Part shown: piece by piece, positions 1 to 64,000 of the stretch
Layout: each line of letters opens with the position of its first letter
Position numbering within the stretch: the first letter of the stretch is position 1
Assembly: GCA_944386725.1 (NCBI GenBank)
Contig: CALXCE010000005.1
Location: 10,331-74,330 of the forward strand
Direction of reading: 5' to 3'
DNA length: 64,000 bases
From: an uncultured Clostridia bacterium
GTDB lineage: Bacteria > Bacillota > Clostridia > TANB77 > CAG-508
Program-made: the position numbers and the translations under genes
Notes under the pieces: model-generated
What the model saw: only the letters and a program-made list of their open reading frames with translations
What the model was told of the DNA's origin: nothing
Databases searched by the model: none

Positions 1-12
1 AGTGAGAGGAAA

Positions 13-1794
13 ATGCAACGATATAGTGATGAAATCATAGATGAAGTAAGGCAAACAAATGATATTGTAGATATCATATCACAATATGTGCATTTAAAAA
101 GAAGTGGCAGAAATTTCTTTGGACTATGTCCCTTCCATAATGAAAAATCACCTTCTTTTTCCGTATCACCAGATAAGCAAATATTTCATTGTTTTGGCTG
201 TGGCGTAGGAGGAAATGTATTTACCTTTTTAACGAAAATAGAAGGAATCAACTTTATAGAAGCAGTTCAAACTTTAGCGGAGAGGTCCAATATACAATTA
301 CCAACTTTAGAAAATGGTGGAGATTCAAGAAAGGAATTACTAAAATCTAAAGTCTATAAAGTAAATGAATTTACAGCAAATTACTATCATAAAAATCTCT
401 ATCAACCAGAGTCAAAAATTGCGCAAGAATATATCAAGAAAAGAAAATTAACCAATGAAACTTTAAAATCATTCCGAATTGGATTTTCAGGAAAATTTGA
501 TGAACTATATCAAGAATTAAAAAAACAAGGATTTGAAGAACCAGAAATTTTAGAATCAGGATTAGTCAATCGAAACGATAAAGGACAATACATAGATAGA
601 TACAGAAACAGACTCATGTTTCCCATTTGTGATGCAAGAGGAAGAGTGATTGCTTTTGGAGGAAGAGTATTAGACGATTCAAAACCAAAATACATTAACT
701 CGCCTGAAAATATTGTCTATAGTAAAGGAAGAAATCTATTTGGATTGAATGTTGCAAAAAAGGGAGATATCAAGCAAATCCTAATTGTTGAGGGATATAT
801 GGATGTAATATCACTTCATCAAAGAGGAATTACCAATGTAGTAGCACCATTAGGAACTGCACTAACACAGCAACAAGGATGGTTGCTTCGAAAAAATTCA
901 GAAAAAATCATACTAAGTTTTGATTCAGATGAAGCAGGACTTAATGCTAAAATAAGAGCATTAGATATTTTGCAAGATATGGGATGTGACATTAGGATAT
1001 TGCAAATGGAAGGAGCCAAAGACCCAGACGAATATATTATCAAATATGGAAATGCAAGATTTAAAAATTTAATAGAAAAAGCACTTTCTGTGATTGAGTT
1101 TAAAGTAAAAGTATTAAAACAAAATTTGAACTTAGAAATAGTCAATGATAAAATCAAATTCTTGAATGAAATTGCAAAATTAATAGCTAAGGTAGACAAT
1201 ACCATAGAAAGAGAAATATACATCGAAAAAATCGCAAAAGAATATGATGTATCAAAAGAAGCTATCTATGCCGAAGTAAACAAATTAGTATATAACCGTG
1301 TAAAAAGTGAAAAAATTTTAGAAAAAGCAAAACCTGTAGTAAGTTATAAAAAATCAGCAGAAAGTAAAATTTCACAAACGGTCAAAAGACGAGAAAATAC
1401 AGTACTATCTATCTTATTAACAGGAGATATCAATATTTTTGGAGTTATTCAGCAAAATATTCAGATAGAAGATTTTAAGGATACTATTAATCAAAAAATT
1501 GCCAAAAAATTGTATGAAGAATTTAAAAAAGGAAATAGTAATATCAATGGCATAATTGATATGCTAGGAGAAGAAGAGCAAAATCATATTACAGAGATTA
1601 TGGCAGATGATTATGGAATAGATGATGTGGAAAAAGCAATTGATGACATTATGCAAAGCTATGAAAAAGACAAGCTAAATAATCGTAAACTTGAAATACT
1701 AGAATTATTAGAAGGGAATTTAGAGGCTAATCAGAAAAAAGAATTGGAAAAAGAATTAAGTGATGTTATTATTAGATTAGCTAAAATTAAGTAG
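13..1794 (+). CDS. dnaG: DNA primase DnaG
   Basis: 593-aa ORF. CHC2 zinc finger CPFHNEKSPSFSVSPDKQIFHCFGCG and Toprim-like segment ILIVEGYMDV...SFDSDEAG. GAGAGG RBS before ATG 13. Followed by rpoD, as in the Firmicute dnaG-sigA operon. Confidence 0.95.
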   Translation: MQRYSDEIIDEVRQTNDIVDIISQYVHLKRSGRNFFGLCPFHNEKSPSFSVSPDKQIFHCFGCGVGGNVFTFLTKIEGINFIEAVQTLAERSNIQLPTLENGGDSRKELLKSKVYKVNEFTANYYHKNLYQPESKIAQEYIKKRKLTNETLKSFRIGFSGKFDELYQELKKQGFEEPEILESGLVNRNDKGQYIDRYRNRLMFPICDARGRVIAFGGRVLDDSKPKYINSPENIVYSKGRNLFGLNVAKKGDIKQILIVEGYMDVISLHQRGITNVVAPLGTALTQQQGWLLRKNSEKIILSFDSDEAGLNAKIRALDILQDMGCDIRILQMEGAKDPDEYIIKYGNARFKNLIEKALSVIEFKVKVLKQNLNLEIVNDKIKFLNEIAKLIAKVDNTIEREIYIEKIAKEYDVSKEAIYAEVNKLVYNRVKSEKILEKAKPVVSYKKSAESKISQTVKRRENTVLSILLTGDINIFGVIQQNIQIEDFKDTINQKIAKKLYEEFKKGNSNINGIIDMLGEEEQNHITEIMADDYGIDDVEKAIDDIMQSYEKDKLNNRKLEILELLEGNLEANQKKELEKELSDVIIRLAKIK

Positions 1795-1800
1795 GGGAAG

Positions 1801-1921
1801 TTTGAAAAATAATTGCCATTTGGCGTTGTTGCACTTCATTTTCAATTTAATCAACGTACCTTAAGTACGCCTCATAAATTGAAAACTCGTGCGCCTAGCC
1901 AAATAACAATTCTTTTCCAAA
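1801..1921. repeat. Nested 121-nt hairpin element (family D, copy 1) in the dnaG-rpoD spacer
   Basis: Outer stem TTTGAAAAATAATT (1801-1814) pairs with AATTCTTTTCCAAA (1908-1921). Inner stems are ttttcaattta/taaattgaaaa and cgtac/gtacg. The same outer stem recurs at 5772-5820 and 55844-55874. Confidence 0.75.
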
Positions 1922-1956
1922 CTGGTTTGAGAGATTTAGAAAGGAAGGATTCAATA

Positions 1957-3318
1957 ATGGCAAAGAAAAAAGAAGAGGCAGAAAAAGTGGAAGGAATGAA
2001 AGAGCCAAATAAAGAGTCAGTAGAAGAGAAAAAGAAAATACTAAAAAATGAGGAAGAAAAAACAAAAACAGTAAAGGAGAATATTACAAAAAAAGAAGAA
2101 ACGAAAAAAAAGAGAAAGAAAGAAAAAATAGAAGTGGTAAGAAAAATAGCAAAACAAAAGTTAGAGGATAAAAAAGAAGTAAACAAAAAAAATAGAGATG
2201 AACAAACAGAAAAAGCAATAGAAGATGGAGTAAATAATAAATTAAAAGAAGAGAAAGTAAATAATATTCTAAAAAAGGCAAAAGAAAAAGGTCAAATTAC
2301 TTACGGGGATTTAGCAACTGAATTAGATGATGTAAATCCAGAACAAATTGATCAGGTTTTTGATGCTTTTGAAGAATTGGGAGTTGATTTATTATCCGAT
2401 GATTTAGACGAAGAGCCAGACATTGAAGATTTAAAAGAAGTAGAAGAATTAAAATTGGATGATATAAACGATACCAACTATGAAGGAATTAATGTTGATG
2501 ATCCTGTTAGAATGTATTTAAGAGAAATTGGAAGAATACCTCTTTTAACCTTTGAACAAGAATTAGACTTAGCAAAGAAAGTCTTAGATGGTGATGAAGA
2601 AGCAAAACAACAATTAGCAGAATCAAATTTGAGATTAGTAGTAAGTATTGCAAAAAAATATGTAGGTAGAGGAATGTTATTTTTAGACTTAATCCAAGAA
2701 GGGAATATGGGATTAATCAAAGCAGTTGAAAAGTTTGATTATACAAAAGGATTTAAATTTAGCACATATGCAACTTGGTGGATTAGACAAGCTATTACAA
2801 GAGCTATTGCTGACCAAGCAAGAACGATAAGAATTCCTGTACACATGGTAGAAACAATAAACAAATTAATTAGAACTTCAAGGCATCTGTTACAGCAATT
2901 AGGCAGAGAGCCAACCCCAGATGAGATAGCAGTAGAAATGGAAATACCTGTTGAAAAAGTAATGGAAATTCAGAAAATAGCACAAGATCCAGTATCCCTA
3001 GAAACTCCAATCGGAGAAGAAGATGATAGTCATTTAGGAGATTTTATACAAGATGATGATAGTCCAGCACCACATGATTCAGCAGCTTACACCTTATTAA
3101 AAGAACAATTAGAGGATGTTATGAATACTTTAACACCTAGAGAGGCAAAAGTGTTAAAGTTAAGGTTTGGTCTAGAAGATGGAAAGGCTAGAACCCTAGA
3201 AGAAGTAGGTCGTGAGTTTGAAGTAACACGTGAGAGAATTAGACAAATTGAAGCAAAGGCTCTAAGAAAGTTAAGACATCCAAGTAGGAGTAAGAAGTTG
3301 CGTGACTACATGGGCTAA
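1957..3318 (+). CDS. rpoD: RNA polymerase primary sigma factor (sigma-70/SigA)
   Basis: Conserved regions 2-4 ([73 protein letters not shown]...[15 protein letters not shown]...[30 protein letters not shown]). Start moved to ATG 1957 (AGGAAGGA RBS); the upstream part of the tracked ORF runs through the hairpin repeat. Confidence 0.95.
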
Positions 3319-4395
3319 ATGGAGGAGAAGATGGAACAAATTACTAGTTTAATAGAAAATATAACAACAGCACAAGTAGTTGATATATTAATTGCAGTTG
3401 GAATTATTCTATTTTTTAGAATTTTTAGTAGTGGCTTTTCATATATCATTATTAGAATGTTTAAAATAAGAGAAAAAAAACAAAAAAGAATAAAAGAAAG
3501 TGCTTTTTATAGTCCATTAAAAATATTTTTTATTATATTAGGATTTTACTTAGCTGTTGTATTTTTAAAAAAACCATTGAATATAACAGAAGAAATAATG
3601 GATGTTGCTTATAAAGCATTTATCATAATTAGTACGATTGCTTTTGCAAAAGGATTAGCAGCAAGTTTTACACCGAAATCTTCTTTATATAAAAGGTTAA
3701 AGGAAAAGACAAGTAAAAATGTAGAAGACTCTATGTTTGACTTTATTTTAAAAATTATTCGAGGAATCATCTATATCATTGCAGGTTTTATTGTGATAAC
3801 AGCATTAGGCATTAACTTAAATGGTTTAGTGGCAGGGTTAGGAATAGGAGGTATTATCGTTACTCTTGCTGCTCAAGATACGGCAAAGAATTTGTTTGCT
3901 GGATTAGTGGTCTTTTTAGACAAACCTTTTGCAGTAGGAGATTGGATTCAATTGGATACATTTGAAGGAACAGTAGAGGATATAACATTTAGAAGTACAA
4001 GAGTAAGAACTTTTGAAAATGCCTTACTGAATGTACCAAATTCTATGATAGCCAATGCCTCTATCATCAATTGGAGTAAAATGGAAAAAAGAAGATATCA
4101 AACTAATTTGTGTATTCAATTAGATACACCATTAGAAAAACTAGAAAAATTCAAAACTAGAGTACAAGATATGTTGCAAGCAAGAGATGCTATCTATGAT
4201 GATTCTATTATTGTTAAGTTCGATAATATTACAAATAATGGACTAAATGTGCTGATTTGTAGTTATACAAATTCGGTCGATTATACAAGCTATATAGCAG
4301 AAAAAGAAAATATCAATTGTAAAATTATGAAGATTTTAAGAGAAGAAAATATAGAGCTTGCTTATGATAGCAAAACAGTTTATGTGAAAAAATAA
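3319..4395 (+). CDS. MscS-family mechanosensitive ion channel
   Basis: 358 aa with N-terminal TM helices and an MscS core signature GIGGIIVTLAAQDTAKNLFAGLVVFLDKPFAVGDWIQL. Confidence 0.85.
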   Translation: MEEKMEQITSLIENITTAQVVDILIAVGIILFFRIFSSGFSYIIIRMFKIREKKQKRIKESAFYSPLKIFFIILGFYLAVVFLKKPLNITEEIMDVAYKAFIIISTIAFAKGLAASFTPKSSLYKRLKEKTSKNVEDSMFDFILKIIRGIIYIIAGFIVITALGINLNGLVAGLGIGGIIVTLAAQDTAKNLFAGLVVFLDKPFAVGDWIQLDTFEGTVEDITFRSTRVRTFENALLNVPNSMIANASIINWSKMEKRRYQTNLCIQLDTPLEKLEKFKTRVQDMLQARDAIYDDSIIVKFDNITNNGLNVLICSYTNSVDYTSYIAEKENINCKIMKILREENIELAYDSKTVYVKK

Positions 4396-4410
4396 TAAAA
4401 AGCAAAGTAA

Positions 4411-4439
4411 AAATCCCTCAGCCGAGCTGAGGGATTTTT
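4411..4439. terminator. Bidirectional intrinsic terminator hairpin
   Basis: AAATCCCTCAGC-cga-GCTGAGGGATTT followed by a T-run, between convergent genes. Confidence 0.7.
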
Positions 4440-4457
4440 AGGAAAGACGATTTTAAT

Positions 4458-5552
4458 TTAATCGTCGATTGAGATATCATTTACACCAAATAAAGATTTA
4501 AGAAAAGTTTTGCTAAAAAATTTTGAACAGTTAATTCTTAAATTATTACATCCATCAAAAGTACTATCACCAATCTTGGTCACACTATCAGGAATAGTGA
4601 TGCTTTTTAAAGATGTGCAACCAATAAAAGCACGATTACCAATCTTGGTTACACTATCCGGGATAGTGATGCTTTCTAAAGATGTGCAGCCAGCAAAAGC
4701 ATACTGATCAATCTCGGTTACACTATTAGGGATAGTAATGCTTTCCAAAGACGTACAATCACCAAAAGTACAATTACCAATTTTGGTTATACTATCCGGG
4801 ATAGTGATGCTTTCCAAAGATGTGCAACCAGCAAAAGCATACTGATCAATCTCGGTTACACTATCAGAGATAGTGATGCTTTCCAAAAATGTGCAATCAC
4901 CAAAAGCATAATTACCAATTTTGGTTACACTATTAGGGATGGTAATGTTTTTTAAAGATGTGCATTCTTTAAAAGCATAAGCATCAATTTCGGTTACACT
5001 ATCCGGGATAGTGATGCTTTCTAAAGATGTGCAACCACTAAAAGCACTATCACCAATCTTAGTTACACTATCAGGAATAGTGATGTTTTTTAAAGATATG
5101 CATTCTTTAAAAGCATAAGCATCAATTTCGGTTACACTATCAGGGATAGTAATGTTTTCCAAAAATATGCAACCACTAAAAGTACAATTACCAATCTTAG
5201 TTACACTATCAGGGATGGTAATGTTTTTTAAAGATGTACAACCACTAAAAGCACAATTACCAATCTTGATTACACTATTAGGGATAGTGATGTTTTCCAA
5301 AGACGTGCAACCACTAAAAGCACAATAACCAATCTCGGTTACACTATTTGGAATAGTGATGTTCTTTAAAGATGTGCATGCAGTGAAGGCACTATAACCA
5401 ATCTTGGTCACACTATTAGGAATAGTGATGCTTTTTAAATTTTGGAATTTATAAAAAGCATGCTTTTCAATGTGAGTAATCCCATTTGGTAAGCTTACAT
5501 CATTTTTTCTCCGATATTTTTTGGTTCGTTTTTGTGTTAAAGTTGTGTTCAT
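4458..5552 (-). CDS. BspA-type leucine-rich-repeat protein (tandem 23-aa repeats)
   Basis: 364 aa built from about 13 copies of ITIP(N/D)SVT(K/E)IGxxAFxGCTSL(K/E)N. No N-terminal hydrophobic signal. Codon 14 is an in-frame CGG (see findings), so expression as annotated is uncertain. Confidence 0.65.
   Translation of the reverse strand: MNTTLTQKRTKKYRRKNDVSLPNGITHIEKHAFYKFQNLKSITIPNSVTKIGYSAFTACTSLKNITIPNSVTEIGYCAFSGCTSLENITIPNSVIKIGNCAFSGCTSLKNITIPDSVTKIGNCTFSGCIFLENITIPDSVTEIDAYAFKECISLKNITIPDSVTKIGDSAFSGCTSLESITIPDSVTEIDAYAFKECTSLKNITIPNSVTKIGNYAFGDCTFLESITISDSVTEIDQYAFAGCTSLESITIPDSITKIGNCTFGDCTSLESITIPNSVTEIDQYAFAGCTSLESITIPDSVTKIGNRAFIGCTSLKSITIPDSVTKIGDSTFDGCNNLRINCSKFFSKTFLKSLFGVNDISIDD
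4560..5440. repeat. 69-bp tandem coding repeats of the LRR gene
   Basis: Near-identical 69-nt units are visible directly in the DNA (e.g. ...accaatcttggt(t/c)acactat(c/t)(a/c)gg(a/g)atagtgatg...). This is a coding periodicity, not a CRISPR array (no unique spacers). Confidence 0.8.
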
Positions 5553-5771
5553 ATTGAAAAACCTCCTAAAAATTTTTTAGATAATTGTTATTATATAAGA
5601 TATCTCAATCGTTTGATAGATTCTTACTTAAATTAATCTATTCTTCAACAATTATCTTACCAATATTATAACATAATCAACATAATTGTGCAAAAATTTT
5701 TCTATTTTTGTTCACGATATAGACATAATTACTAGTTATAATATATAATATAAAAAATACAGTAGTAAAGA

Positions 5772-5820
5772 TTGAAAAATAATTGGCATTTGCTTAGCTA
5801 AATATCCAATTCTTTTCCAA
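5772..5820. repeat. Family D hairpin element, copy 2 (5' UTR of the response regulator)
   Basis: TTGAAAAATAATT...AATTCTTTTCCAA with a 22-nt loop. The loop is homologous to the stem-proximal part of copy 1 (aattGGCATTTGC/aattGCCATTTGG). Confidence 0.7.
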
Positions 5821-5859
5821 TCAGATTTGTGCCTTAAGAAAGGAATGGAGTGATAAAAA

Positions 5860-6534
5860 ATGGATAATTGTATTTTAGTAGTAGATGATGAAGAAAGAAT
5901 GAGAAAACTGATTAAAGACTTTTTAAAAGCAAAAGGATATAGTATTATAGAGGCAGAAGATGGAGAAAAAGCTTTAGAAGTATTTGAAGGAAACAAAAAC
6001 AAAATTACACTTATCTTATTAGATGTAATGATGCCAAAATTGGATGGATGGTCTGTACTTCGTCAAATTAGGCAAGAATCTAAAATACCTATTATAATGC
6101 TTACAGCAAGAGGAGAAGAACAAGATGAATTATTCGGATTTGAATTAGGTGTGGATGAATATATTTCAAAGCCATTTAGCCCTAAAATATTAGTGGCAAG
6201 AGTAGAAGCAATTTTAAAGAGAACTACCAAAAATACAACAGAAGTAAAAGACTATGCTGGTATCGAAATTGATAAAGAAGGAAGAACGGTAAAAGTAGAC
6301 GGAAAAGCCATTGAGCTTAGCTTGCGAGAATATGAGCTTTTAATTTATTTAATCGAAAATGAAAATATAGCTTTATCAAGAGATAAGATTTTAAATAATG
6401 TATGGAATTATGATTATTATGGGGATTCTAGAACGATTGATAGTCATATAAAAAAAATAAGGCACAAATTGGGGAAAAAGGGTAAATATATCAAAACCAT
6501 GAGAGGTGTTGGTTATAAGTTTGAAGTCAAATAA
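5860..6534 (+). CDS. OmpR-family response regulator
   Basis: Receiver domain (ILVVDDEE...LILLDVMMPKLDGW) plus winged-helix output (LSLREYELLIYL...TIDSHIKKIRHKL...IKTMRGVGYKF). Confidence 0.9.
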   Translation: MDNCILVVDDEERMRKLIKDFLKAKGYSIIEAEDGEKALEVFEGNKNKITLILLDVMMPKLDGWSVLRQIRQESKIPIIMLTARGEEQDELFGFELGVDEYISKPFSPKILVARVEAILKRTTKNTTEVKDYAGIEIDKEGRTVKVDGKAIELSLREYELLIYLIENENIALSRDKILNNVWNYDYYGDSRTIDSHIKKIRHKLGKKGKYIKTMRGVGYKFEVK

Positions 6535-6549
6535 AGAAAGGAAAACAAA

Positions 6550-8049
6550 ATGGAGAAGTTTAAGAATGCATTCAAATCGGTAAGAGTAAAACTTTTTATG
6601 ACTTTATCATTAGTCATTTTATTAATTATTTTATTTCTTATACTAGTAAACAATTTTGTTTTTGGACAGTTTTATATATATAGTAAGACAAAAGCGTTAA
6701 AATCAGTATATGAAGTAGTCAATAATTACTATAATAATTCACAAAATATAGATTTAGAAACACAATTAGAAAAAATGGCTATTAACAACAATTTTGATAT
6801 TTTAATTAGGAACAACCAAAATGTAAATATATATACCTCCAATAAAGACTTTTTGTCTACATTAGGACAGATGGATGAAATGACGAGTAGATTCAATAGC
6901 GATACAGGAGAAGTGTTAGAAAAGGAAGAATATTTTACAATTAAAAAGATGAAAGATAGTAAAACTAGCATTACTTATATTTTATTATCTGCTACTTTAG
7001 ATAATGGGTATTTATTATATATTAGAATACCAATTACTTCTATTCAAGAAAGTGTTAGAATATCTAATAATTTTTTATATTTAATGGCAGGATTTGCTAT
7101 TTTGATTGCTGCTGTTATTGTATCTTATGTATCTAGAAAATTTGGTGACCCTATATCAGAGCTAAATGATATTGCTAAAAATATGGCAAATTTAGATTTT
7201 AGTCATAAATATGAAATTACGGGTGCAGATGATGAAATTAATAATTTGGGAAAAAGTATAAATGCTATGTCTGATAAGTTAGAAAAAACTATTAAGCAAT
7301 TAAGAAATACTAATATAGAACTAGAAAAGGATATTGAAGAAAAATCCCAAATAGATGAAATGAGGAAAAGTTTTATATCAGATGTATCACACGAATTAAA
7401 AACGCCAATTGCTTTAATACAAGGATATAGTGAAGGATTACTCGAAAATGTTAATTCTGATGAAGAAAACAGAAAATTCTATGCAGAAGTTATTTTAGAT
7501 GAGACCAATAAAATGGACAGATTAGTAAAGCAATTATTAGAATTGATGAAATTAGAATATGGCAAAAGAGAATTTCAAGACAAGAAATTTAACATCGTTG
7601 AATTGGAAAAAGAAGTAGTACGAAAATCACAAGTCATGTTAGAAGAAAAACAAGCTGAAATTAAAATAAAAACCTTGGATGAAATCAATGTATTTGCTGA
7701 TGATTTTTACATAGAGCAAGTAATCAGTAATTATTTAACCAATGCCATTAAACATGTAAAGGAGATAAACGCAGAAAAATATATACAAATTGAGAATGTA
7801 GTAGATGTTGAGAAAAATAAAGTAAGAGTAAAAGTATTTAATACAGGAGAAAATATAAAAGAAGAGAATATAGCAAGAATATGGAATCGATTCTATAAAG
7901 TAGATGAGTCTAGAAATAGAGCAGATGGTGGAACAGGAATTGGATTATCTTTTGTAAGAGCTATTATGAGTAACTATGGAAATGTATATGGTGTAAATAA
8001 TAAAGAGAATGGTGTGGAATTTTATTTAGAATTAGATTTAAATATTTGA
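6550..8049 (+). CDS. Sensor histidine kinase (HAMP-HisKA-HATPase)
   Basis: Two TM segments, H-box FISDVSHELKTPI, N/G boxes (NAIKH..., GGTGIGLSFV). Sits 15 nt after the regulator. Confidence 0.9.
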   Translation: MEKFKNAFKSVRVKLFMTLSLVILLIILFLILVNNFVFGQFYIYSKTKALKSVYEVVNNYYNNSQNIDLETQLEKMAINNNFDILIRNNQNVNIYTSNKDFLSTLGQMDEMTSRFNSDTGEVLEKEEYFTIKKMKDSKTSITYILLSATLDNGYLLYIRIPITSIQESVRISNNFLYLMAGFAILIAAVIVSYVSRKFGDPISELNDIAKNMANLDFSHKYEITGADDEINNLGKSINAMSDKLEKTIKQLRNTNIELEKDIEEKSQIDEMRKSFISDVSHELKTPIALIQGYSEGLLENVNSDEENRKFYAEVILDETNKMDRLVKQLLELMKLEYGKREFQDKKFNIVELEKEVVRKSQVMLEEKQAEIKIKTLDEINVFADDFYIEQVISNYLTNAIKHVKEINAEKYIQIENVVDVEKNKVRVKVFNTGENIKEENIARIWNRFYKVDESRNRADGGTGIGLSFVRAIMSNYGNVYGVNNKENGVEFYLELDLNI

Positions 8050-8060
8050 CAGTAATAAAA

Positions 8061-8130
8061 AGTTACAATTCACATCTGTTTATCTAAAAGTCGGACTGGC
8101 TAGACAAGTTTTAAACTGTGAATTGTAACT
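8061..8130. repeat. 14-bp perfect inverted repeat with a 42-nt loop after the kinase gene
   Basis: AGTTACAATTCACA (8061-8074) pairs with TGTGAATTGTAACT (8117-8130). No clear T-run follows. Confidence 0.5.
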
Positions 8131-8386
8131 AGACTAAAACAAATGTCGAATTTTGCGATGAAAAATTCTTTACAAAAGAGAAAAAATGTATTATTATGAT
8201 ATAAGGAAGTTAACTTTAAATCTAAAAATTTAATTCACAAAAATTTTTTCGAAAAAATTATTTCTTAATATTTTCATAAGAAGTATTAATTTTAAAGTAA
8301 TAAAGGAGAGTGATAAGATAGCTATTTTAAGATATAGTACATGGTGTATCAATATTTTAAGTCTAATTATTTCTGTTATTTTATTT

Positions 8387-8914
8387 TTGGTTATAAATAT
8401 ATTTAATTCTCATTTCGATTTTTCATTCCGAAAAACCGTTTTGAAGGCAGGATTTTCCATAAATTCGGATAGTCAAAGTGGGATAGAAAGTGTTAATTTG
8501 ATTCAAGAAGATAATACAAAAAAGGAAAAGGCAAAAGATTGGTATCTTGAAATTCCTGCTGTTGAGTTAAATGCTAGCATTGCAGAAGGAACTACCAAAG
8601 AGGTTATGGATCAATTTATAGGTCATTTTGAACAAAGTAAAAAATGGGTAGGAAATGTTTGTCTAGCAGCTCATAATAGAGGATATGAAAACAATTATTT
8701 TTCAGAGATAAAAACCTTAAAAGAAGGAGATAAAATTATTTACCACTATAAAGACTCTAGTAGAGAATATGTAGTAGAAGAAAATTGTATTATCCAAGAT
8801 ACAGACTTATCATGTTTAGAAGATACGAAAGACAACACTATTACACTAATTACTTGTATAGAAAATGAACCAAATTACAGAAGATGTGTCAAGGCAATTG
8901 AAAATAAAAAATAA
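8387..8914 (+). CDS. Sortase (TLxTC cysteine transpeptidase)
   Basis: Catalytic motifs LAAHN (His), ITLITC (Cys), NYRRC (Arg). The frame is open upstream to about 8318 and there encodes a TM anchor (WCINILSLIISVILFLVINIF) after an AAAGGAGAG RBS, with no ATG/GTG/TTG. The true start is uncertain. Confidence 0.75.
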   Translation: MVINIFNSHFDFSFRKTVLKAGFSINSDSQSGIESVNLIQEDNTKKEKAKDWYLEIPAVELNASIAEGTTKEVMDQFIGHFEQSKKWVGNVCLAAHNRGYENNYFSEIKTLKEGDKIIYHYKDSSREYVVEENCIIQDTDLSCLEDTKDNTITLITCIENEPNYRRCVKAIENKK

Positions 8915-8932
8915 GAAAGGAAGAATGATAAT

Positions 8933-10220
8933 TTGAATAAAAAGAAAAGCAAAATAAAAAAAATACTTATTATACTAGCAGTTTTTATTATGAACGGGCT
9001 AGGGTTTATCAATGCAGTTTATGCAACACCCGAAATTGATTCAGCTTATATGTATTCAGTAGGAGATTGTGGGCAATTACTCAAATATAGAGGGGCAATC
9101 GTAATAACAGATTATGTACAGTACAGTTATAATGGGGTAGATTATCCAGCTTATTGTCTGGATAAGACAAAGGTGCGGTGCACAAGTACAACCATATAGT
9201 GTTTCTGTGAAAGAAGCTATTAAAGATGTAGGACTATGGAGAGTAATTATTAATGGATATCCTTATAAGTCCGTAGAAGAATTAGGTGTTGCTAATAAAG
9301 AAGAGGCATTTACGGCAACAAAACAAGCAGTTTATTGCTATATACATGGGAATAGACTAGAAGATTACGAAGGAATTGGAGAAGCGGGACAAAGAACGCT
9401 AAATGCTATATATAGGATTATCAATAATGCTAGCAATTCTAAGGAAACAAAATTATCTAGCACGATAGAAATTAATAAACTTGATAGCGAATGGAAGCAA
9501 GATGAAATAGATACAAAATATGTATCCAAGACATATTCTGTAACAGCTAATGCTAGTATTAAAAATTATAAAATTGCTATCACAAAAGAAAATCAACAAG
9601 ATATAGATGGAATCAAGATTACGGATATGCAAAATAATGAAAAAAGCGAGTTTGCTAGCAATGAAACCTTTAAAGTATTAGTGCCAATCAAAAATATGAC
9701 AGAGACAGGAATATTCAAATTAACAGTGGAAGGTCAAGTCCAAACAAAACCTGTTTTATATGGCGTAGCACCGAATAGCGGATACCAAGATTATGCTCTA
9801 ACAGCTGCGACTTATGAAGATGGAATAGGAGAAAAAAGTGACGAATATCCAGAAAATCAAACGAAAATCATTATTATCAAACAAGATAAAGAGACAAAGG
9901 AAAAATTAAAAGGGGTAGAATTTGAATTATTAGATGAAAATAAAAATGTAGTATATTCAGACTTAAAAACAGATGAAGAAGGGAAAATTGAAATTAAAAA
10001 TTTAGTTCCTGGAAAATATTATTTAAGAGAAACAAAAGCAAAAGAAGGATATCAAGCTTATGAAGAATTAATAGAATTGCAAGTTACTTTACATGAGCAA
10101 TATACTATAACGGTGAATAATAACGCAGAAGAGAAACCAAAAATAGAAATAGAGGAAAATGAAAAAAGCAAAGAACTAAGTTCAGCAACTATAAAAAAAT
10201 TGCCAGTTACTGGTATGTAA
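8933..10220 (+). CDS. Thioester-domain (TED) plus Cna-B/SpaA-fold surface adhesin with LPVTG; needs a +1 shift at CGG 9176-9178
   Basis: Signal peptide; AYCLDK (thioester Cys) and TKQAVYCY (TQxA-like Gln motif); Cna-B-like KIIIIKQDKETKEKLKGVEFEL...GKYYLRETKAKEGY; C-terminal LPVTG. The two tracked ORFs (8933-9199, 9207-10220) join if the C of CGG at 9176 is skipped. Stop comes 1 codon after LPVTG. Confidence 0.6.
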
Positions 10221-10332
10221 AAAAAGAAGGGAATGAAGTTAAAATCATTCTCTTTTTTTGCAAACTTATTGAAAAAAAAGCAAAAAACGGATATAATAAA
10301 TACGACATAAAAAATAAAGGAGTAGATAATAA

Positions 10333-11643
10333 ATGATATCACAATTCATCATGTTAGTCATATTAATTGCACTAAATGCCTTTTTTGCGGCAGCAGAAAT
10401 AGCATTTATATCTTTAAATGACGCAAGGATAGAAAAACAGGCAAAAGAAGGAAACAAAAAAGCAAAACAAATTGAAAAAATGATAAAATCCCCAAGCAAA
10501 TTTTTAGCTACCATACAAATCGGAATTACCTTAGCAGGATTTTTATCCAGTGCTTTTGCATCAGATGCCTTTGCAGAAAGATTAGCTCCATTATTATATG
10601 AATTAATGCCATTCATTAGTCTTGGCATATGGAAAAGCATTTCTATTATCATTATAACGATTATATTATCCTTCTTCACATTGGTATTTGGAGAACTAGT
10701 ACCAAAAAGACTTGCCATGAAAAACTATGAAAAAATATCTTTTGCTACGATAGGGGTCATTAGAGTTATTTCAGTAATAGCTTCACCATTTGTTAAATTT
10801 TTGACAGTAGTAACTAATAGCGTATCTAGACTATTTGGCGTAGGAGAAAATGAAGAAGAAGCTGTTACTGAAGAAGAAATCAAAATGATGCTAGACCAGG
10901 GAGAAGAAAAAGGAACCATTAAAGAAGAAGAAAAAGAATTAATTAATAATGTATTTGAATTTAATGATATAACTGTGTCTGAAATTATGAGACATAGAAA
11001 AGATATTTTTGCAGTAGATATTAATATTAGCAATGAAGAATTATTACAAGAGCTTTCTAAAGAAGAATACCGTTATAGTAGAATTCCAGTTTATGATGAA
11101 ACCATTGACGAGATTAAAGGTATTTTATATGTAAAAGATGTTTTAAAAAATATCAATAAAAAAACGTTTAAAGTAAAAAACGTAGTAAAAGATGCTTACT
11201 TTGTATCTGAAAACAGATTAATCAATGAAGTGTTTAAAGAATTACAAAAAAATAAAAAGCAAATTGCTATCATCGTTGATGAATATGGGGGAACCGCTGG
11301 ATTAATTACAATGGAGGATATATTAGAAGAATTGGTAGGAGACATTTATGATGAATACGATAAAGAAGAAAAAGAATATGACAAGATAGATCAAAACACT
11401 TATTTATTAAGTGGAAGCATGACCATTTATGATGTTAATAAATTATTAGATGCAAAAATACCAGAAGGAGACTATGATACCATTTCAGGGTATTTGTTAG
11501 AAAAATTAGGAAGAATTCCAGAAGAGGAAGAATTACCTATAATAGATACAGAAAAGGTTACTTATAAAATAGAAGAATATGAGGATAAGAGAATTCTAAA
11601 AGTGAAGGCTTGCAAAAATAATATAGAAGAAATCGAGGAGTAA
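10333..11643 (+). CDS. CNNM/TlyC-family membrane protein (DUF21-CBS pair-CorC_HlyC)
   Basis: 436 aa: N-terminal 4-TM DUF21, CBS pair region, C-terminal CorC/HlyC-like domain (ITMEDILEELVGDIYDEYD). Confidence 0.85.
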   Translation: MISQFIMLVILIALNAFFAAAEIAFISLNDARIEKQAKEGNKKAKQIEKMIKSPSKFLATIQIGITLAGFLSSAFASDAFAERLAPLLYELMPFISLGIWKSISIIIITIILSFFTLVFGELVPKRLAMKNYEKISFATIGVIRVISVIASPFVKFLTVVTNSVSRLFGVGENEEEAVTEEEIKMMLDQGEEKGTIKEEEKELINNVFEFNDITVSEIMRHRKDIFAVDINISNEELLQELSKEEYRYSRIPVYDETIDEIKGILYVKDVLKNINKKTFKVKNVVKDAYFVSENRLINEVFKELQKNKKQIAIIVDEYGGTAGLITMEDILEELVGDIYDEYDKEEKEYDKIDQNTYLLSGSMTIYDVNKLLDAKIPEGDYDTISGYLLEKLGRIPEEEELPIIDTEKVTYKIEEYEDKRILKVKACKNNIEEIEE

Positions 11644-11646
11644 AAA

Positions 11647-13377
11647 ATGAAAAGAAAATATGTAATAATGATAATAGCCATATTAATTTTAATAGCCATA
11701 GCCTCCATAGTTATTTATAACATTATTGTTGAAAATGGAAAAAACTATGAAATAGAAGAAGTAAAGCAATATAATTATTTTGTTTTGAAACAAAATGATT
11801 TATATGGTGTCATTGACAAAAAAGGGAATACCATTATAGACCCGGAATATAGTGAAATAAAAATACCAAATCCAGAAAAGGGGATTTTTGTATGTTATCA
11901 AGAGGATACCACGAAAGTTTTAAATGAAAGAAAAGAAGAAATATTAATACAATATAATAATATTGAGCCAATTCGCCTAAAAAATATTGCAAGCAACTTA
12001 ATGTATGAAAAAAGTATACTTAAATATGGCAAAGATGGAAAATATGGCTTAATTGATTTTAAAGGAAATGAGATAACAAAGCCTATTTATGATGAGATAG
12101 ATAGTTTGCCCTATAAAGAGGGAGAATTATTAGTAAAACAAGAGGGAAAATATGGTGTTATCAATATCAAAGGAAATAAAATAGTAGAAATTGAATATGA
12201 TAAAATTGCAGTTGATGAATATTATACGGATGAAAATCGTTATCAATATGCAGGATATATTGTGTCTATTACAACAGAGGAAGGTTATCGTTATGGTTAT
12301 CTAAATTATAAAGGAAAAGAAATTTTAAAAACGGAATATAATGATATTGCAAGAGTAACAGAAATTAAAGATGATGAGAATAGCTATCTAATTTGTGCAA
12401 AAAATGGGCAATATGGGATTACTAAAAACAAAGATACAATAGTAGAAAATGAATATCAATCAATTCGATATGATGCTACAAACGAAGTATTTGTGGTTGA
12501 AAAAAGCAAAAAATATGGGATAGCCAATCTGGAAGGAACATTAATTGTTCCCGTACAATATAATCAAATAGATATTACTGGGATTTATTTATATGCACAA
12601 AATGAGCAAGGAATTACTGTATACAACAGTAATGGAACACAGGCTAATATTAATTCAAATGTATCTATCTTAAATACTAGTAATGAAAAATATAAAATTA
12701 GAATTAATAATGAAAATGGAACAAAATATGGAGTGATTAATCAAGAAGGAAAGCAATTGATTGAAGAAAAATATAACTATATTGAATATTTGTATGATAA
12801 TTATTTTATTGTAAGCAATGAAAATGGAAAGTTAGGAATTATAGATGATAAAGACACCATAAAAATAGAAATTAATAATGATTCTTTACAAAAAATTCAA
12901 GATACAGATTTGATACAAACTACATTAGCAGAGAGCAAAACAACGCAAATTTATGCAAAAGCGATGGAAAAAATTTGTGAAATGCAAAATGCTACTGTTG
13001 AAGTAGAAGATGATTATATCAAAATATATAATGAAACAGAGGTAAAGTATTTTAGTAAAGATGGAAAAGAACTAAAGAATACTCAGGTATATTCAAGCAA
13101 CAAATTATTTGTTAAGGTAGAAAATGAAAAATATGGATTTGTTGATATCAATGGAAATCTAGTTATTGATTATCAGTATGATAAGGCTTATGAGTTTAAT
13201 TCTTATGGATTTGCAGCAGTGAAAAAAGATGGAAAATGGGGTGCTATGAATGAGCAAGGAGAAGAAGTGATAGCTCCGACTTATGAATTTAATGAGCAAA
13301 GTGAACCATCTTTTATAGGAAAATATTATCGAGTAATTTATGGACTAGGAGAGTTTTATTATACAGATACTAAATAA
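11647..13377 (+). CDS. Membrane-anchored WG-repeat (KWG) protein
   Basis: N-terminal TM helix, then many repeats of the KYG(L/V)I(D/N)xKGNxI(I/V)xPxYD type. Confidence 0.7.
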   Translation: MKRKYVIMIIAILILIAIASIVIYNIIVENGKNYEIEEVKQYNYFVLKQNDLYGVIDKKGNTIIDPEYSEIKIPNPEKGIFVCYQEDTTKVLNERKEEILIQYNNIEPIRLKNIASNLMYEKSILKYGKDGKYGLIDFKGNEITKPIYDEIDSLPYKEGELLVKQEGKYGVINIKGNKIVEIEYDKIAVDEYYTDENRYQYAGYIVSITTEEGYRYGYLNYKGKEILKTEYNDIARVTEIKDDENSYLICAKNGQYGITKNKDTIVENEYQSIRYDATNEVFVVEKSKKYGIANLEGTLIVPVQYNQIDITGIYLYAQNEQGITVYNSNGTQANINSNVSILNTSNEKYKIRINNENGTKYGVINQEGKQLIEEKYNYIEYLYDNYFIVSNENGKLGIIDDKDTIKIEINNDSLQKIQDTDLIQTTLAESKTTQIYAKAMEKICEMQNATVEVEDDYIKIYNETEVKYFSKDGKELKNTQVYSSNKLFVKVENEKYGFVDINGNLVIDYQYDKAYEFNSYGFAAVKKDGKWGAMNEQGEEVIAPTYEFNEQSEPSFIGKYYRVIYGLGEFYYTDTK

Positions 13378-13459
13378 AAATATTATATTAGCACTTTCTT
13401 GTTTAAATTCATATTATTAGTAAATACTATTAAGAGATTTTAGCAAAGAAGGTGTTAAT

Positions 13460-14311
13460 TTGAAGTTAGGAATAGCTTTATCTGGTGGAGGAATTAGGGG
13501 AATTGCACATGCAGGAGTTTTAAAGGCATTAGAAGATAATGGAATAAAAATAGATATTATAGGAGGTACTAGTTCAGGAAGTCTAGTAGCTTCTTTATAT
13601 GCCATGGGCTATTCTCCCTATTATATTTATATACTATTTAAAAGATATGCAAAAGATATTGTGGAAATTAATTCATTGCCTATTGTATCTGGGATAGGAA
13701 ATTTTATGATGAATAAAAAAGTATGTATATCAGGATTGAAGACGGGAGAAACAATAGAAAGAGCGTATGATAATTTAGCAAAAAGGAGAGGAATAAAAAA
13801 GTTAAAAGACATTACAAAAATGCCTTTAGTAATTCCTACTGTAGATGTCAAACTTTCGAAAGAATTTGTTTTTACAAACCAAATACCAGAAAATTGTGAA
13901 GAAGAAACCTCATATATTACAGATATATCAGTAGGAAAAGCTGTAAGAGCAAGTAGTAGTTTTCCAGCTGTATTTTGCCCTTGTGATTTCAAAACACACA
14001 AGTTTTTAGATGGAGGAGTATTAGATAATATTCCAGTATTAGAAGTAAAAAAGCAAGGAGCAGAAAAAGTAATTGCTGTTAATTTTAAAGCTGATGATGT
14101 AGATGAAAACAGTAATATGATGGATATTGCTATGAGAACTATTGATATTATGGGAAACAAGATTTCAGAGGAAAGTTTAAGACAAAGTGATTTTGTACTA
14201 ACAATTTCAACGGATAAAACTGGTCTTTTAGATATAGGTAAACTAGACAAGTGTTATCAATATGGATATCAAGCAACAATACAAAATTTAGATAAAATTA
14301 AAGAAATATAG
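13460..14311 (+). CDS. Patatin-like phospholipase
   Basis: GGGIRGIAHAGVLKAL oxyanion motif, GTSSGS nucleophile elbow, DGG catalytic Asp motif. TTG start after AGAAGGTG. Confidence 0.85.
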   Translation: MKLGIALSGGGIRGIAHAGVLKALEDNGIKIDIIGGTSSGSLVASLYAMGYSPYYIYILFKRYAKDIVEINSLPIVSGIGNFMMNKKVCISGLKTGETIERAYDNLAKRRGIKKLKDITKMPLVIPTVDVKLSKEFVFTNQIPENCEEETSYITDISVGKAVRASSSFPAVFCPCDFKTHKFLDGGVLDNIPVLEVKKQGAEKVIAVNFKADDVDENSNMMDIAMRTIDIMGNKISEESLRQSDFVLTISTDKTGLLDIGKLDKCYQYGYQATIQNLDKIKEI

Positions 14312-14362
14312 TTTATCATTTTGAATATAATATATCGAAAGACGAAAGGAATGATCATTACA

Positions 14363-15502
14363 ATGCAAATTAAATATTTTGACAATGCGGCTACAACAAG
14401 AGTGAAAAAAGAAGTATTGGAAGAAATGTTACCCTATTTTAATGAAAAGTACGGAAATCCATCCTCTCTTTACAGTATAGGGAGAGTTTCCAAAAAAGCA
14501 ATAGAAGAATCCAGAAAAAAAGTGGCAAATCTCATTAATTGTAATCCAAATGAAATTTATTTCACAGGATGTGGATCAGAAAGTGACAATACCATCATCA
14601 AAGGAATTGCCAATACGTATCGAAAAAAGGGAAGGCATATTATTACTTCGCAAATAGAACATCCAGCTGTACTTCATACATGCCAAGCACTGGAAAAACA
14701 AGGGTTTGAAGTAACGTATTTAAAGGTAAATAAAGAGGGTTTTATTAATATAGAAGAATTAAGAAATTCCATTCGAAATGATACAATATTAATTAGCATC
14801 ATGTTTGCTAACAATGAAATAGGTAGCATTCAACCAATTGAAATGATTTCCAAGATTGCAAGAATGTATAATATTGTATTTCATACCGATGCCGTTCAAG
14901 CTTGTGGAAATATTCCAATAGATGTAAAAAGAATGGGGATTGATAGTTTATCTCTATCAGGACATAAATTATATGCACCAAAAGGAATAGGAGCTTTATA
15001 TGTAAGAAATGGTATAGAATTTGAAAAATTTATGGATGGAGGACATCAAGAAAAAAATAAAAGAGCTGGTACAGAAAACGTAGCAGGAATTGTTGGATTA
15101 GGAAAAGCCTGTGAACTAGCTAATATCCATTTAAAAGAGCATATGCAACATTTGAAAGAGTTGCGAGATTATTTCATATTACAAGTGGAAGAAAAAATAG
15201 AAGGAGCAGTATTAAATGGAGGGATAGAAAATCGATTACCAGGAAATGCAAATTTCGCATTTCCGTCAGTAGATGGGGAAGCATTGTTATTGAATTTGGA
15301 TGCAAAAGGAATCTGTGCATCAGCAGGATCTGCATGTACTTCTGGCTCATCAGCTCCATCGCATGTTTTATCTAGCATAGGATTATCGGATGAACTTGCA
15401 CGTAGTTCTTTAAGAGTAACTTTTGGAGAGGATAACACTAAGGAGGATGTAGATTATTTGGTGGAAAACTTATGTGAAATTGTGCAGAAGCTTAGGAAGT
15501 AA
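14363..15502 (+). CDS. nifS: Cysteine desulfurase (NifS/IscS class V aminotransferase)
   Basis: YFDNAATT N-terminus, SGHKLYAPKG PLP-lysine motif, SAGSACTSG active-site Cys loop. Start trimmed to ATG 14363. Confidence 0.9.
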   Translation: MQIKYFDNAATTRVKKEVLEEMLPYFNEKYGNPSSLYSIGRVSKKAIEESRKKVANLINCNPNEIYFTGCGSESDNTIIKGIANTYRKKGRHIITSQIEHPAVLHTCQALEKQGFEVTYLKVNKEGFINIEELRNSIRNDTILISIMFANNEIGSIQPIEMISKIARMYNIVFHTDAVQACGNIPIDVKRMGIDSLSLSGHKLYAPKGIGALYVRNGIEFEKFMDGGHQEKNKRAGTENVAGIVGLGKACELANIHLKEHMQHLKELRDYFILQVEEKIEGAVLNGGIENRLPGNANFAFPSVDGEALLLNLDAKGICASAGSACTSGSSAPSHVLSSIGLSDELARSSLRVTFGEDNTKEDVDYLVENLCEIVQKLRK

Positions 15503-15515
15503 TTATTTCTTTAAT

Positions 15516-17084
15516 TTAATTATTTTCAAGTAAGCTAATGGCACATTTGATACCATCTACGGCAGCTGACATGATACCACCTGCATAACCGGCCCCCTCG
15601 CCACAAGGATAAATACCAGAAATGTTAGAGATTAGCTTTTCATTTCTAAGGATTTTGACCGGAGATGAACTTCTTGTTTCGAGTCCTGTTAAAATGCTAT
15701 CAGGATTAGAAAAACCATGAAGTTTCGTATCAAAAAACTGAATTCCTTGTTTTAGGGTATCAGACACGAAGGTAGGTAATATTCCATTTAGATTAGATAA
15801 TGTAAATCCAGGCTGATAGGTAGGTTTTACTTCACCTATTTGCTTGGTTTTTTGATTTTTCAAAAAGTCTTCTAATCTTTGAACTGGCGCAAAGTAATTA
15901 GAACCCCCAAGAACAAAAGCTTTTTCTTCTAAATCTTTTTGAAAATGAATACCAGCTAAAGGAGAAGTGGTTTCAAAATCTTTTGGCGTTATATTGACTA
16001 AAAGAGCAGAATTAGCATTTTTTCCGTTTCTTAAAAAATTGCTCATACCGTTGGTTACAATGGTATTAGATTCACTAGAAGAAGCCATAACAACACCACC
16101 AGGGCACATACAAAAAGTATAACAAGAGCGACCATTGTCAGCGTGATAAGCCAGTTTATATTCTGCTGGTGGTAAATTTAACTTTGTAATTGTACCATAT
16201 TGAGCTTGATTAATCCATTTTTGTAAATGTTCTATACGAACACCAACAGAGAAATTTTTTGCTTCCATCGTAATACCTTTATGGTAAAGCGTTTCAAAAG
16301 TATCCCTTGAACTATGTCCAATTGCTAAAATAACATTTTCAACTTTTAAGTCTTTTTCTAATTGGTTGTGAATGGTACGTAAACTAACAATTTGATGATT
16401 AACAACTTCAAAATCAATTACTTTGGTATCGAAAAGGAAGGTACCACCTTTTGAAATGATGTATTCTCTCATGTTTTTAATAATACGAATTAAATGATCG
16501 GTACCGATGTGAGGTTTGGAAAGGTATAATATTTGTTTTGGAGCACCGAAATGAACAAATTCTTCTAAAACTTTTCTACAAAAAGGACTATGGATATTAG
16601 TTGTTAACTTTCCATCTGAAAAGGTACCAGCTCCTCCTTCGCCAAATTGCACATTAGAAAATGTGTTAAGCTTGCCTGTTTTTAAAAAGTTGTCTACACT
16701 TTCTTTTCTTTTTTCAACAGGTTGTCCTTGTTCTATAATAATTGGCTTAATGTTATTTTGAACTAAAATAAGGCTACTAAATAGACCAGCAGGTCCAGCT
16801 CCTATAATAACAGGACGAGTTGTTGAGCTATTTTTTATTTTAATATGGGGCATTTCAAACTTTTCTACTTTTTCTAAATTTTTATATTTATTTTCGTTTT
16901 TGACCTGAATATCAATGGAATAAGTATAATGTACATCATCTTTTTTTCTGGCATCAATGGATTTTCGAGCAATATGCCAGTTTAAAATGTCATTTTTTTT
17001 AATAGCATGCTTTTTGATAGCTATTTCAAGTATTTCATCATCTGTTAAGTCTTTTCTAATTTTCATATTATTAATTCTTAACAT
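15516..17084 (-). CDS. FAD-dependent oxidoreductase (COG2509-type)
   Basis: 522 aa, dinucleotide fold VIIGAGPAGLFSS, C-terminal CGEGAGYAGGIMSAAVDG motif. Confidence 0.8.
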   Translation of the reverse strand: MLRINNMKIRKDLTDDEILEIAIKKHAIKKNDILNWHIARKSIDARKKDDVHYTYSIDIQVKNENKYKNLEKVEKFEMPHIKIKNSSTTRPVIIGAGPAGLFSSLILVQNNIKPIIIEQGQPVEKRKESVDNFLKTGKLNTFSNVQFGEGGAGTFSDGKLTTNIHSPFCRKVLEEFVHFGAPKQILYLSKPHIGTDHLIRIIKNMREYIISKGGTFLFDTKVIDFEVVNHQIVSLRTIHNQLEKDLKVENVILAIGHSSRDTFETLYHKGITMEAKNFSVGVRIEHLQKWINQAQYGTITKLNLPPAEYKLAYHADNGRSCYTFCMCPGGVVMASSSESNTIVTNGMSNFLRNGKNANSALLVNITPKDFETTSPLAGIHFQKDLEEKAFVLGGSNYFAPVQRLEDFLKNQKTKQIGEVKPTYQPGFTLSNLNGILPTFVSDTLKQGIQFFDTKLHGFSNPDSILTGLETRSSSPVKILRNEKLISNISGIYPCGEGAGYAGGIMSAAVDGIKCAISLLENN

Positions 17085-17231
17085 ATAAAACCTCCACTCT
17101 AATTATTAAAATAAATTATAGCATATAGAGAAAAAATATGCTATGATTCATAAAAATGAATATTTTATGAATTCCAAAAAAATGCTTTTATTTTCTATAC
17201 AATTAGTATATAATGTAAATAATTAAATTAA

Positions 17232-17879
17232 ATGGGGAAATATATGGGAAAAAAGATAATAAATTATATCATAAAAATATTTTGGATATTTGTCATAGGG
17301 AGTATTTTTGGTTTTTTTGCGGAGATGTTATATGCATTAGTTTATACCAGAACATTAGTAATAAGACAAGGGCTAATTTATGGACCTTTTATACAAATAT
17401 ATGGGATAGGTGCAGTAGCCTATTATCTATTAATTTCTAATATACAAGAACCCAAAAAAGCATTCTTTGCAGGAATGCTTATGGGAGGTGCGTTGGAATA
17501 TTTTTGTTCCTTTTTCCAAGAGATGTTATTTGGTACGATTTCATGGGATTATTCAAAGTTCTTTCTAAATTTAAATGGAAGAATTTGTTTATTATATTGT
17601 GTATATTGGGGAATTATTGCGATTATGTATTTGAAAATTGTTTATCCAGCACTTCAAAAAATGGAACCACTCATTCATAAAAAAAGTATTAAAATTATTA
17701 CGGTGTTTTTTATGTTATTTATGGCTTTTGATATTACAATATCTTGTATGGCAGCAAATCGCCAGCAAGAAAGACGTCAATACGTACCTGCAGACGGAAT
17801 GATAGATGAATTCTTAGATAGAACTTATCCAGACGAATTGTTAGATAGAATTTATAATAATAAGAAGGAGATAGAATAA
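17232..17879 (+). CDS. Polytopic membrane protein (PF06541-like, WDYS motif)
   Basis: Five or six predicted TM helices and a GTISWDYSKF motif. Function unknown. Confidence 0.45.
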   Translation: MGKYMGKKIINYIIKIFWIFVIGSIFGFFAEMLYALVYTRTLVIRQGLIYGPFIQIYGIGAVAYYLLISNIQEPKKAFFAGMLMGGALEYFCSFFQEMLFGTISWDYSKFFLNLNGRICLLYCVYWGIIAIMYLKIVYPALQKMEPLIHKKSIKIITVFFMLFMAFDITISCMAANRQQERRQYVPADGMIDEFLDRTYPDELLDRIYNNKKEIE

Positions 17880-17941
17880 GTTCTAATCACCTCATATTGA
17901 GAATACAATTAAACAAAAGTATTCGTATGGGGGTTTGCTTT

Positions 17942-18196
17942 ATGAAATGTATATCAATCGAAGAGCGTGCTATTAGCTTAGCACATTATATAATAGATTC
18001 AAAAGATACGGTAAGAGGAGCAGCAAAAAAATTTGGGATTAGTAAAAGTACGGTACACAAAGATGTTTCTGAAAGACTCAAGAAAATAAATCCAGGATTA
18101 GCAAAAGAAGTTAGAGTTGTTTTAGATGAGAATAAAGCGGAAAGACATATGAGAGGAGGAATGGCAACAAAATTAAAATATAGTCATCGTTCATAA
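17942..18196 (+). CDS. spoIIID: Stage III sporulation transcription factor SpoIIID
   Basis: HTH TVRGAAKKFGISKSTVHKDV and basic tail KAERHMRGGMATKLKY. GGGGG RBS 7 nt before ATG 17942. Confidence 0.9.
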   Translation: MKCISIEERAISLAHYIIDSKDTVRGAAKKFGISKSTVHKDVSERLKKINPGLAKEVRVVLDENKAERHMRGGMATKLKYSHRS

Positions 18197-18367
18197 AATA
18201 AATGTCAATTAAAGGATAAAGACACAAATTGAAAGAAGGTTCCTATTTTGAACTGTTACCCAAAAGTTAGACACTAAAAAGTAAGAGAGGTTTTTTAGAA
18301 AGCATTGTGATTATTATTGTAATGCTTTTTCTTTTTTTTGTAAAAGGCTATAATAATTGTTTTTTTC

Positions 18368-18396
18368 TTGAAAAAAGGGAAAAAAAGTAGTATAAT
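18368..18396 (+). promoter_or_regulatory. Sigma-A type promoter for purH
   Basis: TTGAAA, 17 nt, TATAAT. Confidence 0.5.
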
Positions 18397-18470
18397 AGCA
18401 ACGTGGAAATTTAAAGGGGTTGCTTGAAAATGAGTATCATTTAAACCTCAAGAAAGGAAAGAGAGTTATT

Positions 18471-20018
18471 ATGAAAGCATTAATTAGTGTATCAGACAAA
18501 ACAGGAATTGTAGAATTTGCAAAAAGATTAGAAAAACAAGGGATTGAAATCATATCAACAGGAGGAACCTACAAAAAATTAAAAGAGGAAGGAATCAATG
18601 TAATGGAAATATCAGAATTGACTGGATTTCCAGAATGTTTAGACGGAAGAGTAAAAACGCTTCATCCTATAGTACATGCAGGAATTCTTGCTAGAAGAGA
18701 TAAAGAAGAACATAGAAAGCAATTAGAAGAATTAAACATAGAAACGATTGATTTTGTCGTAGTAAATTTATATCCATTCAAACAAACTATTTTAAAAGAT
18801 GGGGTAACTTTGGAAGAAGCAGTGGAAAATATAGATATTGGAGGACCTACCATGCTTCGTAGTGCAGCTAAAAACTACCAAGATGTAACGGTTATTACGA
18901 ATCCAAAAGATTATGAAATTGTTCTAAAAGAATTAGAAGAAAATGGAGAAGTGTCAAAAGACACAAAATTTAGATTAATGCAAGCTGTATTTGAACATAC
19001 AGCAAATTATGATGCCATGATTGCTAATTACATCAAAGAGCAAAGAAAAGACGAAAGTTTACCTGAGAAATTAACGCTAACCTATGAAAAAGTACAAGAA
19101 ATGCGTTATGGAGAAAATCCACATCAAAAAGCAGCTTTATATAAAGAAATTGGAAAATGTGAAGGTTCTTTAACCACAGCAAAACAATTAAATGGGAAAG
19201 AATTATCGTTTAACAATATTAATGATACCAATGGTGCATTAGAGCTATTAAAAGAATTTGAAGAACCAACAGTTGTAGCTTGTAAACATGGAAATCCATG
19301 CGGAGTAGGTAGTAGTAGCGACATTTATGAAGCTTGGCAAAAAGCCTTTCATGCAGATAAAACCTCTATATTTGGTGGAATTGTTGTAGTAAATAGAGAA
19401 GTAAATGTAAAGATGGCACAAGAAATGAAAGAAATATTCTTAGAAGTAATCGTAGCACCATCTTTTGAACCAGAAGCATTAGAGATTTTAAAGAAAAAGA
19501 AAAATGTAAGAGTACTAGAACTTCCAAGTATTAGTACGAAACAAAAAGAAAATGCTTATGACATTAAGAAAATAAATGGAGGAGCAATTGTTCAAACGAT
19601 TGATTCAAAATTATTAGACGAATATGAAGTGGTAACAAATACAAAGCCAACACCAGAACAAATGGAAGATCTACTATTTACTTGGAAAATCGTAAAATAT
19701 GTAAAATCGAACGGAATTGCTATTGGAAAAGGAAAGCAATCTATAGGAATTGGACCCGGACAAGTAAACAGAATTTGGGCAACGAAACAAGCCATTGAAC
19801 ATAGTGAGGAATTAATAGAAAAGGGAATTACCGAAGGTAGTGTTCTAGCATCTGATGCATTCTTTCCATTTTCTGATTGCGTAGAAGAGGCACATAAAGC
19901 TGGAATTAAAGCAATTATCCAACCAGGAGGGTCTATTAAAGATCAAGATTCTATTGATAAATGTAATGAGTATGGAATTGCTATGGTGTTTACAAAAATG
20001 AGACATTTTAGACATTAA
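18471..20018 (+). CDS. purH: Bifunctional AICAR transformylase / IMP cyclohydrolase
   Basis: [18 protein letters not shown] (MGS-like IMPCH domain), GRVKTLHP, and AICARFT domain through FTKMRHFRH. Confidence 0.95.
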
Positions 20019-20035
20019 TATTAATTTCATAATAC

Positions 20036-20070
20036 AAAAAAACAAGTCAAATTTATGACTTGTTTTTTTG
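20036..20070 (+). terminator. Intrinsic terminator after purH
   Basis: AAAACAAGTCA-aattta-TGACTTGTTTT plus a T-run. Confidence 0.75.
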
Positions 20071-20155
20071 TATCATAGAAAGTGAAATAAAGAACCAATC
20101 ACAACTCGACAAAATATGACATAGAATATAATAGCTCAAATTCAGGGGTGATAGA

Positions 20156-64000: not shown

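Follow-up and report, generated by a model that had tools for sequence, protein, structure and literature searches.

The window, as we call the whole stretch of 64,000 nucleotides analysed here (G+C about 29%), holds three copies of one hairpin stem, all on the + strand, before rpoD, a response regulator gene and purM. It is recorded as a metagenome scaffold under ENA ERZ28614461. DNA near-identical to the window occurs in chicken gut metagenomes; named homologues of its RpoD and PurM are few, and their labels are those of MAGs of 'Clostridia bacterium'. An earlier note on this DNA had described three hairpins of three sizes built on one stem, always with the same A–C mismatch, at like distances from an ATG and followed by a similar CCAA(A/T)C..TTT tail, and all of this was confirmed. 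The outer stem common to the three copies reads GTTTGAAAAATAAT(T)/(A)ATT(C/A)TTTTCCAAAC; the A–C mismatch is present in each of them, joined by a U–C mismatch in copies with ATTCTTTT in the 3' arm. From the end of the hairpin to the ATG there are 34 nt at rpoD, 37 nt at the response regulator gene and 30 nt at purM, and the tail follows the pattern CCAAWC..TTT..AGAAAGGAA in all three copies, where AGAAAGGAA is the Shine–Dalgarno (SD) sequence and ATG comes next. Equally real is the similarity that the note had seen between the loop of copy 2 and the stem-proximal part of copy 1 (TTGGCATTTGC..TTAGCTAAATATCCAA versus TTGCCATTTGGC..CCTAGCCAAATAACAA). Beyond these three, no further copies were found within the 64 kb.

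Copy 1 is the full-length form, a 123-nt hairpin at 1800–1922 in the 162-nt spacer between dnaG and rpoD. Its stem, GTTTGAAAAATAATT/AATTCTTTTCCAAAC, closes about 93–96 nt, and this enclosed part is itself self-complementary, so that helices P1–P5 can be drawn, with the conserved internal-loop motifs GGCGTTGT/GCCTAGCC and TCAACGTAC..GTACGCCTCA. The copy matches the family profile over model positions 1–124 with 98.9 bits (nhmmer), and folding of the RNA gives a minimum free energy of −39.1 kcal/mol (z = −4.3). The tail (1923–1956) contains the SD AGAAAGGAAGG at 1938–1948, 8 nt 5' of the rpoD ATG at 1957. Copy 2, the medium form, occupies 5770–5822 before the response regulator ATG at 5860. Some 22–26 nt lie between its arms: P1 and most of P2 are kept, the apex is gone, and the P2-like stem is capped by the short loop CTTAG. 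Its tail at 5823–5847 carries the canonical AGATTTGTGCCTTAAGAAAGGAATG, after which come a native-type GAGTGATAAAAA and the ATG. Copy 3, the minimal form at 55843–55875 before purM, consists of P1 only, with a loop of 3–5 nt; the tail (55876–55905) includes the SD AGAAAGGAAAGAG at 55888–55900, and the purM ATG stands at 55906. Directly left of copy 3, at 55835–55842 on the + strand, lies the SD-like AAGGAAGA; relatives have AAGGAG here, and it is probably the native SD of purM, now displaced. A possible solo tail, AGAAAGGAATGGATTAAAAT, is seen at 38120–38139 (+) before an ORF at 38140, and it is uncertain whether this is a hairpin-less remnant or a native look-alike.

Metagenome contigs of other copies end at 1799 and at 1922–1924, and the segment 5808–5847 in copy 2 is a high-copy repeat as judged by contig depth and loose ends. 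These contig breaks and depth peaks mark 1799–1924 and 5808–5847 as repeated; hairpin and tail thus travel together. At copies 2 and 3, most of what the metagenome DNA runs recovered was fragments of paralogous response regulators and of repeats.

Anatomy of the unit

The unit measures about 150–165 nt and is composed of an imperfect hairpin of 123–126 nt and a tail of about 25–35 nt that ends in an extended SD, AGAAAGGAAT. As the SD-bearing tail lies outside the inverted repeat, the unit is asymmetric. The commonest form, with 37 of the 61 unique copies among the loci listed in our tail-independent scan, is the 123–126-nt one, which has five helices and conserved internal-loop motifs. Two subtypes can be told apart by these motifs: subtype A, to which copy 1 belongs, has GGCGTTGT...TCAACGTAC-loop-GTACGCCTCA...GCCTAGCC, and subtype B has GGCTACGTC...GCGGTTACATAC-loop-GTATGCGCC...CCTTGCC. 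In most copies the hairpin is followed by the canonical tail CTGATTTGTGCCTTAAGAAAGGAATG; some copies have divergent tails, and a single locus shows a tail-less hairpin in reverse orientation. Because the other genes of the window have GGAGG-type SDs, we regard AGAAAGGAAT as a signature of the element.

In relatives the stem is kept, with compensatory changes. Changes on both sides are seen in 14 of 31 pairs, 97.9% of the cells are paired, none of 500 shuffles reached this level and no slid register came close; the outermost pairs covary as well (GTTTG/CAAAC, GATTG/CAATC and GGTTG/CAACC). Strong as it is, this covariation has to be read with the fact that a palindrome compensates on both strands, and that the untranscribed complement folds better.

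A coding function for the hairpin was prompted by the canonical SD and TTG found at the 5' arm in about 38% of copies among the loci listed. The TTG frame through the hairpin stays open for 27, 35 or 45–48 codons depending on the subtype, and unit lengths of 123, 124, 125 and 126 nt occur; since the frame ends vary and 1-nt indels are tolerated, this candidate was rejected. The same applies to terminator function, as a scan for terminator-like sites returned none on either strand of any copy.

Distribution of the family

Copies are found in uncultured gut Clostridia of chicken, human, rabbit, mouse and ruminant. With the 3' arm plus tail as the query, a first scan covered species-representative genomes and gave 67 loci, about 45 of them in gut MAGs labelled uncultured Clostridium, Clostridia or Eubacteriales, with at most seven per MAG and with rabbit, mouse, roe deer and sheep among the hosts; the remainder were chance matches in unrelated taxa in which the 5' arm is missing. 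A second scan went through metagenome contigs with a query limited to the 5' arm and the adjoining helix, and is therefore independent of the tail. It yielded at least 120 loci, many from the human gut, so that the search for the stem beyond the window uncovered a large family. An nhmmer search of 1.56 Mb of related loci returned 162 matches with at least 94 distinct full-length copies. The copies share descent, so that these counts and the statistics built on them overstate independence.

A phage or plasmid origin was discarded, as IMG/VR, the INPHARED phages and the PLSDB plasmids contain zero copies. Within the 1.56 Mb of related loci there is no larger element bounded by the arms, and no transposase was found with the copies. 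Rfam gave no family match for the whole window at gathering thresholds, and for two copies searched with E up to 10 it gave noise. As far as it can be searched, the family is limited to chromosomes of a lineage of uncultured gut Clostridia. The searchable literature offers reviews of MITEs and REPs and no account of this repeat family.

Placement at gene starts

Among the loci listed in the tail-independent scan, 47 unique copies have a recognisable 3' arm, and 40 of these (~85%) have, 19–104 nt after the hairpin and on its strand, an SD and the start codon of a real ORF; in 36 of the 40 the start codon lies 19–45 nt after it. The genes concerned are diverse, the 62 non-redundant downstream proteins matching 120 Pfam families. 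They include dnaE (DNA polymerase III alpha), dnaB, ligA (NAD-dependent DNA ligase) and mutS, together with pgk, pyk (pyruvate kinase) and the genes for RNase E/G, AccA, SufB, an SRP GTPase and FolD. On the other side of the hairpin, an SD core is present 3–17 nt to the left in 23 of 61 unique copies among the loci listed, versus a background of 7%, and G is enriched at positions −10 to −7. Past this SD-like or A/G-rich bias, no fixed target motif was seen at either end.

Comparison of filled and empty sites in relatives (referred to by L numbers) shows where the insertions lie. In the response regulator leader, L002 and L008 read ..ACAGTAG|GAGTGATAAAGATG (GAGTGAT...), and the window has 84 extra bases (5764–5847). 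The junction between rpoD and mscS is empty in the window (3319–3330), L002 and L197; it is filled by a full subtype-A copy in L005 and L201 and by a different, subtype-B-like copy at a slightly shifted position in L202, and has decayed or other content in L200 and L199. L201 and L202 thus carry different element subtypes at mscS despite identical RpoD; the same site can be hit independently. Elsewhere, the unit lies between the native GGAGGTGTAA and the ATG in L014, when compared with the empty L035 and L034 (93–94% protein identity); it lies directly 5' of the ATG, with the native SD stranded upstream, in L052 compared with L074; and it lies just 3' of the SD in L191, compared with L156 and the window gene at 49491. 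L083 and L050 form another filled/empty pair. These comparisons show that the unit enters translation-initiation regions, whether before, inside or just after the native SD or at the ATG, and that its orientation is that of the gene.

No consistent target-site duplication was found in seven filled/empty comparisons, which gave short A-rich or microhomology matches only; apparent repeats in L168 (GGTAAA) and L152 (AGTAA) come from loci with no empty-site control. In many cases the native (A)TGAAAA start region can be aligned to the 5' arm TTGAAAAATAAT, and the end of the tail resembles a native SD and spacer, so that both junctions look like translation-initiation regions. These presence/absence patterns are what suggests that the unit is mobile.

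Size variation within the family

The rpoD leader is found in several states. It is truly empty in L197, L198 and L200, where an 11-nt spacer (TAG|GGGTGAAAATA|ATG) has no tail; it holds the full hairpin and tail in the window and L201, the minimal hairpin and tail in L002, the tail only in L199 and L202, and further-decayed remnants in L005 and L008. In L199 and L202 the exact tail of copy 1 is kept and the hairpin is gone. What L202 lacks relative to L201 is the segment bounded by direct repeats GT(C/T)TGA, which form the start of the 5' arm and recur in the tail; in copy 1 itself, GTTTGA at 1925–1930 in the tail has the same bases as the hairpin start at 1800–1805. Since the truly empty alleles have no tail, the tail-only alleles have to be deletion products. 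At purM, the element was present in all relatives examined, among them L203, L206, L204 and L209, either decayed or with a loop of about 5, 10 or 22 nt, and P1 and the tail persist in relatives down to 88% protein identity.

In short forms across the family, the loops between the arms measure 2, 6, 7, 9, 10, 12, 13, 18, 25–33 and 66 nt, which amounts to a continuum, and the breakpoints vary and are often asymmetric; in some copies just one inner half, 5' or 3', survives. Among the relatives, none turned up with a full-length unit at the locus of copy 2 or copy 3, and for these two copies the argument comes from the deletion pattern of the family as a whole. From the sequences, then, copy 1 is the intact full unit, and copies 2 and 3 were most likely eroded by apical deletion.

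Transcription and the latent anti-SD

Strong promoter-like sites, conserved in relatives, precede copies 2 and 3 by about 15 nt. The predicted promoter of copy 2, TAGACA-18-TATAAT at 5720–5749, would put the 5' end of the mRNA about 13–15 nt upstream of the hairpin, and that of copy 3 is TTGAAT-17-TATAAT at 55791–55819. Copy 1 is situated inside the dnaG–rpoD operon. Given these promoters and this operon position, the hairpin should be present in the mRNA, and the element is presumably transcribed as part of the leader. An RNA-run contig spans the 3' end of dnaG and the copy 1 hairpin; it is an undirected contig and may contain DNA. More generally, the metatranscriptome runs with this locus attest the region and have contigs that end at the repeats.

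The tail SD, AGAAAGGA, lies 8–10 nt before the ATG when counted from the position of the GGA core, and can pair with 8–9 bases at the 3' end of Firmicute 16S rRNA. The U/C-rich 3' arm, AUUCUUUUC, is complementary to GAAAGGAAU of the SD, and the two C residues mismatched in the stem (A–C and U–C) are those that would pair with G residues of the SD. Folding of 43 full-length copies gave an SD unpaired probability of 0.70 for the intact unit, 0.16 after removal of the 5' half and 0.83 for the tail alone; shuffled controls gave 0.38 for the 3' half and 0.32 for the 3' arm. By these predictions, the 5' arm masks a latent anti-SD in the 3' arm, and such masking would explain an erosion that leaves both arms or neither.

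Asymmetry between the two strands

Folding is more favourable for the complement than for the mRNA strand (−44.8 versus −33.2 kcal/mol), as observed in 25 of the 26 copies that have at least 90 nt between the arms (23 full-length copies and 3 with an extra insert; Wilcoxon p = 6e-8). An A–C on the sense strand is a G–U on the complement, and over 40 consensus pairs in 94 distinct full-length copies we counted 242 G–U positions on the complementary strand versus 42 on the mRNA strand. Two fixed positions give 156 of the 242, and the remainder is 86 versus 42. The asymmetry may reflect a single-stranded DNA or antisense intermediate, or it may reflect selection for a weaker mRNA hairpin together with a 3' arm complementary to the SD. 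The latter, mRNA-centred account explains the fold asymmetry only in part.

Interpretation

We favour, with a probability of roughly 0.6, the reading that the hairpins belong to a non-autonomous interspersed palindromic repeat of high copy number and of the MITE/REP kind, which carries its own SD into ribosome-binding regions. The unit inserts co-oriented with the gene at translation-initiation regions, with no target-site duplication, and then erodes by internal deletions, with outcomes that include half elements, solo tails and hairpins that have lost the apex, copies 2 and 3 most likely among them. The tail SD would take the place of the displaced native SD, and the U/C-rich 3' arm would be kept harmless by pairing with the SD-like 5' arm; a 3' arm neutralised in this way would have to be kept or lost together with its partner. 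The net effect on the gene would be near neutral, or would amount to a stable 5' stem-loop. Spread could proceed by homology-assisted recombination or through an enzyme with a loose gene-start target, in either case making use of the likeness of both element ends to an SD, spacer and start codon. The findings at the level of the family are solid; the route of spread and any regulatory role are what we infer from them. Of the two ideas put forward in the earlier note, that of a transposable or duplicated leader cassette stands in so far as the element precedes dozens of unrelated genes and has both filled and empty sites, and falls as regards the direction of growth. The other, a conserved regulatory RNA that tolerates apical growth, does not agree with the lack of a common function among the downstream genes or with the empty leaders of close relatives.

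A more elaborate possibility, which we consider unlikely, is a mobile translation-initiation cassette that homes to ribosome-binding sites and replaces the native SD, so that some 100 housekeeping genes share a conditional anti-SD switch. Such a cassette would recognise its target through its look-alike ends or through some enzyme, possibly with the complementary strand as single-stranded DNA, and the switch would answer cleavage, unwinding or translation of the 5' arm in genes including rpoD, dnaE and dnaB.

Doubtful, too, is a selected cis-regulatory leader, in which a trans factor (a protein, a small RNA or RNase III) or temperature would toggle the anti-SD at about 100 genes, mobility having only assembled the regulon. 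The mutually exclusive helices speak for it, as do the fall in predicted SD accessibility from 0.70 to 0.16 on removal of the 5' half, an effect above that in shuffled controls, the match of the P1-mismatched C residues to the G residues of the SD, and the conserved internal-loop motifs; moreover, P1 and the tail are kept at purM and rpoD over considerable divergence, which could signify a selected function, and the SD and TTG at the 5' arm could drive a uORF through the hairpin. The frame of this uORF is not conserved, however. Copies freely lose the inner module with its conserved loops, the same genes manage without the element in close relatives, and no function is common to what lies downstream; at about −33 kcal/mol, the intact hairpin is not predicted to switch without a factor, and the lack of an Rfam match weighs against this account as well.

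We hold it rather improbable that the complement of the mRNA strand is the working form, be it as single-stranded DNA (of HUH/Y1 type or similar) or as an antisense RNA intermediate that folds with G–T or G–U pairs. The orientation of the copies would then result from strand-specific targeting, or from the purging of insertions that place the stronger hairpin in the mRNA. The more stable antisense fold and the excess of antisense G–U pairs, which persists without the two fixed positions, speak for this proposal, and it shares the lack of a target duplication with IS200/IS605 and REP/RAYT. Yet most of the asymmetry is made by these two inherited positions, one of which is explained by SD complementarity, and no conserved 4–5-nt target is found at either end. 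IS200/IS605 elements prefer the lagging strand; the active strand here would be on the leading-strand template of co-oriented genes, the opposite arrangement. The antisense strand has no promoter-like motif at the scanned copies, and a non-exhaustive look at the flanks of matches revealed no Y1 transposase near them.

Nested growth, in which a minimal stem of the purM type is ancestral and palindromes were inserted stepwise to give the 22-nt and then the 93-nt forms, is very improbable. This was the direction proposed in the earlier note, with copy 1 as copy 2 plus an apical insert, and it is suggested by the outer stem common to three sizes, by the match of copy 2 to the base of copy 1 and by a separate hairpin of about 45 nt that in relatives is indeed inserted inside some copies, at various positions and in either orientation. 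Against it, the full-length form is the commonest and its architecture is unchanged at more than 90 loci, and the inner module was not found free of the arms, save in one tandem array that misses just the first 12–16 nt. Comparison of loop contents upheld the kinship of the inner parts; the short forms show many different and asymmetric breakpoints. The rpoD leaders of relatives, which the note had singled out for comparison, do carry the element in several cases, and their empty, full, minimal and tail-only states fit deletion: direct repeats bound the loss that gave the solo tails of L199 and L202, RpoD is identical in L201 and L202, and truly empty sites are devoid of both stem and tail. 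Finally, chance likeness of AT-rich leaders, for which the low G+C and the fact that single 12-mers with one mismatch are no rarer than in shuffles might be cited, has a negligible probability, given hundreds of family members, covariation and three arm pairs with at most one mismatch in the window, when only 1 of 200 shuffles had even one.

Comparison with known repeats and leaders

MITE-like repeats that are co-transcribed with their neighbours include bcr1 of the Bacillus cereus group and BOX of pneumococcus. Correia/NEMIS in Neisseria, ERIC/IRU in enterobacteria and RUP in pneumococcus behave likewise (PMC2229807). With bacterial MITEs the present repeat has in common a size of 100–200 nt, paired termini that make a long stem-loop, many copies with internally deleted subtypes, presence or absence among strains and, as the promoters and operon suggest, co-transcription with adjacent genes. 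It is a small, non-coding, multi-copy unit with terminal inverted repeats (GTTTGAAAAATAATT/AATTCTTTTCCAAAC) and with insertion polymorphism in the response regulator, mscS and rpoD leaders and at four other genes. Unlike MITEs, it shows no duplication of TA or any other target in the seven filled/empty comparisons, and within the 1.56 Mb of related loci no parent insertion sequence came to light; it also differs in lying within about 20 nt of the SD or start codon, in fixed orientation, with an SD of its own and a predicted masked anti-SD.

Rickettsia palindromic elements, of about 100–150 nt, lie in critical parts of housekeeping genes and are tolerated there with expression preserved (PMC2229807). 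The repeat described here likewise is a palindrome that settles in critical parts of housekeeping genes; the Rickettsia elements, however, are in frame and translated, and ours is non-coding and placed between SD and start codon. REPs measure 20–40 nt and have a GTAG or CGTC head (PMC3733652). The REP/REPIN-RAYT and IS200/IS605-derived systems resemble our family as high-copy hairpin repeats with no target duplication and with one strand that folds better. REPs mostly follow genes, in contrast to the single 124-nt hairpin seen here, which has no conserved head or tetranucleotide target and whose left flank is only A/G-rich or SD-like; no RAYT or TnpA was found in the flanks of the matches.

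With fourU and ROSE thermometers and translational riboswitches the element shares a U-rich strand facing the SD, mutually exclusive helices and predicted changes in accessibility. It differs from SD-sequestering switches in that its default state is predicted to be SD-free and in that it has no conserved ligand pocket, is dispensable in close relatives, is spread over unrelated genes and decays freely. Where a riboswitch would go with a coherent gene set and vertical conservation, we see 120 Pfam families, empty orthologous leaders and no Rfam match.

Integron attC sites are also imperfect palindromes (57–141 nt) upstream of ORFs, with a variable centre and conserved ends and with a complement that folds better. 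Their ends are RYYYAAC...GTTRRRY, a polarity opposite to the GTTG...CAAC of the present repeat. Our family lacks cassette arrays and an integrase and has core housekeeping genes for neighbours, and the repeat itself is all that separates filled from empty sites; the end polarity and a genomic context of single copies at scattered housekeeping genes rule out an attC reading. The repeat, then, is not a REP, an attC site, a riboswitch or a small gene. What sets it apart is its near-exclusive residence within about 20 nt of the SD and start codon, together with its fixed orientation, its self-supplied SD and its anti-SD, which the folding models predict to be masked.

Significance of a repeat at gene starts

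Small palindromic repeats are usually seen as intergenic passengers, often after genes. The family described here is almost confined to the short interval that separates SD and start codon in essential genes, and its survival there can be ascribed to the replacement SD that it carries along. If confirmed, it would constitute a portable ribosome-binding site of natural origin, would account for some of the variety of leaders seen between strains of abundant uncultured gut Clostridia, and would offer a test case for selfish DNA that rewires translation initiation and possibly co-regulates many genes. On a practical level, the repeat breaks metagenome assemblies at gene starts and creates spurious upstream TTG starts, as in the window, where an ORF that begins with the TTG at 1813 is fused to rpoD.

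Filled and empty sites of the palindromic element

Comparison of the window with loci from related genomes and metagenomes (L-numbers) reveals two sites that are empty here and filled in relatives. The rpoD–mscS junction (window 3319-3330) is without the main palindromic element, and full-length copies occupy this position in L005, L201 and L202. Likewise, the leader of the window ORF starting at 49491 is without it, and the leaders of its orthologues in L191, L160, L110 and L120 carry full-length copies. A possible solo tail, AGAAAGGAATGGATTAAAAT, occupies window 38120-38139, directly preceding the ATG at position 38140. Its sequence matches the canonical tail end of the element exactly, and it may represent a hairpin-less remnant.

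Unusual arrangements in relatives

At L183:1069-1500, about 3.5 units of the main element are arranged in tandem, repeating every ~131 nt; in the internal units, ..AGATAGTGGCAATGCTTGGC.. takes the place of the 5' arm. This array region contains many small ORFs. In another arrangement, a full-length hairpin in reverse orientation and devoid of its tail sits between the Shine-Dalgarno sequence (AAAGGAG) and the ATG of an opposite-strand gene, leaving the two ~140 nt apart with the hairpin included; this is a single locus, recovered from five metagenome samples (L137, L146, L147, L162 and L182).

Copies of the main hairpin can themselves host a separate hairpin element of ~45 nt (CTGAGGCTGTTAAGGCTTTGCCTGTTACAGCCTCAGTATGCA), nested at differing positions and in both orientations. 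We found it at L055:1164-1214, L035:3123-3144 and L015:7739-7765, and also in L101, L157, L167, L172, L186 and the rpoD leader of L201. It is this nesting that accounts for the 172-175-nt forms of the main hairpin.

The rpoD start codon

The mechanical ORF list includes a 501-aa ORF with a TTG start (window 1813-3318, + strand) that begins within the hairpin, in frame with rpoD; the main element can thus mislead start-codon calling. Separately, the RpoD proteins of close relatives range from 403 to 627 aa, with wide variation in the length of their lysine/glutamate-rich N-terminal region.

Other repeats and known RNAs in the window

A second small repeat family is represented by two 59-nt copies (window 46196-46254 and 50563-50621) that are 85% identical and read GGTGAA.T.GGGACGTTTCTTTTTGC...GGGACACATCTTA.AA. 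In the relatives L204 and L206, the purM–purL spacers contain related GGGAC/GTCCC hairpins.

Repetition of a different kind lies within the ORF at 4458-5552 (- strand), where at least 12 tandem 69-nt units (window 4480-5538; 65-83% identical) encode 23-aa repeats of a 364-aa protein. No Pfam match is on record for this protein, and its gene is missing at the corresponding position in L002, L005 and L008.

Among known RNAs, a glmS ribozyme (window 48367-48522, - strand; 87.6 bits) lies directly upstream of a 612-aa ORF (46478-48316, - strand), which is presumably glmS, and a tRNA gene is located at 51140-51213 (+ strand).
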